Origin: a virus
Taxonomy: Duplodnaviria > Heunggongvirae > Uroviricota > Caudoviricetes
IMG/VR virus record: IMGVR_UViG_2654587588_000015
Coordinates: 1-31,263 of that record
Strand: one strand, 5' to 3'
Length of the DNA stretch: 31,263 bases
Shown here: one piece after another, positions 1-31,263 of the stretch
How positions within the stretch are numbered: position 1 is the first letter of the stretch
Layout: each line of letters starts with the position of its first letter
Made by a program: the position numbers and the translations under genes
The notes under the pieces: model-generated
Told to the model about the DNA's origin: nothing
What the model saw: only the letters and a program-made list of their open reading frames with translations
The model's database searches: none

Positions 1-264
1 ATGGCAACTTTGACAAAAAAAGAACGGGCATGGTTGAACGAATTACAGGAAGTTCTTGATCGCTGTCCATCACCGAAAAAAATTGGCTTTTACACCATTG
101 GCGATAAAAGCATTTACCTGTATGACCTACGCCGCATGGATGAAATCATGGAGGCTCTTGATAATCGTTCGTCGATGGATTGGTGTGTTGCTGTTCATGA
201 TATGAATGCAGGGTTTGATGAAAAGATTTTGTTCCCCTCATCAGTTGAAAGCACTGCGGGTTAA
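1..264 (+). CDS. Hypothetical prophage early-region protein (87 aa)
   Basis: ORF from ATG at position 1 to TAA 262-264; may be 5'-truncated by the window edge; no motif recognised. Confidence 0.4.
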   Translation: MATLTKKERAWLNELQEVLDRCPSPKKIGFYTIGDKSIYLYDLRRMDEIMEALDNRSSMDWCVAVHDMNAGFDEKILFPSSVESTAG

Positions 265-274
265 GGAGTAACAC

Positions 275-418
275 ATGACCACTATTACCAAAGAACGTAT
301 TGAATTGTTCATTAAATTTTCAGGAGGCGGTACTGTGAGTGAAATTAGCTATCAGGCTTCAATTACCGCTGGCATTCGCATCAAAGGAGAGGAGCATGGA
401 AATAAAACCAGAGGATGA
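275..418 (+). CDS. Small hypothetical protein (47 aa)
   Basis: ATG at 275 preceded by AAGGAG 7 nt upstream; overlaps the 5' end of the next ORF in another frame. Confidence 0.3.
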   Translation: MTTITKERIELFIKFSGGGTVSEISYQASITAGIRIKGEEHGNKTRG

Positions 419-752
419 GTTAAGCAATATCGTTTTATTTCCGGTAAAAGAGGATGACCCTCGTAATCAGGTTAATTTTCTTTATGAGCCATCGGAAAGA
501 CCATATTGTCATCACGCCTCTGTCCGGGTTGACGAAAAAGAGCGTCAGGTCCGCTGTAAAATCTGCGGTGCAGTTGTGGAACCATTTGACTGGATGCTCT
601 CTGTGGCGAAAAGAGAAACCAGACTGGCAGATGATGTAAGGCTCTTGCGTCAGGAGGAGCGGGAAAGGCGAAAAAATATAGAAAAGCTAATTCAGATTGA
701 GCGTAACGTGAAAGCGCGGATACGCAGGGCGACAAAATCCAGAACTGAATAA
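396..752 (+). CDS. Hypothetical protein with Cys/His cluster (CHH...CKIC), possible zinc-ribbon
   Basis: ATG at 396 preceded by GGAGAGGAG; in-frame GTG at 339 is an alternative start; basic C-terminal tail. Confidence 0.5.
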   Translation: MEIKPEDELSNIVLFPVKEDDPRNQVNFLYEPSERPYCHHASVRVDEKERQVRCKICGAVVEPFDWMLSVAKRETRLADDVRLLRQEERERRKNIEKLIQIERNVKARIRRATKSRTE

Positions 753-846
753 TTAAATTTAGCTCTGTTAAAAATTAAATCCTTAACCGGAGGGATTTCT
801 GCACCCTCAGAACATCAGGAGGCCGCCTGAAAGGGCGGTAATAAAA

Positions 847-1263
847 ATGACTGAATTAACAAAAGAACAATTAATCGAAGAAGCCAAATTAAAAATAGCG
901 ATTACGAAATGCCACCCCAATTCAGGGGTGGCGCGAGTAGAGGGCGAGTTATTCAAAATTGCACTGGCATCGCTGGAAGCAGAGCCGATAGCGTGGCGAT
1001 ATCGCTACGTGAAAAAAGGTGTTATGGACTCTCAGGGGGAGTTGTGGGTTGGTGACTGGAAATATGTACCGAAAAAAGAGGATTGTAACGACAGGCCGAA
1101 CTATGAAATTCAGGCCTTATTCACTGCCCCACCAGTTCCGGTTACATCAGAAGAACTGGTTAAAGCTGTGCACTTTTATGAACAACTAAAACGCGAAAAT
1201 CCACCAGCATCCGGCAACCAGATTAATGGGTTAACTATGCCGGTTAAACGACCAGCCGACTGA
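847..1263 (+). CDS. Hypothetical prophage protein (138 aa)
   Basis: Long ORF with RBS-like AGGAGG upstream; hairpin CCGCC-TGAAAG-GGCGG just 5' of start. Confidence 0.55.
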   Translation: MTELTKEQLIEEAKLKIAITKCHPNSGVARVEGELFKIALASLEAEPIAWRYRYVKKGVMDSQGELWVGDWKYVPKKEDCNDRPNYEIQALFTAPPVPVTSEELVKAVHFYEQLKRENPPASGNQINGLTMPVKRPAD

Positions 1264-1474
1264 AAAACGGAAACCTGATTACAGATTCCCAGATAAGGCA
1301 ATGAGCTACCTGGCGTAGAGTGGGCTGATAAGTATGGGGAATGTTTTACGATGAATATTTAGACTAAAGAGTTTGTAACGCTATGTAAGTGATTTTTTCT
1401 GGTTTAGATATTTATATGTCCGGCTAAATTGAGGTGTGTTTAAATGTTATTGCACATTGATTGTAGGGGGAATA

Positions 1475-1654
1475 ATGAAAAACGCATTGCAGTTTTTGTT
1501 TGTTGCGTTCTGGTTGTTCGCATCATGTATGCCCATCATCTTCACAGCAAGGTATATGGAAAAAATTGATGTTTTGATATTAATGTTTGGACATATAAAT
1601 GTCCTTTTTTTAGGGGTGTTCATGGCGGTCACGTGCATTGAATACTGGCGGTAA
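1475..1654 (+). CDS. Small hydrophobic membrane peptide (59 aa)
   Basis: ATG 1475 preceded by GGGGGAATA RBS; two hydrophobic stretches; AT-rich local composition. Confidence 0.4.
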   Translation: MKNALQFLFVAFWLFASCMPIIFTARYMEKIDVLILMFGHINVLFLGVFMAVTCIEYWR

Positions 1655-1856
1655 ATACAGCGAACGCTATTGGTTTAGTTGGATATTTACTGTGCCGGAC
1701 AAAAACGGTTTGCAGGGAAATCTTAGTTAAGTAGAATGACTGTGGGTGCTTGAGGCTATCTGTCTCAGGCATGAACACCAAAAGGCAGATAGAGAAAAGC
1801 CCCAGTTAACATTACGCGTCCGGCAAGACGCTTAACATTAATCTGAGGCCATATCT

Positions 1857-1916
1857 ATGCGACACATAGAGATTAGCCTCTTACGGACCGAAAGGTCAAG
1901 GAGAAGCAGGCTATGA
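1857..1916 (+). promoter_or_regulatory. Short leader ORF (19 codons) whose TGA overlaps the hok ATG (ATGA), mok-like translational coupling element
   Basis: ATG 1857, in-frame stop at 1914-1916 overlapping hok start 1913-1915. Confidence 0.35.
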
Positions 1917-2068
1917 AGCAGCAAAAGGCGATGTTAATCGCCCTGATCGCCATCTGTTTAACCGTCATAGTGACGGCACTGGTAACGAGGAAAGACCTCT
2001 GCGAGGTACGAATCCGAACCGGCCAGATGGAGGTCGCTGTCTTCGTAGCCTACGAATCTGAGAAGTAA
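1913..2068 (+). CDS. hok: Hok/Gef-family type I toxin (51 aa)
   Basis: Translation MKQQKAMLIALIAICLTVIVTALVTRKDLCEVRIRTGQMEVAVFVAYESEK closely matches recalled HokC/Gef; below the ORF-track length cutoff. Confidence 0.85.
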   Translation: MKQQKAMLIALIAICLTVIVTALVTRKDLCEVRIRTGQMEVAVFVAYESEK

Positions 2069-2135
2069 GAGACCAGGCGAGGGGTAATCCCTCGCCACCT
2101 CTCATGTGTCAGGCATCCTCAACGCACCCGCACTA

Positions 2136-2158
2136 AACCCGCTTCGGCGGGTTTTTTG
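2136..2158 (+). terminator. Rho-independent terminator at 3' end of hok mRNA
   Basis: ACCCGC-TTCG-GCGGGT hairpin followed by T6. Confidence 0.7.
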
Positions 2159-2192
2159 TTGCGTGCTGAATACGTAGGGTGAAAAATAACCA

Positions 2193-2259
2193 TATATTTG
2201 ATTATATACACAACACAAAATAAAAGTCATTGTACCTGCACATTAAATAATCAAATATA
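2193..2259. repeat. Pair of perfect 13-bp inverted repeats (TATATTTGATTAT / ATAATCAAATATA) separated by 41 bp
   Basis: Read directly at 2193-2205 and 2247-2259 in an AT-rich region upstream of the 2343 ORF. Confidence 0.5.
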
Positions 2260-2342
2260 CGACGTGAAATAAATATTTTTCAGATTAATATTTTTGTCTC
2301 TATGTGGATATAACCGTTTGTACTTATAAACCTGGAGGCATC

Positions 2343-2555
2343 GTGGAAAAAATAAAGAAACTATTTAGTAGCAAATATGCAGTCATACGTCGTGATGACC
2401 TGTCAGTTATAGTCGAAATGGATTACTTCCCTGAAACTAAAAAATCAATGATGTATCGTAATGGTCGAAAGGCAATTTTTTTACCGATGAGGGTAAGTGA
2501 CATTATGGGAAATGATAAACTGCTGGATGAATTGCGAGTCAGAGCATCCTGTTAG
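2343..2555 (+). CDS. Small hypothetical protein (70 aa)
   Basis: GTG 2343 preceded by GGAGG; the ORF track starts at an upstream GTG 2304; AT-rich. Confidence 0.4.
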   Translation: MEKIKKLFSSKYAVIRRDDLSVIVEMDYFPETKKSMMYRNGRKAIFLPMRVSDIMGNDKLLDELRVRASC

Positions 2556-2626
2556 TATTGGCATTAATTCTGGTATACTACATAACGGGCTGAACACCCA
2601 TTCTACTGCGCCAGCGGAGAACTACG

Positions 2627-3226
2627 ATGGCGCATATACAACTGGTCAAACAAACCTCTTCCGGATTACTTCTCCCGGCGACGCCGGAGAGTTGCGATTT
2701 TTTGCATCAAATAAAAATAGGCGAGTGGATACACGCAGACTTTAAGCGTGTGCGTAACTACGCATTCCACAAGCGTTTTTTCAAACTCCTGCAATTGGGA
2801 TTCGATTACTGGACTCCGGTCGGTGGGGCGATCACGCCTCGCGAACGAGAACTGCTGTCTGGTTTCGTTGATTACCTGTGTGAATCAGTAGGTCGGGAAC
2901 ACACACCAGCCCTGAGTGATGCCGCAGAGCAATATCTAAATACAGTTGCGACACGCAGAACCCGGGATACGGCATTGCTAAAGTCGTTTGAGGCTTTCCG
3001 CGAGTGGGTAACCATTCAGGCCGGATTTTACACCGAGCATCTTTATCCTGATGGTAGTCGTGGGCGTCGGGCAAAATCTATCGCATTTGCGAACATGGAC
3101 GAAACCGTGTTTCAGCAGGTTTATAAATCTGTACTGAATGTGCTGTGGAACTGGATCCTGTTCCGTAAATTTTCCTCTCCGGAGGAAGTCGAAAATGTGG
3201 CCGTGCAGCTGCTGGAGTTTGCGTAA
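2627..3226 (+). CDS. Lambdoid nin-region protein, DUF1367-like (199 aa)
   Basis: ORF with GGAGA RBS; family assignment from memory of lambdoid DUF1367/YbcN-like proteins, not verified. Confidence 0.6.
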   Translation: MAHIQLVKQTSSGLLLPATPESCDFLHQIKIGEWIHADFKRVRNYAFHKRFFKLLQLGFDYWTPVGGAITPRERELLSGFVDYLCESVGREHTPALSDAAEQYLNTVATRRTRDTALLKSFEAFREWVTIQAGFYTEHLYPDGSRGRRAKSIAFANMDETVFQQVYKSVLNVLWNWILFRKFSSPEEVENVAVQLLEFA

Positions 3227-3516
3227 TGGTGGATTTACGTAAAGCGGCGCGGGGCCAGATGTGCCAGGTCAGAATCCCTGGCTACTGCAATCACAATCCC
3301 GAAACGTCTGTGCTGGCGCATTACCGACTGGCGGGAACGTGCGGAACGGCGATAAAGCCACACGATATGCAGGCAGCGATTGCCTGTAGCTCGTGCCACG
3401 ATTTAATCGACGGGCGGGTAAAAACCAGCGATTACACCAAAGAAGAATTACGCCTGATGCACGCAGAAGGTGTTTTTCGCACACAAGAAATCTGGAGAAA
3501 GGAAGGTTATTTATGA
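3226..3516 (+). CDS. YbcO-like (DUF1364) Cys-rich putative nuclease (96 aa)
   Basis: Start overlaps the upstream stop; multiple Cys/His; sits in the nin region before Q. Confidence 0.6.
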   Translation: MVDLRKAARGQMCQVRIPGYCNHNPETSVLAHYRLAGTCGTAIKPHDMQAAIACSSCHDLIDGRVKTSDYTKEELRLMHAEGVFRTQEIWRKEGYL

Positions 3517-4067
3517 TTTACCCAACGAATACAGGAAAAAGCGGAGAACACCTTCGTCTCACCACGCTGGAAAGTGTCTGGATTCAGGGAAAACTGCGTA
3601 TGTGGGGGCGCTGGTCGTATATTGGTGGCGGTAAGACGGGGAATATGTTCAACCAGTTGTTGACCTCTAAAAAGCTGACAAAAACGGAAATTAACGAGGC
3701 GCTCCGCAGGATGAAAAAAGCAGGTCTGGACAAACCTGAACTTGAGGCTTTTTTGCGGGGTATGATTAACGGCAAGCAAAAGAGCTGGCTGGCACATTGT
3801 ACCGATTCAGAGGCATTAATAATCGACAGGGTTATTGGCGAAGTACTGGCAGAACACCCAGGATTGATTTGTATCCTCCAGCAACGATATGAAGGGAGTG
3901 GGATGACTAAGCGAAAAATGGCTGAATTGCTGAATGATTCACACCCTGAGTGGTGTTACGCCACGTGCCGTAATCGCATAGATGCGTGGTTGAAAATGGC
4001 AGAGTTTATGCTCTATCTGCCGATGCGTGATGCATTCTCTTCCGGGGATTTAAAAACTGTCTGTTGA
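3513..4067 (+). CDS. Late-gene antitermination protein Q-like
   Basis: ATG 3513 overlaps upstream stop (ATGA); gene is immediately followed by a promoter-like element and terminator, upstream of the lysis genes. Confidence 0.6.
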   Translation: MIYPTNTGKSGEHLRLTTLESVWIQGKLRMWGRWSYIGGGKTGNMFNQLLTSKKLTKTEINEALRRMKKAGLDKPELEAFLRGMINGKQKSWLAHCTDSEALIIDRVIGEVLAEHPGLICILQQRYEGSGMTKRKMAELLNDSHPEWCYATCRNRIDAWLKMAEFMLYLPMRDAFSSGDLKTVC

Positions 4068-4093
4068 CTCAATCTGTTATCCGGGGCTATATT
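4064..4093 (+). promoter_or_regulatory. pR'-like late promoter candidate (TTGACT, 18-bp spacer, TATATT)
   Basis: TTGACT at 4064-4069 overlapping the Q stop; TATATT at 4088-4093. Confidence 0.4.
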
Positions 4094-4153
4094 TCCGAAG
4101 CGCCAGCAAAATCTGGCGTCGGGATTGGAACCCCGGATATCGAAACGGTGCAT

Positions 4154-4173
4154 ACCGCGCTGGCGGTTTTTTT
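4154..4173 (+). terminator. tR'-like rho-independent terminator
   Basis: CCGC-GCTG-GCGG hairpin followed by T7. Confidence 0.55.
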
Positions 4174-4336
4174 ATGCGCTAAGCACAGTCACATTCGCGA
4201 TTTATGGCGGGCTGTGTGGGGGCACCGAAAGGTGCACCGGATGTTTCGACCGGTAGTTCCAACCCTGCACAGTTCGCCACCCGATGATTGGAACCTGAAG
4301 GTGGTGAGGTAAAAATTATCGAAACGCGAGGTCGTT

Positions 4337-4900
4337 ATGACTGTTCAAGTTGCTGTCAAAAACCTTTCCCCTGTCACTTATAACCAGATTCCTGTAATCA
4401 CAACTGAGTTACTCGCCCGCCTTTACGGAACAGAAGCAATCCGTATACAGCAGAATCACCATAAAAATAAATCTCGATTTATTGAGGGAAAACACTTCTT
4501 TAAAGCTGTTGGTGATGAGCTCAAAAATTTGCGACTAGTTTTAAACGAGTCGCAAAATGAGGTGAAAATTTCTCCAAAAACCCGCTCCCTCATCCTCTGG
4601 ACAGAACGCGGCGCAGCCCGTCATGCCAAAATGCTCGAAACCGATCAGGCGTGGGATGTGTTCGAAAGACTGGAAGACTGCTATTTCAGACAAAAGGATC
4701 CGTCAGCGCCAGTTTCATGCCAGAAAAGTTACGACACGCGAGTTCTCTGTTATCAGCAAGGCGGTGTCACTGTTTCCACAATTCAGTTGCGGGATGATGA
4801 TATTGTTATTTCCCTTGAGTCATGGCTGGAACTGGCGAGAGCCAATGGTTGGTTTGTTGTTCGCAGAGATAAACTGGTGGAAAGGCTGATGCAGCTTTAA
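4337..4900 (+). CDS. ORF6N/KilA-N-like putative antirepressor or DNA-binding protein (187 aa)
   Basis: N-terminal region resembles recalled ORF6N-type domains; followed by its own terminator. Confidence 0.5.
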   Translation: MTVQVAVKNLSPVTYNQIPVITTELLARLYGTEAIRIQQNHHKNKSRFIEGKHFFKAVGDELKNLRLVLNESQNEVKISPKTRSLILWTERGAARHAKMLETDQAWDVFERLEDCYFRQKDPSAPVSCQKSYDTRVLCYQQGGVTVSTIQLRDDDIVISLESWLELARANGWFVVRRDKLVERLMQL

Positions 4901-4995
4901 AAAAGTTCTTGCAATTTTAGCCATAAACTGCTTCAATTCCAGTACGCTTCGCAAAGCTGTATCGCGAGGCGAATCAAGCGCATGAACTTTACCAG

Positions 4996-5024
4996 AACCC
5001 GCCATTGAGCGGGTTTTGTTGTTT
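4996..5024 (+). terminator. Rho-independent terminator
   Basis: CCCGC-CATTGA-GCGGG hairpin followed by TTTTGTTGTTT. Confidence 0.55.
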
Positions 5025-5037
5025 CTGGAGAACACCC

Positions 5038-5268
5038 ATGAAATTTTATGAATTATCTTCTGATTCCCGATCTCAGGCCAAAATCACACTGGGTCAGTTC
5101 ATTGTGGCTCGGGCTAACCCGGGGGTGGATGATTTTGAAAATTTGGGGCATTGCATCGCTGCCGCGTTTATTGCGATGGAGCGCTATGAAAGCGCCCCTG
5201 AGGTTGGTGAGGGGCGTAGCGGGAACGGAATACCCGTTAATGGCGATCAAAACTCACTTCTTGATTAA
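5038..5268 (+). CDS. Small hypothetical protein (76 aa)
   Basis: ATG 5038 with GGAGA upstream; 3' end overlaps the convergent minus-strand gene. Confidence 0.35.
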   Translation: MKFYELSSDSRSQAKITLGQFIVARANPGVDDFENLGHCIAAAFIAMERYESAPEVGEGRSGNGIPVNGDQNSLLD

Positions 5269-5532
5269 ATGCCATGAGCGATCTGCCGCTTGAGTGACTA
5301 GCACCCGAGGGTTCTTTTTTATTGTCCCAGCGATGGCTACAACTTCTTCTCGGACTGCGCGAGCAGATGCGTTTTTTTCGGCTGTGTACTCAGCGTCTGG
5401 AAGATAAAACCAGTTTCCTGCTCCATCTTGAATTTCGCGAAAGTATCTTCGGGATTCCATCGCCTCATGAAGGCGAGCGTAGTCATCGGATGATGCACCC
5501 ACAAGCTCAACGCGGACAGTAAAACTAGCCAT
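5254..5532 (-). CDS. Hypothetical protein (92 aa), opposite strand to the late operon
   Basis: ATG preceded by AAGGAG at 6-nt spacing on the minus strand; longer track ORF trimmed to this start. Confidence 0.55.
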   Translation of the reverse strand: MASFTVRVELVGASSDDYARLHEAMESRRYFREIQDGAGNWFYLPDAEYTAEKNASARAVREEVVAIAGTIKKNPRVLVTQAADRSWHLIKK

Positions 5533-5749
5533 ATATACTCCTTTAATTGATATGGTTACTTTTGGCGATTTAACGATATCAAACACGAGGATATACCGCC
5601 AGAAGCTTAATCTGGTACTCCATCTGGCCCTGGCATGTCCCGGGGCTTTTTCGTTGTTAGGCTCCGGAAACATCCTCGACTTCTTGTGAGCAAGCCAGAG
5701 AGCCTGAATCTTACATTTAGCACCATCCGAACTTTCGGAGGTGAGGCTT

Positions 5750-6091
5750 ATGAAAATGCACAATGTCCCTCATTCCTGGCCTGACTTACTGGAACTCTTA
5801 CAAAGTTGGTGGCGTGGAGATACGCCGCTGGGTGCAGTGGTTATGTCAATTATTATGGCTGGTTTGCGCATTGCCTATTTTGGCGGTGGCGGCGGCTGGA
5901 AACGAAAAACGCTTGAGATTCTGCTTTGTGGTGCTCTGACGCTGACCTTTGCATCCGCGCTTGAGTATGTCGGATGGCCTAAATCACTTTCTGTTGCCAT
6001 TGGTGGTGGGGTGGGGCTGATTGGTGTTGATGCTATTCGTGGTGCGGCAATGAGGGTCATCGGTAACAAGTTCGGTGCCCATAAGGAGTAA
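5750..6091 (+). CDS. S: Lambda S-like class I holin with M-K-M dual-start motif
   Basis: MKMHNV N-terminus (ATG 5750 and ATG 5756) after GGAGGTGAGG RBS; hydrophobic segments; C-terminal region resembles lambda S. Confidence 0.8.
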   Translation: MKMHNVPHSWPDLLELLQSWWRGDTPLGAVVMSIIMAGLRIAYFGGGGGWKRKTLEILLCGALTLTFASALEYVGWPKSLSVAIGGGVGLIGVDAIRGAAMRVIGNKFGAHKE

Positions 6092-6094
6092 TTA

Positions 6095-6571
6095 ATGCAG
6101 ACACTTAATTCCCAGCGTAAAGCTTTCCTTGATATGGTGGCATGGTCAGAAGGAACGGATAACGGGCGACAACCGACACGTAACCACGGTTATGATGTTA
6201 TTGTTGGTGGCGAACTGTTCACTGATTACTCCGATCACCCTCGCAAACTTGTCACGCTAAATCCGAAACTCAAATCAACAGCCGCCGGACGTTACCAGCT
6301 TCTTTCACGCTGGTGGGATGCCTACCGCAAGCAGCTTGGCCTGAAAGACTTCTCTCCGAAAAGCCAGGACGCTGTTGCACTGCAGCAGATTAAGGAGCGT
6401 GGCGCTTTGCCGATGATTGATCGCGGTGATATCCGTCAGGCTATCGACCGTTGCAGCAATATCTGGGCTTCACTGCCGGGGGCTGGTTATGGTCAGTTCG
6501 AGCATAAGGCTGACAGCCTGATTGCAAAATTCAAAGAAGCAGGCGGAACGGTCAGAGATATTGAGGTATGA
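6095..6571 (+). CDS. R: Endolysin, lambda R-like lytic transglycosylase
   Basis: Protein nearly identical to recalled lambda R ([22 protein letters not shown]...); RBS AAGGAG. Confidence 0.93.
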
Positions 6572-7005
6572 GCAGAGTAACCGCGATTATCTCCGCTCTG
6601 GTTATCTGCATCATCGTCTGCCTGTCATGGGCTGTTAATCATTACCGTGATAACGCCATCGCCTACAAAGAGCAGCGCGACAAGGCCGCATCCATCATCG
6701 CTGATATGCAGAAGCGGCAACATGATGTAGCAGAACTCGACGCCAGATACACAAAGGAGCTTGCTGATGCTAATGCGACTATCGAAAGTCTCCGTGCTGA
6801 TGTTTCTGCTGGTCGTAAGCGCCTGCAAGTCGCCGCCACCTGTGCAAAGTCAACGACCGGAGCCAGCGGCATGGGCGATGGAGAAAGCCCAGGACTTACA
6901 GCAGATGCTGAACTCAATTATTACCGTCTCAGAAGTGGAATCGACAGGATAACCGCGCAGGTTAACTACCTGCAGGAATACATCAGGACGCAATGCCTGA
7001 AATGA
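6568..7005 (+). CDS. Rz: i-spanin Rz
   Basis: Start overlaps R stop (ATGA); N-terminal TM segment; high similarity to recalled lambda Rz. Confidence 0.85.
6761..6952 (+). CDS. Rz1: o-spanin Rz1 lipoprotein, embedded in the +1 frame of Rz
   Basis: Signal peptide with lipobox LVVSAC, proline-rich mature part; wholly inside Rz. Confidence 0.75.
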
Positions 7006-7040
7006 TCGGGCGATGAAAACCAAAAAAACAGGAGCAATAC

Positions 7041-7316
7041 ATGACTAAGCTTTATCACCGCATCTCAGCTTTTCTCTCTGGGTGCTGGGCGTTTATCACG
7101 TCTATTTCGTTCGCCATCTTTAGTTTCGGTAGCACAGCATGCTCGCTTAGTCGGGGTCTGTGGCGTGCTATTTCAGCACTAGCGCCGAAATTTTTACCTG
7201 AAAAGGCTGTTTGGCGAATTGTAGAGCGAATGTGTAGTGAGAGCGTTCGCGAGAAGATTAACGTATTTGGACGTCATCCTCGAAATACAGGCGCATTGTG
7301 CAGTTCGTTACTGTAG
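7041..7316 (+). CDS. Hypothetical small protein (91 aa), doubtful
   Basis: RBS-like AGGAG upstream, but the amino-acid composition looks atypical. Confidence 0.3.
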   Translation: MTKLYHRISAFLSGCWAFITSISFAIFSFGSTACSLSRGLWRAISALAPKFLPEKAVWRIVERMCSESVREKINVFGRHPRNTGALCSSLL

Positions 7317-7605
7317 TCATTACAAAGCCTATCTACGGGTGGGCTTGATAATGAAACCGGAATTTATTCTGGTCACTAATTAACGGCAGTACAGCGAAAC
7401 AACCCAAGCCAGTAAGTGGGGAAATAACACTGGCAGCCACTGAAAGATGAACCTCCTGCCTTATGGCAAAAAAGATTCTTTGTGGTGGCGGACTGATGGA
7501 AAGACATCGGTTATTGCAGAGACCATTCAATGAGTGGTCTCGACAATGGCTTATATCCTGCTAAGAGTGATTAACTGGGTGGCAAAAGTTCACCACCAAC
7601 ATCAA

Positions 7606-8037
7606 TTAGATTAAATTATTTCGATAAGCAGAATCGATTAGAGCGTTCATAAAGAGATACTCAACATCTTCGGTATAGTCGATGTCTATTGGAGCTGTTG
7701 AGTCAAGCGCCCCAAAATGCATGCAATTGTTCCAATCAAGAAAAATTTTATGAAACTCCTGTTTTTTTCCATCTCGCGATGTGTAAAAAGTAATAACCCC
7801 AATTAATGAGCCTTCGTGAAGTGAAAGCTTACTTTCTGTAAAACACTTAAAGCGTAGCTGTGGAATTGAAACCTCAAGCTCTCCATCATTTAGCTCTATG
7901 GAAATTTGCTTATTAAGGTCTCGTTTGTTATTCCATGCGGTGTTAACACGTTCTAATAAATCATTCGTATTTTGCTGTAATAACTCACCTTTCCTAGAAA
8001 GTAACTGTGACAATCCGATAAACGTTAATGAGCTCAT
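7606..8037 (-). CDS. Hypothetical AT-rich cargo protein (143 aa), no TM segment, function unknown
   Basis: Minus-strand ORF, ATG 8037 with AAAGGTGA upstream; low GC relative to flanks; divergent from terS. Confidence 0.55.
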   Translation of the reverse strand: MSSLTFIGLSQLLSRKGELLQQNTNDLLERVNTAWNNKRDLNKQISIELNDGELEVSIPQLRFKCFTESKLSLHEGSLIGVITFYTSRDGKKQEFHKIFLDWNNCMHFGALDSTAPIDIDYTEDVEYLFMNALIDSAYRNNLI

Positions 8038-8057
8038 AAATTCACCTTTGAGAAAAA

Positions 8058-8609
8058 ATGGCACTCACAGACAAGCAAGAGATGTTCTGTCGCGAGTACC
8101 TCATCGATTTAAACGCCACGCAAGCGGCTATTCGGGCGGGGTACAGCGCAAAGACAGCCAACCGTACTGCGTCCGAAAACATGTCAAAACCTGACATCAA
8201 GTTAAGAATCGCTGAACTGAAAGCGCAACGCAATGATCTTGTTGGTATTAATGCAGAATATGTACTTAATCGCCTTATTGAAATCGACCAGATGGATGTG
8301 CTTGACATTCTCCTGCAAAACGGTGAGCTAAAACCCATTAAAGACTGGCCTAAGGTATGGCGCACAACGTTATCAGGAATGGATGTCGTGGAGATGGCAT
8401 CCGCAGATAGCACCGCACTTCTGAAGAAAATCAAATGGCCTGATAAGGTTAAAAACCTTGAGTTGCTTGGGCGTCATGTTTCTGTTCAGGCGTTTAAAGA
8501 CAACATCAAAAATGAAGTGACTGGCGCTGATGGAGGACCAGTCAGAACAGAAATTACCAACTTAACGCCGGAGCAGGCTGCAGAGGCGTATAGAAAAATG
8601 ATGGACTAA
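8058..8609 (+). CDS. Terminase small subunit (Terminase_2-like)
   Basis: N-terminal motif [21 protein letters not shown] typical of this family; immediately upstream of the large subunit. Confidence 0.8.
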
Positions 8610-8611
8610 GT

Positions 8612-10234
8612 ATGCCGTTACCATTCCCCTTCGATTTTAAACATCCTGATTACCAGATGGTTTTTGAATGGCGGATGGAACGCTTACAGCGCATTCGCCA
8701 GAACCCTGAAATATTGCCAGCACTAAAACAGTTTTACCGAACCAACCCGGCTCAGTTCATCATTGACTGGGGCATGACAACGGACCCGCGTAATATTGAT
8801 TATGGCCTGCCGGTGACCATTCCGTTTTTACTCTTCCCTAAGCAGGAGGAGTGGATCCACTGGATTATGGAACGCTGGGGCAATCGGGAGAATGGTATTA
8901 CCGAAAAATCCCGTGAAATGGGGCTCAGTTGGACCGCGATCGGACTGGCCTGCTCGCTTTGTCTCTTCAACAAAGAAATGGTTATCGGTTTCGGCTCCCG
9001 TAAAGAGGAATACGTCGACAGCACTGGTGACCCGAAAGCATTGTTCTGGAAGGCACGCAAGTTCGTGGAAACGCTACCTGTAGAGTTTCGCGGTTCGTGG
9101 AGTGAGAAGAAGCACGCGCCATATATGCGTGTTGAGTTTCCTGAAACTGGTGCCGTTATCAAAGGCGAGGCTGGCGATAATATTGGTCGTGGTGACCGTA
9201 CCACGCTTTATCTGGTTGATGAGGCTGCATTCCTTCAGCGTCCTCTGCTGATTGATGCGGCGTTGTCACAAACGACGCGTTGCCGTATCGACCTGAGTTC
9301 AGTTAACGGCATGGCTAACCCGTTCGCTCAGAAGCGTCATGGCGGGAAGATACCGGTATTCACATTCCACTGGCGGGATGATCCTCGCAAGGATGAAGAG
9401 TGGTATCGCAGGGAATGCGAGAAAATCGATAATCCGGTGGTGGTGGCACAGGAACTTGATCTGAACTACAGCGCATCAGCGGAAGGCGTTCTGATTCCAT
9501 CCGAATGGGTACAGGCTGCCGTTGATGCGCATATCAAACTGGGTATCCAGCCAACAGGCAAACGACTTGGCGCGATGGATGTCGCCGACGAAGGCAGGGA
9601 CAAAAATGCCTTTTCCACCCGTCATGGCTTCCTCTTGGAAAATGTGCGGGAATGGTCCGGTGTGGGCAGCGACATTTATCAGTCCGTCGAGAAGGTTTTC
9701 GGCTTTTGCGAACAGGACAACCTCGAAGAGTTTCGCTTTGACGAGGACGGGCTGGGCGCTGGCGTTCGCGGCGATGCACGCGCTATCAACGAACTGCGTA
9801 ACGCTGCGCGTCGACCGTCAATACTTGCCACACCGTTTCGAGGTAGTGGCGCGGTATTTGATCCGGATGATGAAGCTGTTCGCGGGGACAACGGGCAAGC
9901 AGCACGTCTGAACAAGGACTTCTTCGCTAACGCCAAAGCCCAGAGCTGGTGGCGGTTACGTAAACTTTTTCAGAATACCTGGCGCGCCGTGGTTGAAGGT
10001 ATGGCTTACAACCCGGACGAAATCATCTCAATCAGCAGTAGCATGGCACTCAAAGATAAACTCATCATCGAGCTTTCGCAGCCGACCTATTCCATTAATG
10101 GTGTGGGAAAAATCGTTATTGATAAACAGCCTGATGGAACCCGATCGCCAAACCTTGCCGACTCGGTGATGATCAACTATGCCCCAATGAATTCAGCCCT
10201 GAACATCTGGGAGCTGCTAGGGAGACAGGCCTGA
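8612..10234 (+). CDS. Terminase large subunit (540 aa)
   Basis: Size, position after terS and before portal; family assignment by recall. Confidence 0.85.
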
Positions 10235-11703
10235 TGGCACGAAACAAACAAGCCCTGCGGCGAACTGCGCAGGCTACAGCTGATGGTTATGAGAATTTTA
10301 TTGCCCGCGTAGGGATGCAGACACCTAACCAGCACTCAGCATCCACCTACCGGGCTAATTTCACCAGTCGTAACCGCATGCTTGTGGAATGGTCCTATCG
10401 TTCATCCTGGATCATCGGCGAAGCAGTCGATGCTATCCCGGATGATATGACCCGCAAAGGCATTCGCATCACTTCGGAAATTGATGCAAAAGATCGTGGC
10501 ATTCTCGAATCACAACTGGATGAGTTGCAAATCTGGGATGCGCTGAATGACGTGCTGAAATGGTCGCGCCTCTACGGCGGCGCGGTGGGTTTCATCATGA
10601 TTGAGGGACAGGCACCAATGACCCCGCTGCGACCCGAAACCATCGGTAAGGGCAAGTTTAAGGGGATTCTCCCGCTCGACCGCTGGATGATCGACCCGGT
10701 ACTGACCCGCCGCATTAAAGATATGGGGCCGGACCTGGGTAAACCTGAGTTTTACGATGTGGTGACCACAGCAACGGGAATTCCTGCCTGGCGCATTCAT
10801 CACAGTCGCCTGATTCGCTTTGATGGCGTCACGCTGCCATTTCAGCAGAAGATGACCGAGAACGAATGGGGAATGTCGGTTGTAGAGCGTATCTGGGATC
10901 GTCTTACCGCGTTCGACAGCGCTACTGTCGGCGCGGCGCAGCTGGTCTACAAAGCGCATTTGCGTACCTACAGCGTGGAGAAACTACGCGAGCTTATCGC
11001 ACTTGGTGGTCCTGCGTATGAAGCGTTGCTGAAGAATATTGACCTGATTCGACAGTTCCAGAGCAATGAAGGCATGACTCTCATGGACTCGCGGGATAAG
11101 TTTGAAACCCATCAGTACAGCTTCAGTGGTCTGGATGACATCCTTTCACAGTTTGCAGAACAGATTAGTGGCGCTGTTGGTATCCCACTGGTGCGGTTGT
11201 TCGGACAGTCACCGAAGGGATTTTCTACCGGCGATGCAGACCTTGCCAACTATTACGACCGGGTAAGCTCGTTGCAGGAGAGGCGTTTACGTCTTCCGGT
11301 GCGGCGGATACTGGACATCATGCATCGTTCGGAACTTGGCAAGCCGCTCCCGGATGATTTCACGTTTGAGTTTAACCCGCTCTGGCAAATGTCTGATGTC
11401 GATCGTTCAACGGTGGCGTTAAATACCACCAACGCAATCAGTACAGCGCTGGGTGATGGTCTGATGACACTGAAAGCCGCTATGACTGATTTGCGCGAAA
11501 ATTCTGACGTAACCGGCATCGGGGCATCCATTACCGACGAGGACATAGAGAATGCCGAAGACGAAGCGCCGCCAGGCATCGGCGAACTTGGCGACAAACC
11601 GCCAGAGTCGCCAGGCGGAGATCCGATATCGAACGAGCCTACGGCAGATAGCGCGGGCGGTCGGGGATATCGTAAATGGGCGCTACGATGGTTCAAACGA
11701 TAG
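10234..11703 (+). CDS. Portal protein (DUF1073-type)
   Basis: Start overlaps terL stop; 489 aa; position and recalled family features. Confidence 0.8.
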   Translation: MARNKQALRRTAQATADGYENFIARVGMQTPNQHSASTYRANFTSRNRMLVEWSYRSSWIIGEAVDAIPDDMTRKGIRITSEIDAKDRGILESQLDELQIWDALNDVLKWSRLYGGAVGFIMIEGQAPMTPLRPETIGKGKFKGILPLDRWMIDPVLTRRIKDMGPDLGKPEFYDVVTTATGIPAWRIHHSRLIRFDGVTLPFQQKMTENEWGMSVVERIWDRLTAFDSATVGAAQLVYKAHLRTYSVEKLRELIALGGPAYEALLKNIDLIRQFQSNEGMTLMDSRDKFETHQYSFSGLDDILSQFAEQISGAVGIPLVRLFGQSPKGFSTGDADLANYYDRVSSLQERRLRLPVRRILDIMHRSELGKPLPDDFTFEFNPLWQMSDVDRSTVALNTTNAISTALGDGLMTLKAAMTDLRENSDVTGIGASITDEDIENAEDEAPPGIGELGDKPPESPGGDPISNEPTADSAGGRGYRKWALRWFKR

Positions 11704-12325
11704 CGTCACCGAAATCATGGATGCGCTGGAGCGCTACAGCGAAATCATCACCCCCTGGGCGACGAAGGTTGCTGAGAACTTTACCGCCGACATTGCGCGC
11801 CAGAATGAAAAGCAGTGGCGTCAGCACAGCCGGAACATCAGTGCAGAGCTGCGCAACATGGTTGACCGCGCCCCGGTAGGCCAGGTGATGAAATCCATCG
11901 TCGCCGAGCAAATTAAGTACATTAAGTCACTGCCTCTTGAGGCCGCCGATCGGGTGTATGACATTCAGAACAAGGCCATCGAGGCCGTTGTGTCTGGTGG
12001 CCGCGCTGAACCATTCGCGAAAGAGATAGCAGCGTCCGGTGACGTGTCACGCTCACGAGCGAACCTTATCGCCCGTACCGAGCTTGGACGTGCAACCGGC
12101 GCGCTGGATCAGGCGCGTGCGCTGTCAATCGGCTCGAATGGTTATATCTGGCGTACAGCCGAAGATGGCGACGTCCGGCATTCTCATCGGGAGATGGAAG
12201 GTAAGTTTGTCGAATGGGGCAAACCTCCAACGCTTGATGGCATGACCGGTCACGCTGGCGAGCTCCCGAATTGTCGCTGTTATAAAGAAATCGTTTTTCC
12301 CAACCCTCATTCTTATCTCGCCTGA
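11552..12325 (+). CDS. Head morphogenesis protein (Mu F / SPP1 gp7-like minor capsid protein)
   Basis: Conserved position after portal; alternative in-frame start at ATG 11717 would remove the overlap with portal. Confidence 0.65.
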   Translation: MPKTKRRQASANLATNRQSRQAEIRYRTSLRQIARAVGDIVNGRYDGSNDSVTEIMDALERYSEIITPWATKVAENFTADIARQNEKQWRQHSRNISAELRNMVDRAPVGQVMKSIVAEQIKYIKSLPLEAADRVYDIQNKAIEAVVSGGRAEPFAKEIAASGDVSRSRANLIARTELGRATGALDQARALSIGSNGYIWRTAEDGDVRHSHREMEGKFVEWGKPPTLDGMTGHAGELPNCRCYKEIVFPNPHSYLA

Positions 12326-12339
12326 ATCGCAGGTAAACC

Positions 12340-13560
12340 ATGAAATATTTTTTCAATACCCGGCTGGGGGAAACCCGCTATCAGCTGGCTGACGGCTCGC
12401 TGCTGTGCAAAGACGTGCCGATAGGTCGAACGGGTAAGCAGCTCTACGGCGCTGCCGATCTGCCAAACCTCAAACCCGACAAGCTCGGTGAGATAGTCGT
12501 AACGCGTTCTCCTGAGCAGGTATTCCATCCGGCCACGCTCGCCTCATTCGAAGGGATGAGCATCACGATCCTGCATCCTGAAGATGAAAACGGGAATGTG
12601 CGGCTGGTAAATCCCGAGAACTGGAAAGAGCTTGCTGTCGGGCACCTCCAGAATGTCCGGCGCGGGACGGGTGAGCAGTCTGATTTGATGCTGGCTGACC
12701 TTATCGTCAAAGACGAAAACGCCATTCAGCTTATCGAAGATGGCCTGCGTGAAGTGTCGTGCGGCTATGACGCGGAGTACGAGCAGACCGAGCCAGGTAA
12801 AGCCGAGCAGGTCGATATTACCGGAAACCATGTGGCTCTTGTCCCCAAAGGCAGAGCCGGAAATCGTTGTGCAATTGGAGACAGAGACACAATGGCAAAT
12901 CAAAAGAAAAACTGGTGGAACCGCATGCGTGCAGCCATCAAAACAGGAGATGCCGACACCATGAACGAACTGGTGGAGTCGGCTCCCGCATCGGTTACAG
13001 GAGATGAGGGGGATTTGCCGCAGGGCGTTAATCTCAACATCAACCTGTCCCCGCAGCAACCACTACCGGACAAAGCACCAGAGATGGGTGGAGGTCCAAC
13101 CGGCGACAGTGATGATGACCTCAAAACATTACTGAAAGCCCTGCTGGCTAAGCTGGAAGGAAATGCGACGGGCGATAACGACAATAAGCCTGACGATAAT
13201 CCGACCGGTGACGGCGAGGACGATGAAGAGGAAACCACGATTACTGGTGACTCAGCCTGGCGTGCCGAAGTTATCGTTCCGGGTATCGATCTGAGCCGTA
13301 AGATGAAACCGACCGCGTTCAAACGCGAGGTTCTGGCTTCCGCAGATAAAACACTGGTTCGCCAGATAGTCGGTGATGCGGATATCCGCAAATTGCCGAA
13401 ACAATCGGTCGACATGGCGTTTAATGCCGTGTCTGAGATTGCCAAAGGGCGAAACACCCGCGCCACCACCGGCGATGCACAGCGCCCAAACATGGGCATG
13501 ACCAGTATCGCTTCCCTGAACAAACAAAACGCTGAATTCTGGGCAAACCGTAAAGGGTAA
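12340..13560 (+). CDS. DUF2213-like capsid scaffold/maturation protein with acidic low-complexity linker
   Basis: 406 aa; central Asp/Glu/Gly-rich region; position between Mu-F-like gene and capsid genes. Confidence 0.55.
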   Translation: MKYFFNTRLGETRYQLADGSLLCKDVPIGRTGKQLYGAADLPNLKPDKLGEIVVTRSPEQVFHPATLASFEGMSITILHPEDENGNVRLVNPENWKELAVGHLQNVRRGTGEQSDLMLADLIVKDENAIQLIEDGLREVSCGYDAEYEQTEPGKAEQVDITGNHVALVPKGRAGNRCAIGDRDTMANQKKNWWNRMRAAIKTGDADTMNELVESAPASVTGDEGDLPQGVNLNINLSPQQPLPDKAPEMGGGPTGDSDDDLKTLLKALLAKLEGNATGDNDNKPDDNPTGDGEDDEEETTITGDSAWRAEVIVPGIDLSRKMKPTAFKREVLASADKTLVRQIVGDADIRKLPKQSVDMAFNAVSEIAKGRNTRATTGDAQRPNMGMTSIASLNKQNAEFWANRKG

Positions 13561-13563
13561 AAA

Positions 13564-14070
13564 ATGAATAATGTATTTCTGTACCGGATGCCTGTTGGCA
13601 TTGCCGGGGCTGTCTCTCGCCCGCAGGACTTAACCGTCGAACCGGTGGTCCTTAAATCCGATAACGCCTTCGCTGCCTATGGGCTGGCTGGTAAATACGA
13701 TGATGACGGTTTTTTCGTGCCGCTGGCAGATGGTGATACCGCAGACAAGGTGAAGGGGATCTATGTGCGCCCTTATCCGACCACTTCGCAGCCGGACATG
13801 GTTCGCCAGGTGGGGAGTGGCAAGAACTTCCCGGGCGACGCAATGAAGCGTGGCTACGTGACCGTTAATCTCGGTTCTGATTTTGATGCCAGCACCATCA
13901 AAAAAGGCGACCCGGTATACGTTGTCGTCTCCACTGATGAATCCATCAAAGTGCCGCTGGGTGGATTCATGGCCACGTCAGTCAGTGGCAAAAACGTGGT
14001 GCTGACCAACGCTGAATTCACAGGTGCCGGTGATGCTAACGGCAATGCAGAAATTTCCTGGAAGATTTAA
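13564..14070 (+). CDS. Putative head decoration / capsid-associated structural protein
   Basis: 168 aa ORF immediately upstream of the major capsid gene. Confidence 0.45.
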   Translation: MNNVFLYRMPVGIAGAVSRPQDLTVEPVVLKSDNAFAAYGLAGKYDDDGFFVPLADGDTADKVKGIYVRPYPTTSQPDMVRQVGSGKNFPGDAMKRGYVTVNLGSDFDASTIKKGDPVYVVVSTDESIKVPLGGFMATSVSGKNVVLTNAEFTGAGDANGNAEISWKI

Positions 14071-14081
14071 GGAACAGACGA

Positions 14082-15023
14082 ATGATTACTTTTGATCAGG
14101 CAACCGTTGACAGCTCTGGTACCTTTCTCATCGGGGAGCTGGAACGACTCGACCAGACGCTGAACCTGCCACTGGTGGGGTACACCTGGACCCGTGATAT
14201 CCAACTGCGTGAAGATGTCTCCATCGCAGATGACATTTCCAGCTGGACGAATACCAGCTTCGCCGCTGCGGGTACTGGCGCAAATCCGAATGGCAAAAAC
14301 TGGGTAGGCAAAGGCTCAACCGCTATTGCTGGCGTGAACGTGGATATCGGCAAATCCGGTAACCCGCTGAACCTGTGGGGGATGGAACTTGGCTGGACGG
14401 TCATAGAATTGCAGGCTGCTCAGCAGGTCGGACGCCCGATTGATACGCAGAAGTATGACGGGATGCAACTGAAATGGCAGATGGATAACGATGAACAGGT
14501 GTATGTTGGCGATTCCGCATTAAACCTGAAAGGCCTTGTTACCCTGAACGGTGTTCCTGTCAACAACGCTGCCAAAACGTGGGCAACCTCAACACCGGAC
14601 GAAATCCGCGCAAGCATTAACCAGGTGCTGTCTGATGCGTGGGCCGCTTCCGGTTACTCTGTGGTTCCGCGTGATTTGCTGATCCCACCTGAGCAGTTTG
14701 CTCTGTTGTCCAGCATCATCGTTTCATCTGCGGGTAACCAGTCCCTGTTGACGTACCTTCAGACTAACACCATTAGCTATCACCAGAACGGTGTTCCGCT
14801 GAATATCCGCGCGGTTAAATGGCTGAAAGGCCGTGGTGTGGGGAAAAAGGATCGCATGGTTGCGTACACCAACGATAAAAAATACGTCCGCTACCCGCTG
14901 GTTCCGCTTCAGAGCGTGCCGGTGCAGTATCGCGGTCTGTATCAGATCGTCACTTACTACGGCAAGCTGGGTGCGGTTGAGCCAGTGTACAAAGAAACCA
15001 TTTCGTACGTTGATGGCATTTAA
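14082..15023 (+). CDS. Major capsid protein (DUF2184-type)
   Basis: 313 aa, position in head module, recalled family features. Confidence 0.75.
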   Translation: MITFDQATVDSSGTFLIGELERLDQTLNLPLVGYTWTRDIQLREDVSIADDISSWTNTSFAAAGTGANPNGKNWVGKGSTAIAGVNVDIGKSGNPLNLWGMELGWTVIELQAAQQVGRPIDTQKYDGMQLKWQMDNDEQVYVGDSALNLKGLVTLNGVPVNNAAKTWATSTPDEIRASINQVLSDAWAASGYSVVPRDLLIPPEQFALLSSIIVSSAGNQSLLTYLQTNTISYHQNGVPLNIRAVKWLKGRGVGKKDRMVAYTNDKKYVRYPLVPLQSVPVQYRGLYQIVTYYGKLGAVEPVYKETISYVDGI

Positions 15024-15030
15024 CAGCCAC

Positions 15031-15051
15031 ATGGCCCCCTGGCGGGGCCAT
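15031..15051 (+). promoter_or_regulatory. Perfect 8-bp GC-rich stem-loop just 3' of the major capsid gene (no T-tract)
   Basis: ATGGCCCC-CTGGC-GGGGCCAT read directly. Confidence 0.45.
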
Positions 15052-15064
15052 TAAGGATGACCCG

Positions 15065-15286
15065 ATGGCAAAAAATAATGCAGTAATACACGTACATACC
15101 CCGTTTGTGCTCACGCTTCCCGACGGTTCTCGGCGCGAGTTTGTTAAAGGCCGTCATGCTGTGGAGGAAGACGTTGCCACGCACTGGTTCACTCGTGCGC
15201 ACGCGGAAGTATCCGTTGGCAAAGCCACAGACGCGCGTAACGAGGTAAAAAATGCCAAAGAATCAAAGTCTGCCAGCGGTAAGTGA
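15065..15286 (+). CDS. Small hypothetical head-module protein (73 aa)
   Basis: ORF between capsid gene and connector genes. Confidence 0.4.
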
Positions 15287-15659
15287 TTTTCGCCGCGACT
15301 TCCCGCAGTTTGCTGACCCTGCCAAATATCCCGAAGCGCAAATCCAGTTTCGTCTGAATCTGGCCGATGAACTGCTGAGCGAAAACGTCACCGGCAAAAA
15401 GTTGTTTCCGTACTTTGCCGGGTTGTTCGTTGCGCACTACATGACGCTCTGGGCGGCAGACAGCCGGGCGATGCTGGCTGGTGGTTCGGGCGGTTCAACC
15501 AATGGTGTTCAGTCCTCAAAGTCCGTGGATAAGGTAAGCGTCAGTTATGACACCAGCGCGACGCTGAATCCTGATGCAGGTTTCTGGAATAACACCCGAT
15601 ATGGCGCTGAATTTTATCAGTTGATCACGATGTTCGGTGCAGGCGGTCGCCAGCTATGA
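15252..15659 (+). CDS. Head-tail connector protein (DUF4054-like)
   Basis: ATG with GAGG RBS; position; family by recall. Confidence 0.55.
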
Positions 15660-16210
15660 GTTTCAAAAGCGGTGTAACCACGAGGGTGGATAACGCTAAG
15701 GCCATTCTGGATGCGCTCAGGTCGTTAACCAAAAAAGATGTGCTGGTCGGCATCCCTTCGGAAGACAGTGAACGGGATGATGTTCCGTTTGGTAATGCGG
15801 GCATCGGTTACCTCAACGAATACGGCTCACCAGAGCAGAACATCCCGCCACGACCTCACCTGGTCCCCGGCGTTAAATCGGCAGAAGAGCAGACGGTGCC
15901 GCAGCTCAAAGCCGCGGCGCAGGCTGCACTGGATGGTAATGCTGCGGGAGCAGAAATCGCACTCAACCGTGCCGGAACGCTGGCCGTTAATGGCGTCAGG
16001 CGTTACATGACCATTACCAGCTTTACGCCGCTTGCTGACAGCACTGTTGAAGCCCGGGATCGTCGGGGGCGCAAGGGGGCAACACTGGAACTTGCCCGGC
16101 GTGCTGCTGGCGAATCTCCCGGAACCGATCTGGCGAAACCATTAATTGATACCGGGCAATATCGCAGAGCTATTACCCATGTTGTGAGGGATAAAGATGC
16201 CGACTCTTGA
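15656..16210 (+). CDS. Head-tail adaptor / neck protein
   Basis: Translationally coupled ORF in neck region. Confidence 0.55.
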
Positions 16211-16586
16211 TGTAACAGATGTGCTTTTTGACCCCGATTTTTGCGACTTCAATTTGTGGGTAACACGCCGTGTGCAAACGGTGGATGAGGACGGGATCGG
16301 CAGCGACAGCGAAGTTAAAAAGCAGTTTGCCGGAGTCGTTACTGTTGATCGCTCTCTGGAAAACCGTCGTATGCAGGCCGGGCAGGTAATCAGTGGTGCA
16401 ATTCTGATTGTGACGACTGAGCGACTGACGCAGGGACAGACTGGCCGTGATGCCGATATCGTGACGTATCAGGGCCGTGATTACCGTGTGACCTTCGTCG
16501 ATCCGTATACAGCTTATGGTGCCGGATTCGTTCAGGCGCATTGTGAGTTGCTGCCGTTTGATGGGGGAATTCCGGTTGAGCAATAA
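16197..16586 (+). CDS. Neck / head completion protein
   Basis: Overlapping coupled ORF in neck region. Confidence 0.55.
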   Translation: MPTLDVTDVLFDPDFCDFNLWVTRRVQTVDEDGIGSDSEVKKQFAGVVTVDRSLENRRMQAGQVISGAILIVTTERLTQGQTGRDADIVTYQGRDYRVTFVDPYTAYGAGFVQAHCELLPFDGGIPVEQ

Positions 16587-17124
16587 CACCAGCACAGAGC
16601 GCGGATGGCTGACACCAACCAGTGGCGATCCGGATTATGACGAAGCGCTCGACAGGCTGTTAAGCCAGTGGATGCGTAACGTTTCCGGTCTGTCTGCCGG
16701 GATGGTTCGTCCGCGCTGGCAGAAAGAGCAGCCGCCACTGCTACCGGCTGAAACGAACTGGTGTGCGTTTGGGGTTATCGGATGGTCAGGTGATGACAGT
16801 CCGGCATTCACCAGACAGACCGATGATGGCTCTCAGCTCTGGCGGCATGAAACGATTGAGTGTATGGCTTCGTTTTATGGTCCGGCGGGGATGGTGTATG
16901 CGTCCCGGTTTCGTGACGGTATATCTGTACCGCAGAACAACGCAGCACTGAATGCGCTGGGACTGTCTCTTGGCGATTACACAGGTCTGACTCCCTTCCC
17001 TGAACTTATTAATCAGCAATGGGTCCGCCGCTACGATATGACGGTGCGTCTGCGCCGGAAGGTTGTGCGCGAGTACGGTATTAAATCGCTGGTGGAAGCA
17101 CCAGTCATCTTTTTCGGAGATTAA
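16561..17124 (+). CDS. Putative tail completion / neck protein
   Basis: ORF ending just before the sheath gene; start uncertain (ATG 16561, TTG 16576 or ATG 16672). Confidence 0.45.
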   Translation: MGEFRLSNNTSTERGWLTPTSGDPDYDEALDRLLSQWMRNVSGLSAGMVRPRWQKEQPPLLPAETNWCAFGVIGWSGDDSPAFTRQTDDGSQLWRHETIECMASFYGPAGMVYASRFRDGISVPQNNAALNALGLSLGDYTGLTPFPELINQQWVRRYDMTVRLRRKVVREYGIKSLVEAPVIFFGD

Positions 17125-17127
17125 GCT

Positions 17128-18273
17128 ATGGCACAGGGCTTGCCTGTATCAAACGTTGTTAATGTTGATGTGATCATGTCGCCGCGTGCAGCATCAGGGC
17201 GAAATTTTGGTGCATTACTCATTCTCGGCCCGTCCACAATCATTCCGGTAAGTGAGCGCATTCGCCGTTATTCTGCCGCGGAAGATATTGGAAAAGATTT
17301 TGGCGTGGAATCACCAGAATATAAGGCTGCGCAGGTGTTTTTCTCTCAATCACCGAAACCTCAGGAGGTTTTTGTTGGTCGTTGGGTGAAAACGAAGGGA
17401 GACAGCGAACAGGCCACGCCTGAGACGCTGGAGCAGGCTGTGAATGCCATGCTTGATTATACTTCATGGTATGGGCTGGGGATTGCAGACGATGCAGATA
17501 TTCCGGATGCAGACTGGCTGAAAGTGGCTGCGGCGATCGAATCCTCTTCTGTAAGCCGTATTCTGGCGATTACGACAAGCGATGAGAAATGCCTGCAGAC
17601 TGCATCCAGCGATGATTTGGCATCAAAACTGAAAACCGCCGGATATTCACGCAGTTTTATTCAGTATTCATCGAGTAATAAATACGCTGCGTTATCTGCA
17701 TTTGGCCGGGCATTCACGGTTAATTTCAATGGCAGTAATACCGCGATTACGCTCAAGTTTAAGCAGGAGCCGGGCGTCGGGTATGAAACACTGACAGTCA
17801 GCCAGGCATCGGCACTTGATGCAAAAAACTGCAATGTATTCGTGTACTACCAGAATGATACGGCTATCCTCCAGCAGGGAGTGATGGCTAACGGCGATTT
17901 CTTTGATGAACGCCACGGCCTGGACTGGTTACAGAATTATGTGCAGACCAACCTCTATAACCTGCTTTATACCAGCACCACGAAAGTACCCCAGACTGAA
18001 GCCGGTATTACCCGACTGTTATCAAATGTTGAAAAATCACTGGATCAGGCCGTTCAGAATGGACTGATTGCTCCAGGCGTATGGAACGGTGGCGACCTGG
18101 GTCAGTTGTCATCAGGTGACACGCTGCCCAAAGGTTATTACGTATACGCCCAGCCACTGGATGAACAGGCACAATCAGAACGTGAAGCCCGTAAGGCTCC
18201 GGTGATTCAGGCTGCAATAAAACTTGCAGGCGCGGTTCATTACGCTGACGTACAGATTAACGTTGTTCGCTAA
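17128..18273 (+). CDS. Contractile tail sheath protein (DUF3383-like)
   Basis: 381 aa, GGAGA RBS, followed by tube and chaperone genes. Confidence 0.8.
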
Positions 18274-18283
18274 GGGGAAGTGA

Positions 18284-18724
18284 ATGTCTACCTATTCTTT
18301 TATGGATGTCACTGCGACGCTGACCGGGCCGACCGGTTCGATTGACCTCGGGTACGGTTCGGCAAGTTCTGAAGAGGGGATTGTGGTTGCGATGGGCGGT
18401 CCTAAAAACACCATGACCATCGGTGCTGATGGCGAAGTGATGCACAGTCTCCATGCAGATAAAAGCGGGACGATTACCGTTAACCTTCTGAAGACATCAC
18501 CGACAAATAAAAAATTGTCGCTGGCGTATAACGCACAGAGCCAGTCTTCTGCCACATGGGGGAATAACGTTATCGTGATCCGCAACAAGGTCAGCGGCGA
18601 CATCATCACGGCACGCAGTGTTGCGTTCCAGAAACAACCGGATAACGCCAACGCTAAAACCGGTAATACGATGCCGTGGGTGTTTGACTGCGGCAAGATT
18701 GACCAGGTTCTCGGGGAGTTTTAA
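18284..18724 (+). CDS. Tail tube protein
   Basis: 146 aa ORF directly after sheath. Confidence 0.7.
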   Translation: MSTYSFMDVTATLTGPTGSIDLGYGSASSEEGIVVAMGGPKNTMTIGADGEVMHSLHADKSGTITVNLLKTSPTNKKLSLAYNAQSQSSATWGNNVIVIRNKVSGDIITARSVAFQKQPDNANAKTGNTMPWVFDCGKIDQVLGEF

Positions 18725-18727
18725 TAC

Positions 18728-19180
18728 ATGGAATTCGAAATCAAAGGCGTGAAATATCGCGTGGCAAAACTCAGCGTTTTTGACCAGCTGAAAGTGACCC
18801 GCAAACTTCTGCCGGTACTGGCGGGAATGATGTCAGATTTCGGGAGCATTCGCTCCCGTTTGCCTGCTGACGGCAAAATCGACACCGTGAAATTCGAGCA
18901 GTTAAAACCGGTGTTTGAAACCATGCTCCCGCGTATCGCTGAGGAACTGTCTTCCCTGACCGAAGATGACACCGATGCGATTATTCATCCCTGTCTTGCG
19001 GTGGTGTCGCGGCGTCATATGGATGGATGGGTGCCGGTATTTACCCAGGGCGAACTGATGTTTGATGATATTGACTTGCTGGTCATGCTTCATCTGGTGG
19101 CGCGGGTGGTCGCCGATTCGCTGGGAAATTTTTTGCCTACACCCCTTACCAGCACGACACAGAGCCTGCAACAGGGCTGA
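18728..19180 (+). CDS. Tail assembly chaperone (zero-frame product)
   Basis: 150 aa ORF between tube and tape measure; contains T6 slippery run near its 3' end. Confidence 0.65.
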   Translation: MEFEIKGVKYRVAKLSVFDQLKVTRKLLPVLAGMMSDFGSIRSRLPADGKIDTVKFEQLKPVFETMLPRIAEELSSLTEDDTDAIIHPCLAVVSRRHMDGWVPVFTQGELMFDDIDLLVMLHLVARVVADSLGNFLPTPLTSTTQSLQQG

Positions 19181-19368
19181 CGTTTAACAGCCTGCCGGAC
19201 GGGCTGTCCTACCTTCTCAATCCGGTTGACGCCGGGTTAATTCCCTATACAGCACTTAAAGATGGCTCTGTCGATTTGTATGACATTGCTCTCTTGAATG
19301 ACCATCTGGCGGTAAAAGCGGATAACCAGCGGCGCATTGAGAAATGGAGAGAGGATAATGAACGCTGA
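19129..19368 (+). other. Candidate -1 programmed frameshift site (T_TTT_TTG) and 78-codon -1 frame extension of the chaperone
   Basis: -1 frame is open from 19075 to TGA 19366-19368; slippery heptamer at 19129-19135. Confidence 0.45.
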
Positions 19369-21343
19369 AACTATTAAAGATTTCCTCGTCTCGCTTGGCT
19401 TCAGTGTGGATGATGCAGGAGCGAAAAAGTTCGGTTCTGTCCTCGCCGGTACAACTGCAAATGTCATCAAAATGGGGCTGGCTGTTGAAGGAGCTGCGCT
19501 GTCCGTGGTGGCCTTCACGGCTAAGATCGCCTCCGGCCTGGATAATCTTTACTGGGCGTCACAGCGCACCGGCGCGACGGTCCAGGGAATTCAGTCTATT
19601 GGCTATGCGGTTTCGCAGGTTGGCGGCAGTGTGGACGCTGCGCGATCTTCTCTGGAAAGCCTCTCCCGGTTTATTCGTAACAATCCCGGAGCAGAAGGCT
19701 TTCTGAATCGCCTGGGCGTACAGACCCGTGATGCCAGCGGTAACATGCGTGACATGGCTGCTATCTTTACGGGCGTTGGACAGAAACTCAGCAGCATGCC
19801 GTATTACCGGGCTAACCAGTATGCGCAGATGCTGGGCATTGACGAAAATACCCTGATGGCTATGCGTCGCGGAGTGGGGCAGTTCAGCGCTCAGTATTCA
19901 GAAATGGTGAAAGCGATCGGATTTAATGCCGATCAGGCTGCCTTATCGTCAAACCGGTTTATGACCTCGCTGAAATCGCTCGGTGAAATGGCCGGGATGG
20001 CGCGGGACAAAATCGGATCGAATCTTGCGGACGGACTGGCGGGGCAGATTGATAACCTGCGCAAAAAGATAATTGAAAATTTTCCCAAAATTGAAGTCAC
20101 CATCACAAAGGTCATAAAGGGGATCCTCTGGCTGGGTGAGATAGTCGGGCGGGTAGCATTTCGGATAGTCGATGGTGTCGGAGATATCATCGAGTGGTGG
20201 GGGAAACTGGATGCCGAAACGAAAACCCTGATAGAGGTTATCGGCGGTCTGGTTGTCGCCATGCGGATACTTAACTCTACTTTCTGGATGTCACCTATAG
20301 GGCTGATTACCGGTCTGATCGTGGCTCTCGGTCTCTTGTGGGAAGACTACAAAACATGGAAAGAAGGCGGTAACAGTCTTATCGACTGGGAAAAATGGCA
20401 ACCGGCAATAGATAAAGCGAAGGATGCGATCACCTGGCTTCGTGATCACCTTCTGGAACTAAAAGATGGTGTTGGCGGCTGGCAAAATGCACTGGAAATC
20501 CTCGGTACATTCATCGCGGGTGTCTGGGTATCCAAGGTTCTGGGGGCTTTCGGGAAAATATCTGGTTTGCCGGTACCGCCATGGTTAAAAGGCTGGATGG
20601 CTTATGCTGCTTATTTGTACTCCGATCGCGAAAATATTGGTGCCAGTGCGAAGTCATCCTGGGATTACACGAAACAAAATATTGGAGATTCATTGCGCTG
20701 GCTTGGCATTGATACCGATTTTGGTCGTAATCCTCATACCGTAAAAGGCGCAAATATTCAGTCAGATATTCCAGGTGCTGAGCCGGAACAACATGCACAG
20801 GCTACGAAGCGAGGAGAACGGAATAACAATCCGGGAAACCTTAATTTTGCTGGTCAGGCGGGGGCTTCTCTTGAACGACCGGGCGGGCGATTTGCCAGAT
20901 TTGAAACTGCTTTTGATGGATTACGGGCTCTTGCTCGTCAGTTAATGCTGTACGCCGGACGGGGAATAAACAGTGTGGAGAAAATTATCTCTACCTGGGC
21001 ACCTGCGTCTGATAATAACAACACAACCGCGTATATCAGGGCTGTATCGCAACGACTGGGAGTGGATCCCCGGGCTGCCCTGAATATGAGCGATCCGCAA
21101 ACCATGTCAGCATTGATGAGCAGCATTATCCAGCATGAGAATGGAAGAAATATCTATTCTCGAGAGCTGATTAATAAGGCTGCCGTGGCGGGAATTAGTG
21201 GCAAAGTGACAGAGGTTAACCAGCAAAATACCTACCACATTTACGGTGGCGGAGATCCGCACGCTGTCGGTAATGAGGTTGCACGTCGGCAACAGTCTGC
21301 AAATGCTCAGGTCATGCGAAGTAATCAGGTGAGGGTGGGTTAG
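19358..21343 (+). CDS. Tail tape measure protein
   Basis: ATG 19358 with GGAGAGAGGA RBS; 662 aa with hydrophobic central segments; follows chaperone. Confidence 0.8.
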   Translation: MNAETIKDFLVSLGFSVDDAGAKKFGSVLAGTTANVIKMGLAVEGAALSVVAFTAKIASGLDNLYWASQRTGATVQGIQSIGYAVSQVGGSVDAARSSLESLSRFIRNNPGAEGFLNRLGVQTRDASGNMRDMAAIFTGVGQKLSSMPYYRANQYAQMLGIDENTLMAMRRGVGQFSAQYSEMVKAIGFNADQAALSSNRFMTSLKSLGEMAGMARDKIGSNLADGLAGQIDNLRKKIIENFPKIEVTITKVIKGILWLGEIVGRVAFRIVDGVGDIIEWWGKLDAETKTLIEVIGGLVVAMRILNSTFWMSPIGLITGLIVALGLLWEDYKTWKEGGNSLIDWEKWQPAIDKAKDAITWLRDHLLELKDGVGGWQNALEILGTFIAGVWVSKVLGAFGKISGLPVPPWLKGWMAYAAYLYSDRENIGASAKSSWDYTKQNIGDSLRWLGIDTDFGRNPHTVKGANIQSDIPGAEPEQHAQATKRGERNNNPGNLNFAGQAGASLERPGGRFARFETAFDGLRALARQLMLYAGRGINSVEKIISTWAPASDNNNTTAYIRAVSQRLGVDPRAALNMSDPQTMSALMSSIIQHENGRNIYSRELINKAAVAGISGKVTEVNQQNTYHIYGGGDPHAVGNEVARRQQSANAQVMRSNQVRVG

Positions 21344-21930
21344 TGGATATTCTCTCTACACTTTTTCATCAGCAGAGCAGAAAAATAGGAATGATTGTTC
21401 CCAGTGTTGTTATTTCAGAGAAGCATACAGATATGCTTGAAATAACAGAGCATCCGGTAGAGGTCGGGGCCGCTGTCGCTGATCATGCCTATAAAAAACC
21501 GTCAGAAGTGGTGATGGAGGTTGGTTTCGCCGGTGGCGGCGCATTGCTGGATTTTGCCAGTAACCTGACGGCTACCAGCCTGCTCGGCCTGAGTCCTCAG
21601 CAGACGTATCAGGAGCTACTGGATCTGCAGGAAAGCCGTATCCCCTTCGATGTGGTAACCGGTAAACGGCTGTACAGCAACATGTTGATCCGGGCGCTGG
21701 AAGTGACGACGGACAAGACAACCGAAAACGTCCTGTCCGCCGTCCTCACCCTGAGGGAGGTCATTATCTCCCGGACACAGCAGATTACCGTCGCGGATAA
21801 AACCAACATGAAGGAAGGGGCCAGCACGTCGGCGGTACAGAACAGCGGCAACAAAACCACAAAACCTCCAGATACTTCACTGCTGAAAAGCATCACGGGT
21901 AACGTGGCGTCATTACTGGGGGGCGGCTAA
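21343..21930 (+). CDS. Tail/baseplate protein (195 aa)
   Basis: GTG start overlapping the tape measure stop. Confidence 0.5.
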   Translation: MDILSTLFHQQSRKIGMIVPSVVISEKHTDMLEITEHPVEVGAAVADHAYKKPSEVVMEVGFAGGGALLDFASNLTATSLLGLSPQQTYQELLDLQESRIPFDVVTGKRLYSNMLIRALEVTTDKTTENVLSAVLTLREVIISRTQQITVADKTNMKEGASTSAVQNSGNKTTKPPDTSLLKSITGNVASLLGGG

Positions 21931-22232
21931 TGACAATTCAGGAAATTCCGCTGACAGCGGACAACCAGCAGTTCAGCATCGTCCTGGGTGGTGTCACCTG
22001 GCGGATTAGCATCATATGGCGCGATCTGTACTGGATTATGGACCTGCAGAACGACAGAGGGGAGCCGGTAATCTCCGGTATTCCTCTCGTCACTGGTGCG
22101 GACCTGCTGGCGCAGTACGCCTGTATGGGGCTTGGTTTTAAGCTGGTGGTGGTCTGTGATGACAACACACAGGATTACCCCACAAAAACTGACCTGGGCG
22201 GTCGCAGCCATTTACTGGTATCAACGGAGTAA
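21930..22232 (+). CDS. Tail/baseplate protein (100 aa)
   Basis: Coupled ORF in baseplate region. Confidence 0.5.
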   Translation: MTIQEIPLTADNQQFSIVLGGVTWRISIIWRDLYWIMDLQNDRGEPVISGIPLVTGADLLAQYACMGLGFKLVVVCDDNTQDYPTKTDLGGRSHLLVSTE

Positions 22233-22234
22233 GC

Positions 22235-23299
22235 ATGTCACAGAACTGGATGAGACATTTCGAGCTGCAGCTTGTGGACGGGAACGGTCAGGGAATTGAG
22301 CTAAGTGATTTTAAAGTCACCTTTACGATCGACTGGTTCAACATCAGCAGCGCGTCCCGGGTAGGGACTATCAAAATTTATAACCTCTCGGCAGATACTG
22401 TGAACCGAATCACCGGGCAGGAGTTTTCGAAAGTGCGTCTGATTGCCGGTTACGACGGTATCGCGCCGGAGGTGTCGGCAAGCGACGTCGGGACCGTGCG
22501 GGAAGTTGACGCGGCGGACGTGGGTCAGAGTGATGGCCGCAACTACGGACTGATTTTCAGCGGTGAAATTCGCTACTCGGTCACAGGAAAAGACAGTCCG
22601 GTTGATTCCTACGTCCTGATTCAGGCAGCAGATACTGATCTGGCTTTTGCCACCAGTATAACCTCACAGACGCTGGCTGCCGGTTACACGGTCGCTGATG
22701 TAAACCGTGCGCTGATGAAAGACTTCGAAGCCAAAGGCGCGACCGAAGGCCTGACGCCTGAAATGCCTGCTACTGTATTCCCCCGGGGGCGGGTACTCTT
22801 TGGCATGACGCGGCATCTAATGGATAACGTAGCCGGGCAATGTGGCGCAACATGGCAATTCGTGGACGGTCAGCGCCAGATGGTGGCGAATAACGAATAT
22901 GTTCATGAAGCGATTGTGCTCAACAGCGCTACCGGGCTTATTGGCATGCCGCAGCAGACTATCGGTAACGGCGTAAACGTCCGCGCGCTTATTAATCCGA
23001 ACATCCGGGTTAACGGACTCATTCAGCTGGATCAGGCTTCCGTGTATCGTACCGCCTTGTCGAACAACGATATTGCGATGGCTGGTGGTCAGATCACCGA
23101 CCAGAACACGGATGGAAATATCACGCTAAGCGGCACCACATCGCAGCCTGCCAGCATCGCAACGGATGGCGTTTATATTGTGCGCGGTATAATGTACACT
23201 GGCGACACAAGGGGCCAGGCGTGGTACATGGATATGATGTGCTTTGCTCGAGGTGCTAGTGATATTCCTAGCCAGTCAGCGATGAATCGAGGTGCATAA
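22235..23299 (+). CDS. Baseplate hub / late-control-D-like protein (354 aa)
   Basis: Position after tape measure and small tail genes. Confidence 0.55.
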   Translation: MSQNWMRHFELQLVDGNGQGIELSDFKVTFTIDWFNISSASRVGTIKIYNLSADTVNRITGQEFSKVRLIAGYDGIAPEVSASDVGTVREVDAADVGQSDGRNYGLIFSGEIRYSVTGKDSPVDSYVLIQAADTDLAFATSITSQTLAAGYTVADVNRALMKDFEAKGATEGLTPEMPATVFPRGRVLFGMTRHLMDNVAGQCGATWQFVDGQRQMVANNEYVHEAIVLNSATGLIGMPQQTIGNGVNVRALINPNIRVNGLIQLDQASVYRTALSNNDIAMAGGQITDQNTDGNITLSGTTSQPASIATDGVYIVRGIMYTGDTRGQAWYMDMMCFARGASDIPSQSAMNRGA

Positions 23300-23301
23300 T
23301 A

Positions 23302-24027
23302 GTGAGCAGGCTTGCGATAACCACAATCGTATTTTCTCTTTTTTTAACTTCATGTAGTTGGGATCCTAATGGTGCTAAAGCGCAGGAAAAATGGCTATCC
23401 CAAAAAAATGAAGAAAAACAAGCGTACGATAAGCAAGTTGAGGAGAGCCAGAAAAGCAGGCTTCAAATACAGCGCGAAGAAAAGTCTCAATTTGAAGTTT
23501 CACATCCAGAGGTTATCGTTGCTGGTGTTGGGAACGAGCTTAAAAGTAAGGGTGCAGAATCTTTGCGAGATGCGTACAACAGCATTCCATTCGTAACTCG
23601 TTATCCGGGAACCACGGACCCTAACAAAGTTTATACCTATGTCGGTGACTACAAATTAAATTTGCAACTGGTTAACACATCTGTGCTTTCTCAGATCTCA
23701 GATTGCAAACGCATTTCAGCGTATGCCGATGTTGATATTAATCGTACTTGCTTCAATCAAATTGGAAATGATTTGAGTTTGTTTGCATCTGTAATTAAAG
23801 ACAAAAATATTACTGGAATTGCCAAAAAAGCAGCTCTACGAGATTCAACTTACGGAACCAAAATTGATTTTGGTCATGCTGCGCGTTTAGCAAAAATGCA
23901 TGCCACTTTATGCCAAAAGCAGGGCGGTAAAGGATTTGTCAAAATGTCGACTGTAGCTGTGCCTTGCGGCTCTTCAGGCGATGTAATTAACTATCGAAGC
24001 GCCGGTAAGATGGGGCTTATAAACTGA
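23302..24027 (+). CDS. AT-rich lipoprotein (241 aa) inserted in the baseplate operon
   Basis: GTG 23302 with GAGGTG RBS; signal peptide plus lipobox LTSC; low GC versus flanks; own terminator downstream. Confidence 0.65.
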   Translation: MSRLAITTIVFSLFLTSCSWDPNGAKAQEKWLSQKNEEKQAYDKQVEESQKSRLQIQREEKSQFEVSHPEVIVAGVGNELKSKGAESLRDAYNSIPFVTRYPGTTDPNKVYTYVGDYKLNLQLVNTSVLSQISDCKRISAYADVDINRTCFNQIGNDLSLFASVIKDKNITGIAKKAALRDSTYGTKIDFGHAARLAKMHATLCQKQGGKGFVKMSTVAVPCGSSGDVINYRSAGKMGLIN

Positions 24028-24048
24028 AAAGATCAAATTAGTCACATA

Positions 24049-24074
24049 AAACCCGCCGGATGGCGGGTTTTTTG
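24049..24074 (+). terminator. Rho-independent terminator
   Basis: CCCGCC-GGAT-GGCGGG hairpin followed by T6. Confidence 0.65.
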
Positions 24075-24092
24075 CTTTCTGGAGCCTACTAA

Positions 24093-24845
24093 ATGGCAGT
24101 ATCTGACCAGACCCGCAGCGGCGACTTTGCCGAAACATTCAAATCTGAACGGGAAACAACAAAGAACCAGATCCGTGTCGCCTTGCCTGGCATTATTCAG
24201 TCATTCGATCCTGATGCGGTTACGGCAGTTGTGCAGCCTGCTATACGTTCGGTTGAAAAGGATAATGACGGCAACCGCATTACCCAAAATTACCCATTGC
24301 TGGTGGATGTGCCAGTGGTATTCCCGCGCGGCGGAGGCTGTACGTTGACTTTTCCGGTAAAAGCCAGGGATGAGTGTCTTGTCGTTTTTGCCGATCGTTG
24401 TATTGATTTCTGGTGGCAGAACGGCGGGATACAGGAGCCTGTTGATGACAGAATGCATGATTTATCGGATGCGTTTTGTATTGTCGGTCCCCAGTCGCAG
24501 GCGAGGAAGATTAGCGGTATTAATACCAGTGCCACACAGTTGCGTAGTGACGACGGCAGCACCTATTTTGAGCTTAATCCTGACACCAGGAAAATTAAAA
24601 TTGTCGCTCCGGGTGGTCTTGATGTGGTTGCCCCTCTGGCTGATTTTTCTGAGAAAGTAACCATTCATGGCCTGTTAACCTGGATGGGTGGCATGGTGGG
24701 GTCTGTTGTTTCTGGTGTGGCTTCAAAAATCACTGGTGCTGTTGAGTTCTTGGGGAGCGTTAAGGCTAACGGCAAGCCAATCGATGATACGCACACTCAT
24801 GGCGGTGTTCAGCGCGGTGGAAGCAATACCGATGGGGTAAACTGA
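24093..24845 (+). CDS. Baseplate central spike protein (Gp138-N / gpV-like)
   Basis: N-terminal region (PLLVDVPVVFPRGGG...DRCIDFWW...HDLSDA) matches recalled Gp138_N pattern. Confidence 0.7.
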   Translation: MAVSDQTRSGDFAETFKSERETTKNQIRVALPGIIQSFDPDAVTAVVQPAIRSVEKDNDGNRITQNYPLLVDVPVVFPRGGGCTLTFPVKARDECLVVFADRCIDFWWQNGGIQEPVDDRMHDLSDAFCIVGPQSQARKISGINTSATQLRSDDGSTYFELNPDTRKIKIVAPGGLDVVAPLADFSEKVTIHGLLTWMGGMVGSVVSGVASKITGAVEFLGSVKANGKPIDDTHTHGGVQRGGSNTDGVN

Positions 24846-25198
24846 TGCGATACAGACGTGAAGACGCCGATGGCGATTACACCTTTGGCAGCGGTGATGA
24901 CACCTGGCTGATTAACTCACCGGAGGCCGTGGCGCAGGCGGTAAAAACGCGATTCGAATTGTGGTATGGGCAATGGTTTCTCGACACCACCGAAGGGACT
25001 CCGTGGATCCAGTCCGTGCTCGGTAAGCAGAAGCCGGAAACCTACAACCTGGCGATCCGTAAGCGCATCCTCGAAACGCGGGGCGTTAAATCAATCCTCT
25101 CTTTCAATACGACAGTGGATACCACGACCCGACGTGTCATGTTTTCCGCTGAAATCGACACTCTTTATGGAATAACGACTGTTACATCGGAGGCGTAA
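24845..25198 (+). CDS. Baseplate wedge protein (GpW/gp25-like)
   Basis: 117 aa ORF between spike and baseplate J. Confidence 0.5.
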   Translation: MRYRREDADGDYTFGSGDDTWLINSPEAVAQAVKTRFELWYGQWFLDTTEGTPWIQSVLGKQKPETYNLAIRKRILETRGVKSILSFNTTVDTTTRRVMFSAEIDTLYGITTVTSEA

Positions 25199-26397
25199 TG
25201 GCTCTGAACCTTGATTCTCTCGGTTTATCTGCAAAGGTAACCGCGGAGGGGATCAGTGCGCCTGATTATCAGACGATACTCAGCACCCTGATTAGCTATT
25301 TTCAGCAGATTTATGGCAGTGATGCCTACCTCGAACCGGACAGCAAAGACGGCCAGATGGTGGCTCTGATGGCGCTGGCGATTCATGATGCCAATAATAT
25401 GGCGATAACTGTCTACAACTGTTTTTCACCGGCAACCGGCTATGGGGCTGCACTGACCAGTAACGTGAAAATAAATGGTATTTCACGTAAAGGCGCGACG
25501 AACTCTACGGTTGATTTGCTTCTTGCAGGAACTGCCGGAACAACCATCATTAATGGCAGCGTGAAAGACAGTAATAATGTGATATGGCGTTTGCCTGCTT
25601 CAGTAGTGGTCGGCGTGGATGGTACAGTGATGGCGACCGCAACATGTTCCGTCAGTGGTGCAGTGGCGGCGCTGGCTGGAACTATCACTGAAATTAATAC
25701 GCCAACCCGTGGCTGGGTTTCGGTAACTAATCCTGCTGCGGCTACTGTGGGCACTCCGGCAGAAACTGACGCGGAGTTACGTATCCGTCAGTCGCAAAGT
25801 ATTGCGTTGCCATCAATAACCCCATTTGAAGCACTGGATGGTGCTGTTTCTAATGTTACCGGTGTAACCCGCCACAAACTCTATGAAAACGATACTGGTT
25901 CGGAGGACGGTAACGGGTTACCGCCACACTCTGTTGCTGTAATTGTGGATGGCGGTGATGTGACGGATATTGCTCAGGCTGTCAGAGGGAATAAAGGCCA
26001 GGGGACAGCCACTCACGGTACAACATCCGTTACGGTTCCGGATAAATACGGCAATCCCCATGTAATCAAATTCTCGCGTTCCAGTGATGTACCTGTTTAT
26101 GCCCGGATTAAATTAAAAGTTTTTACGGGTTATACCTCACAAATAGGGCAGCAGATCCAGCAGGCTATTTCCGACTATATCAATAGTCTGATGATTGGTG
26201 ATTCGGTCCTTTTAAGTCGCATTTACTCACCGGCGAATCTTGGCGTGGTGAGTGGCGGGAATGCACGCTACTACGATATTCAGGAACTGACGATTGGGAA
26301 ATCCCCGGGGGCTTTGTCGTCATCAAACATTGATATCAGATACAACGAATCTGCGTCCTGTACCCCGGAAAATATCGTTATAACGGTGGAGTCATGA
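25198..26397 (+). CDS. Baseplate J-like protein
   Basis: 399 aa; position; family by recall. Confidence 0.7.
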   Translation: MALNLDSLGLSAKVTAEGISAPDYQTILSTLISYFQQIYGSDAYLEPDSKDGQMVALMALAIHDANNMAITVYNCFSPATGYGAALTSNVKINGISRKGATNSTVDLLLAGTAGTTIINGSVKDSNNVIWRLPASVVVGVDGTVMATATCSVSGAVAALAGTITEINTPTRGWVSVTNPAAATVGTPAETDAELRIRQSQSIALPSITPFEALDGAVSNVTGVTRHKLYENDTGSEDGNGLPPHSVAVIVDGGDVTDIAQAVRGNKGQGTATHGTTSVTVPDKYGNPHVIKFSRSSDVPVYARIKLKVFTGYTSQIGQQIQQAISDYINSLMIGDSVLLSRIYSPANLGVVSGGNARYYDIQELTIGKSPGALSSSNIDIRYNESASCTPENIVITVES

Positions 26398-27074
26398 GCA
26401 AATACACCGAACTAATCACGAACTACCACGCCACCAAACCTAAATTTCTTGCACATGTTGATCTGATGACCCGGCCGCTTATTGATGTTGCGGCGGCCAC
26501 CAGAGGGCTGATTACTGCATTTGATATTGACTCTGCGGTTGGTGTGCAACTTGACATTCTGGGATTGTGGATCGGACGTAGCCGTGTTGTCAGCCAGCCT
26601 ATCTCAGGTGTCTATTTCAGCTGGGATACCGACGGGCTTGGATATGATCAGGGGGTATGGCAGGGACCATACGATCCTGATTCCGGATACATGTACCTCA
26701 GCGATGAAACTTATCGTGTCATTCTTAAAGCGAAGATTGCGATTAATAACTGGGATGGACGGAATGATTCGCTTCCGGCAATTCTTGACGCGGCAACAGC
26801 AGGATCCGGGCTGCGAATGCAGATAGTCGATAACCAGGACATGACGATATCGGTCTGGGTCTTTCCTGATACTGATATTTCAGATGTATCGCGTGAGTTA
26901 ATTGCGGCAATTAAACAGGGGTATCTCACAGTAAAAGCCGCCGGGGTATGGGCGGGTGGCATTGAAACACCTTCGGTGGAAACCCCATCGGAAGGCTCAA
27001 AATTTTTTGGTTTTGATATGGATAACGAATTCATCAGTGGTTTTGATGTAGGAGCATGGGGAGTATTACTCTGA
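26394..27074 (+). CDS. Baseplate/tail protein, DUF2612 (e14 YmfQ-like)
   Basis: 226 aa ORF immediately upstream of the tail fibre gene. Confidence 0.55.
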   Translation: MSKYTELITNYHATKPKFLAHVDLMTRPLIDVAAATRGLITAFDIDSAVGVQLDILGLWIGRSRVVSQPISGVYFSWDTDGLGYDQGVWQGPYDPDSGYMYLSDETYRVILKAKIAINNWDGRNDSLPAILDAATAGSGLRMQIVDNQDMTISVWVFPDTDISDVSRELIAAIKQGYLTVKAAGVWAGGIETPSVETPSEGSKFFGFDMDNEFISGFDVGAWGVLL

Positions 27075-27721
27075 TGGCGAAAAATGACTTTAAAGCGTTT
27101 GCAACGGATCGAAATGCCAATGTTATATCGCAGGAGGAATGGGAAGCGTTGCCCGCGCTTTTATCCGGATTTACAGCAGGGAAAGCCTCCAGTGCGCAAG
27201 TCAATAAGGTTATTCGGCAGGCCAGCTTTATTGCTGCAGCTCTGGCCCAGTTTGTAAGTGATAAAACGCAACGGGATGTGCTTGATAATGGTGATCTGCC
27301 CGGTTTTGTTGAATTGCTGGGATCGGGGTTTGCTGTTGAATACCTGAGCCGCAAGAATCCGTTTGGCGATATCAAATCGGATGGCACTGTGCAAACGGCT
27401 CTCGAAAACCTTGGTTTAAGAGCAAGCGGGCAGTACACCGATAATTTGTTATTTACAGGTCCTGATGGTCTTAAGATTCAGGTGTTTCGCCGGACGCTCG
27501 CAAATTTGACTACTGTCGGTGTAGTAAATTCTGTGCCAGTGACTTTCCCTGTCCCGTTCCCTGTTAATTGCTGGGGCGTTTTTTCTACCAAATTAACATG
27601 GGTTCAGATAACTAACTCATGCGAGTGGGTAAGCAATACAGGATTTACCGCTCAGGTCATGATGAATATTGCTGTAAATACAAACACCTCAGACGCTATG
27701 TTTTTAGCTATAGGATATTAA
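27056..27721 (+). CDS. Tail fibre protein (constant N-terminal part plus currently expressed variable C-terminal part)
   Basis: Typical fibre N-terminus MAKNDFKAFATDRNANVISQEEWEA; crossover site lies inside the gene. Confidence 0.75.
   Translation: MGSITLMAKNDFKAFATDRNANVISQEEWEALPALLSGFTAGKASSAQVNKVIRQASFIAAALAQFVSDKTQRDVLDNGDLPGFVELLGSGFAVEYLSRKNPFGDIKSDGTVQTALENLGLRASGQYTDNLLFTGPDGLKIQVFRRTLANLTTVGVVNSVPVTFPVPFPVNCWGVFSTKLTWVQITNSCEWVSNTGFTAQVMMNIAVNTNTSDAMFLAIGY
27399..27424. repeat. Invertase crossover site (gix/pix-like), left boundary of invertible segment
   Basis: CTCTCGAAAACC-TT-GGTTTAAGAGCA; inverted copy of the site at 29232-29257. Confidence 0.55.
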
Positions 27722-27722
27722 T

Positions 27723-28163
27723 ATGAATCGTTTTGTGTTCAGTCCATCTGAGTCCCGTTTTTATGCCATCGAGTGGCAGGCTGATTATGTTGATAATAAT
27801 TGTTGGCCGCATGATGCCATTAACGTTAGTGACAGCATTTATTATGAGTTTTCCGGCGCTCCCCCTACAGGTAAGCAACTTATAACTTTAAATAACATGC
27901 CATCATGGGGTGATATTCCTCCACCTACACGAGAAGAATTAATTGTCGCTGCTGATGTGGAGAAGCAAAAAAGAATAGATTTAGCCAATGATTACATGAA
28001 CGGTAAGCAATGGCCTGGTAAAGCAGCTATTGGTCGTCTGAAAGGTGAGGAACTGGCACAATATAATTTGTGGCTGGATTATCTGGACGCACTGGAGCTG
28101 GTCGATACTTCCGGTGCGCCAGATATTGAATGGCCTACGCCTCCGGCAGTTCAGGCCAGATGA
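27723..28163 (+). CDS. Tail fibre assembly protein
   Basis: Tfa-like N-terminus; C-terminal motif LDYLDAL...DTSGAPDIEWP shared with the minus-strand paralogue. Confidence 0.8.
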   Translation: MNRFVFSPSESRFYAIEWQADYVDNNCWPHDAINVSDSIYYEFSGAPPTGKQLITLNNMPSWGDIPPPTREELIVAADVEKQKRIDLANDYMNGKQWPGKAAIGRLKGEELAQYNLWLDYLDALELVDTSGAPDIEWPTPPAVQAR

Positions 28164-28740
28164 CGTCCGGCGCTGTGCTGGTATCTGTTGCCGTCACCGC
28201 GTCAATGTAATCCAGCACAGCGTTAAGCCGGGTTGTTTCTGCCTGCGTCAGCTTCCGCCCGGCCTGTAATTTCAGTTGAATCAGACTAATGGAAGCCATT
28301 GCAGCATCAATCAGTGACTGACGCTGTGCTTCTGCCGCTTCGACTGCTGCGCTATGCTGTGCCTCAGTATCGGTCACCCATTTCTCACCATCCCATTTAT
28401 CGTATGGCGTTAATGGAGCGATAGTGGTTGTATTTTCAGGGTAATCACCCGGAGCTGTGATTTCTTTTGATTCTCCTGTTTCAGTGCTATAGACCGTTTC
28501 ACCGCGATGGTCTGGCACATATTCCCATGAGTTAAAATCTGCAGAACGGCAAATTGCATAACCAGCTTTATATGAGCCAGGAGCATCTAAACAGGAACAT
28601 GCCGGGATACCGACACCCACAGCAAGATATTCAGTTGATGTGGAAATATATTCCCGTGTCTCACCATCATAATTGTAAACGGTAATGTCTCCCGCCTTTG
28701 TGGTGATGAGTTCGCTATTTAATACAGCTTTATTCATCAT
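28135..28740 (-). CDS. Alternative tail fibre assembly protein (inverted orientation)
   Basis: C-terminal motif LDYIDAV...DTSTAPDVIWP; convergent with the plus-strand tfa. Confidence 0.8.
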   Translation of the reverse strand: MMNKAVLNSELITTKAGDITVYNYDGETREYISTSTEYLAVGVGIPACSCLDAPGSYKAGYAICRSADFNSWEYVPDHRGETVYSTETGESKEITAPGDYPENTTTIAPLTPYDKWDGEKWVTDTEAQHSAAVEAAEAQRQSLIDAAMASISLIQLKLQAGRKLTQAETTRLNAVLDYIDAVTATDTSTAPDVIWPELPEA

Positions 28741-29244
28741 GCGGCCCTTACGATATAATTAAAAGCGATGTTACGAGGACGAGTTTCTGTACCTACATTT
28801 TCACTAATTTCACCATAACGTTTAACACTACGAGAGCTAGTAGCTCGTAGTGAGGAAGGCACATTAAGACCGGGTTCGTCCGTTTTAACTATTCCCCCGT
28901 CACCGTATGTAGCCAGTATTCCTGGGTTTACTCCTTCCCGTGCACTTCCTGCGGCGAGTCCGTCCCCTGTCCATAATTCCATATAGTGTGCATGGTCCAA
29001 AATTGTGTGTGGCTGCCAATTAAGCAAAGCGCGACCAGTATCAATCCCGCGACCGTCATCCCAGCCACGAATAAATTCACCGCGTAAATCAGGCAATTTA
29101 TTGGTCGGGTAAGCCTTTGCCAGTTCCGGGTATTCTTCAGCAGAAAAAGCCGCACCGTTGCATTTCAGCCAGCCTGTTGGCGGTGTGACTGAAGGCCACG
29201 GAACAGGCACACCAACAGGTAATGCAGAACCTTCTCCCAAACCA
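28737..29244 (-). CDS. Alternative tail fibre C-terminal cassette, silent in this orientation
   Basis: Open frame runs from crossover site 2 on the minus strand; in-phase with the fibre constant part after inversion. Confidence 0.65.
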
Positions 29245-29257
29245 ACGTTTATGAAAA
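29232..29257. repeat. Invertase crossover site (gix/pix-like), right boundary of invertible segment
   Basis: TTCTCCCAAACC-AA-CGTTTATGAAAA, resembles recalled gix/hix consensus. Confidence 0.55.
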
Positions 29258-29311
29258 TGCAGAAATAACGAGCAAATGGCATCATTCCTGCTTTTGTCAG
29301 GGAGATCTACC

Positions 29312-29866
29312 ATGCTTATTGGCTATGTACGTGTGTCAACAAATGACCAGAACACAGATCTACAACGTAATGCGCTGAACTGTGCAGGATGCGAGCTGAT
29401 TTTTGAAGACAAGATAAGCGGTACAAAGTCCGAAAGGCCGGGACTGAAAAAACTGCTCAGGACATTATCGGCAGGTGACACTCTGGTTGTCTGGAAGCTG
29501 GATCGGCTGGGGCGTAGTATGCGGCATCTGGTCATTCTGGTTGAGGAGTTGCGCGAACGTGGCGTTAATTTTCGCAGCCTGACGGATGCTATTGATACCA
29601 GCACACCGATGGGGCGTTTTTTCTTTCATGTGATGGGTGCCCTGGCTGAAATGGAACGAGAACTGATTGTTGAACGAACAAAAGCTGGACTGGAGGCTGC
29701 TCGCGCACAGGGACGAATTGGCGGTCGCCGTCCCAAACTTTCACCAGAACAATGGGCGCAGTCCGGGCGACTAATTGCATCAGGAGTTCCTCGCCAGAAG
29801 GTGGCGATCATTTATGATGTTGGCGTATCGACTTTGTATAAGAAGTTTCCAGTCGGAGATAAATGA
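29312..29866 (+). CDS. pin: Serine DNA invertase (Pin/Gin/Hin/Cin family)
   Basis: MLIGYVRVSTNDQ N-terminus with catalytic Ser region and C-terminal HTH; track ORF begins at an upstream in-frame ATG at 29276. Confidence 0.9.
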   Translation: MLIGYVRVSTNDQNTDLQRNALNCAGCELIFEDKISGTKSERPGLKKLLRTLSAGDTLVVWKLDRLGRSMRHLVILVEELRERGVNFRSLTDAIDTSTPMGRFFFHVMGALAEMERELIVERTKAGLEAARAQGRIGGRRPKLSPEQWAQSGRLIASGVPRQKVAIIYDVGVSTLYKKFPVGDK

Positions 29867-30170
29867 AACCGTAGCACGTCGTATGCAAGAACGTGCCACG
29901 GCTGGCTGATGGACGTTCGATAGCGCGAGTTTGAGTGAAAATCAGCCTGAGGTGATTTTACATAATTGTTGCAGAATCATTCAATATAGGGATTGCTTAT
30001 TTCTGCCTGGATTGGTCTGAAATAGTCCCGAAATTTTCTCTAAAAAACTCGAAAAAAATGGTAACTAATTGAATGCATTAATATGCAATGGTACGTGTTT
30101 GGGATTAAAAGATGAGCGTAATTTTGCTTAACACATTAATTTAAAAAGGGTTTCTTGTTTGTTGACGAAA

Positions 30171-30196
30171 ACAGGAATCGTGTTCGGTCTCTTTTT
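30171..30196 (+). ncRNA. SdsR (RyeB)-like sRNA 3' end with terminator; candidate attR core
   Basis: ACAGGAATCGTGTTCGGTCTCTTTTT resembles my recollection of the SdsR 3' terminator; upstream sequence is not SdsR-like. Confidence 0.35.
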
Positions 30197-30330
30197 ATCT
30201 GTTAAAAGCCAGAAGCATTTCCTTCGCTGACTTTATAGTCAACCATAACACACACTCTACTGTCTGAGTCCAGCGTTTTTTAACATTCTTGTTAAGATTA
30301 TGTGATCTTTAGCGCGGGAGGAAAATATTG

Positions 30331-30987
30331 ATGAAACAGCCTGCGCCCGTTTATCAGAGAATTGCGGGTCATCAATGGCGACATATCTGGCTTTCTGGCG
30401 ATATACACGGTTGTCTTGAGCAGTTGCGCCGCAAATTATGGCATTGTGGTTTTGATCCGTGGCGAGATTTACTTATCTCAGTGGGAGACGTTATCGATCG
30501 TGGGCCGCAAAGTTTACGTTGCCTGCAGTTACTGGAACAACATTGGGTTCGTGCGGTAAGAGGCAATCATGAACAGATGGCGATGGATGCGCTGGCATCC
30601 CAGCAGATGTCTTTGTGGTTGATGAATGGCGGCGACTGGTTTATTGCGCTGGCAGATAATCAACAGAAACAAGCGAAAACGGCGCTGGAAAAATGTCAGC
30701 ATTTGCCCTTTATTCTTGAAGTACACAGTCGTACCGGCAAACATGTTATTGCTCATGCCGATTATCCAGATGATGTTTATGAATGGCAAAAGGACGTTGA
30801 TTTGCATCAGGTCTTGTGGAGCCGCTCGCGATTAGGTGAACGCCAAAAAGGGCAGGGAATTACAGGTGCTGATCATTTCTGGTTTGGTCATACACCGTTG
30901 CGACATCGCGTGGATATTGGCAACCTGCATTATATTGATACCGGTGCTGTCTTTGGGGGCGAACTGACTCTTGTGCAATTGCAATAA
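30331..30987 (+). CDS. pphA: Ser/Thr protein phosphatase, PPP family (PphA/PrpA-like), host gene
   Basis: Motifs GDIHG, GDVIDRG, GNHE read in translation; ATG 30331 with GGGAGG RBS. Confidence 0.85.
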   Translation: MKQPAPVYQRIAGHQWRHIWLSGDIHGCLEQLRRKLWHCGFDPWRDLLISVGDVIDRGPQSLRCLQLLEQHWVRAVRGNHEQMAMDALASQQMSLWLMNGGDWFIALADNQQKQAKTALEKCQHLPFILEVHSRTGKHVIAHADYPDDVYEWQKDVDLHQVLWSRSRLGERQKGQGITGADHFWFGHTPLRHRVDIGNLHYIDTGAVFGGELTLVQLQ

Positions 30988-31263
30988 TTAAAAATCACCA
31001 TACTCCTGTGCTGGTCGCCAGAAACCATCTATAAAATCCTCAATCGGAAAACAACCGCCATGGCGGATCCGTTGATCGCTCATAGAATAAAGACACTGCT
31101 GTTCCGTGTTGTAGACATCCACAACAATATCTTCACAACCGCCATCCAGGTAGCAAACAAAAAGTACCAGCGCGAACATTTCATCCCCGAAGTGTGGTGC
31201 CGTACCGTTAAGTTTAGGAGAGATTTTACAACGGGGGAATAACCAGGACAAATAACCCGCCAT
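30988..31263 (-). CDS. Hypothetical host protein, convergent with pphA; may be truncated at window edge
   Basis: ORF from ATG at the window's last bases to a stop at 30988. Confidence 0.4.
   Translation of the reverse strand: MAGYLSWLFPRCKISPKLNGTAPHFGDEMFALVLFVCYLDGGCEDIVVDVYNTEQQCLYSMSDQRIRHGGCFPIEDFIDGFWRPAQEYGDF

Follow-up and report, generated by a model that had tools for sequence, protein, structure and literature searches.

The locus and its small open reading frame

The window, by which we mean the whole 31,263-nt stretch of DNA that was analyzed, is a lambdoid prophage of the Qin-like type. A 72-codon frame is open from GTG 1436 and contains a 59-codon open reading frame (ORF) that extends from ATG 1475 to the stop codon TAA at positions 1652 to 1654 and encodes the peptide MKNALQFLFVAFWLFASCMPIIFTARYMEKIDVLILMFGHINVLFLGVFMAVTCIEYWR. 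The ORF has the same orientation as its neighbors and lies upstream of a Q-like antiterminator gene (DUF1133/Phage_antitermQ, 3513 to 4064). Genes for DUF1367, YbcO, and ORF6N proteins are also found downstream on the same strand, followed farther along by an S-family holin gene (5741 to 6088), Rz (6568 to 7002), and the gene of the small terminase subunit. The Q-like, holin, and Rz genes all lie downstream of the ORF, which places it in the delayed-early, nin-type region and distinguishes it from the lysis holin. A promoter scan, which is an insensitive method, found no consensus sigma-70 promoter upstream of the ORF, and no plus-strand terminator was found between the ORF and the upstream genes; we therefore infer that the ORF is transcribed with the early rightward operon.

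A hok/sok locus follows on the same strand, with the hok coding sequence beginning 258 nt downstream of the ORF. The Rfam sok model spans positions 1744 to 1915, which places the ORF outside the hok transcript and about 90 nt upstream of it. The first-pass annotation, made from the letters of the sequence alone, had described a 59-amino-acid ORF starting at ATG 1475 with a strong ribosome-binding site, in an AT-rich stretch just upstream of hok. Each part of this description holds on closer analysis: a Shine-Dalgarno sequence lies 4 nt before the ATG, hok is confirmed by its Pfam domain, and GC content is 0.31 in the leader and 0.38 in the ORF versus 0.495 in the whole window (Table 1).

Table 1. 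Coordinates of the features at the ORF and the adjoining hok locus
Feature	Coordinates	Strand	Basis or remark
CDS of 59-aa small membrane protein (clade A)	1475..1654, stop included	+	Direct read, cross-clade conservation
Shine-Dalgarno sequence AGGGGG	1465..1470	+	Direct read; 4 nt before ATG 1475
In-frame GTG extension (72-aa form of some GenBank records)	1436..1474	+	Probably untranslated as part of the protein
AT-rich leader/intergenic region	1355..1474	+	Composition (31% GC); no consensus sigma-70 promoter
63-aa opposite-strand ORF (83 aa in relatives)	1447-1638	-	Two stops in clade B
Hydrophobic segment 1, residues 4-24 (TM helix 1 or signal-peptide h-region)	1484..1546	+	Hydropathy, AlphaFold
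Lipobox-like F-A-S-C, residues 15-18	1517..1528	+	PROSITE PS51257-like rule
Hydrophobic segment 2, residues 33-55 (TM helix 2, block LMFGHxNxLxxGVF)	1571..1639	+	Hydropathy, AlphaFold
T7 homopolymer, site of frameshift variants	1605..1611	+	T6 gives 45-aa, T8 gives 55-aa product
hok promoter-like site TTTGCA-17-TAGAAT	1709..1737	+	Immediately before Rfam model start at 1744
hok/sok locus (hok CDS 1913-2068)	1744..2068	+	Rfam RF01794, 106.7 bits; Pfam HOK_GEF, E = 3.5e-21

Relatives of the ORF form two clades, clade A, to which the window belongs, and a deeply diverged clade B. Comparison between them supports the ATG as the start of the protein. The Shine-Dalgarno sequence can pair with the anti-Shine-Dalgarno sequence if one G-U pair is included, a substitution (G1468A) turns it into AGGAGG in 5 of the 36 distinct aligned relatives, and its counterpart in clade B is AGGGA, upstream of the clade B ATG. 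The proteins of both clades begin with M-K/R at this Shine-Dalgarno-preceded ATG. The longer form that starts at GTG is unsupported, as the upstream frame in clade B stops at a TGA 2 nt before the ATG. An alternative 41-amino-acid ORF at 1444 to 1569, preceded by GAGGTG, was also discarded; it has a stop at codon 2 in 14 of the 36 distinct relatives (T1448A). The leader is highly conserved within clade A and is only weakly alignable, with many gaps, to that of clade B.

Phage records ON470612, ON470619, and PV340562 give the opposite-strand ORF the name "hornerin" or call it a hypothetical protein. It was rejected as a gene because its frame is closed in clade B, and to judge from this comparison the call is almost certainly a mis-call that displaces the real gene. 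The locus thus makes a test case for small-gene annotation, combining unambiguous conservation with no pipeline call and with a spurious opposite-strand gene in some phage records.

Several further observations concern the neighborhood of the ORF. The gene upstream (847 to 1263; 138 amino acids, phrog_660) is a shortened version of a 171-amino-acid protein of relatives (e.g., locus L005, 4440 to 4955); as compared by eye, an internal stretch of about 30 amino acids is missing and a frameshift follows, so that positions 1264 to 1354 of the window represent the decayed 3′ end of the gene. Its equivalent in close relatives is marked by PGAP as frameshifted or as having an internal stop. Downstream of hok, an 83-amino-acid ORF (2304 to 2555; phrog_1813) occupies the position of rem in relatives and sits behind a very AT-rich stretch (2176 to 2325; GC 0.25) with two minus-strand promoter-like sites. 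A 15-nt direct repeat with 13 of 15 positions identical occurs at 1478 to 1492 (AAAAACGCATTGCAG) and 1701 to 1715 (AAAAACGGTTTGCAG). The first copy forms codons 2 to 6 of the ORF. The second extends into the hok -35 element and falls at the onset of homology to 933W-type hok modules (about 1697 to 1701). The repeat could be a recombination junction or could be there by mere chance. An imperfect, gapped direct repeat also brackets the ORF, at about 1400 to 1424 (TGGTTTAG..ATATTTA..TGTCCGG) and about 1671 to 1699 (..TGTGCCGG); it was spotted by eye, the repeat tool returned only an 11-nt core, and clade B partly keeps the downstream copy.

Two clades in Escherichia coli and Shigella

The 301 bases around the clade A ORF were found in 1,568 of 5,426 complete E. 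coli genomes at 90 to 99% identity, with identity of at least 95% in all but five records. The matches lie in Qin-like lambdoid prophages and in the cryptic Qin remnant. Clade B (P0038/P0043, MRKILMYLCISIWIVISCVPIILTSEYLTEASIMALMFGHANALCIGVFISIIYIECWR), recovered when 1.84 billion representatives were searched exhaustively with phmmer (E = 3.9e-9), is likewise exactly 59 amino acids long. Its locus, found in 1,045 of the 5,426 complete genomes, is what is left of a prophage at the attachment site of Rac, between ttcA and uspF; the exact P0043 sequence is carried on at least 1,000 contigs and is listed in 3,751 index blocks. The clade B remnant measures about 2 kb (locus L092, 6984 to 9169) and retains the ORF intact, along with fragments of an integrase gene, of a dead hok, and of sitD (ABC-3). 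At another locus (L096), it adjoins a further prophage that is fuller and has a complete sitABCD-like operon. Among named strains, ATCC 25922, whose record names the protein, carries clade A, and ATCC 11775 carries clade B.

When one genome was scanned for each of 185,579 species, the hosts were E. coli and Shigella only, and a search of 5.8 billion proteins with the clade A protein retrieved close relatives only. No third clade appeared when a two-clade profile was compared with the 5.8 billion proteins, in a profile scan of IMG/VR, or when a single protein was scanned against one genome per species. What emerges is a narrow orphan family whose two clades occur in E. coli and Shigella alone.

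Standard annotation passes over the ORF. PGAP placed no feature on it in the 60 clade A rows or the 30 clade B rows inspected, and where GenBank or UniRef records do include the product, it is named only "hypothetical protein" or "membrane protein." If translated, the ORF would be a widespread accessory membrane protein of E. coli that RefSeq annotation omits. K-12 MG1655 has the ORF in neither Qin nor Rac; the absence of both clades from K-12 explains why the ORF is missing from K-12 small-protein work, which could not have detected it. One genome labeled DH5alpha (NZ_CP026085.1, 4.83 Mb) carries the clade A segment together with Qin genes that are absent from the Qin prophage of MG1655, and its label may therefore be wrong. 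Literature searches with the peptides and their UniRef identifiers found no mention of them, and neither peptide appears in the supplements to the papers on Sakai Ribo-seq and on Enterobacteriaceae smORFs.

The association with hok extends across both clades. In clade A, an intact hok is present in 70 of 81 evaluable loci and begins 261 to 262 nt after the ORF in 69 of them and 251 nt after it in one. In clade B, a dead 3′ fragment of hok (VTKKDLHQVRI*GGQMEVDIY) lies about 55 nt past the stop codon and shows 82% nucleotide identity to positions 1981 to 2042 of the window. Because hok or a fragment of it trails the ORF in both clades, the arrangement predates the split between them. Modules of hok without the ORF also exist: homology to 933W-type phages begins only at about 1697 to 1701, and 4,937 genomes match some part of 1300 to 2200 versus the 1,568 that match the ORF region. 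A recent survey of Hok does not mention an ORF-like neighbor of hok, and the conserved linkage is apparently undescribed so far. The second clade, this linkage, and the lipobox-like motif treated below are additions to what the first-pass annotation contained.

Evidence for the ORF as a probable gene

Length says little about the coding status of the ORF. ATG-started ORFs of at least 59 codons occurred in 24% of dinucleotide-preserving shuffles of positions 1264 to 1743, and length was rejected as evidence for coding (P ∼0.2). The codon-usage log-likelihood relative to the long genes of the window was uninformative as well, with hok scoring about 0 and the spurious minus-strand ORF scoring higher. 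Composition with a period of three is more telling. T occupies codon position 2 in a fraction of 0.53 of the codons, GC3 exceeds GC12 by 0.21, and these values together with the hydropathy were reached with a joint P of 2.5e-4 among about 4,000 same-strand chance ORFs, each 55 codons or longer, drawn from shuffled sequence. The hydrophobicity is partly a by-product of T-rich sequence.

The strongest evidence comes from the comparison between clades. The clade A and clade B proteins align end to end with no indel, at 25 identities out of 59 to the window protein and 27 out of 59 to the commonest clade A allele, and they have the blocks SCxPIIxT, LMFGHxNxLxxGVF, and IExWR in common. The two ORFs are 59% identical at the nucleotide level, with 35, 41, and 30 of 60 identities at codon positions 1, 2, and 3, respectively. 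Only the ORF frame is open in both clades among the six frames, and it yields 25 protein identities, versus 14 to 17 in the other five. When the 74 nucleotide differences were placed at random, 26 or more identities were reached with P = 1.5e-4 (25 were observed, or 26 with the stop), and the frame stayed free of stops in 8% of trials. Divergence between the clades amounts to a pN of 0.34 and a pS of 0.72, corresponding to a dN/dS of about 0.19 with dS near saturation. The flanks are weakly but detectably homologous (z = 3.1 to 3.7) and contain about 14 gap openings per 160 nt, while the 180-nt ORF contains none. An ungapped frame under purifying selection between clades is, at the level of sequence comparison, the signature of a protein-coding gene. 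Polymorphism in clade B is lower in the ORF (0 of 180 sites) than in the flanks (10 of 421), which is suggestive but carries little weight since the difference stems in part from picking the loci by exact protein match.

The first-pass annotation had proposed a check of conservation across related prophages and held that a lack of it, together with no sign of translation, would speak against the ORF. Such conservation is present: 84 of 85 related clade A loci keep the frame intact, and the ORF is under purifying selection between the clades. Constraint within clade A appears to be weak or relaxed in recent times, given that the common polymorphisms (A16V, I31V, M37I, H40Y, V43A, and T53M) comprise six non-synonymous and no synonymous changes. 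The IFGY allele, one of the major ones, alters M37 and H40, which are conserved between the clades. No intact hok accompanies it at 8 of its 11 loci, and those 8 belong to the cryptic Qin that IS elements have disrupted. For the MFGH allele, hok is intact at 66 of 68 loci. The pattern of the IFGY allele fits relaxed selection in a decaying prophage, among copies that are phylogenetically non-independent. The variants truncated at the T7 run are found together on about 150 contigs, and the three commonest intact clade A alleles on at least 1,000 contigs each and at least 3,000 together. The T7 run is not regarded as a programmed feature because clade B has no such run.

An explanation without any gene, in which a chance frame is open in an AT-rich spacer and any role is non-coding (e.g., a terminator at 1589 to 1611 that insulates hok), is very improbable. 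It could draw on the frequency of such ORFs in shuffled DNA (about 20%), on the hydrophobic products that T-rich DNA encodes by itself, on the missing PGAP call, on the wholly non-synonymous common polymorphisms of clade A, and on a terminator-like hairpin followed by T7 inside the ORF, but it leaves the open, indel-free frame between gapped flanks, the low dN/dS, and the composition test unaccounted for. The terminator reading of the hairpin (1589 to 1604) was itself rejected. The stem is perfect in this window only and needs T1602, a base private to the window that is also the source of its private V43; all other distinct aligned copies have C at this position, which breaks the stem, and clade B has neither hairpin nor T run. 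A long-range inverted repeat (1407 to 1421 with 1589 to 1603) depends on the same private base. No ungapped non-coding element common to both clades was found. Collectively, it is highly likely that the ORF at 1475 to 1654 is a real small membrane-protein gene, and the two clades very probably constitute a real, uncharacterized family of such genes in E. coli prophages. Such a tiny and narrow family also fits a young, possibly dispensable ORFan, which tempers the coding claim.

Fusion variants were also seen in clade A. In four variants (P0017, P0035, P0036, and P0037), the N-terminal part of the ORF is fused to unrelated peptides that recur across variants, such as ...IDWPPESPDNQYHLNK and ...GFAPIFPDTCYHLTHYW... 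These fusions may represent read-through into the ends of inserted mobile elements, for which the AT-rich ORF would be a recurrent insertion target.

Predicted membrane topology and candidate functions

The protein is strongly hydrophobic (GRAVY 1.19). AlphaFold, supplied with an alignment of six sequences, predicts helices at residues 2 to 25 and 30 to 58 that form a two-helix hairpin (mean pLDDT, 72.8), in keeping with the two hydrophobic segments seen in hydropathy and with the two-helix peptide described in the first-pass annotation. A fold search against BFVD returned nothing at E ≤ 0.001 (best E, 0.44). The protein has no family match in Pfam, PHROGs, NCBIfam, or PADLOC, whereas PHROGs does match neighboring genes (e.g., phrog_660 and phrog_1813). 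DUF4212 gave weak matches (E = 0.032) to three of the six aligned sequences, which are below any threshold.

We consider it likely, as the best explanation overall, that the ORF is a genuine gene of the delayed-early prophage region for a 59-residue integral inner-membrane protein. The protein would be expressed mainly as part of the rightward early transcript and would insert as a hairpin with both termini in the cytoplasm, as the positive-inside rule predicts from the N-terminal K/R, the C-terminal R, and the acidic or neutral loop; the short loop between the helices would then be periplasmic. In this arrangement the blocks S17-C18-x-P20-I-I-x-T24 and L36-M-F-G-H40-x-N42-x-L44-x-x-G47-V-F would lie opposite each other in the outer half of the bilayer. 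The conserved Ser, Cys, Pro, Gly, His, and Asn residues suggest more than a simply greasy helix, namely a surface for specific packing or binding. The two best-conserved blocks could thus form an intramembrane contact surface, through which the protein would bind a membrane partner or self-associate in an accessory, envelope-directed phage function, and it would not be a non-specific membrane-damaging toxin. This partner-binding, non-toxic mechanism is tentative at best, resting as it does on the pattern of conservation only.

A lipoprotein precursor is a rather unlikely alternative to the hairpin. Residues 1 to 17 would act as a signal peptide, with lipidation and cleavage by Lgt/LspA at Cys18, and the mature 42-residue lipopeptide would have two anchors in the inner membrane, its acyl chains and the C-terminal helix (33 to 55). 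Both clades conform to a PROSITE PS51257-like rule (K/R in the n-region, an uncharged h-region, [LIVMF..]-[..]-[AGS]-C, and the Cys at position 15 to 35): Cys18 closes the sequence F-A-S-C in clade A and V-I-S-C in clade B, and a K/R falls among the first 7 residues. The pair S17-C18 does not vary among the six aligned sequences that represent the two clades. The conservation profile is also signal-peptide-like, residues 1 to 16 being the least conserved (4 of 16 identical) and residues 17 to 24 being identical at 6 of 8 positions. Shuffling segment 1 produces the motif in about 6% of trials, however, and rare S17L and C18G variants occur. The residues after the Cys, which in E. coli lipoproteins are usually polar, are hydrophobic (M/V-P-I-I-F/L) and atypical here, the hydrophobic run of 21 residues (4 to 24) has the length of a transmembrane helix, and AlphaFold renders it as one continuous helix. 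The ORF product resembles the small phage and colicin lipoproteins (Rz1-type o-spanins, entericidins, and bacteriocin release proteins) in the size of the precursor, the N-terminal K/R, the hydrophobic stretch, and the lipobox-like [AS]-S-C at position 18. It differs from these lipoproteins in that the putative mature part has a 23-residue hydrophobic helix and that the Cys is followed directly by hydrophobic residues; it shares no sequence similarity with them, and the Rz/Rz1 region of the phage lies elsewhere.

A membrane-damaging toxin (Hok-, GhoT-, or TisB-like) or a holin- or pinholin-like pore former appears improbable. Such a protein would kill or depolarize the host on induction or would form a toxin-antitoxin or abortive-infection module with hok. 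GhoT is a type V toxin of about 57 amino acids with two transmembrane helices, and class II or pinholin-type holins also have two. The small size and the layout as a two-helix membrane hairpin resemble GhoT and these holins, and in both clades the ORF adjoins a type I toxin in the same orientation. The product is also like Hok/Gef proteins (PF01848) in being a hydrophobic inner-membrane peptide of about 50 to 60 amino acids with a conserved Cys, encoded in the same prophage module and orientation. Unlike them, it has two hydrophobic segments versus one in Hok, lies outside the hok mRNA, shows no mok/sok-type regulatory RNA structure by Rfam, and has no sequence match to the family, with HOK_GEF leaving the ORF unmatched at E values up to 10 in the same search that scored the neighboring hok. 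Toxin, holin, and defense families in Pfam, PHROGs, NCBIfam, and PADLOC gave no match at E values up to 1 to 10; this covers the GhoT/OrtT and holin families in Pfam and PHROGs, and PADLOC-DB matched neither clade at E values up to 10. The canonical cassette of S holin, endolysin, and Rz lies elsewhere (5741 to 7005), outside which the ORF stands, and no partner antitoxin gene accompanies it. The search for an antisense promoter or a conserved antitoxin-like element came back negative: Rfam had no match over the ORF, and the promoter scan gave no minus-strand promoter-like site within 1400 to 1750, although an antisense RNA could have escaped so insensitive a method. On the opposite strand, the frame contains stops in clade B. 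The intact state of clade B in 1,045 genomes, in a remnant with a dead hok and no visible regulator, argues against an unregulated toxin, and the conserved polar and small helix residues suggest specific packing.

Slightly less probable still is a superinfection exclusion or protective factor that would block DNA entry or the development of incoming phages. T4 Imm and HK97 gp15 are small inner-membrane exclusion proteins encoded in phage accessory regions, and the ORF product likewise is a small phage-encoded inner-membrane protein from a low-GC accessory region. Its preservation in the clade B prophage remnant would fit a benefit to the host. Unlike those proteins, it has no match in PHROGs or PADLOC, and these searches showed no similarity to known exclusion or defense proteins. 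No consensus promoter was found for expression in the lysogen, and the position in a delayed-early operon suggests lytic rather than lysogenic expression.

Two further, more speculative readings we regard as a long shot. The protein might be a functional partner of Hok that modulates its insertion or toxicity or gives tolerance to it, in which case a membrane (lipo)peptide would travel with hok as one module. It might alternatively have been domesticated by the host, with clade B kept intact at the Rac site in about one-fifth of E. coli genomes after the decay of the remaining prophage and of its hok. The position next to hok in two deeply diverged versions offers a concrete, easily testable lead on the role of the prophage hok module.

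Intergenic microproteins under purifying selection in Enterobacteriaceae were surveyed in "The Cryptic Bacterial Microproteome" (PMC11188072). The ORF peptide was not found in the accessible part of the supplementary text of that study. The ORF product resembles these microproteins in length class (15 to 70 codons), in its location between annotated genes, in being hydrophobic with predicted transmembrane segments, in having no Pfam domain, and in being under purifying selection and skipped by standard annotation. It differs from them in being prophage-borne and linked to hok, and in comprising two clades only, in E. coli and Shigella.

Follow-up and report, generated by a model that had tools for sequence, protein, structure and literature searches.

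The locus between positions 1709 and 2160 of a 31,263-nucleotide Caudoviricetes sequence (IMG/VR record IMGVR_UViG_2654587588_000015, the whole of which we call the window) raises the question of whether a 51-codon reading frame is the toxin gene of a complete type I toxin–antitoxin module and, if so, how such a module would be controlled and what it would do. A first-pass annotation had proposed a hok/sok-type locus carried inside a prophage, and a complete type I toxin–antitoxin module in a lambdoid prophage is what we found. The best explanation, to which we give a probability of roughly 0.88, is an intact hok/sok toxin–antitoxin module with a mechanism like those of plasmid R1 hok/sok and of hokW–sokW in the Sakai prophage Sp5. 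The hok family, its RNA switch and its presence and enrichment in lambdoid prophages have all been published already; the value here is one of annotation, as gene callers often miss a 51-residue toxin, a 19-codon leader and an antisense RNA, all of which are placed here to the base.

A Hok-family toxin gene and its predicted regulatory elements

The toxin gene lies at 1913–2068 on the forward strand, where an uninterrupted frame opening with ATG encodes 51 residues (MKQQKAMLIALIAICLTVIVTALVTRKDLCEVRIRTGQMEVAVFVAYESEK). The peptide matched the Pfam family PF01848 (HOK_GEF) with an E-value of 3.5e-21 and 75 bits, against a cut-off of 22, over profile positions 1–42 of 42, and PHROG 251 ('MokW-like host killing') with an E-value of 1.9e-30, which bears out the initial description of a 51-residue Hok-family toxin. 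Matches to the NCBIfam Hok models fell under their curated cut-offs (52.1 against 73 for the Hok subfamily). Residues 6–24 are hydrophobic, and C15, C30 and Y47 are present, the Y47 codon being TAC followed by G; the size, the N-terminal hydrophobic helix and the combination of Cys30 with an editable Tyr47 are those of the hok/sok (Hok/Gef) family. Identity is highest to HokW of 933W and Sp5 (48/51, 94%), followed by the common HokD form (46/51, 90%) and HokC/Gef (39/50, 78%). The peptide had been called close to HokC/Gef, which is true but is not the closest description, because both HokW and HokD are nearer. Among the loci sampled, the exact peptide, with A13, M39 and A46, occurred in its own contig alone. 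A hok Shine–Dalgarno sequence, AAGGAG, was read from the sequence at 1898–1903 (+), 9 nt upstream of the hok AUG; CAAGGAG is almost invariant in alignment A2.

The short leader frame that had been noted before hok, with ATGA at the hok start, was recovered as a mok frame of 19 codons (MRHIEISLLRTERSRRSRL) at 1857–1916 (+). It runs from the ATG at 1857 to a TGA at 1914–1916 that overlaps the hok ATG. A candidate mok Shine–Dalgarno sequence, GAGG, read from the sequence at 1845–1848 (+), precedes the mok AUG by 8 nt; all sequences of alignment A2 have GAGGC, and the GAGG of mok has been mutationally defined in R1 (PMC9841398). The locus therefore has what appears to be a mok leader with its own Shine–Dalgarno sequence that reaches the hok start, as in other members of the family.

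On the opposite strand, we predict a Sok antisense RNA of about 69 nt at 1795–1863 (−), transferred from the sokW misc_RNA feature of 933W through alignment A1. Its single-stranded 5′ tail (1863–1851) is the complement of the mok AUG and of the preceding bases, and is followed by a terminator hairpin (1850–1798) and then by UUUUCUCU; the predicted fold has a free energy of −31.7 kcal/mol (z −4.9). The Northern probe used for sokW, YO-592, covers the region equivalent to Sok. The Sok promoter, which had been left unassigned by eye, is placed by homology at 1870–1899 (−), with a −35 box TTGACC (1899–1894), an 18-nt spacer and a −10 box TAATCT (1875–1870), where 933W has TTGCCT, 17 nt and TAACCT. 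It was assigned by homology because our sigma-70 consensus scan, in which the site was sub-threshold, missed a −10 box that matches 3/6 consensus positions. The block CCTTG(A)CC...GTAAGAGGCTAAYCT is conserved over 90 loci, and the YO-421 primer of a published promoter-less construct changes exactly the TAACCT −10 box of sokW (PMC8621323). We conclude that the putative Sok promoter and transcript can be assigned from their homology to sokW, which is both annotated and tested by experiment. A predicted cis-antisense RNA that has a promoter and terminator of its own and is complementary to the mok start is a further feature that the locus has in common with the hok/sok family.

The hok/mok promoter lies at 1709–1737 (+), with a −35 box TTTGCA (1709–1714), a 17-nt spacer and a −10 box TAGAAT (1732–1737), and matched 9/12 consensus positions in the same scan. 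It is conserved in 933W and in the hokD locus of MSB1_4I, and across homologues from Escherichia, Photorhabdus and Erwinia a −10 box (TAGAAT, TATAAT, TATATT or TAGTAT) stands at a constant distance from the GGGTGC 5′ end. Transcription would start at about 1743–1745. The predicted full-length hok mRNA of about 415 nt (1744–2158, +) extends from the tac 5′ end to a rho-independent terminator at 2135–2160 (+), in which an 8-bp stem with a TTCG loop (2135–2154) is followed by a T run, in agreement with the TTCG-loop terminator first described here. This terminator is common to most hokD-type loci and is replaced in 933W. Rfam matches to rsmX, ceN48 and Clostridiales-2 were rejected, as they lay far under their gathering scores; the rsmX match is the terminator hairpin alone.

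Conservation and predicted folding of the hok mRNA

The leader of the locus matched the Rfam sok family RF01794 at 1744–1915 (+) with 106.7 bits (gathering score 59) over the full length of the model (1–157). The model follows the hok mRNA strand as far as the hok AUG, so the match marks the leader of the locus and makes no call on the strand or ends of Sok. Folding of the RNA from 1744 to 2160 gave a minimum free energy (MFE) of −183.7 kcal/mol, with a z-score of −9.9 against dinucleotide shuffles, and a 12-bp helix between the two ends of the message. In this helix, the translational activator element tac (1744–1755, +; GGGUGCUUGAGG) pairs with the fold-back inhibitory element fbi (2117–2129, +; CCUCAACGCACCC), with C2123 bulged; the assignment of tac rests on its partners in MFE folds and on covariation with fbi. 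Complementarity in the DNA extends two positions further, 1742–1743 with 2130–2131. The pairing proposed earlier, of a 5′ element at 1742–1755 with an fbi-like element at 2117–2133, is real, and only its 3′ limit of 2133 was set slightly too far. The 5′ hairpin seen at 1756–1792 (+) is present in the MFE fold too, as 10 bp between 1756–1765 and 1783–1792.

Downstream of this hairpin lies the upstream box ucb, or anti-Shine–Dalgarno box (1797–1805, +), which has a GCCCC core (1799–1803). It is predicted to bind the mok Shine–Dalgarno sequence while the RNA is closed and tac once it is open, in line with the R1 model (PMC9841398). In the full-length fold, ucb 1799–1805 pairs with 1843–1849, such that the mok GAGG is held by GCCCC, and the mok AUG region (1857–1871) pairs with 2099–2116. 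The 3′ untranslated region contains an 8-bp hairpin at 2076–2096 (+), formed by GGCGAGGG and CCCUCGCC. In R1, mutations in the last stem–loop of the truncated message (Tr-hok) destabilise the RNA (PMC9841398), and the 2076–2096 hairpin is likely to be the protective 3′ stem–loop of the processed, truncated hok mRNA.

We assessed conservation of this structure in an alignment of 33 diverse homologues, using the window's own fold as the structure. Over the whole structure, 81.8% of cells were paired, compared with about 41% when the 3′ partners were slid, a comparison that somewhat favours the tested structure as it was taken from one of the aligned sequences. In the same 33 homologues, pairs changed on both sides numbered 49 (25–33 when slid) and the covariation score was 0.164 (0.064–0.087 when slid). 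The signal is carried by the tac/fbi helix, the 5′ hairpin, the Sok-terminator stem and the 3′ hairpin at 2076–2096. Paired cells amounted to 91.5% in the 5′ hairpin, with three pairs changed on both sides, and to 97.3% in the 3′ hairpin, with four such pairs. For tac/fbi, a larger set of 86 sequences showed standard pairs in 95% of cells, against 32–53% with the 3′ partner slid. A compensatory change from U–A to C–G at 1747/2126 was found in 12 of these sequences (9 of 33 in the smaller alignment), and Photorhabdus has GGGCGC with GCGCCC instead of GGGUGC with GCACCC, a clean compensatory change. We conclude that the locus belongs to the hok/sok family by its cis elements and by the conservation and covariation of its RNA structure, and that the resemblance is far beyond chance, with RF01794 over its gathering score and the structure kept in 33 homologues. 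The helix between the mok AUG region (1857–1871) and 2099–2116 was rejected as a conserved second clamp, being only 45–67% paired across homologues; with pairing this poor, it stands as a prediction for this sequence alone.

Constrained folding points to a switch in the message. In the full-length RNA, the closed tac/fbi form is predicted to be ahead of the alternatives by 10–12 kcal/mol. With fbi removed, two other forms lie within 0–5 kcal/mol of the MFE: the 5′ hairpin form, in which tac pairs with 1763–1772 as it would in the nascent, metastable RNA, and the tac/ucb form, in which 1744–1751 pairs with 1797–1803. The predicted open form varies with the assumed 3′ end. With the 3′ end set at 2104 or 2090, the tac/ucb form has the MFE; it lies 0.7 kcal/mol higher at 2098 and 3–5 kcal/mol higher at 2110–2120, and on account of this dependence we claim no processing site. 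In silico, the tac/ucb optimum leaves a small hairpin at 1854–1870 that presents the Sok target. The R1 hok mRNA adopts a metastable, a closed full-length and an open truncated conformation (PMC9841398), and the three predicted conformations are consistent with that model.

Relatives and genomic setting

Megablast with positions 1700–2200 returned 79 phage records, among them the Stx2 phage 933W, in which mokW, hokW and sokW are annotated and which matched with 92% identity over 434 nt. This identity extends from the promoter to fbi and takes in the promoter, tac, ucb, the mok start, the Sok promoter block, the hok Shine–Dalgarno sequence, the 3′ hairpin and fbi. The hokW–sokW locus, present also in Sp5, is an experimentally shown type I toxin–antitoxin pair (PMC8621323). 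It differs from the locus studied here in its 3′ terminator and in its position, as the 933W copy lies near attR, whereas the present one lies between early accessory genes and a Q-like gene. Matches were found in 4937/5426 complete E. coli genomes (median two places each, maximum nine), and one IMG/VR contig (UViG_2648501400_000020) was 100% identical over the locus. Our set of homologues comprised 126 loci, giving 94 unique sequences that span Escherichia, Kluyvera, Citrobacter, Photorhabdus, Pantoea, Erwinia and Kalamiella.

The best DNA matches, at 93–97% identity, are loci of E. coli lambdoid prophages that PGAP names hokD. They have the same neighbourhood downstream (DUF1367, YbcO/DUF1364 and DUF1133); the short mok leader and the TTCG terminator are shared too, as in MSB1_4I. 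Compared with HokD (RelF), the toxin encoded here has a HokW-like C terminus (VFVAYESEK versus VFTAYEPEE) and the substitutions V13A and T39M; the hokD locus of K-12 has been described as being without regulatory parts, whereas the present locus has all of them. Resemblance to the chromosomal hokC (gef)/sokC of E. coli, which shares the Pfam family and the TACG editing site at Tyr47, is more distant than that to HokW and HokD; hokC lies in the chromosomal core, and most copies have mokC in frame. With R1 hok/sok/mok, the locus shares its architecture, including a mok start that precedes hok by 19 codons and is covered by a cis-antisense Sok. The predicted folding path is likewise the same, with a metastable 5′ hairpin, tac/fbi closure, sequestration of the mok Shine–Dalgarno sequence by ucb, and tac/ucb pairing after 3′ trimming. 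The R1 system differs in being carried by a plasmid rather than a prophage and in its mok, a 70-codon frame that overlaps hok out of frame; R1 Hok is about 44% identical, a value given for HokW. We conclude that the locus is a close allele of the annotated hokD loci and of the tested hokW–sokW, and of a kind already known.

Within the window, small phage frames of unknown function (PHROGs 1714, 1621 and 660) lie upstream of hok, and the genes for DUF1367 (2627–3226), YbcO (3226–3516) and a DUF1133/Q-like protein (ending at 4067) lie downstream, followed by ORF6N, the lysis genes and then the structural genes. The locus sits between replication/accessory genes and the DUF1367–YbcO–DUF1133 (Q-like) block. 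Because replication genes stand farther upstream in a syntenic E. coli prophage, this corresponds to the nin-equivalent region, as the first-pass annotation had placed it, and the AT-rich surroundings it described are evident in flanks of about 35% GC (1351–1650 and 2101–2550), compared with 46–52% across the hok locus. With its own promoter-like site and terminator, the cassette has the layout of an independently expressed insert. It is mobile among prophage positions, since homology with 933W ends just after fbi, the terminators differ and the 933W copy is near attR.

Stx phages carry a tRNA cluster downstream of the Q antiterminator gene. We found no tRNA genes in the window, so a cluster of the Stx-phage type is absent here.

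Proposed mechanism, role and variation of the locus

From these elements we infer a course of transcription, processing, translational coupling, toxicity and triggering that would run as follows. A stable mRNA of about 415 nt would be made from the promoter at 1709–1737 and locked by the tac/fbi helix between its 5′ and 3′ ends, with the mok Shine–Dalgarno sequence paired with the upstream box and the mok AUG region with 2099–2116. Slow trimming from the 3′ end to about the 2076–2096 hairpin would remove fbi; tac would then pair with the upstream box, freeing the mok Shine–Dalgarno sequence and the Sok target. For as long as the short-lived Sok (1795–1863, −) is made, it would pair over the mok start and the duplex would be destroyed. 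Once Sok drops, the 19-codon mok would be translated, and termination on the UGA of AUGA would open the hok start or allow re-initiation there. The 51-residue Hok would then enter the inner membrane and the membrane potential would collapse. A point against this reading as a whole is that chromosomal hok loci tested in the past showed no post-segregational killing, as summarised in a preprint (bioRxiv 10.1101/2025.08.07.668861).

The trigger for the loss of Sok is most likely to be prophage induction, as for hokW–sokW, with loss of the element or the shut-off of transcription by an infecting phage as alternatives. In the Sp5 system, HokW is toxic, sokW expressed from its own promoter neutralises it, and mutation of the sokW −10 box unmasks the toxicity. 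After mitomycin C, sokW vanishes in a RecA-dependent manner and HokW is then found in the inner membrane. Deletion of hokW–sokW delayed growth arrest and halved phage release on induction; in the uninduced lysogen, the pair had no effect on growth (all PMC8621323). We give most weight to a role in helping lysis on induction, because no other role has been shown for a prophage copy; such a role may not transfer to the present locus, given that its position differs from that of hokW in 933W, near attR.

A module that is active but serves mainly in prophage stabilisation or abortive infection, rather than chiefly in helping lysis, is plausible enough to be weighed seriously, although we lean against it. 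Plasmid maintenance and lower T4 plating are effects of R1 hok/sok (cited in PMC8621323), and prophages are enriched in hok genes about four-fold (23% versus 5% expected; bioRxiv 10.1101/2025.08.07.668861). With a promoter and terminator of its own, the cassette could be active in the lysogen whatever the state of phage gene expression. On the other hand, in the single direct experiment on a close relative borne by a prophage, the locus brought growth arrest forward and doubled phage release on induction (PMC8621323), and hok is not enriched beside defence systems (same preprint). The sequence itself has no feature that discriminates between the two roles. For the prophage, the cassette may serve in timing lysis, in stabilisation or against other phages; it would also be a toxic cargo to consider when cloning or engineering the region.

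An inactive relic, hok/sok-like but no longer expressed or toxic (the state reported for the majority of the chromosomal hok loci in K-12), seems very improbable to us. In K-12, hokA, hokC, hokD and hokE are said to have lost activity through insertion elements or rearrangement (PMC12214031, PMC5630033), three of the sampled homologous loci were without the upstream leader, about 6% of short-mok loci have a broken hok, and the allele in the window has three rare substitutions. Against this, both promoters, tac, ucb, the mok Shine–Dalgarno sequence and AUG, the hok Shine–Dalgarno sequence and frame, fbi and the terminator are all intact here, with no insertion element or truncation in the locus. 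The substitutions are themselves either conservative (V13A, in the membrane helix) or known from other alleles (M39 and A46).

The short mok is a feature in which the locus departs from 933W, where mokW is an in-frame, 70-residue extension of HokW. Here, indels of −2 and +1 give instead the 19-codon frame that ends on the hok start, and the mok ATG stands 56 nt before the hok ATG rather than 57 nt. This distance is 56–58 nt in 87/94 unique loci, and all three frames occur: mok is in frame in 66 of the 94, overlaps hok as a long out-of-frame ORF like that of R1 in 13, and stops on the hok start after 19 codons in nine. As the hok start is AUGAA in 93/93 unique loci with an intact start, a spacing of 56 nt always ends mok on UGA. 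The 19-codon form occurs in three unrelated branches, namely the hokD/W group, hokC-like loci of E. whittamii and E. ruysiae, and Erwinia/Kalamiella. The exact leader of the window was found in at least 119 IMG/VR contigs, compared with 89 for the 933W leader, and Hok was intact in 101/108 usable short-mok contigs and in 82/85 with the 933W-type leader. Mutagenesis of R1 indicated that mok translation is needed up to the hok Shine–Dalgarno sequence and start but not beyond (PMC9841398), which makes the short mok compatible with coupling rather than a defect. A step of decay was rejected as its explanation in view of this abundance and of the independent origins; judged from the sequences compared, the short mok is a common, recurrent variant that has arisen at least three times in the family. 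That the frame difference is a one-base sequencing or assembly error hiding an in-frame, 70-residue Mok as in 933W can be dismissed, even though in-frame mok is the commonest form, because the difference comprises two separate indels, the identical short-mok leader recurs in those independent contigs of IMG/VR as well as in complete E. coli genomes, and the 56-nt spacing arose separately in the hokC-like and Erwinia and Kalamiella loci.

A last feature concerns the toxin itself. The Tyr47 codon TAC and the G that follows lie in the heptamer CUACGAA (2050–2056, +), an A-to-I motif for TadA at A2052, where we infer editing. TadA edits the hokC, hokD and hokE mRNAs at this tyrosine, converting it to cysteine (PMC5630033, PMC12214031). 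In the predicted fold, A2052 lies in a 9-nt loop, which places TACG in a loop as in TadA-edited hok messages. TACGAA is invariant in 93/93 unique loci, where third-codon positions are invariant at only 9/51. The full heptamer equals the anticodon loop of tRNA-Arg(ACG), as read from argQ. A tentative reading, which we regard as unlikely, is that the phage-borne toxin would for this reason be a strong TadA substrate, produced in a weak Tyr47 version and gaining full toxicity only after editing of A2052 (Y47C, which would permit a C30–C47 disulfide), so that the editing state of the host would be a second switch besides Sok. The same CUACGAA is found in HokW-type alleles, and hokD of K-12 has UUACGAA.

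The 3′ boundary of the hok cassette and probable contaminant homologues

Comparison of the hok locus of phage 933W (hokW) with positions 2134-2160 of the window showed that homology ends a few bases past fbi, the 3′ element (2117-2129, + strand) of the hok mRNA that pairs with the 5′ tac element, and that the hokW terminator is unrelated to that of the window. Other prophages carry the same fbi joined to several different 3′ ends. The hok cassette has recombined just after fbi.

Three of the homologous loci collected for comparison (L014, L021 and L046) are near-identical hok sequences, with peptide identities of 89-95%, and all lie on very short contigs: one of 275 bp in an assembly labelled Acinetobacter idrijaensis, one of 431 bp in an assembly labelled Xanthomonas pisi and one in a Candidatus Scatousia MAG. 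They are most likely contaminating enterobacterial or phage DNA and not genuine occurrences.

Codon context of Tyr47

Around the codon of Hok residue Tyr47, the sequence TACGAA does not vary among 93 unique loci, which come from several genera. The hok allele of the window has the heptamer CUACGAA (2050-2056), identical to the anticodon loop of tRNA-Arg(ACG), the motif known to be edited by TadA.

Open reading frames flanking hok

The AT-rich stretch immediately 5′ of hok holds a very hydrophobic 59-amino-acid ORF (1476-1654, + strand; MKNALQFLFVAFWLFASCMPIIF...) preceded by a GGGGG Shine–Dalgarno sequence, with a terminator-like hairpin (1589-1604) falling inside it. The ORF had no match in Pfam or PHROG and is present in three phage records, in one of which it is called hypothetical. 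The 457-bp stretch containing it recurs at 95-99% identity in 1,568 of 5,426 E. coli genomes; in the six records listed, no feature is annotated where the match falls. Within the AT-rich stretch 3′ of hok, a 70-amino-acid ORF with a GTG start (2343-2555, + strand) matches PHROG 1813 (function unknown; E = 1.6e-32) and was found in only 175 of the 5,426 genomes.

An isrK and C4 RNA region

Between the Q-like gene, which ends at 4067, and an ORF6N-domain gene (ORF 4337-4900), two Rfam families match on the + strand: isrK (4100-4173; 72.1 bits, gathering score 50) and C4 antisense RNA (4200-4284; 72.8 bits, gathering score 45). Positions 4100-4284 together with this ORF look like a P1/P7-type C4 immunity/antirepressor control region within a lambdoid prophage.

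Follow-up and report, generated by a model that had tools for sequence, protein, structure and literature searches.

The closest described counterparts of the locus analyzed here are isrK-orf45(STnc1160)-anrP-isrJ of the prophage Gifsy-1 (Hershko-Shalev et al., 2016; PMC4825925) and the immI region of phages P1 and P7. In Gifsy-1, the promoter PisrK drives anrP transcription (280 vs. 3 Miller units without PisrK), yet the mRNA remains untranslated; IsrK supplied in trans raises anrP translation 139-fold, the IsrK substitutions G28A and G31A (both in a1) abolish this activation, and C162U and C159U (both in a′) increase basal expression about 100- to 200-fold (PMC4825925). A processed RNA of ~80 nt, STnc1160, also exists in Gifsy-1, and AnrP expression raises transcription of the antQ operon and induces the prophage, induction being the known role of this protein (PMC4825925). 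In lysogens of Gifsy-1, transcription of IsrK, STnc1160, and IsrJ is high (10.1101/787010). The immI region comprises the P51b promoter, a1b1, c4, a2b2, icd, and ant1/ant2, with the C4 RNA repressing icd/ant translation. P1 provides a precedent for C4 excision with an RNase P-generated 5′ end and for repression in trans (cited as Hartmann et al., 1995), and allelic a/b sequences are specificity determinants in P1/P7 heteroimmunity (cited as Citron and Schuster, 1990). Small phage RNAs likewise gate antirepressor or lytic functions in P22 (sar RNA/ant) and P4 (CI RNA/seqA-seqC), the P4 CI RNA being processed from a leader and pairing with sites upstream and downstream of itself (PMC4825925). 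Unlike the RNAs described below, P22 sar is a true cis-antisense transcript and P4 CI acts by transcription termination and gates replication genes; neither had a sequence or Rfam match in the window.

The window, i.e., the whole 31,263-nt Caudoviricetes stretch analyzed (IMGVR_UViG_2654587588_000015), carried at positions 4064–4900 what is very probably a mobile antirepressor cassette under RNA control, built like P1 immI and sharing homology with Gifsy-1 isrK-orf45-anrP (Table 1). An initial sequence-only reading had proposed a self-contained, moron-like unit beginning at 4174. The unit is indeed insertable, being absent from five phages that are close relatives with the same Q gene, but it starts at 4064 rather than 4174. 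A promoter, a flanking terminator, and presence or absence between close relatives, as expected of a moron, were all found, although the terminator used is that of the neighboring Q-linked block.

Table 1. Features of the antirepressor cassette and of the adjoining Q-linked block (window coordinates).
Feature	Position	Strand	Description
Cassette promoter	4064–4093	+	−35 TTGACT (4064–4069), 18-nt spacer, −10 TATATT (4088–4093); 10/12 matches
IsrK-type sRNA (P1 a1b1 leader)	4100–4173	+	Rfam isrK, 72.1 bits (gathering score 50); consistent with MFE fold
IsrK hairpin 1	4100–4119	+	first hairpin of the sRNA
IsrK hairpin 2	4120–4135	+	loop holds a1 UUGGAAC (4125–4131)
b1 UCGAAAC	4140–4146	+	in IsrK-type sRNA
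IsrK terminator hairpin	4154–4167	+	followed by T run (U in RNA) to 4173
C4 antisense RNA	4200–4284	+	Rfam RF01695, 72.8 bits (gathering score 45); full model 1–87
uORF, 27 codons	4204–4287	+	inside C4; Gifsy-1 orf45 counterpart; stops 49 nt before ATG 4337
C4 outer stem	4205–4221/4263–4279	+	encloses two hairpins
C4 hairpin 1	4222–4235	+	
C4 hairpin 2	4236–4254	+	loop holds b′ GUUUCGA (4243–4249)
a′ GUUCCAA	4256–4262	+	single-stranded segment of C4
Hairpin CGCCACC/GGUGGUG	4275–4306	+	presents a2 UUGGAAC (4288–4294) in loop
b2 UCGAAAC	4319–4325	+	exact copy of b1, exact complement of b′
Shine-Dalgarno GAGG	4328–4331	+	2 nt after b2
Antirepressor gene, AnrP family	4337–4900	+	187 aa; N-terminal ORF6N and ~70-aa C-terminal domain
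Block C, Q-linked, outside cassette	4909–5024	+	promoter-like site, 8-bp hairpin, intrinsic terminator
Block C promoter-like site	4909–4937	+	TTGCAA (4909–4914), 17 nt, TTCAAT (4932–4937)
Intrinsic terminator	4993–5024	+	stem 4993–5018 (10 pairs, 6 GC, loop 6); T-rich tail to 5024

The 187-aa product had been called ORF6N-like and of antirepressor type, and both assignments were borne out. Pfam ORF6N was matched over residues 12–99 (E = 2e-20; 73.3 bits, cutoff 27.8), and PHROG 2379 “anti-repressor” over the full length (1–187/187, E = 7e-88), with AnrP matching the same PHROG (E = 3e-98). The protein shared 49% identity with Gifsy-1 AnrP across 187 aa, and its N-terminal half also matched PHROG 63, the best family for P1 Ant1 (E = 4e-11). 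Matches at E ≤ 1e-5 were obtained for 5151 protein clusters, those among the matches listed being mostly E. coli “ORF6N domain-containing protein,” and single clusters were present on at least 1000 contigs; judged by homology, this is a common E. coli prophage antirepressor. NCBIfam had no family for the protein, a PDB sequence search returned nothing at E ≤ 0.01, and the AlphaFold2 model, built on a shallow alignment of 19 sequences, was unusable (mean pLDDT 42, pTM 0.37). PADLOC yielded only weak PDC-S05 matches (E about 1e-6) via the ORF6N domain, and these were not counted as support for a role in defense.

In the stretch directly preceding this gene, Rfam identified isrK, c4-a1b1, and C4, in that order. 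The isrK model (RF01394) was matched well above threshold, whereas c4-a1b1 (RF03163, 4087–4139) scored 44.9 bits, slightly under its gathering score of 46.7; an E. coli homologue and Gifsy-1 passed both models. The IsrK-type sRNA ended at an intrinsic terminator (4154–4173) and bore exact copies of both target sites, a1 being identical to a2 and b1 to b2. The MFE fold of C4 equaled the family consensus (z = −4.69; 0 of 200 shuffles as stable), its helices were 99.9–100% paired in 80 homologues with 11 pairs changed on both sides, and mature ends at 4206 and 4281 were predicted by aligning it with P1 C4, whose ends are annotated. No tRNA, such as those lying downstream of Q in Stx phages, was predicted by ARAGORN in the leader (4174–4336) or anywhere else in the window.

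Pairing of a′ with a2 and of b′ with b2 was exact in the window, and the three copies of the sites covaried among relatives. In 80 related leaders, a′–a2 was 99.6% and a1–a′ 100% paired, with compensatory double changes at 5 of the 7 pairs of each duplex in roughly half of the sequences, and sliding the partners by 1–3 columns lowered pairing to 25–47%. Nine alleles of the “a” site were found, and in 87 of 94 leaders the “a” sequence was accompanied, at fixed distances, by a perfect reverse complement and by an identical repeat of itself. Column-based covariation of the b sites in the MAFFT alignment yielded pairing in only 38–40% of cells because indels shift the b alleles out of register, and these sites were scored instead by register-free duplex energies of cognate and non-cognate partners. 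For the 16 “b” loop alleles, cognate duplexes had medians of −8.4 (b′–b2) and −8.7 kcal/mol compared with −4.0 (b′–b2) and −4.2 kcal/mol for non-cognate ones. The hairpin presenting a2 was 98.8% paired in the 80 leaders and showed a single two-sided pair change; it and the outer stem of C4 compete for positions 4275–4279. In many alleles b2 overlaps the Shine-Dalgarno sequence itself. A helix in the whole-leader fold that would sequester the Shine-Dalgarno sequence and AUG (4185–4191/4338–4344 and 4194–4199/4325–4330) was 52–60% paired in homologues, and conservation is not claimed for it.

Translation of the antirepressor is most likely prevented by this leader RNA switch until the prophage is induced. 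In the scheme proposed here, a constitutive sigma-70 promoter would initiate transcription near 4100, and the first terminator would stop most transcripts to give a ~75-nt IsrK-type sRNA displaying a1 and b1. Read-through RNA would contain C4, which may be excised as a stable RNA of ~76 nt with an RNase P-generated 5′ end as in P1. The exposed a′ and b′ of C4 would then pair with a2 and b2 on the antirepressor mRNA, and ribosome binding would be blocked because b2 ends 2 nt before the Shine-Dalgarno sequence, leaving lysogens without antirepressor. Once in excess of C4, IsrK would compete for a′ and b′ and release translation, and the ORF6N protein would counteract the prophage repressor, putatively by binding it directly, and promote induction. 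Against this C4-based scheme stand the slightly subthreshold c4-a1b1 score and the failure of constitutive STnc1160 to relieve IsrK-caused toxicity in Gifsy-1 (PMC4825925). In addition, basal expression in Gifsy-1 went up, not down, when a1 was mutated in cis (PMC4825925), contrary to the prediction of a pure decoy model.

The published Gifsy-1 model differs in that IsrK opens the orf45 ribosome-binding site and translational coupling delivers anrP (PMC4825925); if this mechanism applied unchanged to the window, an inactive fold would be opened by IsrK at the uORF and C4 would be no repressor. Experiments in Gifsy-1 agree with coupling, as IsrK aids 30S binding at orf45 and orf45 start-codon mutations or an early stop cut IsrK activation from 114-fold to 8- to 39-fold (PMC4825925), and the AUG at 4204 was kept in more than 90% of the 80 leaders. 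This AUG, however, has no Shine-Dalgarno sequence before it and sits in the conserved 5′ end and outer stem of C4, and the mature 5′ end of P1 C4 falls within the equivalent AUG. The window uORF stops short of the antirepressor start, and among the 94 leaders examined the uORF had 8 to 76 codons wherever it ended ahead of the gene; a small number of alleles continue in frame into the gene, and only the Gifsy-1 type (45 codons) overlapped the downstream start codon. Coupling also leaves unexplained why a2/b2, located where ribosomes bind the antirepressor mRNA, covary with a′/b′, and it is quite unlikely to be the mechanism here. A further alternative concerns the protein, as ORF6N and KilA-N-like domains are predicted to be DNA-binding (Pfam family description). 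It might thus be a transcription factor of the KilA-N/ORF6N type activating early promoters, or serve the host in another moron role, and the weak PADLOC matches would fit such a function, as would the Gifsy-1 study, which shows AnrP raising antQ-operon mRNA and induction but no repressor binding (PMC4825925). This was considered unlikely given that PHROGs annotate the family as antirepressor, that the N-terminal half matches the P1 Ant1 family, that the P1 record has Ant1/Ant2 antagonizing C1 repression via an Ant1/Ant2/C1 complex, and that the same C4 RNA system gates P1 ant. In addition, the type of C-terminal domain tracked the phage backbone, as for a partner-specific module.

Other alternatives concern transcription. 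The promoter-like site and terminator hairpin at 4064–4173 do exist as the sequence-only reading saw them, but it had interpreted them as a pR′/tR′-like module at the head of the late operon. The antirepressor would then be made upon Q antitermination, with 4064–4093 as a Q-dependent pR′ and the IsrK terminator as tR′, and the layout resembles lambda pR′/tR′ in that the promoter begins at a Q-type stop codon (the −35 hexamer overlaps TGA 4065–4067) and the terminator follows ~75 nt on. A lambdoid pR′ should covary with the type of Q, whereas the same promoter and initial transcribed sequence (IsrK) followed the unrelated Q families DUF1133, Phage_antiter_Q, and Phage_antitermQ as well as NinE (Stx-phage nin region, upstream of Q) and integrases. 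The promoter was kept across at least 10 different left-hand contexts, and TTGAC, an 18-nt spacer, and TATATT or TATAGT were retained in 62 distinct upstream contexts, with the sequence 5′ of the −35 unrelated from one context to another. In addition, cassette-free relatives with the same Q gene lacked the promoter entirely, and a second promoter-plus-terminator unit, block C, travels with the Q gene. Being common to unrelated Q families, NinE, and integrases, the promoter is not a Q-specific late promoter but the promoter of the cassette, so that the pR′/tR′ interpretation is very unlikely and the antirepressor gene probably does not lie in the late-operon leader. It is extremely improbable that the gene is a classic moron driven by its own promoter within 4174–4336, where the earlier reading had suggested promoter mapping; a scan of this stretch detected no promoter-like site, and it is filled by C4 and its target sites under RNA-structure constraint. 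Repeated insertion of the cassette exactly at the Q or NinE stop codon implies that, in such prophages, the position of the true Q-dependent promoter may be further downstream than is usually assumed.

Comparison with Gifsy-1 revealed a homologous promoter, IsrK sRNA, C4-type RNA, and ORF6N protein, a cassette likewise starting at the Q-gene stop codon, and a separate short promoter-plus-terminator unit downstream, the IsrJ block being the Gifsy-1 counterpart of block C. The isrK, c4-a1b1, and C4 families all mapped between antQ and anrP in Gifsy-1, and the read-through transcripts would be of similar length (about 910 nt in Gifsy-1 and about 925 nt in the window). Differences included the upstream Q (DUF1133 in the window vs. 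the unrelated Q82 type in Gifsy-1), the pairing alleles (a UUGGAAC and b UCGAAAC vs. a UUGGCGU and b UCACCG), the uORF (27 codons and short of the antirepressor start vs. 45 codons and overlapping it), a divergent C-terminal protein domain, and a downstream unit that was not IsrJ by Rfam. The ant/antA cassette in the ninE-roi interval of Stx phages (e.g., Stx2 phage 1717, VT2-Sakai, and 933W) was 76% identical in DNA to window positions 4077–4689 and shared the promoter, IsrK, C4, and the N-terminal ORF6N half, the proteins being 61–70% identical over residues 1–122. Unlike the window cassette, it precedes Q, being part of the early nin region, and encodes a C-terminal domain of another type (~111 aa).

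The element order of P1 immI, i.e., promoter, a1b1, c4, a2b2, and controlled gene, was reproduced in the window, and in P1 the c4-a1b1 and C4 Rfam families are both upstream of icd-ant. The P1 GenBank record annotates the promoter, a1, b1, C4, a2, and b2, the last of these on the ribosome-binding site of icd. As in P1, a′ occupied the junction that leads into the outer stem's 3′ strand, b′ the loop of hairpin 2, a2 a position a few nucleotides past the C4 3′ end, and b2 a position at the Shine-Dalgarno sequence; allelic a/b sequences as putative specificity determinants are a further parallel, here with P1/P7 heteroimmunity. In contrast to P1, the window had no icd and no ORF between b2 and ATG 4337, such that b2 adjoins the ribosome-binding site of the antirepressor itself, and the protein matched only ORF6N in Pfam and had a short C-terminal domain instead of the ANT/KilAC architecture of P1 Ant1/Ant2, of which Ant1 matched Pfam ANT. 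The cassette also contained no C1 operator and belonged to a lambdoid prophage, where it separated Q from the lysis genes. The immunity region lay outside the window.

By this comparison, the experimentally studied IsrK system of Gifsy-1 and the classic c4 system of P1 appear to be one machine. A 2025 review keeps the two separate, the 2016 paper likens IsrK to P4 only (PMC4825925), and among the papers covered by a search for a link between IsrK/STnc1160 and C4, only their co-occurrence in APSE phages was noted and none equated them. It is an evenly balanced proposition that IsrK, published as an unusual sRNA that activates its own mRNA, corresponds to a1b1 and mimics the targets of a C4 antisense repressor of the P1 type, which in Salmonella would be STnc1160. 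If so, the conserved control point of all AnrP-family genes would be C4 pairing at a2/b2, over the site at which the antirepressor message binds ribosomes, and uORF coupling would be a lineage-specific addition. The alleles of “a” (9) and of “b” (at least 16) assorted semi-independently and would, under the same proposition, constitute a combinatorial RNA “immunity code” for cross-repression or cross-induction among co-resident prophages. With so many interchangeable pairing-site alleles, cross-talk among Stx and other lambdoid prophages that reside together can be tested directly. For the window, the outcome chiefly corrects the annotation: the “leader” that separates Q from the ORF6N gene contains two curated regulatory RNAs.

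Downstream of the gene, the clean intrinsic terminator reported by the sequence-only reading was present, but it is not the gene's own. It belongs to block C, which accompanies the DUF1133 Q gene and adjoins Q in relatives without the cassette; in one such phage, vB_EcoS-683R6, block C comes immediately after the stop codon of Q. Block C occurred in 76 of the 80 cassette loci matching the 3′ end of the DUF1133 Q gene of the window, compared with only 6 of 122 without such a match. Its terminator probably also ends the read-through antirepressor mRNA. The terminator scan was weak by itself, the 6 terminator-like sites comparing with 3.1 ± 2.0 expected in shuffles. An IsrJ homologue was sought 3′ of the gene, where Rfam at E ≤ 1 gave no isrJ match; the one match obtained, to STnc370 on the minus strand, was at chance level (E = 0.86). 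A pattern search for the terminator core found the hairpin conserved in 28 of 32 distinct sequences, these 28 carrying block C. Up to 7 matches to window positions 3500–5300 were counted per E. coli genome, and one phage contig carried two cassettes.

The segment 4064-4900 was identified from its sequence as a probably C4/IsrK-gated antirepressor cassette of the P1 immI type and the Gifsy-1 AnrP family, and it is inserted between the Q gene and a Q-linked promoter-terminator block. Cassettes of this type are already known and very common in E. coli prophages. The window is a segment of a lambdoid prophage with the plus-strand order DUF1367, YbcO, Q, the region under study, two small ORFs, holin, lysozyme, Rz-type spanin, and terminase genes (see table). 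The full 3500-5300 region was found in 93 complete E. coli genomes (best match ~90% identity), and E. coli genomes had up to seven matches to this stretch each. A hok/sok type I toxin-antitoxin module was also present at 1744-2068, where an Rfam sok match (1744-1915, 106.7 bits) reaches into the beginning of a Hok-like ORF of 51 aa (1913-2068) whose E. coli homologue is annotated as hokD.

Positions of genes, RNA elements, and pairing sites in the window
Feature	Position	Strand	Sequence	Score or remark
DUF1367 gene	2627-3226	+		
YbcO gene	3226-3516	+		
Q-type antiterminator gene	3513-4067	+		Pfam DUF1133 E=6e-105; Phage_antitermQ E=4e-7
c4-a1b1 (Rfam)	4087-4139			44.9 bits, gathering score 46.7; overlaps isrK
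isrK (Rfam)	4100-4173			72.1 bits, gathering score 50
a1	4125-4131		UUGGAAC	loop of IsrK hairpin 2
b1	4140-4146		UCGAAAC	
C4 antisense RNA (Rfam)	4200-4284			72.8 bits, gathering score 45
b'	4243-4249		GUUUCGA	loop of C4 hairpin 2
a'	4256-4262		GUUCCAA	single-stranded junction
a2	4288-4294		UUGGAAC	
b2	4319-4325		UCGAAAC	last nt 2 nt ahead of Shine-Dalgarno
Promoter-like site of block C	4909-4937		TTGCAA/17/TTCAAT	ahead of 8-bp hairpin and terminator of block C
Holin gene	5741-6091	+		

A sequence-only reading had assigned an antirepressor-like N-terminal domain to the 187-aa product of the ORF at 4337-4900, which has a good Shine-Dalgarno sequence (GAGG, 4328-4331), and this was borne out: Pfam placed ORF6N at aa 12-99 (E=2e-20), and PHROG 2379 "anti-repressor" matched over the full length. 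Three NCBI assemblies have contigs encoding an identical protein, the nearest protein clusters carry the name "ORF6N domain-containing protein [Escherichia coli]", and identity to Gifsy-1 AnrP is 49% end to end. A PDB sequence search with the protein matched no solved structure and its AlphaFold2 model was unusable. Different contexts shared the RNA leader and the N-terminal half with ORF6N, and the type of C-terminal domain (~70 aa, 4690-4900) followed the phage backbone, with DNA homology to the Stx-phage ant gene ending at 4689. The window type lies downstream of a DUF1133 Q gene in 21 of 23 leaders, a ~111-aa type accompanies NinE, and the remaining types accompany Q82-type or antitermQ-type Q genes. 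This distribution suits a partner-specific module, but linkage alone may equally account for it. The context dependence also implies that the gene contains a recombination joint, located behind the LEDCYF motif.

Mapping the P1 element order onto the window gave the positions of the a and b sites, and since a1 equals a2 and b1 equals b2, IsrK bears exact copies of both C4 targets. In its minimum free energy fold (z=-4.69), C4 reproduced the Rfam consensus of two hairpins enclosed by a long outer stem, and a2 was displayed in the loop of a conserved hairpin (4275-4281/4300-4306, 98.8% paired) that competes with this stem. Searches seeded with the protein and with the sequence of the a1 hairpin recovered 200 related loci from viral contigs, yielding 94 distinct leaders. 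Nine alleles of the a site were identified, and in 87 of the 94 leaders the site was followed by its exact reverse complement after ~130 nt and by a second exact copy after ~165 nt. In an 80-sequence alignment, pairing in the C4 helices reached 99.9-100%, and 11 of their pairs had changed at both positions; pairing was 99.6% for a'-a2 and 100% for a1-a', each with five of seven pairs changed on both sides in about half of the sequences, and an offset of 1-3 positions between the partner columns lowered it to 25-47%. The b site showed 16 loop alleles, and as indels upset the column-based count, register-free duplex energies were compared. Median cognate versus non-cognate values were -8.4 versus -4.0 kcal/mol for b'-b2 and -8.7 versus -4.2 kcal/mol for b'-b1, a large effect despite phylogenetic non-independence that makes the p-values overstate significance. 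The b2 site overlaps the Shine-Dalgarno itself in many alleles. Chances are evenly balanced that IsrK acts as a C4 target mimic and that cross-talk specificity between prophages is set by the many a/b alleles. Two cassettes ~3.2 kb apart occurred on one phage contig (L092, 3963 and 7225; IMGVR_UViG_2872180393_000005; also L004), those of L092 sharing the a allele (UUGGCGU) with unlike b alleles (UACGGA versus UCGAAAC).

The P1 genome annotation lists promoter P51b, a1, b1, C4, a2, b2, icd, and ant1/ant2 in the order of the window elements, with a2 starting 3 nt past the 3' end of C4, b2 sitting on the Shine-Dalgarno of icd, and the 5' end of mature C4 inside the AUG equivalent to the uORF start. 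Downstream of the Q gene in Gifsy-1 (NC_010392) lie isrK, c4-a1b1, C4, and STM2616 (AnrP, 187 aa); the intergenic regions can be aligned, and the promoter, the IsrK hairpins, and C4 are conserved between them. Gifsy-1 AntQ is unrelated to the window's Q. In Gifsy-1, PisrK drives transcription of anrP into an untranslated mRNA (Hershko-Shalev et al., 2016; PMC4825925), IsrK in trans raises translation 139-fold, IsrK mutants G28A and G31A fail to activate, C159U and C162U give ~100- to 200-fold higher basal expression, and STnc1160, a ~80-nt processed RNA, accumulates (PMC4825925). The first two mutations map to a1 and the latter two to a'. The same study likened the IsrK system to P4 CI/seqA rather than P1 c4, a 2025 review entered IsrK and c4 as separate systems, and an APSE phage paper noted both families beside a BRO-N gene. 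The orf45 reading frame, on which the Gifsy-1 model depends, opens with the AUG at the 5' end of C4. The corresponding uORF in the window is 27 codons long and terminates at 4287, 49 nt ahead of the ATG at 4337; among leaders where it stops ahead of the antirepressor gene its length was 8 to 76 codons, and it overlaps the antirepressor start only in the Gifsy-1 type. The uORF coupling is thus not conserved in the family, unlike the position of a2/b2 at the antirepressor's own ribosome-binding site. In some alleles (P0017, P0079; leaders L013/L014) the uORF shares the reading frame of the antirepressor gene, and these are called as 229-237-aa proteins with translated C4 RNA as N-terminus, likely an annotation artefact.

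The sequence-only reading had taken 4064-4173 as a pR'/tR' module and the gene behind it as a self-contained unit in the late-operon leader. A promoter-like TTGACT-18-TATATT (4064-4093) and a terminator (4154-4173) are present. Across 62 distinct upstream contexts, conservation covered the -35 TTGAC, the spacer's 3' half, and the -10 TATATT/TATAGT, and the sequence 5' of the -35 was unrelated; the gene ending at or near the -35 was a DUF1133 Q, Q82-type Q (Phage_antiter_Q), Phage_antitermQ-type Q, NinE, or integrase. Stx2 phage 1717 carries the cassette upstream of Q, in the interval between ninE and roi. Retention across unrelated upstream genes, including this placement, argues that the promoter belongs to the cassette and is not pR', so the late-leader framing fell away; a scan of 4174-4336, proposed to hold a separate promoter, found no promoter-like site. 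The upstream stop codon (Q, NinE, others) falls within the -35 hexamer (4064-4069) or immediately ahead of it, at the same position in the 62 contexts, and the Q stop likewise overlaps TTGATT in a cassette-free relative, suggesting recombination at a common AAAAAC..TTGA junction.

The terminator reported after the gene was present (hairpin 4993-5018, T-rich tail to 5024), but it proved to lie in the Q-linked stretch 4909-5024 (block C) rather than to belong to the gene itself. In phage vB_EcoS-683R6, with a related Q gene and no cassette, the Q stop is followed directly by a homologue of 4922-5027, terminator included, and four more phage records gave the same two-piece match. Block C occurred in 76 of 80 cassette loci that match the window's DUF1133 Q gene at its 3' end and in only 6 of 122 without this match. 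Its positional counterpart in Gifsy-1 is the IsrJ block (33381-33512; TTGCAA/17/TATATT, isrJ 100 bits), linked to a Q82-type Q instead. The actual Q-dependent pR'-tR' units may be these two blocks, in which case IsrJ would be a 6S-like late-leader RNA. The terminator probably also ends a read-through antirepressor mRNA of ~925 nt; the Gifsy-1 read-through transcript is ~910 nt (PMC4825925). The suggestion of an insertable unit that may affect induction held, given the absence of the cassette from phages with a related Q and the homologue AnrP, whose expression raises antQ-operon mRNA and induces Gifsy-1 (PMC4825925).

Between this terminator and the holin gene are small convergent ORFs at 5038-5268 (+) and 5254-5532 (-), the latter resembling the YmfI family below cutoff (NCBIfam, 59 bits; cutoff 140), in a block seen in only nine related loci. 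Another terminator-like hairpin (5626-5647) with a T run, preceded by TTGATA and TAACGAT motifs, lies ~90 nt upstream of the holin gene, and its block (5547-5655) occurred in 21 of 203 loci with no linkage to Q type.

Follow-up and report, generated by a model that had tools for sequence, protein, structure and literature searches.

The DNA analysed here, a stretch of 31,263 nt (hereafter the window), is that of an E. coli lambdoid prophage. Between its Q-type antiterminator gene and its holin gene the window carries two small genes that converge and overlap at their 3' ends. We concluded that this pair is a real, well-delimited copy of a widespread, mobile and uncharacterised module of temperate phages, and its identity and architecture are solid. 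Comparison with relatives indicates that the pair is not a one-off cargo and that the module also resides in early-left operons, including the one that holds ymfI-ymfJ in e14. The best explanation for the pair, to which we give a probability of roughly 40%, is that of a prophage protein directed at RNA, which convergent lytic transcription, and possibly the partner as well, would shut off.

A convergent gene pair between Q and the holin gene

The first gene of the pair (5038-5268, plus strand; ATG at 5038, TAA at 5268) encodes 76 aa, is co-directional with the late operon and has a GGAG RBS, recognised from the sequence at 5027-5030 on the plus strand, 7 nt before the ATG. The second gene (5254-5532, minus strand; ATG at 5532, TGA at 5254) encodes a YmfI-family protein of 92 aa and is antisense to the late operon; its AAGGAG RBS lies at 5538-5543 on the minus strand, five nt before the ATG. 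The two genes share at their 3' ends the 15 nt from 5254 to 5268, which are read as NSLLD* on the plus strand and as LIKK* on the minus strand. The convergent overlapping pair, the AAGGAG RBS and the orientation of the minus gene against a Q-dependent late operon had all been claimed in an earlier sequence-only reading of the window; the ORF listing and the sequence returned exactly the same coordinates, the RBS is present, and the orientation was borne out. The position claimed for the pair, between Q and the holin, also holds, as profile matches were obtained for a Q-type antiterminator gene at 3513-4067 (Pfam DUF1133, E 6e-105; Phage_antitermQ) and for a lambda-family holin gene at 5750-6091 on the plus strand (PF05106, E 3e-27), the next late-operon gene after the pair.

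Upstream of the antiterminator gene lie a DUF1367 gene (2627-3226) and a DUF1364 gene (3226-3516). The antiterminator gene is followed by a promoter-like site (4064-4093) directly before an isrK-family RNA (4100-4173), which has a terminator-like site at its end, then by a C4-type antisense RNA (4200-4284) and by an ORF6N (antirepressor-like) gene that ends at 4900. In the gap between the ORF6N gene and the 76-aa gene, at about 4993-5028 on the plus strand, there is an intrinsic-terminator-like hairpin with a T run (10-bp stem CAGAACCCGC/GCGGGTTTTG, then TTGTTTCTGG), and the probable mechanism is that this site would shield the pair from transcription arriving from upstream without Q modification. 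A second intrinsic-terminator-like site is located at about 5626-5657 on the plus strand (GGCCCTGG/CCCGGGGC, then TTTTTCGTTGT), just before the holin gene, and would halt plus-strand transcription lacking Q modification. Since the pair is flanked by these two plus-strand terminators, it would form a bracketed unit that only Q-modified polymerase could, in principle, pass. The endolysin and Rz genes are situated downstream of the holin gene.

The 861 bases round the pair are 100% identical in strains R1, IGC_RcoliRes_1.1 and 12089, and the whole 861-base stretch is present in only 18 of 5,426 complete E. coli genomes. RefSeq has exactly both coding sequences in the identical prophages, as WP_000675202.1 and WP_001519807.1, each annotated as "hypothetical protein". 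Other E. coli prophages were found to carry an alternative cargo, a plus-strand gene for a 189-aa membrane protein, which replaces exactly 5253-5543 and bears out the earlier suggestion that the Q-to-S interval is a cargo slot. The replaced segment comprises the RBS and the ORF of the reversed gene, and the leader box and the terminator are kept in this common E. coli variant. In H25-type E. coli prophages with the 189-aa gene, the partner persists as a 90-aa variant with an altered C-terminus, and there is no YmfI-like gene.

Both proteins match PHROGs of unknown function, the 76-aa protein matching phrog_26625 from end to end (1-76/76, E 5e-49) and the 92-aa protein matching phrog_8894 over its full length (1-92/94, E 3e-38). 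The pairwise dN/dS values against relatives are 0.06-0.30 for the 92-aa gene and 0.2-0.4, that is looser, for the 76-aa gene. Both genes are intact and under purifying selection. Because the PHROG matches are full length and the dN/dS values are low, neither ORF is a decayed fragment, an outcome that the sequence-only reading had named as one that would speak against it. The statement in that reading that neither protein belongs to a recognised family has to be given up, since both match PHROGs and the 92-aa protein also matches the NCBIfam model YmfI_phage, below its cut-off. The profile-HMM and structure checks that it had proposed gave families for both proteins, a confident fold for the 92-aa protein, and two helices with a disordered tail for the 76-aa protein. 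Longer versions of the two ORFs (87 aa from TTG at 5005 and 169 aa from TTG at 5763) are not supported, as all homologues begin with MKF... and MASFTVRVEL..., respectively.

Family and predicted fold of the 92-aa protein

The 92-aa protein matched the NCBIfam model NF051477 (YmfI family phage protein) with a score of 59 bits (E 4.8e-16), residues 1-89 aligning to positions 1-88 of 89. It misses the curated cut-off of this model (59 vs 140 bits), and E. coli YmfI itself scores 161.5 bits. When a profile of 19 homologues was compared with YmfI of E. coli K-12, hhalign gave 94.4% (E 9e-8) over 81 columns from residue 1. The genetic setting is of the YmfI type as well, with a prophage location and a convergent, 3'-overlapping small neighbour, as in ymfI-ymfJ. 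The sequence comparisons thus mark the 92-aa protein as a clear YmfI homologue, yet not as an equivalog-level member. The family is large: 2,387 clusters were obtained at E <= 0.001 among 1.84 billion representatives, mostly stand-alone proteins of 92-100 aa, with some longer gene calls.

The AlphaFold2 model of the 92-aa protein has a pLDDT of 94.7 and a beta-alpha-beta-beta-beta-alpha-beta topology, and fold comparison of this predicted structure showed a GhoS-like three-dimensional fold. We place the protein, with its predicted ferredoxin fold, in the GhoS/Cas2 fold group as a distant member. No significant match was obtained when the PDB was searched by sequence, whether with the single proteins or with profiles of the family, and GhoS surfaced via fold comparison only. 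The 92-aa protein itself had no match to Pfam GhoS (PF11080), even at E <= 1. Among its relatives PF11080 is the sole recurrent Pfam match, being found in 11 of 19 at E <= 1 and, in a larger set, in 27 of 61 at E <= 0.01 (best 3.3e-7). The probability given by hhalign for the alignment of the family to GhoS alone was just 13-19%.

Two hhalign runs gave one register, with a low alignment probability, in which Leu21, His22 and Met25 of the 92-aa protein fall on Leu27, Arg28 and Met31 of GhoS; at least 90% of family members keep each of these three residues. GhoS activity depends above all on the catalytic residue Arg28, and the changes L25I and M31L together broaden the RNase specificity of the enzyme (PMC4010927). 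In the family the place of Arg28 is taken by His22, an assignment that is provisional given the alignment probability of 13-19%. The conserved polar residues of the family are R7, E9, Y18, H22, E48 and Y49. From its kinship with GhoS and YmfI, we infer that the 92-aa protein may bind or cleave RNA. The PADLOC models had no match for either protein of the pair.

Promoter-like motif and conserved leader of the reversed gene

Approximately 100 nt before the start codon are strikingly conserved among YmfI-like genes, and three leader types (A, B and C) were distinguished. The leader in the window is of type A. Its box, TGATATCGTTAAATCGCCAAAAGTAACCATATC (5546-5581, minus strand), contains an extended -10-like motif and is near-identical beside YmfI-like proteins of only 37-49% identity, even beside a very different subtype. 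All three leader types have in common the extended -10 motif TGnTAnnnT. Of 73 unique leaders, 47 contain it at 39-51 nt before the ATG, compared with 6 predicted by shuffling and 6 on the opposite strand. In the type-B leaders, the first two bases and the last base of the hexamer are invariant and the middle positions are variable, as is typical of a -10 element.

In the window the motif is TGATATCGT (TGnTATCGT), at 5581-5573 on the minus strand, and the transcription start is predicted near 5566, with a 5' UTR of about 34 nt. A generic scan at this candidate promoter gave no good -35 and no full sigma-70 match. Expression of the 92-aa gene in the lysogen is plausible, because the extended -10 motif sits at a conserved distance from the start codon in the relatives. 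In Rfam, no family matching the YmfI-like leaders was found.

Terminator-like sites and covarying helices around the reversed gene

Of 75 unique regions, 38 have a hairpin with a T run on the YmfI strand within 150 nt past the stop codon, which places it inside the partner gene; just 9 have one on the partner strand. In the window, an 8-bp hairpin, GGGGCGCU/AGCGCUCC, is predicted by folding at 5178-5198 on the minus strand, with one G.U pair on the minus-strand RNA. This hairpin lies about 55-75 nt after the stop codon of the 92-aa gene and is antisense to the conserved MERYESAP codons of the partner. It is a candidate for the 3' end or for a stabiliser of the minus transcript; there is no U tract at the hairpin, and the terminator scan gave no minus-strand terminator there.

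On the other side of the gene, 30 of 73 loci have a terminator-like site in the operon direction at a distance of 100-136 nt from the ATG, compared with 10 that have one in the sense direction. The site at 5626-5657 is the window's copy of this terminator. Between the operon-direction terminator and the -10 motif, the relatives have two interleaved helices with covarying stems, for example GCCTG..CCAC..CAGGC..GTGG, GCCGGG..CCACG..CCCGGC..CGTGG and GCCTG..CAGGGG..CAGGC..CCCTG. In the window, a small hairpin (CCAG-N9-CTGG, 5599-5615), which may act on either strand, is located between the leader box and the terminator at 5626-5657, and its counterpart covaries among relatives (e.g. CCGC/GCGG, GCCTG/CAGGC). 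Another hairpin, with a conserved loop and a covarying stem, spans the predicted transcription start. For type C its covariation score is 0.315 vs 0.138 in shuffles, of which 0 of 500 reach 0.315, and slid controls scored much lower; for type A, double changes were seen at 6 of 14 pairs.

The helices cannot all sit in a sense mRNA that begins after the -10 motif, and a simple promoter model leaves them unexplained. If the operon-direction strand is read instead, the loop lengths of the interleaved helices are those of a classical H-type pseudoknot, the third loop being A-rich, and the terminator comes next; an RNA folded in this way could be a structured cis-antisense RNA or the 3'-terminal part of the partner transcript. 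The numbers of G.U and A.C pairs (27 vs 14) do not settle the folding strand. RNAalifold returned no structure from the MAFFT alignment of 30 type-B leaders, in which the covarying stems were misaligned. A role of the leader as an RBS-hiding hairpin was also considered and is doubted for the window, where the predicted start near 5566 falls inside the hairpin. A complement of the leader loop, as the target of a trans-acting RNA, was sought elsewhere in the window, including the C4/isrK region, and none was found. Within 5480-5600, neither the scan nor manual inspection revealed a convincing promoter from which a plus-strand antisense RNA could start.

The partner protein and the conservation of the convergent arrangement

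The AlphaFold2 model of the 76-aa protein shows helices at residues 8-25 and 33-49 (pLDDT about 80-88). Residues 57-76 have a pLDDT below 50, and this tail is rich in Gly, Asn and Asp, acidic and predicted to be disordered. The protein as a whole is acidic (pI 4.6) and soluble, with a GRAVY of -0.29. Its tail varies with the subtype of the YmfI-like protein, whereas residues 1-55 remain more than 80% identical. Pfam and NCBIfam searches with seven or eight partner representatives returned nothing. The 76-aa family was also considered as a relative of YmfJ, to which it proved unrelated.

The locus set consisted of 92 fetched loci of relatives, the window, three other loci and e14, and the pair was counted over 96 loci. 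A small opposite-strand ORF overlaps the 3' end of the YmfI-like gene in 73 of the 96, the overlap being 4-63 nt and mostly 4-30 nt, with recurrent tight lengths of 4, 11, 13, 15 or 24 nt. These partner ORFs represent five recurring, mutually unrelated families: the window's own (31 loci), a 57-aa family (23 loci), a YmfJ N-terminal family (11 loci, e14 among them), an 80-aa family (6 loci) and a Serratia family (2 loci). Since a recurring partner family is present at 73 of 96 loci, the arrangement exceeds chance. When viewed from the partner side, four more lineages of the 76-aa family were found (Enterobacter, Citrobacter, Kluyvera), in each of which the partner is the first gene after Q. 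In these four lineages, with three Q families in all, a convergent YmfI-like gene of 94-95 aa comes next with a 4-nt overlap, and five of the six partner lineages examined have the convergent gene.

These data bear on whether the two genes belong together in function. If they were independent, the 92-aa gene would be a solitary moron that lands at the 3' ends of small operon genes, and the overlap would be a by-product of compaction, the upstream ORF just continuing into the cassette until a stop codon is met. Such an origin is suggested by the existence of five unrelated partner families, by the predicted disordered tail, which co-varies with the YmfI-like subtype beside nearly constant residues 1-55, by the H25-type prophages, in which the 189-aa gene stands in place of 5253-5543 and the partner is retained with a changed C-terminus, and by the looser dN/dS of the partner. 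It accounts less readily for a pair that has repeatedly been transferred together and is linked across three Q families and several genera, with the convergent gene in five of six partner lineages, for overlaps as tight and stereotyped as 4, 11, 13, 15 or 24 nt, and for a partner that is small and acidic or helical in every family. On balance we regard the independence of the two genes, the main alternative, as rather doubtful, and we prefer the explanation in which an RNA-directed protein is shut off by convergent transcription.

When the nearest ORF of 90 aa or more is taken on each side, both run opposite to the YmfI-like gene in 47 of about 90 loci, which makes this gene typically a lone reversed one inside a phage operon. 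The module was found in the Q-to-lysis interval (the window, Klebsiella, Kluyvera and others) and in early-left operons (e14, Serratia). The 122 nearest downstream-operon ORFs include 12 holins (5, 4 and 3 across three PHROGs), at least 6 endolysins and 5 Kil proteins. The adjacency to holin and kil genes may carry no meaning, the Q-to-S slot and the early-left region being general cargo slots. The copy in Klebsiella aerogenes adjoins a KAP NTPase gene. The neighbours of non-phage homologues, as judged by eye, are AAA ATPase, DndB-like, MBL-fold, nucleotidyltransferase and E1-like genes.

Proposed working of the module and alternative explanations

In the working that we propose, the 92-aa gene would be a small transcription unit of its own, planted head-on in a phage operon and equipped with a candidate promoter, a conserved leader and a strong RBS. 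In the lysogen, where the late operon is silent, host polymerase would make the YmfI-like protein, which would act on RNA like GhoS. Upon induction, Q-driven polymerases would cross the partner gene and then run antisense over the entire YmfI-like gene; in e14-type copies the early-left promoter would fill the role of Q. Collision and duplex RNA would silence the YmfI-like gene in the manner of an excludon. The acidic partner would be made at that time and might, as we propose with low confidence, antagonise the leftover YmfI-like protein. As to the target, the most likely one, speculatively, would be the mRNA of the adjoining host-killing genes, that is holin and endolysin here and kil in the early-left versions; this is proposed from the holin, endolysin and Kil matches among the 122 nearest downstream-operon ORFs. 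In this way the module would silence leaky transcripts of lethal genes in the prophage state, just as GhoS silences ghoT.

The expression logic proposed here matches the available data on e14. Late in the SOS response, ymfJ of e14 is up by about 4.8 log2 units together with other e14 genes, and ymfI rises far less than ymfJ (PMC11002266). In addition, ymfI-ymfJ has been listed as a convergent excludon from RNA-seq (PMC12288877). If this logic is true, the module would be a compact and widespread device that couples a lysogen-only function to the lytic switch via transcriptional collision. If it is false, what is left is nevertheless a well-defined cargo module that recurs among prophages and is worth naming.

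A bolder proposal is that the YmfI family is the large phage-borne parent family of GhoS and acts as a "guard" RNase, which would silence leaky mRNAs of the phage's own holin/endolysin or kil genes and be switched off at induction. The off-switches would be head-on transcription, a structured cis-antisense RNA at the operon-direction terminator and the acidic partner as an anti-RNase. We consider this proposal unlikely as it stands; if it were true, type V control would be a general phage strategy and not a single E. coli curiosity.

Quite unlikely, in our judgement, is a toxin-antitoxin or addiction system that stabilises the prophage, in which the YmfI-like protein would be a toxic RNase and the role of antidote would fall to the acidic partner or to a cis-antisense RNA with its end at the 5626-5657 terminator. 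A convergent antidote made only lytically would leave the lysogen unprotected. Cis-antisense RNA would be suited by the structured leader region and the adjacent operon-direction terminator, but a promoter for it was not found by the scan and manual inspection. The acidity of the partner (pI 4.6) is shared with many protein antitoxins, and the Cas2 and VapD relatives are RNases; against this, PADLOC had no match for either protein. Although two point mutations make GhoS a toxin (PMC4010927), wild-type GhoS is non-toxic.

We give just as little credence to a role in defence or superinfection exclusion, in which the YmfI-like protein would attack the RNA of incoming phages and the partner would be the prophage's own antidote at the onset of the lytic cycle. 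The gene is oriented as lysogenic cargo and has a promoter-like motif, and in four lineages the late genes after Q begin with the partner, as this role would lead one to expect. Non-phage homologues stand beside genes that, read by eye, look like those of defence islands, and the Klebsiella aerogenes copy stands beside the KAP NTPase gene, but the PADLOC models had no match, and no phenotype is described in the literature searched. Finally, that one or both ORFs are spurious or decayed, as might be suspected of short ORFs annotated only as "hypothetical" and without a Pfam match, is hardly credible in the face of a full-length PHROG match and purifying selection for each, a high-confidence structure model for the 92-aa protein and a family whose roughly 2,400 clusters are uniform in length, at about 92-100 aa.

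Comparison with known systems

Among known systems, the preferred working of the module, an RNA-directed protein silenced by convergent lytic transcription, would come closest to a convergent pair of the excludon type joined with an RNA-directed protein akin to GhoS. The closest counterpart in gene arrangement is ymfI-ymfJ of e14. YmfI is homologous to the 92-aa protein, ymfI is likewise a reversed gene in a phage operon, and ymfI (plus strand) and ymfJ (minus strand) are convergent, with a 3' overlap of 63 nt. Unlike the pair in the window, the e14 pair belongs to the early-left region, with xis on one side and the gene for the cI-like repressor on the other, and not to the Q-to-S interval; YmfJ is unrelated to the 76-aa protein, the e14 leader is of type C, and the identity between the two YmfI-like proteins is low (59 bits against a family cut-off of 140 bits). 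In the literature searched, no paper was found on the function of YmfI, YmfJ or the convergent module. The analysis links the unexplained K-12 genes ymfI and ymfJ to GhoS. It also points to a GhoS-fold family of about 2,400 clusters that is spread through temperate phages, its genes being almost always reversed, with an overlapping small partner, and often located by lysis or kil genes.

The pair is not a GhoS/GhoT system, because it has no ghoT, its partner is convergent and Arg28 is not conserved. No ghoT-like hydrophobic small ORF is present downstream on the minus strand and there is no co-directional operon; the partner of the pair is not only convergent but soluble and acidic, and Arg28 aligns with His22. 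To our knowledge, GhoS/GhoT is the only type V toxin-antitoxin system that has been studied. The likeness to Cas2 is a resemblance at the level of the fold only, with no sequence similarity detected, and neither cas1 nor a CRISPR array is found beside the pair.

Excludons and other cases of antisense control, such as lambda OOP-cII and P22 sar-ant, share with the pair the convergent overlapping units, the opposed strands and the connection with the switch between lysogeny and lysis; in the window this comparison concerns a gene overlap of 15 nt, and an overlap of the transcripts would be expected from the hairpin at 5178-5198 and from the terminator-like sites inside the partner genes of relatives. 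Unlike in OOP-cII and sar-ant, both strands of the pair are protein-coding, and the reversed unit lies within a late or an early-left operon. The morons of the Q-to-S interval (e.g. stx) occupy the identical variable slot and resemble the pair in the promoter-like signal, the terminator bracketing and the alternative cargo in sister prophages. The pair differs from them in that its reversed gene runs against the late operon and recurs with a convergent partner.

A possible structured RNA element upstream of the YmfI-like genes

Upstream (5') of the YmfI-like genes we found a pair of interleaved helices whose stems covary, located at positions 3900-4003 of the relative L036 and also present in the relatives L042, L046, L051, L083 and L099, as well as at 3930-3997 of the e14 locus (L004). 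An extra hairpin with the conserved loop UUCCACA spans the predicted transcription start in the same loci. The loop lengths required for an H-type pseudoknot fit the interleaved helices only on the strand of operon direction, opposite to the YmfI-like gene, and on that strand a terminator follows directly after the helices. No Rfam family matched the structured region. The interleaved helices and the hairpin may constitute a new type of RNA element, either a cis-antisense RNA or a 3'-end structure.

In L036 (3938-3995) and about 30 other loci with a type-B leader, the conserved stretch of about 100 nt upstream of the start codon, the 12-nt sequence TTCCACAGTCAA is present in two copies about 35 nt apart. 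One copy covers the predicted -35 region. The second is situated where the 5' end of the mRNA is predicted, and there the TTCC of this copy can base-pair with GGAA in the ribosome-binding site.

A hairpin within the partner gene and exchange of the reversed gene

The most conserved peptide motif of the convergent partner protein, AAAFIAMERxxSAP, is encoded by DNA that forms a palindromic hairpin of 8-10 bp (window positions 5178-5198). Since this hairpin pairs better on the YmfI strand, with G.U where the partner strand has A.C mismatches, the apparent protein motif may in part be an RNA 3'-end structure.

The sister prophages L002 (NZ_CP148493) and L003 (phage vB_EcoS-473R12) carry a plus-strand gene for a 189-aa 'putative membrane protein' in place of window positions 5253-5543, a segment comprising exactly the ribosome-binding site and ORF of the reversed YmfI-like gene. 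Both prophages keep the N-terminus of the partner as well as the leader box and terminator; therefore, the breakpoints are sharp cassette boundaries.

RNA elements at the start of the late operon

In the window, a promoter-like site (4064-4093) lies immediately after Q and is followed by an isrK-family RNA (4100-4173; 72 bits), the 3' end of which is a terminator-like site. Targets of the a1/b1 type for C4 RNA were detected at 4087-4139 with a score of 44.9 bits, slightly below threshold, and a C4-type antisense RNA (72.8 bits) at 4200-4284 precedes an ORF6N antirepressor-like gene within 4064-4900. This module, with which the late operon begins, resembles the immI-type antirepressor control of P1/P7 or the IsrK-type antirepressor control of Gifsy-1.

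Other cargo, reversed genes and non-phage relatives

In the Klebsiella aerogenes prophage L006, Q and the convergent pair are separated by a KAP-family NTPase gene (4687-6021), which is likewise oriented against the late operon and is a second cargo gene of this slot. A second window gene reversed against the late operon is the minus-strand ORF 7606-8064, between the Rz and small terminase genes, for which RefSeq calls a shorter hypothetical protein of 90 aa (about 7812-8084). A Hok/Gef family toxin gene, annotated by RefSeq in the identical prophage L001 (55-210), corresponds to about 1954-2109 of the window, upstream of the DUF1367 gene.

Outside phages, YmfI-like genes occur in Sphingomonadales, Acidobacteria and other MAGs (L015, L017, L018, L021 and L022), where they are co-directional with the adjoining genes. 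Their neighbours, which on inspection by eye look like genes for an AAA ATPase, a DndB-like protein, an MBL-fold hydrolase, a nucleotidyltransferase and an E1-like enzyme, resemble those of defence islands.

What the first reader, a model, noticed from the sequence alone, without database searches (positions are those of the whole stretch)
7006..8057. AT-rich opposite-strand cargo gene and a 290-bp gap between the lysis cassette and terminase
The Rz-to-terS interval is a classic moron slot (bor sits here in lambda). Here it holds a minus-strand 143-aa cytoplasmic protein (7606-8037) with a good RBS and no family I recognise, a doubtful plus-strand ORF (7041-7316), and about 290 bp with no convincing ORF (7317-7605). 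The minus gene is transcribed divergently from terS, with only about 20 bp between the two start codons. This is my best candidate for an undescribed lysogen-expressed function such as defence, anti-defence or exclusion. The gap could alternatively hold cos.
Basis: partly seen in the sequence, partly recalled or inferred. Interest (0 to 1): 0.6.

Follow-up and report, generated by a model that had tools for sequence, protein, structure and literature searches.

The report
Unknown prophage cargo gene beside terminase
A small, AT-rich, backwards-facing gene of unknown function sits in a swap-prone slot just upstream of a prophage's DNA-packaging gene; related phages keep a proven anti-phage defence gene (Tai) and a host-manipulating gene (Pid) in that slot, so this gene is a reasonable but untested candidate accessory or defence factor.

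Summary
A 143-aa minus-strand gene ("X", 7606-8037; 35.9% GC against 49.5% for the window; good RBS) starts 20 bp from terS.

X is a real gene (dN/dS 0.12-0.18). It belongs to a very rare enterobacterial family with no hit in Pfam, PHROGs, NCBIfam or PADLOC. A confident AlphaFold model shows a helix, six-strand sheet, helix sandwich with no conserved catalytic residues.

Every family member examined lies on the opposite strand, just upstream of a Terminase_2 terS or a terS relic.

The slot is a cargo hotspot. In 108 of 113 viral contigs with this terS 5' end, a minus-strand ORF starts 8-40 nt upstream of terS. These ORFs form about 38 unrelated families, including homologs of phi80 TaiEcA (validated defence) and P22 Pid.

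The window's flanks match those of the P22/BTP1 pid locus. The pid promoter and long 5'UTR lie in a terS relic.

The 289-bp "gap" is recombination debris shared by cos and pac phages. It is not cos.

X's function is untested. My best guess is a lysogen-expressed protein-binding defence or exclusion factor. It is a new member of a known kind, of moderate interest.

The parts
7041..7316 (+). 91-aa ORF on the late strand. It is a possible small basic protein with a hydrophobic N-terminus. It is not a consistent partner of X.
   Evidence: phrog_34701 E 3.5e-55. HK140 gp68, 97% DNA identity. The sequence is in 113/5426 E. coli genomes, and no gene is annotated there in the 12 listed records. 3 synonymous and 2 non-synonymous differences against HK140. 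It is absent next to X in L002, L003 and L149-L156.
7317..7372 (.). Mosaic boundary sequence shared with HK022, HK140, Sf6 and P22-like phages, where it follows different upstream genes.
   Evidence: blastn, (Sf6 L023 701-750, 96%; HK022 L022; VSe13 L024).
7373..7383 (+). Relic of the last codons and stop codon of a rha gene.
   Evidence: The alignment to BTP1 L012 2351-2533 begins inside rha, which ends at L012 2361. In E. coli F829 an intact Rha gene ends here.
7384..7555 (+). Conserved segment that follows rha and precedes orf80/DUF2560 in P22-like phages. Window 7463-7555 reads in frame as the first 31 codons of the 118-aa DUF2560 annotation of VSe13/146851_sal5. It is cut off at about 7555-7560, the same breakpoint as the pid insert in P22/BTP1.
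   Evidence: The phrog_571 profile covers only residues 27-118 of the 118-aa form, so translation of this extension is uncertain.
7578..7597 (-). 8-bp hairpin 9 nt after the X stop codon (GGUGGUGAACUUUUGCCACC) with no U-tract. It is a weak or atypical 3' end for the X transcript.
   Evidence: A comparable hairpin lies 3' of X in Citrobacter L008. L004, L017 and pid have U-rich or canonical terminators. The scan tool reports no terminator here.
7606..8037 (-). Gene X: a 143-aa, 16.5-kDa, pI 5.0 soluble protein of an undescribed family. The fold is helix(6-37), six beta strands, helix(125-139).
   Evidence: family; dN/dS 0.12-0.18; AF2 pLDDT 87.9, pTM 0.80; fold searches; no family hit.
8038..8057 (.). 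20-bp divergent spacer. It holds the Shine-Dalgarno of X (8049-8043, minus strand) and the weak GAG(A) Shine-Dalgarno of terS (8050-8053, plus strand). It is too short to hold a promoter.
   Evidence: The spacer is 20 nt in all close relatives and 11-33 nt for other cargo families. Homology between cassettes breaks exactly at the terS ATG.
8058..8609 (+). terS, small terminase subunit (Terminase_2).
   Evidence: PF03592 E 3.3e-39; phrog_51 E 9.4e-52.
8058..8153 (+). Conserved block of terS codons 1-32, the common right-hand flank of all cargo cassettes. Synonymous variation is suppressed here.
   Evidence: 88-96% DNA identity where neighbouring sequence is 30-70%. pS is 0.05-0.38, against 0.5-1.0 in the rest of terS. 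Codon entropy is 0.3-0.5 bits, against 1.0-1.6 bits, in 98 unique terS genes. Relics of the block lie next to pid (P22/BTP1), next to X in L015, and in Klebsiella phage ST405-OXA48phi1.3.
8205..8233 (-). Candidate weak promoter for X (TTGCGT-17 nt-GATTCT). It is positionally homologous to the mapped P22/BTP1 pid promoter (TTGCTT-17-AATCCT). The predicted TSS is about 8198, giving a 5'UTR of about 161 nt that is antisense to the terS start.
   Evidence: Alignment A4; coordinates; pid TSS and -10 box from PMC8835761. This rests on homology only. The consensus scan finds no promoter.
8161..8187 (-). Alternative candidate promoter for X (TTGACA-15 nt-TACGGT). It is the best PWM hit on the minus strand inside terS.
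   Evidence: score 9.4; the same position is the best site in 32 of 112 loci. The 15-nt spacer is suboptimal. Not tested.

Best explanation
Gene X (7606-8037, minus strand) is an autonomous accessory ('moron') gene. It sits in a hypervariable cargo hotspot that abuts the start codon of Terminase_2-type terS genes.

Shown:
- X is a real gene under purifying selection. It encodes a small soluble alpha/beta-sandwich protein with no conserved catalytic residues, from a very rare enterobacterial family.
- X always faces away from terS. It is AT-rich and is present in only a minority of otherwise similar phages.
- The same slot holds about 38 unrelated cargo families, including Tai (validated anti-phage defence) and Pid (validated host modulator).
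- Cassettes are exchanged between a conserved terS 5' block on the right and variable boundary sequences on the left.

Inferred:
- X is transcribed from a weak constitutive promoter embedded in the terS coding sequence, at the position of the mapped pid promoter. The mRNA would carry a 5'UTR of about 120-160 nt that is antisense to the terS start.
- X would therefore be made in lysogens (or carrier-state cells). It would be damped during the prophage's own lytic cycle by opposing Q-antiterminated late transcription, the 'noncontiguous operon' logic shown for phi80 taiEcA.

Most likely activity (a guess by analogy and fold): a stoichiometric protein-binding factor that protects the lysogen from competing phages by binding a phage component. 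It is not an enzyme.

The confidence of 0.4 is for the whole statement. Taken separately: that X is an accessory gene in a cargo hotspot, about 0.9; that it is expressed in lysogens from a promoter inside terS, about 0.55; that it is an anti-phage defence or exclusion factor, about 0.35-0.4.
For: Real gene:
- Length is conserved at 143 aa in 15 clusters.
- dN/dS is 0.12-0.18.
- The RBS is good.

Rare and undescribed:
- 21 hits among 1.84 billion representative proteins.
- 7 of 5,426 complete E. coli genomes carry it.
- No Pfam, PHROG, NCBIfam or PADLOC hit.
- All database names are 'hypothetical protein'.

Fold:
- pLDDT 87.9, pTM 0.80, and all five models agree.
- Across the diverse alignment only hydrophobic core positions are conserved.

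Synteny:
- X lies opposite-strand upstream of a Terminase_2 terS, or of a terS relic, in every context examined, down to 20% identity.
- TerL and portal families differ between these contexts.

Hotspot:
- 108 of 113 contigs have a minus-strand ORF of at least 50 aa starting 8-40 nt from the terS ATG, against 21% at random positions. These ORFs form 38 clusters.
- Cargo GC is below terS GC in 100 of 104 cases.
- Homology breaks at the terS ATG.

Precedents in the same slot:
- TaiEcA homologs, E 1e-16 to 1e-22. TaiEcA is lysogen-expressed, divergently oriented, lies upstream of the packaging module, and defends against lambdoid phages (PMC11364771).
- Pid shares both flanks with the window. Its TSS lies 174 nt upstream, inside the terS relic (PMC8835761). 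pid is highly expressed in BTP1 lysogens (PMC7067206).

Promoter location:
- The 11-33-nt spacers leave no room for a promoter outside terS.
Against: - There are no expression data for X.
- The consensus scan finds no sigma-70 promoter on either strand in 6900-8700. The two candidate sites are weak.
- The window's 3' hairpin lacks a U-tract.
- No homology to any known defence protein: PADLOC gave 0 hits and Tai hhalign probability is 0.4%.
- Guilt by association is weak. Only one of about 38 cargo families is a proven defence. Another, Pid, acts on host metabolism instead. None of the 34 cargo representatives scanned hit PADLOC.
- No late-strand 'anti' partner accompanies X consistently.
Confidence: 0.4

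Rival explanations
1. X is a host-physiology modulator of the Pid type. It would be made in lysogens or carrier-state cells, would bind a host regulator or enzyme, and would rewire host metabolism or stress behaviour. It would not act on other phages.
For: The window shares its flanks with the pid locus, and the left breakpoint and terS-derived upstream region are the same. Pid is likewise a small soluble ORFan that derepresses the host dgo operon (PMC3573128; PMC8835761). X has a non-enzymatic, binding-type fold.
Against: X and Pid are not homologous (hhalign probability 0.3%). No host target can be inferred. Family members 20-30% identical sit next to near-identical flanks. That pattern fits an arms-race target better than a conserved host protein, though this is only suggestive.
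Confidence: 0.25
2. X is a counter-defence (anti-restriction, anti-CBASS or similar) protein that helps its own phage.
Confidence: 0.1
3. X serves its own phage's DNA packaging, for example as a TerS partner or a regulator of terS/pac use. That would explain the invariant adjacency to Terminase_2 terS.
For: X is adjacent to terS or a terS relic in all contexts examined. The terS 5' block shows constraint at the DNA level.
Against: X is on the strand opposite the late operon. About 37 unrelated cargo families replace X next to equivalent terS genes, so X is dispensable for packaging. X and terS divergence are uncoupled: X is 26% identical where terS is 74% identical (L017), and 84% where terS is 67% (L008). 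X also persists next to mere terS relics (L015).
Confidence: 0.07
4. The functional product is mainly the RNA. The minus-strand transcript would act as an antisense RNA against the conserved terS 5' end, like BTP1 STnc6030, silencing terS of the prophage or of superinfecting relatives. The ORF would be secondary.
For: A transcript starting inside terS would be complementary to the terS ribosome-binding site and first 100-140 nt. That block is 88-96% identical across many phages. There is precedent for an antisense exclusion RNA in BTP1 (PMC7067206).
Against: The ORF is clearly under protein-level purifying selection. If antisense exclusion were important, target phages would be expected to diversify synonymous sites in the block, not conserve them. 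No transcript data exist.
Confidence: 0.08
5. The 289-bp gap (7317-7605) holds cos/pac or another cis-acting packaging site.
For: It lies just upstream of the terminase genes and has no convincing ORF.
Against: The same sequence occurs in 195 phage records with unrelated packaging systems (HK022/HK140 cos; P22 and Sf6 pac) and in 1,224 E. coli records. In HK140 it lies about 860 bp from the genome end. X-carrying prophages differ in how much of it they keep: junctions fall at 7317, 7373 and 7379. It decomposes into a rha relic and orf80-upstream sequence. No Rfam family matches above noise.
Confidence: 0.02

Closest known systems
P22/BTP1 pid moron locus (Cenens et al. 2013, PMC3573128; Wolput et al. 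2022, PMC8835761)
   Same: Same genomic slot, with homologous flanks. Window 7373-7555 is 96% identical to the sequence after BTP1 rha. Window 8059-8308 (terS 5') is about 75% identical to the 250 bp upstream of pid, and 80% identical over the first ~145 bp (8054-8198). Both genes lie opposite to the late genes. Both encode small soluble ORFan proteins and carry their own 3' hairpin. The pid promoter is far upstream, inside terS-derived sequence.
   Different: The proteins are unrelated (86 aa against 143 aa; hhalign probability 0.3%). In P22 the terS sequence is a dead relic, whereas here it is the working terS. pid has a canonical terminator and X does not. Pid's host target (the dgo operon) gives no clue to X's target.
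phi80 TaiEcA / AtiEcA tail-assembly-inhibition defence in a 'noncontiguous operon' (He et al. 2024, PMC11364771)
   Same: The gene is divergently oriented and interrupts the Q-dependent late operon just upstream of the packaging module. Tai is expressed constitutively in the lysogen. Tai homologs occupy the very same terS-adjacent slot in 7 of the scanned viral contigs.
   Different: X is not homologous to Tai (204 aa; hhalign probability 0.4%). No Ati-like counter-defence gene accompanies X. No phenotype is known for X.
Lambda bor and the moron concept (Juhala et al. 2000; my own knowledge)
   Same: An extra gene lies between Rz and the packaging genes, on the strand opposite the late operon. 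It has atypical base composition and is present in only some relatives.
   Different: Bor is a lipoprotein with a signal sequence, whereas X is cytoplasmic. The two share no sequence similarity.
Frataxin/CyaY fold
   Different: Sequence identity is 7-15% and there is no HMM hit. Helix 1 of X is not acid-rich, unlike frataxin's iron-binding ridge. X is 25-35 residues longer. Similar scores go to Mediator Med14 and type III secretion chaperones, so this is a shared simple fold and not evidence of family membership.
Burkholderia phage Mana uncharacterised protein A0A873WDE3 (151 aa)
   Same: It is the only full-length structural twin found (Foldseek TM 0.77/0.73, rmsd 2.7 A over 138 columns). It is probably CPT_Mana_015, a terminator-flanked extra gene in the tail region of a temperate P2-like phage.
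   Different: There is no detectable sequence similarity (hhalign probability 0.2%). It lies on the late strand, in a different slot and a different host phylum-level lineage. Its function is unknown too.
P2/P4 defence hotspots (Rousset et al. 2022, PMC9122126)
   Same: The concept is the same: a fixed site in a temperate phage, bounded by conserved genes, holding many alternative AT-rich cargo genes expressed in the lysogen.
   Different: The phage group and flanks differ. Here the cargo is mostly single small genes (56-324 aa), and none of the 34 representatives scanned hit PADLOC.

Membership tests
Moron (autonomous accessory gene in a temperate phage) | Present in some but absent from, or replaced in, otherwise related phages at the same site | tested here: met
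   X is in 7/5426 E. coli genomes, while its flanks are in more than 1,200. 38 alternative cargo clusters occupy the same site. pid or no insert occupies the site in P22-like phages.
Moron (autonomous accessory gene in a temperate phage) | Base composition distinct from neighbouring phage genes | tested here: met
   X is 35.9% GC, against 49.5% for the window and 46-52% for neighbouring genes.
Moron (autonomous accessory gene in a temperate phage) | Own promoter | tested here: inconclusive
   The scan finds no consensus sigma-70 site. A weak site is homologous to the mapped pid promoter (TTGCGT-17-GATTCT, 8233-8205), and there is a TTGACA-15-TACGGT site. The 20-bp spacer forces any promoter to lie inside terS.
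Moron (autonomous accessory gene in a temperate phage) | Own transcription terminator | tested here: inconclusive
   There is an 8-bp hairpin at 7597-7578 without a U-tract, and the tool does not call it. Relatives L004 and L017, and pid, have U-rich or canonical terminators.
Moron (autonomous accessory gene in a temperate phage) | Expressed from the repressed prophage | not testable with these tools
   This needs RNA-seq or a reporter in a lysogen. The only support is by analogy to pid in BTP1 (TPM >100, PMC7067206) and TaiEcA in phi80 (PMC11364771).
Pid family (phrog_16546) | Sequence homology to Pid | tested here: not met
   hhalign probability 0.3%. Pid hits phrog_16546, whereas X hits no PHROG.
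Tai (tail assembly inhibition) defence proteins | Sequence homology to TaiEcA (phi80 orf63) | tested here: not met
   hhalign probability 0.4%. In blastp, Tai matches a different cargo cluster and not X.
Tai (tail assembly inhibition) defence proteins | Blocks tail assembly of invading lambdoid phages | not testable with these tools
   This needs plaque assays and electron microscopy.
Known anti-phage defence systems (PADLOC-DB v2.0.0) | Match to any defence-protein HMM | tested here: not met
   0 families at E <= 10. The library dates from 2023 and does not include Tai.
Frataxin/CyaY | Sequence-profile match, and an acidic iron-binding ridge on helix 1 / strand 1 | tested here: not met
cos / pac site (for the 7317-7605 gap) | Sequence specific to phages that share the cognate terminase | tested here: not met
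   The gap sequence is shared by phages with unrelated terminases and packaging modes. It is only partly retained in other X/terS prophages.
Described RNA families (Rfam 15) for the gap | Covariance-model match at or near the gathering score | tested here: not met
   There are no gathering-level hits in 6900-8150. The best is Proteo-phage-1 at 16.8 bits against a gathering score of 42.

The most novel reading that the evidence does not exclude
The first ~96 nt of Terminase_2 terS genes may be a shared 'docking platform'. This conserved block, whose synonymous sites are constrained, would provide three things: the recombination flank, part of the transcribed leader, and (with the adjoining terS sequence) the promoter for a large interchangeable set of lysogen-expressed, backwards-facing cargo genes (at least 38 families). 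On this reading X is a previously unknown single-protein anti-phage defence. It would work by binding a packaging or virion-assembly component of competing phages. Its mRNA leader would be antisense to the conserved terS start and would add RNA-level interference with terS of related invaders.
Probability: 0.15. Interest if true: 0.75.

Novelty: new member of a known kind. Interest (0 to 1): 0.5.

Why it matters
If X is a lysogen-expressed defence or host-modulating protein, it adds a new small protein family with a confidently predicted fold to the set of prophage accessory functions.

The larger value lies in the slot. A 23-nt motif in the terS 5' end retrieves a hotspot with about 38 mostly uncharacterised cargo families. 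Two of them (Tai and Pid) already have proven phenotypes. This gives a cheap, well-bounded list of candidate accessory genes to screen.

The analysis also offers a simple evolutionary explanation for the 'exceptionally long' 174-nt 5'UTR and distant weak promoter of P22 pid: they are the remains of a terS gene.

It further flags an unexplained DNA-level constraint on terS codons 1-32. This could be a pac site, an antisense promoter or leader, or a recombination linker.

Tried and rejected
Searches that led nowhere:
- Family searches with X found nothing significant in Pfam, PHROGs, NCBIfam or PADLOC. The best Pfam hit, DUF6861 at E 0.32, is noise.
- tblastn of X against 50,697 phage records gave no hit. 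A distant member in Cronobacter phage ES2 turned up only later, by synteny plus hhalign. Its 'transcriptional regulator' annotation has no support from the fold or from any HMM.
- The PDB sequence-profile search and Foldseek against PDB gave nothing significant.
- The afdb50 fold library was unavailable.
- Rfam on the gap gave only noise. RNA folding of the X 3' region gave an unremarkable z-score of -0.8.
- The promoter/terminator consensus scan found no promoter and no terminator for X.
With the close alignment on genome contigs it returned no confirmed locus. I used viral contigs instead.
- Searches for the protein accessions in the literature returned nothing.

Ideas considered and rejected:
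- X homologous to Pid, TaiEcA or the Klebsiella 187-aa cargo: rejected by hhalign.
- Mana_015 as a sequence relative: rejected.
- Co-divergence of X with its terS as a sign of physical partnership: not seen.
- The 91-aa ORF as a dedicated partner of X (Ati-like): rejected, because it is absent from all other X loci.
- Partner genes downstream of distant X relatives (L013, L019) and other neighbours gave no informative Pfam hits.
- A coding test of the 91-aa ORF was uninformative, with only 5 differences.
Full report
**What is there**

The window is a lambdoid prophage late region.
- Q is at 3393-4067, followed by isrK and C4 RNAs and an anti-repressor.
- The lysis genes are holin (5741-6091), endolysin (6095-6571) and Rz (6568-7005).
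- The packaging and head genes are terS (8058-8609, PF03592 Terminase_2), TerL (8612-10234, phrog_2), portal (Phage_portal_3), a Mu-F-like protein, DUF2213 and the major capsid protein.

- a plus-strand 91-aa ORF (7041-7316);
- 289 bp without a convincing ORF (7317-7605);
- a minus-strand 143-aa ORF (7606-8037, here called X). It has an AAAGGTG Shine-Dalgarno, is 35.9% GC against 49.5% for the window, and has exactly 20 bp between its ATG and the terS ATG.

**X is a real gene of a rare, undescribed family**

- X has no significant match in Pfam, PHROGs, NCBIfam or PADLOC.
- It has no tblastn match in 50,697 phage records.
- It is carried by 7 of 5,426 complete E. coli genomes.
- A word-indexed search of 5.8 billion proteins found 15 clusters. 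All are 143 aa, 68-99% identical, and come from E. coli, Enterobacter, Citrobacter and Klebsiella.
- An exhaustive profile search of 1.84 billion representatives found 21 hits. About 16 are true full-length relatives of 143-148 aa at 20-36% identity, from Pantoea, Kosakonia and Citrobacter koseri.
- Every database name is 'hypothetical protein'.
- dN/dS is 0.12-0.18. Synonymous sites are saturated between members that are still 68% identical in protein. The ORF is therefore translated and under purifying selection.

**Fold**

- With a diverse alignment, AlphaFold2 gives pLDDT 87.9 and pTM 0.80, and all five models agree (the earlier shallow-alignment run is).
- The model has a long N-terminal helix (6-37), a six-stranded antiparallel sheet (46-108) and a C-terminal helix (125-139).
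- Foldseek against PDB finds nothing.
- In BFVD there is one full-length twin, an uncharacterised 151-aa protein of Burkholderia phage Mana (TM 0.77). It is probably CPT_Mana_015 and shows no sequence similarity.
- Across the diverse family only hydrophobic core positions and the C-terminal L-I(-S-L) are conserved. No polar catalytic constellation is present.
- I read X as a non-enzymatic binding module and not as a frataxin.

**Synteny**

In every context I could retrieve, the X homolog lies between the lysis cassette and a Terminase_2 terS, on the opposite strand and divergent from terS. These contexts are:
- two E. coli chromosomes;
- loci for six homologs down to about 21% identity;
- eight IMG/VR contigs;
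- Cronobacter phage ES2, whose 144-aa 'transcriptional regulator' AEM24710.1 is a family member (hhalign 99.85%).

The spacer is 20 nt in close relatives, 25 nt in one Pantoea locus and 119 nt in a Kosakonia locus. In a C. koseri locus, X abuts a 59-bp terS relic instead. TerL and portal families differ among these loci.

X and terS divergence are uncoupled. X is 26% identical where terS is 74% identical, and 84% where terS is 67%. This argues against a co-evolving physical partnership with its own TerS.

**The slot is the pid slot, and a general hotspot**

- Window 7373-7555 is 96% identical to the sequence right after rha in BTP1/P22.
- Window 8054-8198 (terS 5') is 80% identical to the region upstream of pid. 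The similarity extends to 250 bp at 75%.
- Published mapping puts the pid TSS 174 nt upstream of its ATG, with an eroded -10 box AATCCT (PMC8835761). In BTP1 coordinates this lies inside the degraded terS copy. The 'exceptionally long' pid 5'UTR and its weak promoter are therefore remnants of a Terminase_2 terS.
- Cenens et al. had already called pid a moron at a site where relatives carry no insert or a different one (PMC3573128).

I scanned IMG/VR for a 23-nt motif in terS codons 13-20.
- 108 of 113 usable contigs carry a minus-strand ORF of at least 50 aa whose start codon lies 8-40 nt upstream of the terS ATG. At random positions in the same contigs the figure is 21%.
- The ORFs fall into 38 sequence clusters of 56-324 aa. 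X is one cluster (6 contigs) and Pid is another.
- Cargo GC is lower than terS GC in 100 of 104 cases, with medians of 41.4% and 49.8%.
- Homology between cassettes stops exactly at the terS ATG. Each cassette brings its own spacer and both ribosome-binding sites.
- Only 4 of 34 representatives hit Pfam, all of them DUFs. None hit PADLOC.
- One seven-contig cluster is homologous to phi80 TaiEcA (29-33% identity, E 1e-16 to 1e-22). TaiEcA is an experimentally validated, lysogen-expressed, divergently oriented anti-phage protein 'upstream of the packaging module', organised as a noncontiguous operon with the late genes (PMC11364771).
- X itself is not homologous to Tai or to Pid.

**The conserved terS 5' block**

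- terS codons 1-32 (8058-8153) are 88-96% identical at the DNA level between loci whose adjacent sequences are 30-70% identical.
- Pairwise synonymous differences are 0.05-0.38 there, against 0.5-1.0 in the rest of terS.
- In 98 unique terS genes, synonymous codon entropy is 0.3-0.5 bits in codons 1-11 and 22-32, which lie outside the search motif. It is 1.0-1.6 bits further on.
- This block is the common right-hand flank of all cassettes.
- I could not distinguish between three readings: a pac site, part of the cargo leader or promoter region, or simply a recombination linker.

**Expression signals for X**

- The 20-bp spacer cannot hold a promoter, so transcription must start inside terS.
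- The window keeps a site positionally homologous to the pid promoter (TTGCGT-17-GATTCT, 8233-8205; predicted TSS about 8198) and a TTGACA-15-TACGGT site (8187-8161).
- Both sites are weak, and the consensus scan reports none.
- After the stop codon there is an 8-bp hairpin (7597-7578) without a U-tract. Relatives and pid have better terminators.
- Expression is therefore inferred and not shown.

**The gap and the 91-aa ORF**

- The gap sequence is 91-99% identical in 195 phage records, including HK022, HK140, Sf6 and P22, and occurs in 1,224 E. coli records, where it is mostly unannotated.
- It decomposes into three parts:
  - a boundary segment (7317-7372);
  - the last codons of rha (7373-7383);
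  - the sequence that in insert-free P22-like phages runs into orf80/DUF2560. Window 7463-7555 equals the first 31 codons of the 118-aa annotation in VSe13 and 146851_sal5, although the PHROG profile covers only residues 27-118.
- It is cut at the same breakpoint as the pid insert.
- Because cos and pac phages with unrelated terminases share it, it is not cos. No Rfam family fits.
- The 91-aa ORF equals HK140 gp68 and phrog_34701. It is not annotated in the listed E. coli records and does not travel with X. Its coding status stays open.

**Interpretation**

Shown:
- X is an accessory gene in a cargo hotspot bounded by terS.
- It encodes a small soluble non-enzymatic protein of a new family.

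Inferred:
- X is expressed in lysogens from a terS-embedded promoter, and opposed by late transcription during induction.

Guess:
- X is a protein-binding defence or exclusion factor (about 0.35-0.4), or alternatively a Pid-like host modulator (about 0.25).
- Less likely readings are counter-defence, a packaging helper, or a mainly antisense-RNA function.

The kind of element is known (moron; pid locus; Tai position), so this is a new member of a known kind. The extent of the hotspot, the terS origin of the pid leader and the constrained terS block are useful by-products that I did not find described in the papers read.

Noticed in passing
window 8058-8153 (terS codons 1-32): Synonymous variation is strongly suppressed in the first 32 codons of Terminase_2 terS. 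Codon entropy is 0.3-0.5 bits there against 1.0-1.6 bits downstream in 98 unique genes, and pairwise pS is 0.05-0.38 against 0.5-1.0. Possible causes are a pac site, an antisense leader or promoter, or a recombination linker.
   Followed up: partly
L012 (BTP1) 2922-3170; P22 NC_002371 40745-40990: The P22/BTP1 pid promoter and its 174-nt 5'UTR lie inside a ~250-bp degraded copy of a Terminase_2 terS gene. This explains the unusually long leader and distant weak promoter reported for pid.
   Followed up: yes
L036, L072, L080, L099, L104, L132, L143 (IMG/VR contigs), upstream of terS: Homologs of the validated defence protein TaiEcA of phi80 (29-33% identity, E 1e-16 to 1e-22) sit in the same backwards-facing slot, 14-25 nt from the terS ATG. 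About 35 other cargo families in the slot are uncharacterised; the few Pfam hits are DUF2158, DUF6173, DUF4145 and DUF2441.
   Followed up: partly
window 5254-5529 (minus strand): A second backwards-facing ORF interrupts the late operon, between the anti-repressor gene (4337-4900) and the holin (5741-6091). It is 91 aa from an internal ATG and matches phrog_8894 (unknown function), with no Pfam hit. It may be another moron.
   Followed up: partly
window 4100-4173 and 4200-4284: isrK (RF01394, 72.1 bits) and C4 antisense RNA (RF01695, 72.8 bits) lie directly after Q and before an ORF6N anti-repressor. This is the Gifsy-1-type isrK/anti-repressor arrangement at the start of the late operon.
   Followed up: no
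window 1744-1915: A full-length match to sok antitoxin RNA (RF01794, 106.7 bits) indicates a hok/sok-type toxin-antitoxin locus in the nin/early-right region of the prophage.
   Followed up: no
L026 (Cronobacter phage ES2) 2046-2480, minus strand: AEM24710.1, annotated 'transcriptional regulator', is a distant member of the X family (hhalign 99.85%) and lies 20 bp from terS. The annotation appears unfounded. ES2 is a cultured phage in which the family could be studied.
   Followed up: partly
L013 6573-6896; L019 486-794; L018 6447-6596: In some Kosakonia and Pantoea loci the distant X homolog is followed on the same strand by a ~102-107-aa ORF. In L019 this ORF overlaps the X stop codon. It has no Pfam hit and could be a two-gene version of the cassette. 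L017, which carries the identical X protein, lacks it.
   Followed up: partly
L025 (Cronobacter phage phiES15) 2261-2479, minus strand: An unannotated 72-aa ORF occupies the same slot, 21 nt from terS, in a region the record leaves empty. A homolog exists in IMG/VR contig L048.
   Followed up: partly

Follow-up and report, generated by a model that had tools for sequence, protein, structure and literature searches.

Conserved frameshifting of tail assembly chaperones, of the G/GT type, is said to have been described by Xu, Hendrix & Duda in 2004, and the frameshift that yields P2 gpE / gpE+E′ was reportedly treated both in that work and by Christie et al. in 2002. The P2 case (NC_001895) concerns a myovirus chaperone whose gene is flanked by the tube gene (FII) and the tape measure gene (T), as in the locus studied here.

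Among long-tailed phages, frameshifting of the G/GT type has been widely conserved (PMC5009743). In lambda, the short form gpG is produced in excess over gpGT, the virion contains neither of them, and the extension binds the tube protein (PMC5009743). In the Pakpunavirus chaperone locus, a conserved −1 shift at a poly-T close to the 3′ end of the chaperone gene was inferred by comparison (PMC12846349, 2025). In Klebsiella phage Mulock (MN098327), a direct homologue of our locus, CPT_Mulock_014 and CPT_Mulock_015 are annotated as 'tape measure chaperone' and 'tape measure chaperone frameshift product', the latter as a joined CDS. The Mulock annotation is bioinformatic, and the genome announcement contains no mention of the frameshift.

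Here we analyze the chaperone locus of a Caudoviricetes genome (IMG/VR record IMGVR_UViG_2654587588_000015, positions 1 to 31,263), and this whole stretch of 31,263 nt is called the window. Based on the comparison of sequences, we consider it highly likely that a −1 ribosomal frameshift at T_TTT_TTG produces a short and a long tail chaperone from one start codon.

Gene order and frames at the chaperone locus

The window corresponds to the structural module of a temperate myovirus that is SEN34-like (Brunovirus-related). Its segment 18284-19700 has 100% identity with a prophage of E. coli A37, and among 5426 complete E. coli genomes 316 (~6%) carry related copies, which also occur in many other Enterobacterales. 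According to the Pfam and phrog matches, the genes follow the order sheath, tube, chaperone, −1 extension, tape measure and baseplate genes. The features considered here are the following:

17128-18273, + strand: tail sheath gene (Pfam DUF3383, 6e-101; phrog_205 tail sheath)
18284-18724, + strand: tail tube gene (Pfam KPP10_Orf10, 9e-61; alternative labels Phage_Tube_PhiTE / DUF3277)
18728-19180, + strand: tail assembly chaperone, short zero-frame form of 150 aa and 16.8 kDa (Pfam Phage_TAC_15; phrog_1688, 6e-65)
19104-19110, + strand: Shine-Dalgarno-like (SD-like) GGGTGGT, candidate upstream stimulator (best anti-SD complementarity from −120 to +60 of the slip site)
19123-19135, + strand: slippery run G_GGA_AAT_TTT_TTG, with three overlapping in-phase X_XXY_YYZ heptamers (from the sequence; identical in 58/70 relatives)
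19129-19135, + strand: core heptamer T_TTT_TTG (in phase in 70/70 relatives)
19135-19368, + strand: −1-frame extension, 77 codons plus TGA (coding-type entropy, no conserved start codon)
19243-19359, + strand: DUF6889 domain, C-terminus of the extension (Pfam PF21829, 2e-20; phrog_4364)
19358-21343, + strand: tape measure protein gene, with the C-terminal part lytic transglycosylase-like (phrog_2276, 1e-265)

The chaperone matches Pfam Phage_TAC_15 (PF21822) along residues 6-138 with 107.8 bits (gathering threshold 22, E = 7e-31), and PGAP gives it the product name 'phage tail assembly chaperone'. By analogy, the short form is regarded as the counterpart of lambda gpG and P2 gpE, and the product of the tube gene (18284-18724) is the presumed partner of the long form. 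The chaperone/extension pair sits between the tube gene and the tape measure gene, as expected for the G/GT type. An earlier note on this DNA had proposed a chaperone-extension arrangement upstream of the tape measure gene, which is supported by the gene order, by the matches to Phage_TAC_15 and DUF6889, and by 70 relatives.

In the zero frame, the chaperone ORF goes from the ATG at 18728 to the TGA at 19178-19180 (150 aa). Stops at 19072 and 19366 leave the −1 frame open from 19075 to 19365. Its final TGA (19366-19368) overlaps the tape measure gene, which starts with the ATG at 19358, by 11 nt, and the overlap between the −1 ORF and the 3′ end of the chaperone gene is 103 nt. The coordinates given by the earlier note for the chaperone end (19180), for the −1 frame open from 19075 to the TGA at 19366-19368 and for the overlap with the tape measure gene were all confirmed, and its fusion of ~210 aa corresponds to a computed length of 213 aa. 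Open −1 frames past stop codons are common in the window, a tightly packed operon, since the next gene is often in that frame; therefore, this geometry is by itself weak evidence.

A shift at T_TTT_TTG would give a fusion of 213 aa and 24.0 kDa, against 150 aa and 16.8 kDa of the short form. The long form would be composed of the N-terminal 136 residues common to both forms and an extension of 77 residues. The junction peptides predicted for the fusion are …SLGNFLAYTPYQ… or …SLGNFFAYTPYQ…, depending on the heptamer used: a slip on the last heptamer would produce …LGNFL|AYTPYQ…, and a slip on either of the earlier ones …LGNF|FAYTPYQ…. In other words, the junction …VVADSLGNFLAYTPYQHDTEPATGLTFNSLPDGLSYLLNPVDAGLIPYTALK is predicted for T_TTT_TTG, and …GNFFAYTP… for A_AAT_TTT or G_GGA_AAT.

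Two other regions of the window deserve a record. A 241-aa ORF occupies 23302-24027 (+ strand), wedged in after the baseplate hub gene (22235-23299) and before the spike gene (24093-24845). It encodes a signal peptide of the lipoprotein type and a lipobox (MSRLAITTIVFSLFLTSC), gave no Pfam match, and has a GC content of 37-42%, while the flanks have ~54%. The ORF has the look of a moron or cargo gene acquired horizontally by the tail module. The region ~27050-29870 contains two opposed sets of a tail-fibre C-terminus and a Caudo_TAP assembly gene, at 27056-28163 (+ strand) and 28135-29285 (− strand), and beyond them a serine invertase gene at 29276-29866 (Resolvase 1e-51 plus HTH_7). Sites similar to hix/gix were found at 27406 (AAACCTTGGTTT) and 29239 (AAACCAACGTTT), and the whole looks like an invertible host-range segment of the Mu G / P1 C type.

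The slippery run and its conservation

The zero-frame codons across the site are CTG GGA AAT TTT TTG CCT, with T_TTT_TTG in the X_XXY_YYZ phase. The run GGGAAATTTTTTG, a 13-mer found once in the window, contains G_GGA_AAT (19123), A_AAT_TTT (19126) and T_TTT_TTG (19129), all in phase. The earlier note had indicated T_TTT_TTG as the only homopolymeric slippery candidate in the overlap of the frames. As a slip site it stands, being family-wide in 70/70 relatives, but it is not the only candidate, since G_GGA_AAT and A_AAT_TTT are also in phase. The same note had considered the final G atypical, a reservation that does not hold, because the annotated −1 site of P2 E/E+E′ is the same in-phase GGT_TTT_TTG (PMC3091744).

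The three heptamers belong to different classes in E. coli reporters. A_AAU_UUU is within the R_RR.U_UU.Y and H_HH.U_UU.Y motifs, which are among the efficient shifters, and G_GGA_AAU falls outside the efficient V_VV.A_AA.R class (PMC4066793). U_UUU_UUG is less efficient than the best heptamers, its UUG having been described as a 'heterogeneous' A-site codon that shifts less readily than UUU or UUC (PMC4066793).

Relatives were obtained from 12 phage and E. coli records and from 65 loci in bacterial assemblies with one genome per species. From these, 70 were usable, covering phage records and 61 bacterial species, with chaperone protein identities varying from 46 to 85%. An in-phase T_TTT_TTN was found in 70/70 relatives (64 with TTTTTTG, 5 with TTTTTTT, and 1 with TTTTTTC), and the full 13-mer G_GGA_AAT_TTT_TTG is identical in 58 of the 70. 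In five relatives (L130, L144, L149, L150 and L151), GGGAAAT and AAATTTT were lost, leaving T_TTT_TTN as the sole heptamer. In two of these, L144 and L150, a TAA or TGA of the −1 frame directly abuts T_TTT_TTN on its 5′ side and, therefore, no shift would be possible further upstream there. The comparative data suggest that T_TTT_TTN is necessary and, in five lineages, sufficient, and we take the T_TTT_TTG at 19129-19135 as the family-wide slip site.

The codon-level analysis comprised 68 distinct fusion sequences. The synonymous entropy is 0 at the codons AAT of Asn134 (n=64), TTT of Phe135 (n=68) and TTG of Leu136 (n=62), and about 1-1.5 bits at the remaining Phe, Asn and Leu codons of the chaperone gene. 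The conservation of phase is weaker evidence than this choice of codons, since a conserved Asn-Phe-Leu alone would hold the phase. As far as homologous chaperone pairs are concerned, the comparison favors the shift that the earlier note had proposed, with the slip heptamer in 70/70 and a −1 extension of near-constant length in 68/70 relatives.

The −1 extension as a coding sequence

The last 40 codons of the −1 ORF match the full 40-position model of DUF6889 (PF21829) with 72.6 bits, for a cut-off of 23.9. NCBIfam has no model that matches the small ORF or the fusion. In 68 of 70 relatives, the −1 frame continues for 182-197 nt past the zero-frame stop, the exceptions being L123 (68 nt) and L133 (725 nt), and in most relatives it closes on or just past a tape measure ATG. 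The +1 frame of the relatives generally stops within 7-25 nt.

The mean entropies at codon positions 1/2/3 of the −1 frame are 0.85/0.76/1.37 along the 14 codons from the slip to the zero-frame stop, and 0.76/0.59/1.41 beyond that stop. The chaperone body in its own frame has a signature matching that of the −1 frame (0.82/0.54/1.44). The residues P140, P157, G159, G180, D183, L184 and W207 of the −1 frame are invariant; the first one is only four codons past the slip, while P157 and G159 are upstream of the commonest ATG. In the window, the −1 ORF has no ATG or GTG, and its sole canonical start is a TTG at 19276, within the Pfam domain. In 30 of the 68 relatives, the stretch that leads from the slip site to the DUF6889 domain is devoid of start codons (ATG, GTG or TTG), and no start for the −1 ORF is positionally conserved. 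Judging by these patterns of constraint, the −1 ORF is a real coding sequence. The coding signature from the slip onward, together with the data on start codons, therefore fits an entry into the −1 frame at the heptamer and not an independent initiation. An AlphaFold2 model of the fusion P0001, built from a mixed alignment of chaperones and DUF6889 fragments, was unusable (mean pLDDT 43, pTM 0.28).

Some copies depart from the general pattern. L013 (Logan SRR23924998, 1896-1909), a relative with 97% identity, has T7 in place of T6, which puts the chaperone and DUF6889 in a single ORF of 213 aa (P0001) with the junction …GNFFAYTP…; the extra T is a sequencing error in the homopolymer, or else a natural mutation that makes the fusion constitutive. 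In the chaperone homologue P0066 (NCBI, 159 aa), the slip codons are followed by …SLGNFCPNSLPARRR…, which resembles the +1 frame and would be explained by T5 in place of T6 or by an error in this homopolymer. The sequences L072-L078 (IMG/VR) were considered as possible variants in the length of the T-run and rejected, all of them having T6 with a divergent zero-frame tail; their chaperone match ends at residue 136. In L101 (Apirhabdus apintestini, CP138906), the chaperone ORF is broken after 47 codons. The oddities of L101, L123 and L133 are probably the result of decaying prophage copies or of fusion with the tape measure frame.

Stimulatory elements

A downstream stimulatory RNA structure, which the earlier note had suggested looking for, did not emerge as a conserved feature from the 68 relatives folded, from RNAalifold on 24 of them, or from the fold of the window itself. 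In the 70 nt located 3′ of the heptamer, the mean MFE z-score of the 68 relatives is −0.15 (dinucleotide shuffles), and the RNAalifold consensus of 24 diverse relatives has −0.38 kcal/mol with 0 compensatory/covarying pairs. The window's own downstream fold has z = −0.78, which is not significant, and no conserved hairpin or pseudoknot of the dnaX / IS911 type was found 5-9 nt past the heptamer. P2 and its relatives were likewise reported without a downstream structure (PMC3091744).

On the upstream side, the candidate GGGTGGT has an anti-SD energy ≤ −5 kcal/mol in 85% of the 68 relatives and coincides with conserved Arg-Val-Val codons, so that its conservation may be a mere consequence of these codons. 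The spacers from GGGTGGT to the three heptamers are 12, 15 and 18 nt, the 18 nt corresponding to the core heptamer, for a published range of 6-17 nt (PMC4066793). A different observation concerns the ~20 nt upstream of the run (GTGGCGCGGGTGGTCGCCGA, within 19081-19122), identical even at synonymous sites in L001-L012, which are phages with 65-70% identity overall. This identity could be caused by an SD-like stimulator, by a small GGCG…CGCC hairpin or by recent recombination. As a family-wide conserved element, GTGGCGCGGGTGGTCGCCGA was rejected, given that the wider species set keeps only the SD-like GGTG core and the slip codons.

Alternative explanations

Public annotation treats the locus as two separate genes, in which the DUF6889 ORF would be translated from its own start (CTG 19204 here) without any frameshift. 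RefSeq/PGAP makes nt 19204-19368 a gene of its own, with a CTG start and the product 'DUF6889 family protein' (54 aa), several phage records call this piece as ORFs of 50-63 aa, and an ATG is aligned with fusion residue 164 in 28 of the 68 relatives. However, such an origin is difficult to reconcile with a −1 ORF devoid of ATG/GTG in the window, with the 30/68 relatives that have no start at all before the domain, and with the absence of any positionally conserved one. Coding constraint begins at the slip site, and the invariant P140, P157 and G159 precede any candidate start. Besides, the annotated lengths are inconsistent, varying from 43 to 78 aa, and two genes would leave the frozen slip codons unexplained. 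We consider this explanation extremely unlikely. Even less credible, to the point of being practically negligible, is a non-functional relic, that is, a decaying or chance open −1 frame next to an incidental T-run. Such open frames are indeed common after stops in the window and a stimulatory structure was not found, but the ORF was kept with near-constant length in 68/70 relatives, under purifying selection similar to that of a gene and with many invariant residues. The Pfam match at 72.6 bits and the frozen slip codons also argue against a relic.

The same fusion would arise by transcriptional slippage if the RNA polymerase added an extra U on the T6 and the edited mRNA were translated. The conserved element is a homopolymer (T6, or T7 in 5 relatives), the insertion of one T is enough to yield an in-frame fusion, as in L013/P0001, and the sequence alone does not tell a slip of the polymerase from one of the ribosome. 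Nevertheless, the runs on which bacterial polymerases are documented to slip efficiently have ~9 A or T, in keeping with the RNA:DNA hybrid of 9-10 bp (PMC5009743), while the run here is T6 in 147 loci and T7 in 5, never longer and below the threshold of ~9. The T-run is always in the X_XXY_YYZ phase, and the GGGAAA that supplies two more ribosomal heptamers is conserved in most relatives, although a polymerase would not need it. The identical site of P2 was annotated and described as translational (PMC3091744). Transcriptional slippage is, in our view, very unlikely.

Proposed mechanism

In the −1 ribosomal frameshift that we favor, the majority of ribosomes would translate 18728-19180 and end with the 150-aa chaperone. 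A minority would slip back by one base on T_TTT_TTG while the P site holds tRNA-Phe, paired with UUU, and the A site tRNA-Leu, paired with UUG. These ribosomes would then read 19135-19365 in the −1 frame, producing the 213-aa protein that ends in DUF6889. A_AAT_TTT, and perhaps G_GGA_AAT, could add slips in the same direction in the window and in most relatives. A downstream RNA structure would not be needed, and some help may come from the GGGTGGT located 12-18 nt upstream. If lambda G/GT and P2 E/E+E′ are taken as a guide, the common N-terminal part would coat the tape measure protein, and the extension would recruit the tube protein, with the tube polymerizing at a fixed short:long ratio. 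We infer the occurrence of the shift, its efficiency, the heptamer or heptamers used and the functions of the proteins.

A more elaborate version would take G_GGA_AAT_TTT_TTG as a tandem, structure-free cassette in which two or three heptamers each add −1 events, aided by the upstream anti-SD interaction. It is possible, but we find it rather doubtful. If it were true, the long:short ratio would be higher or more robust than that obtained from a single heptamer, two junction isoforms would be expected (…GNFF-A… and …GNFL-A…), and the relatives with T_TTT_TTN alone would have a lower long:short ratio.

Consequences for annotation

In public records, the extension appears as a free-standing protein (P0122-P0148) of 43-78 aa, often named 'NTP pyrophosphohydrolase'. 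A literature search for DUF6889 and Phage_TAC_15 found no paper. By analogy with the known systems, DUF6889 is to be seen as the frameshift-encoded C-terminal domain of the Phage_TAC_15 chaperones and as the counterpart of lambda T and P2 E′. This would give a role to a domain of unknown function, and the correction of annotation would reach thousands of records. The feature is very probably real and mechanistically ordinary, a textbook arrangement that is usually mis-annotated as two genes. It is biologically expected and answers no open question; the benefit lies chiefly in better annotation. It is also a further natural case, and a well-sampled one, of a U_UUU_UUG shift site without downstream structure.

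Comparison with known systems

Lambda is a siphovirus that slips on G_GGA_AAG, whereas the conserved core in our family is the U-run. The G_GGA_AAT found here ends in T and is a poor A-site shifter in E. coli. Another case is that of TAC-N / TAC-NC in Pakpunavirus / Vandenendeviridae (Pseudomonas phage Adele), which belongs to the same tail lineage, with a DUF3383/E217-type sheath and a KPP10-type tube (PMC12846349). The downstream ORF is routinely mis-annotated there as a hypothetical gene (PMC12846349), and a comparable mis-annotation occurs here. The two differ in the motif, which is GTTTTT instead of a full heptamer run, and in the phages, which are virulent and infect Pseudomonas (PMC12846349).

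P2 offers the nearest case with experimental grounding. In P2, RefSeq marks the −1 site right after the in-phase GGT_TTT_TTG, and there is no downstream hairpin (PMC3091744), the same as observed here. The P2 extension ends 8 nt inside gene T; in P2 as in our locus, the extension runs a few nt into the tape measure gene and has a small Pfam domain at its C-terminus. On the other hand, the families are different (Phage_TAC_7 + Phage_P2_GpE in P2, Phage_TAC_15 + DUF6889 here), P2 does not have the extra GGGAAA heptamers, and its proteins, of 91 and 142 aa, are the smaller ones. An experimental demonstration exists for the P2 shift, while ours is predicted from sequence comparison. Homology between the fusion and P2 E+E′ was considered and rejected (hhalign probability 0.5%), the resemblance being architectural.

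The homologous locus of Mulock belongs to another phage and host, and its zero-frame form has 142 aa instead of the 150 aa found here. An exact look-up of the two fusion sequences that its annotated join could give found neither of them in the collection searched. The two loci share ~69% nt identity and 58-62% aa identity, with the same gene order. Mulock has an identical GGGAAATTTTTTG in the same phase, and the end of its −1 extension overlaps the start of the tape measure gene.

Follow-up and report, generated by a model that had tools for sequence, protein, structure and literature searches.

A predicted lipoprotein gene in a standing cargo slot between the baseplate hub and spike genes of a lambdoid Escherichia coli prophage

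Morons are extra genes located between otherwise adjacent phage genes; they have their own promoter and terminator, a distinct nucleotide composition and are expressed from the prophage. Phages also encode exported proteins acting at the cell envelope: T5 Llp and the Cor proteins of phi80, N15 and HK022 are outer-membrane lipoproteins that block FhuA, and T4 Spackle (Sp), the product of an early gene unlinked to the tail genes, is a periplasmic inhibitor of the gp5 tail lysozyme. In lambda, RNA polymerase modified by Q ignores terminators in the late operon. For morons the definition of Juhala and Hendrix, with lambda lom and bor and HK97 gp15 as examples, is used as cited in bioRxiv 10.1101/2024.10.15.618418. 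The lipoprotein Ltp, encoded by the prophage of Streptococcus phage TP-J34, brings about superinfection exclusion at the envelope; the host of this phage is Gram-positive, the Ltp gene belongs to the lysogeny module and is expressed from the prophage, and the protein has helix-turn-helix-like repeat domains (PMC3952083). Accessory hotspots of P2, old/tin and Z/fun, have been described by Rousset et al. 2022.

The window analyzed here, a stretch of 31,263 nucleotides in total, represents most of an E. coli prophage with lambdoid regulation and a myovirus tail like that of Salmonella phage SEN34 (Brunovirus type). SEN34 itself was described as the same kind of chimera, a phage of myovirus morphology with lambda-like regulation (PMC5261728). 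Besides tail genes the window encodes terminase and head genes. The tail genes are arranged in the order tape measure, Dit-like, plug, hub, lipoprotein ORF, spike, gp25-like sheath initiator and baseplate J. At 27056–29866 we noticed an invertible tail-fibre cassette resembling the host-range switch of the Mu G segment: its + strand encodes a fibre C-terminus (Gp53-like_C) and an assembly protein, and its - strand offers the alternative C-terminus (Collar domain), again together with an assembly protein. A serine DNA invertase (Resolvase + HTH_7) comes next. A sequence-only reading of this DNA had pointed to an AT-rich ORF of 241 aa between the hub gene and the Gp138-like spike gene, an arrangement confirmed by ORF calling, GC content and matches in Pfam and PHROGs. 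The junction contains the following features:

22235–23299, + strand: baseplate hub gene, anchoring the slot on its upstream side (phrog_196, E 7e-88; Pfam E217_GP41).
23302–24027, + strand: lipoprotein gene with GTG start, coding for 241 aa (stop codon included in the coordinates), 41% GC.
23302–23355, + strand: signal peptide (aa 1–17) with lipobox L-T-S-C (PS51257 pattern).
23365–23502, + strand: predicted single long helix, aa 22–67, 46 residues, rich in K/E/Q (AF2 model, pLDDT of the block 67–94).
23503–24024, + strand: globular alpha/beta domain, aa 68–241, with conserved C135, C150, C204 and C222.
24048–24073, + strand: intrinsic-terminator-like hairpin AAAACCCGCC-GGAT-GGCGGGTTTT plus T-run, the right boundary of the slot.
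24081–24084, + strand: Shine-Dalgarno sequence GGAG of the spike gene, read from the sequence.
24081–24845 (ATG at 24093), + strand: spike gene, anchoring the slot on its downstream side (Apex motif and Pfam Gp138_N, E 7e-43).

The lipoprotein gene is AT-rich (41% GC versus about 52%), and the GC content of the complete 793-nt insert amounts to 0.41 compared to 0.54 in the hub gene and 0.50 in the spike gene. Its GTG start codon begins 2 nt after the hub stop codon (23297–23299), and its Shine-Dalgarno sequence GAGG (23288–23291) lies within the final hub codons. A signal peptide with the lipobox LTSC had been proposed before, and both passed a formal check: the N-terminus MSRLAITTIVFSLFLTS-C is a strict match to PROSITE PS51257 with the motif FLTS-C. 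As lipobox criterion we used [LVI][ASTVI][GAS]C with the cysteine at position 15–35 and an uncharged hydrophobic stretch before it, together with a positive charge in residues 1–7. In the present protein Arg3 supplies the positive charge of the n-region, and the lipobox cysteine is Cys18 (codon TGT at 23353–23355), which precedes a Ser at position +2 and does not vary in alignments A1 and A3. Of 51 retrieved family sequences 36 match the pattern in its strict or relaxed form; the remaining ones are mostly fragments or show a lipobox-like Cys motif by eye. Nearly all full-length family members have a lipobox, and one (P0025) carries a Sec-type signal instead. In enterobacteria an Asp at position +2 acts as Lol-avoidance signal. 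None of the 36 scored family members has Asp at this position, and because the avoidance signal is missing we predict sorting to the outer membrane, where the lipoprotein would be anchored in the inner leaflet. Judged by these sequence features, ORF 23302–24027 encodes a real and conserved lipoprotein, exported by prediction.

At 90% identity the homologues of the lipoprotein form 15 clusters; at 50% identity the family has 36 representatives among 1.84 billion proteins, and homologues were detected down to 36% identity. Against three relatives dN/dS of the lipoprotein gene was 0.11–0.13 (about 0.12), by which measure the gene is under purifying selection. The hub gene is constrained slightly more tightly (0.03–0.07), and the spike gene is similar to the lipoprotein gene. 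AF2 yielded a confident model of the lipoprotein (m3eb20ded6662, pLDDT 85.6), in which the long helix probably serves as a spacer of roughly 7 nm from the lipid anchor to the globular domain. C135 and C150 are invariant even in the broad alignment, and the four conserved cysteines would fit a disulfide-bonded periplasmic domain. Some relatives are longer (330–378 aa) and have an extra N-terminal domain, likewise without family match. Sequence searches in Pfam, PHROGs, NCBIfam, PADLOC and PDB gave no match for the lipoprotein, including the long forms of 330–378 aa, and no known fold match was found for the globular domain. The sole near-significant fold match of the model was BFVD H9C1A6 (E 2.8e-3, 171 aligned columns). 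This entry is a viral protein of 324 aa and may be a relative of the long form from a sequenced virus. PGAP names the lipoprotein of the near-identical RefSeq locus L001 “HMG-box domain-containing protein”, which is not supported by Pfam scans and is apparently an annotation artefact. The name “thioredoxin domain-containing protein”, given at the same locus to the gp25-like sheath initiator (24845–25198), is also without Pfam support and likewise appears to be an artefact.

The lipoprotein gene was found in prophages only; tblastn searches with short and long forms detected no homologue in 50,697 deposited phage genomes. A genome scan seeded with alignment A1, the broad alignment A3 being too divergent for this, returned only 2 species representatives.

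A query with the hub-spike region matched 352 of 5426 complete E. coli genomes (about 6%), and the lipoprotein ORF was present in only 12. Inserts between hub and spike ranged from 684 to 1715 nt in the sampled E. coli genomes and none of the junctions was empty. The junction was interrupted in every enterobacterial SEN34-like relative examined. Hub and spike genes directly adjoin or overlap in Providencia PSTCR3, Bordetella IFTN9 and Acinetobacter Ab105-1phi, and in Burkholderia Magia one reverse-strand gene lies between them. The assumption that operons of this type are normally uninterrupted thus holds for the Providencia, Bordetella and Acinetobacter phages but not for any of the close relatives examined. 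Since distant relatives have hub and spike adjacent, the slot is a derived feature of the enterobacterial branch; since every close relative examined carries cargo, the locus represents one allele of a standing slot and not a singular insertion. Separately, we noticed that some complete E. coli genomes hold up to three copies of the hub/spike module, i.e. polylysogeny with the same tail is tolerated.

Up to position 23242 the window shares 99.7% identity with relatives that carry other cargo; there the homology breaks, and the final 57 nt of the hub gene (23243–23299) diverge along with the cargo. The right homology breakpoint is located at 24046–24051, at the start of the hairpin. The comparison with related prophages that had been suggested from the sequence therefore identifies the lipoprotein as accessory and not structural, because tail genes of 99.7% identity occur with non-homologous cargo. 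Its placement is rigid. In 30 of 30 loci fetched from metagenome and viral collections the lipoprotein gene is located directly after the hub and before the spike; these loci span down to 36% identity, include long forms and sometimes carry extra cargo after the lipoprotein gene. Two later matches from genome collections, in Serratia and Limnobaculum, show the same placement. Altogether the gene is linked to one tail-module position in Escherichia, Citrobacter, Serratia and Limnobaculum.

In the other loci opened (E. coli, Yersinia YP3, Klebsiella Mulock, ST11-OXA48phi15.1, Citrobacter Omnitron and SEN34) the hub was followed every time by a gene for a 110–117-aa protein with a Sec signal peptide, beginning within a few bases of the hub stop codon. 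This exported protein of ~113 aa occupies position 1 of the slot in about 95% of relatives, and its family is ~25 times commoner than the lipoprotein family (393 versus 15 clusters). In SEN34 the GenBank start of SEN34_20 (L007, 3071–3412) is placed at an internal ATG, resulting in 77 aa; the ORF with TTG start comprises 113 aa including a signal peptide. The ~113-aa protein is probably the “STY1065/STY2022 family phage-derived protein” named by PGAP in two E. coli records. No family was matched in an NCBIfam scan of two of its members. It was modelled as an 8-stranded beta-barrel with moderate confidence (pLDDT 68.6), and inhibitor-like folds ranked below the top matches of this model. Homology between the lipoprotein and the small protein had been suspected from the segments LNLQLVN and LNVQLLQN and was rejected, as BLASTP found nothing. 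The two genes are mutually exclusive and never occur together. Right after the lipoprotein gene, short in-frame remnants of the 3’ end of the small-protein gene were detected at 6722–6772 in L009 and at 4559–4630 in L039–L041, and these adjoining leftovers indicate that the lipoprotein replaced the small protein.

Position 2 of the slot, after the small gene, holds highly variable AT-rich cargo. Examples are a TPR-like protein together with a HEPN-like one, a YafO toxin pair, DUF4282, DUF2335, a membrane protein weakly matching PycTM and a gene on the reverse strand; in some cases the position is empty. In L002–L006, L008, L042–L045 and L049 this position resembles an unexplored hotspot of defence or toxin-antitoxin genes.

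With respect to sequence divergence, the lipoprotein gene evolves faster than its flanks: in L025 the hub is 92% identical and the lipoprotein 48%. In L022 a dS of 0.07 stands against values of 0.48–1.03, a contrast that we regard as evidence of recent cassette exchange. Co-variation between lipoprotein and spike alleles was considered and rejected, L017 having a 99% identical lipoprotein and a spike of 68% identity. A literature search found no paper on the hub-spike slot, STY1065 or the lipoprotein.

The hairpin at 24048–24071 consists of 10 pairs, 6 of them G-C, with the loop GGAT, and is followed by a T6 run to 24073. With a folding energy of -18.7 kcal/mol (z = -2.8) it corresponds to the strong intrinsic terminator that had been noted after the ORF. 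It ranks first in the terminator lists of two scans spanning the + strand of the window, and these window scans gave no comparable + strand terminator-like site from the terminase genes to the tail fibres. RNAalifold supports 9 pairs, 4 of which show compensatory double substitutions (stems GCCCAC/GTGGGT, GGTCGC/GCGGCC and CCTCGCC/GGCGAGG), and Rfam yielded nothing above threshold around the hairpin. The terminator had been assigned to the lipoprotein gene as its own. This assignment was not borne out: hairpin, T-run and the ribosome-binding site of the spike gene are kept in 27 of 28 distinct upstream sequences from relatives, whatever the cargo, with the element located 16–27 nt before the spike ATG and Yersinia YP3 as the exception. 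Because it is kept upstream of the spike with all types of cargo, the terminator belongs to the slot and backbone and not to the lipoprotein gene. By analogy to lambda, Q-modified polymerase would read through the slot terminator, and in a repressed prophage transcripts initiated within the cargo would stop before the baseplate genes.

Consensus scans of 22200–24300 found no sigma-70-like promoter on the + strand, although a weak or non-sigma-70 promoter may be present. A perfect TATAAT at 23188–23193 is contained in the hub gene, at a distance of 108 nt from the downstream start of the lipoprotein gene, and has no matching -35 element. It arises from synonymous changes (GGT ATA ATG) and is absent in all relatives, including those with the same lipoprotein. 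Being private to the window and missing even in near-identical relatives, it was rejected as lipoprotein promoter and represents either a chance occurrence or a very recent promoter-like mutation. The 2-nt gap and the Shine-Dalgarno sequence inside the hub gene indicate that the lipoprotein gene is coupled to hub translation, and this tight coupling is conserved for every occupant of position 1. From the missing promoter and the hub coupling we infer that the lipoprotein is made together with the late proteins. It would be produced when Q-modified RNA polymerase passes the terminator, and low-level expression from the prophage may occur in addition. The designation moron, as used in the sequence-only reading, consequently fits in part: foreign composition and insertion between ancestrally adjacent genes agree with it, but no promoter was found and the gene is coupled to the hub. 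Given its sequence context, the most fitting description of the lipoprotein gene is a late accessory gene that is coupled to the hub and resides in a standing hotspot, not a self-contained unit of promoter, gene and terminator.

The late control and lysis functions relevant to this reading are located in the first part of the window:

3393–4067: Q-family antiterminator gene (DUF1133 + Phage_antitermQ).
4064–4093: pR’-like promoter match (10/12), directly 3’ of the Q-family gene.
4146–4167 and 4993–5018: terminator-like hairpins in the late control region.
5741–6091: holin of the lysis cassette.
6095–6571: ORF in endolysin position of the lysis cassette, adjoining the holin, without Pfam match.
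6568–7005: Rz of the lysis cassette.

As a whole 3393–5020 resembles a lambda-like late control region. The ORF6N-domain gene at 4337–4900, located between the two hairpins, looks like an inserted accessory gene. In the close relative L013 a lysozyme is annotated in the lysis cassette.

Taken together, we tentatively read the locus as an exported lipoprotein encoded by a hub-coupled late gene in the slot and acting as an entry block at the envelope, to which we give slightly less than an even chance. The lipoprotein may confer superinfection exclusion and/or protection of progeny. Two routes are conceivable. It would either mask an outer-membrane receptor from the periplasmic side, as do T5 Llp and Cor, or act within the periplasm like T4 Spackle, intercepting the tail tip or the peptidoglycan hydrolase that it carries. 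In both cases it would do the same job as the beta-barrel protein it replaced. A role of phage against phage fits better than a role in host fitness because the gene is strictly tied to one tail module across several genera; it is also favoured by the faster divergence compared to the flanks together with the recent cassette exchange, and by the predicted periplasmic location of both position-1 alternatives. Several observations speak against an entry block. We found no similarity in sequence or fold between the lipoprotein and known exclusion proteins or defence models (Llp, Cor, Bor, PADLOC). Expression restricted to the late phase would leave the lysogen unprotected, the beta-barrel model is of moderate quality (pLDDT 68.6), and lipoprotein and spike alleles do not co-vary. 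Furthermore, exclusion among relatives cannot be absolute because up to three copies of the module share one E. coli genome.

The post-hub slot might even be dedicated to “tail-linked immunity”. On this reading every enterobacterial SEN34-like phage would encode an exported protein there, mostly the small periplasmic beta-barrel and rarely the lipoprotein with its novel fold, and this protein would neutralise the tape-measure lytic transglycosylase or the spike of incoming relatives in the periplasm. Such a Spackle-like principle of exclusion would have arisen twice from unrelated folds and would be genetically fixed to the very tail module against which it acts. We consider this reading as a whole unlikely.

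The first alternative to an entry block is lysogenic conversion by an autonomous moron: the gene would be transcribed in the prophage state, its product would benefit the host (serum resistance, adhesion or envelope robustness) in the manner of lambda Bor and Lom, and phages would not be its target. The AT-rich, foreign composition of the gene is in line with this, as is its occurrence in prophages only (0 of 50,697 deposited phage genomes). The terminator after the gene would insulate the downstream structural genes in the lysogen, and in a close relative acyltransferases, i.e. conversion-type genes, are located at the prophage end. However, there is no promoter-like site upstream, the only perfect -10 nearby (23188–23193) being the window-specific synonymous variant, and the 2-nt gap and the Shine-Dalgarno sequence within the hub imply coupling to a late gene. 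The protein does not match the Bor/Iss, Lom or TraT families, and the one fixed tail-module position in four genera (Escherichia, Citrobacter, Serratia, Limnobaculum) argues for a phage-centred role. We assign a low probability to conversion.

A late-stage envelope helper of the producing phage without a part in exclusion, tuning lysis or outer-membrane disruption or shielding the infected cell from the phage’s own tail peptidoglycan hydrolase, would agree with the co-expression with late genes implied by the coupling, with the predicted periplasmic location and outer-membrane anchor, and with the lytic transglycosylase annotation of the tape-measure protein. The window, however, already has a complete lysis cassette of holin, ORF in endolysin position and Rz, no gene occupies the post-hub position in distant relatives sharing the tail module, and the high allelic diversity is unexpected for a housekeeping helper. 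This makes such a helper distinctly improbable.

A component of the virion or of baseplate assembly that merely resembles a lipoprotein is extremely unlikely. The gene lies within the baseplate block and always adjoins the hub, but the cleavable signal peptide and the lipobox found throughout the family imply export from the cytoplasm, the compartment of tail assembly. Hub, plug and Dit genes of 99.7% identity are combined with non-homologous replacements, and distant relatives with the same tail lack the gene. As the protein is exported, interchangeable on near-identical tails and dispensable in distant relatives, we regard it as not structural. A spurious or non-functional ORF in AT-rich filler DNA, for which nothing speaks except the odd composition and the GTG start, deserves next to no credence in view of a dN/dS of 0.11–0.13, homologues down to 36% identity with invariant Cys residues and the confident AF2 model (pLDDT 85.6).

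At present the locus is of a well-known kind: an accessory gene, so far uncharacterised, in a hotspot. If lipoprotein and beta-barrel protein block entry, they would constitute two new families of superinfection-exclusion proteins and would help to explain resistance patterns in prophage-rich clinical strains, the module being present in about 6% of complete E. coli genomes. Whatever the function, the hub-spike junction is a cleanly bounded cargo slot and convenient for mining accessory and defence genes.

In comparison with the lambdoid morons, the locus shares an extra AT-rich, non-structural gene in a Q-dependent late operon with a terminator after it, located between genes that are adjacent in other phages, here distant relatives. 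In contrast to them, the lipoprotein gene has no detected promoter and is translationally coupled to the structural gene that precedes it, the terminator is a conserved backbone feature common to all cargo variants, and the site is a permanent two-part slot that is never empty among close relatives. With Llp and Cor it has in common that a phage lipoprotein, here predicted to reside in the outer membrane, is encoded in or beside tail genes, and that a role in exclusion and in the protection of progeny is proposed. However, it is three to four times larger, has a long helical spacer and shows no similarity in sequence or fold, and it is linked to hub and spike and not to a receptor-binding protein. 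Like T4 Spackle, the lipoprotein is by prediction an exported phage protein that could meet an incoming tail tip in the periplasm, whereas it has no homology to Spackle and its gene is tail-linked. As in the case of Ltp, a prophage lipoprotein would be located at the cell envelope; no similarity between the two was detected.

Within the slot itself, the ~113-aa family shares with the lipoprotein the position, the coupling to the hub stop codon and the predicted export to the periplasm, but is non-homologous, has a Sec-type instead of a lipoprotein signal and is predicted to form a beta-barrel. The P2 hotspots likewise combine a fixed position near the tail genes with diverse AT-rich accessory or defence cargo swapped between near-identical phages. 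The present slot differs from them in lineage and position, in the constant presence of an exported protein as first element and in the conserved terminator at its end. Exclusion lipoproteins are already known, and so are accessory genes and hotspots in the tail regions of phages (P2 Z/fun, lambda lom); new are a lipoprotein family without known fold relative, its rigid post-hub placement, and a two-part slot in which the first element is constant and exported and a conserved terminator closes the cargo.

Follow-up and report, generated by a model that had tools for sequence, protein, structure and literature searches.

The sdsR-like 3′ end upstream of pphA as the attR of a lambdoid prophage integrated into the sdsR terminator of Escherichia coli

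The segment comprising positions 29867-30327 of the DNA analysed here (31,263 nucleotides of the IMG/VR virus record IMGVR_UViG_2654587588_000015, hereafter the window) is almost certainly the attR of a lambdoid prophage of ~43 kb, integrated by lambda-Int-type recombination into the terminator of the small RNA gene sdsR (ryeB), between yebY and pphA. This prophage would combine a Rac-like early region with myovirus-type structural genes and a pin invertase, and its attP carries a 37-bp imperfect copy of the sdsR terminator, strand exchange having taken place inside the shared sequence ACAGGAATCGT. At attL, a phage-supplied 3′ stem arm followed by 7 U would keep sdsR intact, and at attR the loop, the 3′ arm and the U-tract of the host are joined to a degenerate phage 5′ arm. 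The casualties of this event would be the antisense RNA RyeA and the read-through transcript from sdsR to pphA. The initial annotation of this segment, made from the sequence alone, had proposed an attR formed by integration into the 3′ end of an sRNA gene, and this proposal was upheld, as host identity started in the SdsR terminator and the sequence on its left side was absent from unoccupied genomes.

The genes and the hairpin that flank the junction were the following:

29312-29866, + strand: pin-type serine DNA invertase, final phage gene on the left of the junction (Pfam Resolvase, 1.1e-51, and HTH_7)
29869-29901, + strand: hairpin directly 3′ of pin, without a U-run (fold of -15.5 kcal/mol, z = -1.2)
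30331-30987, + strand: host pphA, a serine/threonine phosphatase (Pfam Metallophos; the K-12, E9 and PEC209 annotations concur)

It had been stated that the phage genes end with pin and that an AT-rich intergenic region follows, and both statements agreed with what was observed, since pin, with its Resolvase and HTH_7 domains, ended at 29866, pphA ran from 30331, and the spacer between them presented 33-37% GC versus ~50% in the flanks. The Pfam match of the invertase began at residue 15 of the ORF opening at 29276, in agreement with a MLIGYVRV start at 29312, and its syntenic counterpart in the related genome PEC209 was annotated as pinE. The start codon of pphA was an ATG at 30331, with a TTG in frame at 30328. 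Lacking a U-run, the hairpin directly 3′ of pin is not a canonical terminator. With Rfam CssrB, this block matched the 3′ hairpin below the threshold (31.8 bits, threshold 76), and in lambda, HK97 and phi80 it was 75-85% conserved following the genes for tail fibres. Beside pin, positions 27056-29866 contained oppositely oriented tail-fibre and tail-fibre-assembly ORFs (27723-28163, +; 28135-28740, -; 28737-29285, -), a layout that corresponds to the invertible host-range segment of the Gin/Cin/Pin type.

The boundary between phage and host was placed by comparing positions 29867-30327 with 5426 complete E. coli genomes by megablast. The segment 30166-30327 was matched in every one of them (5426/5426), with 98-99.4% identity, while 29867-30165 was present in only 228, where the full 461 bp were matched. 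The reverse search, performed with the unoccupied K-12 yebY-pphA spacer, revealed that it was continuous in 5189 and split in 237 of the 5426 genomes; the sdsR/ryeA site was thus occupied in 4.4% of them, 228 carrying the same att/int module. The exact junction was lacking in nine interrupted loci, of which two were sampled and corresponded to a variant from the same integrase family and to an IS1 insertion. In strain FDAARGOS_944 (L006, NZ_CP065613.1, 3249-3946), an IS1A was found between yebY and pphA, removing or displacing the left part of the sdsR/ryeA spacer, which is a kind of interruption other than a prophage.

In K-12, the spacer comprised 395 bp and contained sdsR/ryeB (RF00111, 114.4 bits) and ryeA/sraC (RF00101, 175.1 bits) on opposite strands. 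Alignment of the window to this unoccupied yebY-sdsR/ryeA-pphA locus, which had been suggested as a check, showed identity from the loop of the SdsR terminator rightward and none leftward. A second step was observed between the window and the junction of PEC209, which carries the closest relative of the window's prophage, in which identity was ~90% up to ~30156 and 100% rightward, indicating the boundary of a mobile element. No tRNA or tmRNA gene was found in the window, and a tRNA-type att site was therefore rejected.

The point of recombination was delimited by an alignment of attB, attL, attR and attP, from which two features were defined:

30166-30202, no strand: att homology region, with 32 of 37 bases common to attP and attB
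30171-30181, no strand: identity block ACAGGAATCGT, which must hold the strand exchange, bounded by the diagnostic positions 30170 and 30182

For this alignment, attP was reconstructed from two phage-derived halves, that of attR in the window and that of attL in the relative E9. In the phage collection, the free phage PP818812.1 presented one continuous match of 478 bp to the reconstructed attP (45978-46455, 93.3% identity). The core of this phage (pPE4), ...TTGACGAAAACAGGAATCGTATTCGGTCTTTTTTTAATTG..., was identical to the prediction, and the integrase gene adjoining its attP encoded a protein 98.3% identical. A related attP was also found in the Salmonella element OK490361.1, whose integrase was 74% identical. 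Two diagnostic bases distinguished the parental sequences, namely position 30170, which is A in the phage and T in the host, and position 30182, which is G in the host and A in the phage; both segregated reciprocally in attL and attR, which places the exchange inside ACAGGAATCGT. This block consists of the 7-nt loop of the terminator, AGGAATC (30173-30179), and two bases on each side. Lambda Int acts on a 7-bp overlap lying between inverted core sites. By analogy, the AGGAATC loop is the likely overlap region in this system, in which case the arms of the stem would serve as the inverted core-type integrase sites.

The att/int module is mosaic, being joined to different morphogenetic modules in pPE4 and in the window. 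The two had hok and Ea22-like early genes in common. The record PP818812.1 (42978-47508 of which is locus L003) is named 'Actinobacillus phage vB_Apl-pPE4', with A. pleuropneumoniae as stated host; its integrase, at 98.3% identity, matched those of E. coli prophages and its attP core copied the E. coli sdsR terminator. To judge from these sequences, pPE4 appears to be a phage of E. coli, and the stated host is questionable. It was also observed that the P′ arm harbored a second copy of the right half of the core, (GT)ATTC(C)GGTCTTTTTT, 85 bp from the core, the two repeats lying at 3312-3322 and 3397-3407 in L003 and at ~1527 and 1611 in L004. This copy was kept between the E. coli-type and the Salmonella-type attP, and it could represent an extra core-type site or a terminator remnant.

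On the host side of the exchange, the window retained a single fragment of sdsR:

30171-30196, + strand: orphan sdsR 3′ end (loop, 3′ stem arm and U-tract), non-functional alone, with a 26/26 match to K-12

The sequence of this fragment, ACAGGAATCGTGTTCGGTCTCTTTTT, occurred once in the window, with 0 chance matches expected, and was identical in 26 of 26 positions to the 3′ end of K-12 SdsR (L001, 3506-3531). The initial annotation had recognised this similarity with one mismatch. The match to SdsR at 30171-30196 stood, and the mismatch did not, for the base in question was the G at 30182, which K-12 also carries, so that the window bears the allele of E. coli K-12, A being the base at this position in the Rfam consensus, in the Salmonella-type attP and in the phage copy. 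The 5′ stem arm had in turn been described as not SdsR-like. This description was only partly sustained, as the arm (GAC-GAAAAC) agreed with GACCGAATAC in 8 of 10 bases, with one deletion, and was nonetheless too degenerate to form the hairpin.

It might be supposed that the orphan 3′ end retains activity as a terminator or insulator and protects pphA from transcription coming from the phage, given that its 3′ arm and U-tract are intact and that the phage 5′ arm resembles that of the host at 8/10 bases. However, the hybrid sequence of attR folded with only -4.9 kcal/mol (z = +0.63), and 148 of 200 shuffled sequences folded as well or better. The native SdsR terminator of attB and the hybrid formed at attL both presented an 11-bp stem with -15.8 kcal/mol, and the terminator scan, which reported a site in each of these two, found no terminator at attR. 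Regarding the criteria for rho-independent termination, the U-tract was present at attR and the stable stem was lost. A role as terminator is therefore very unlikely, and it was rejected by the folding and the terminator scan.

The Rfam scan of the whole window at gathering thresholds, a check suggested beforehand, gave nothing at the junction locus. Only a permissive scan revealed partial hits at attR, and both sRNAs scored in full at attL. SdsR (RF00111) reached 22.1 bits (E = 0.19, threshold 38 bits), with the 3′ end alone aligning, and SraC/RyeA (RF00101) reached 26.9 bits (threshold 37) at 30200-30097, the RyeA match covering only the 5′-proximal segment that overlaps the SdsR terminator. 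Since nothing beyond these partial, sub-threshold hits was obtained, a second sdsR copy was dismissed.

The weak hits over 30097-30200 (SdsR 22.1 and RyeA 26.9 bits), together with the sdsR terminator core that the phage attP carries of its own, would also be compatible with a partial sdsR copy or mimic borne by the phage, acting as a phage sRNA or decoy and not derived from host DNA at a junction. Against this idea, the sequence from 30182 rightward was 100% host DNA that ran unbroken into pphA in all the E. coli genomes, the phage-derived part remained below the Rfam thresholds and had neither the SdsR seed nor the 5′ region, and no hairpin formed at attR. Moreover, the alleles at 30170 and 30182 described a hybrid, with phage sequence on the left and host sequence on the right. 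The comparison of attB, attL, attR and attP thus refuted a phage-borne copy, which can be regarded as extremely improbable. With sdsR complete at attL, and with attR below the thresholds and devoid of the hairpin, the sdsR fragment found here is a scar of integration that has no function, neither an sRNA gene nor a terminator.

The opposite end of the prophage was examined in relatives. A second copy of the att core was searched for in the window as a mark of attL, and a single copy was found, which indicates that the window starts inside the prophage and that its own attL lies out of view. The exact prophage of the window was absent from the complete E. coli genome set, and because the best match reached 85% coverage at ~97% identity, relatives were used for the left end. 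The attL and the integrase of the window's prophage are accordingly inferred from relatives that share the att module, among which E9 presented an attR 99.8% identical to that of the window.

A prophage of ~43 kb was found between yebY and pphA in the junction-bearing genomes that were checked, E9 and PEC209. In E9, the order was yebY, sdsR, a tyrosine integrase, an excisionase, ralR/recT/recE/kilR and the remaining Rac-like early region. In PEC209, a single stretch of 47 kb contained yebY, CGAATACAGGAATCGTATTCGGTCTTTTTTT, int, xis, ..., the structural genes, pinE, CGAAAACAGGAATCGTGTTCGGTCTCTTTTT and pphA, the two imperfect copies of the repeat being 43,206 bp apart in one record. Hence, the direct repeat and the integrase that were expected at the other boundary were indeed observed, ~43 kb away and beside an excisionase, in these two relatives. 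The attL junction was detected in 228 genomes, a count equal to that of attR. The integrase of E9 harbored the domains Arm-DNA-bind_1 (28.1 bits), Phage_int_M (40 bits) and Phage_integrase (61.7 bits) and was 41% identical to the HK022 integrase, and the gene beside it matched the Exc excisionase family.

At this far end, sdsR was full-scoring, and its last ~15 bases were phage-derived. Rfam returned 118.1 bits for SdsR and 179.1 bits for RyeA at attL; the score of SdsR was slightly above that of K-12 because the end supplied by the phage fits the family consensus and has 7 U. By analogy, the prophage of the window would have at its own attL an intact sdsR ending in ...CGTATTCGGTCTTTTTTT.

The junction could be real and nevertheless belong to a fixed defective relic, the orphan being then a scar without a current role in recombination. 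The early region is decayed in the relatives, with several pseudogenes in E9 and an IS1 and a frameshift in PEC209, and the left part of the window's own prophage falls outside the window. However, the att/int module was ~93-100% conserved in 228 genomes of unrelated sources, the integrase and the excisionase were intact in both E9 and PEC209, and the structural gene set of the window was uninterrupted. In addition, one phage isolate, sequenced as a linear genome, carries this attP and this integrase. These observations make a relic improbable, and an attR of a prophage with a conserved recombination module remains the preferred reading.

On the phage side of the junction, three features were recognised:

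29867-30170, no strand: AT-rich, phage-derived P arm of attP (in 228/5426 genomes; contiguous with the P′ arm and the integrase in PP818812.1; phage A at 30170)
30027-30035, + strand: candidate arm-type integrase site CCCGAAATT, a 9-mer repeated in attP, with predicted binding
30062-30074, no strand: TAACTAATTGAAT, a 13-bp block invariant between the E. coli-type and the Salmonella-type P arms, the rest of the arm having diverged

The AT-rich sequence at 29867-30165 is the P arm of attP, and according to the proposed mechanism it would bear arm-type integrase sites and sites for accessory proteins. A degenerate second copy of the candidate arm site, CTCGAAAAA, was located at 30048-30056. In pPE4, the 9-mer was found at the equivalent position of the P arm and, in addition, as three tandem copies (CCCGAAATT, CCCGAAATT and CTCGAATTT) in the P′ arm, which separates the core from int. 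The 4.5-kb locus of this phage contained five matches to the 9-mer versus 0.45 expected, four of the five within attP. The candidate sites had a lambda-like spacing relative to the core, with those of the P arm at ~-145 and ~-120 bp and those of the P′ arm at +45 to +75 bp. The TCGAAAT core of the motif was conserved in the Salmonella-type attP. From their repetition and placement, the CCCGAAATT repeats are candidate arm-type integrase sites, and the conservation of the TAACTAATTGAAT block suggests that it is possibly an accessory-protein site.

The consequences of this insertion for the host were considered in the light of a published study of the E. coli locus (PMC6610125). There, RyeA was described as a sigma-70 transcript of 261-272 nt that spans all of SdsR, with its promoter 3′ of sdsR, between +132 and +222 relative to the sdsR start, and most pphA mRNA was found to start at the sdsR promoter and to result from transcription past the sdsR terminator (PMC6610125). 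L001 has the RyeA terminator at ~3300-3341. The published promoter segment, the length of the RNA and the position of this terminator together place the RyeA start near L001 3572, that is, at 30237-30238 (-) of the window. This estimate was preferred to a simple sigma-70 scan, which misses the known ryeA promoter even in K-12. Two further features of the window follow:

30171-30238, - strand: stranded 5′ segment of ryeA/sraC, ~67 nt (from the published coordinates of the RyeA fragment, the RNA length and the terminator)
within ~30239-30318, - strand: sigma-70 promoter of ryeA, just upstream of the stranded segment (from the coordinates in PMC6610125)

From these published data, the RNA split by the insertion would be RyeA and not SdsR. 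At attR, the ryeA promoter would be left with the initial ~67 nt of the gene, pointing into the P arm and pin, and the body of RyeA that is complementary to SdsR would lie 43 kb away in the lysogen, downstream of int. The whole prophage would separate pphA from the sdsR promoter, breaking the read-through transcript. A split of RyeA agrees with the report, cited in PMC7380047, that lysogeny by the Salmonella phage PhiW104 lowered RyeA and raised RyeB.

A further, tentative possibility, which we regard as rather less likely than not, is that the prophage acts as a regulatory switch and not as a neutral passenger in ~4% of E. coli strains, in which the RyeA antitoxin or sponge and the convergent interference would be lost, SdsR would go up, pphA would be cut off, and a chimeric transcript antisense to pin would start at the ryeA promoter. 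If this is the case, the ryeA promoter would have been moved 43 kb from sdsR, and the SdsR terminator would have been improved, with an A-U for a G-U pair and 7 U versus 5. The chimeric transcript, running through the P arm of attR, could moreover tie the growth phase of the host to excision or to tail-fibre inversion. As the arrangement is present in ~4% of the complete E. coli genomes, studies of the SdsR/RyeA toxin-antitoxin pair and of pphA expression across strains should consider whether the site is occupied.

Integration into a symmetric RNA 3′ end by a phage that bears the replacement is a textbook principle. The junction described here is an ordinary attR at a documented site, already known and without departure from the known kind. 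The claim that the sdsR/ryeA locus is an insertion hotspot was corroborated for Salmonella by Balbontin, Figueroa-Bossi, Casadesus and Bossi (J Bacteriol 2008), according to the accounts in PMC7380047 and PMC3603311; phage PhiW104 uses the final 23 bp of ryeB as its attachment site, and these bases form an insertion hot spot. Island catalogues also contain elements already named by the target 'RyeB'. As in PhiW104, the target in E. coli comprises the last ~23 bp of ryeB/sdsR, the terminator that is internal to ryeA, with sdsR kept and ryeA split, and the Salmonella element OK490361.1 carries a homologue of this attP core together with the same arm repeats and a 74% identical integrase. In contrast to the Salmonella site, the host here is E. 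coli, the attP differs from the host sequence at 5 of 37 positions, and the att/int module is carried on another phage body, with Rac-like early genes, a myovirus tail and pin. The loss of sdsR read-through for pphA, in turn, was deduced from the 2019 E. coli study, no lysogen study having been found.

Compared with lambda and HK022, the system has in common an arm-binding tyrosine integrase (41% identical to that of HK022), an Exc-family excisionase, an int gene reading toward attP and AT-rich arms, in which the predicted sites are three in tandem in P′, ~45-75 bp from the core, and one or two in P, ~120-145 bp from it. However, the target is the sdsR terminator and not the gal-bio attB of lambda, the core sequence differs, and so does the consensus of the predicted arm sites, CCCGAAATT. 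The likeness to integration into the 3′ ends of tRNA and tmRNA genes, in which the gene is restored by the phage copy (Campbell 1992; Williams 2002, cited in PMC3603311), includes a symmetric stem with a 7-nt loop as the core, a replacement 3′ end at attL and an orphan at attR. The difference is that the target is the terminator of an Hfq-type sRNA, and since this terminator overlaps an antisense sRNA, restoration is one-sided, reaching SdsR and not RyeA.

For annotation, these results mean that the SdsR-like fragment 5′ of pphA is an attR scar, which fixes the right boundary of the prophage within 11 bp. At the same locus, a single insertion would have repaired one sRNA (SdsR), split its antisense partner (RyeA) and uncoupled the downstream gene (pphA). 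In Yersinia enterocolitica, an ail-carrying prophage with an att site of 27 bp has been reported next to a gene of the YebY family (PMC12653942), and this prophage may use the same sdsR-type target. Finally, the prophage in the window contained three RNAs above the Rfam thresholds, namely sok (106.7 bits, 1744-1915), which adjoins a hokD-like toxin, isrK (72.1 bits, 4100-4173) and the C4 antisense RNA (72.8 bits, 4200-4284), the last two being adjacent and upstream of the ORF at 4337, an arrangement that corresponds to the antirepressor-type control module of Gifsy-1 or P1.
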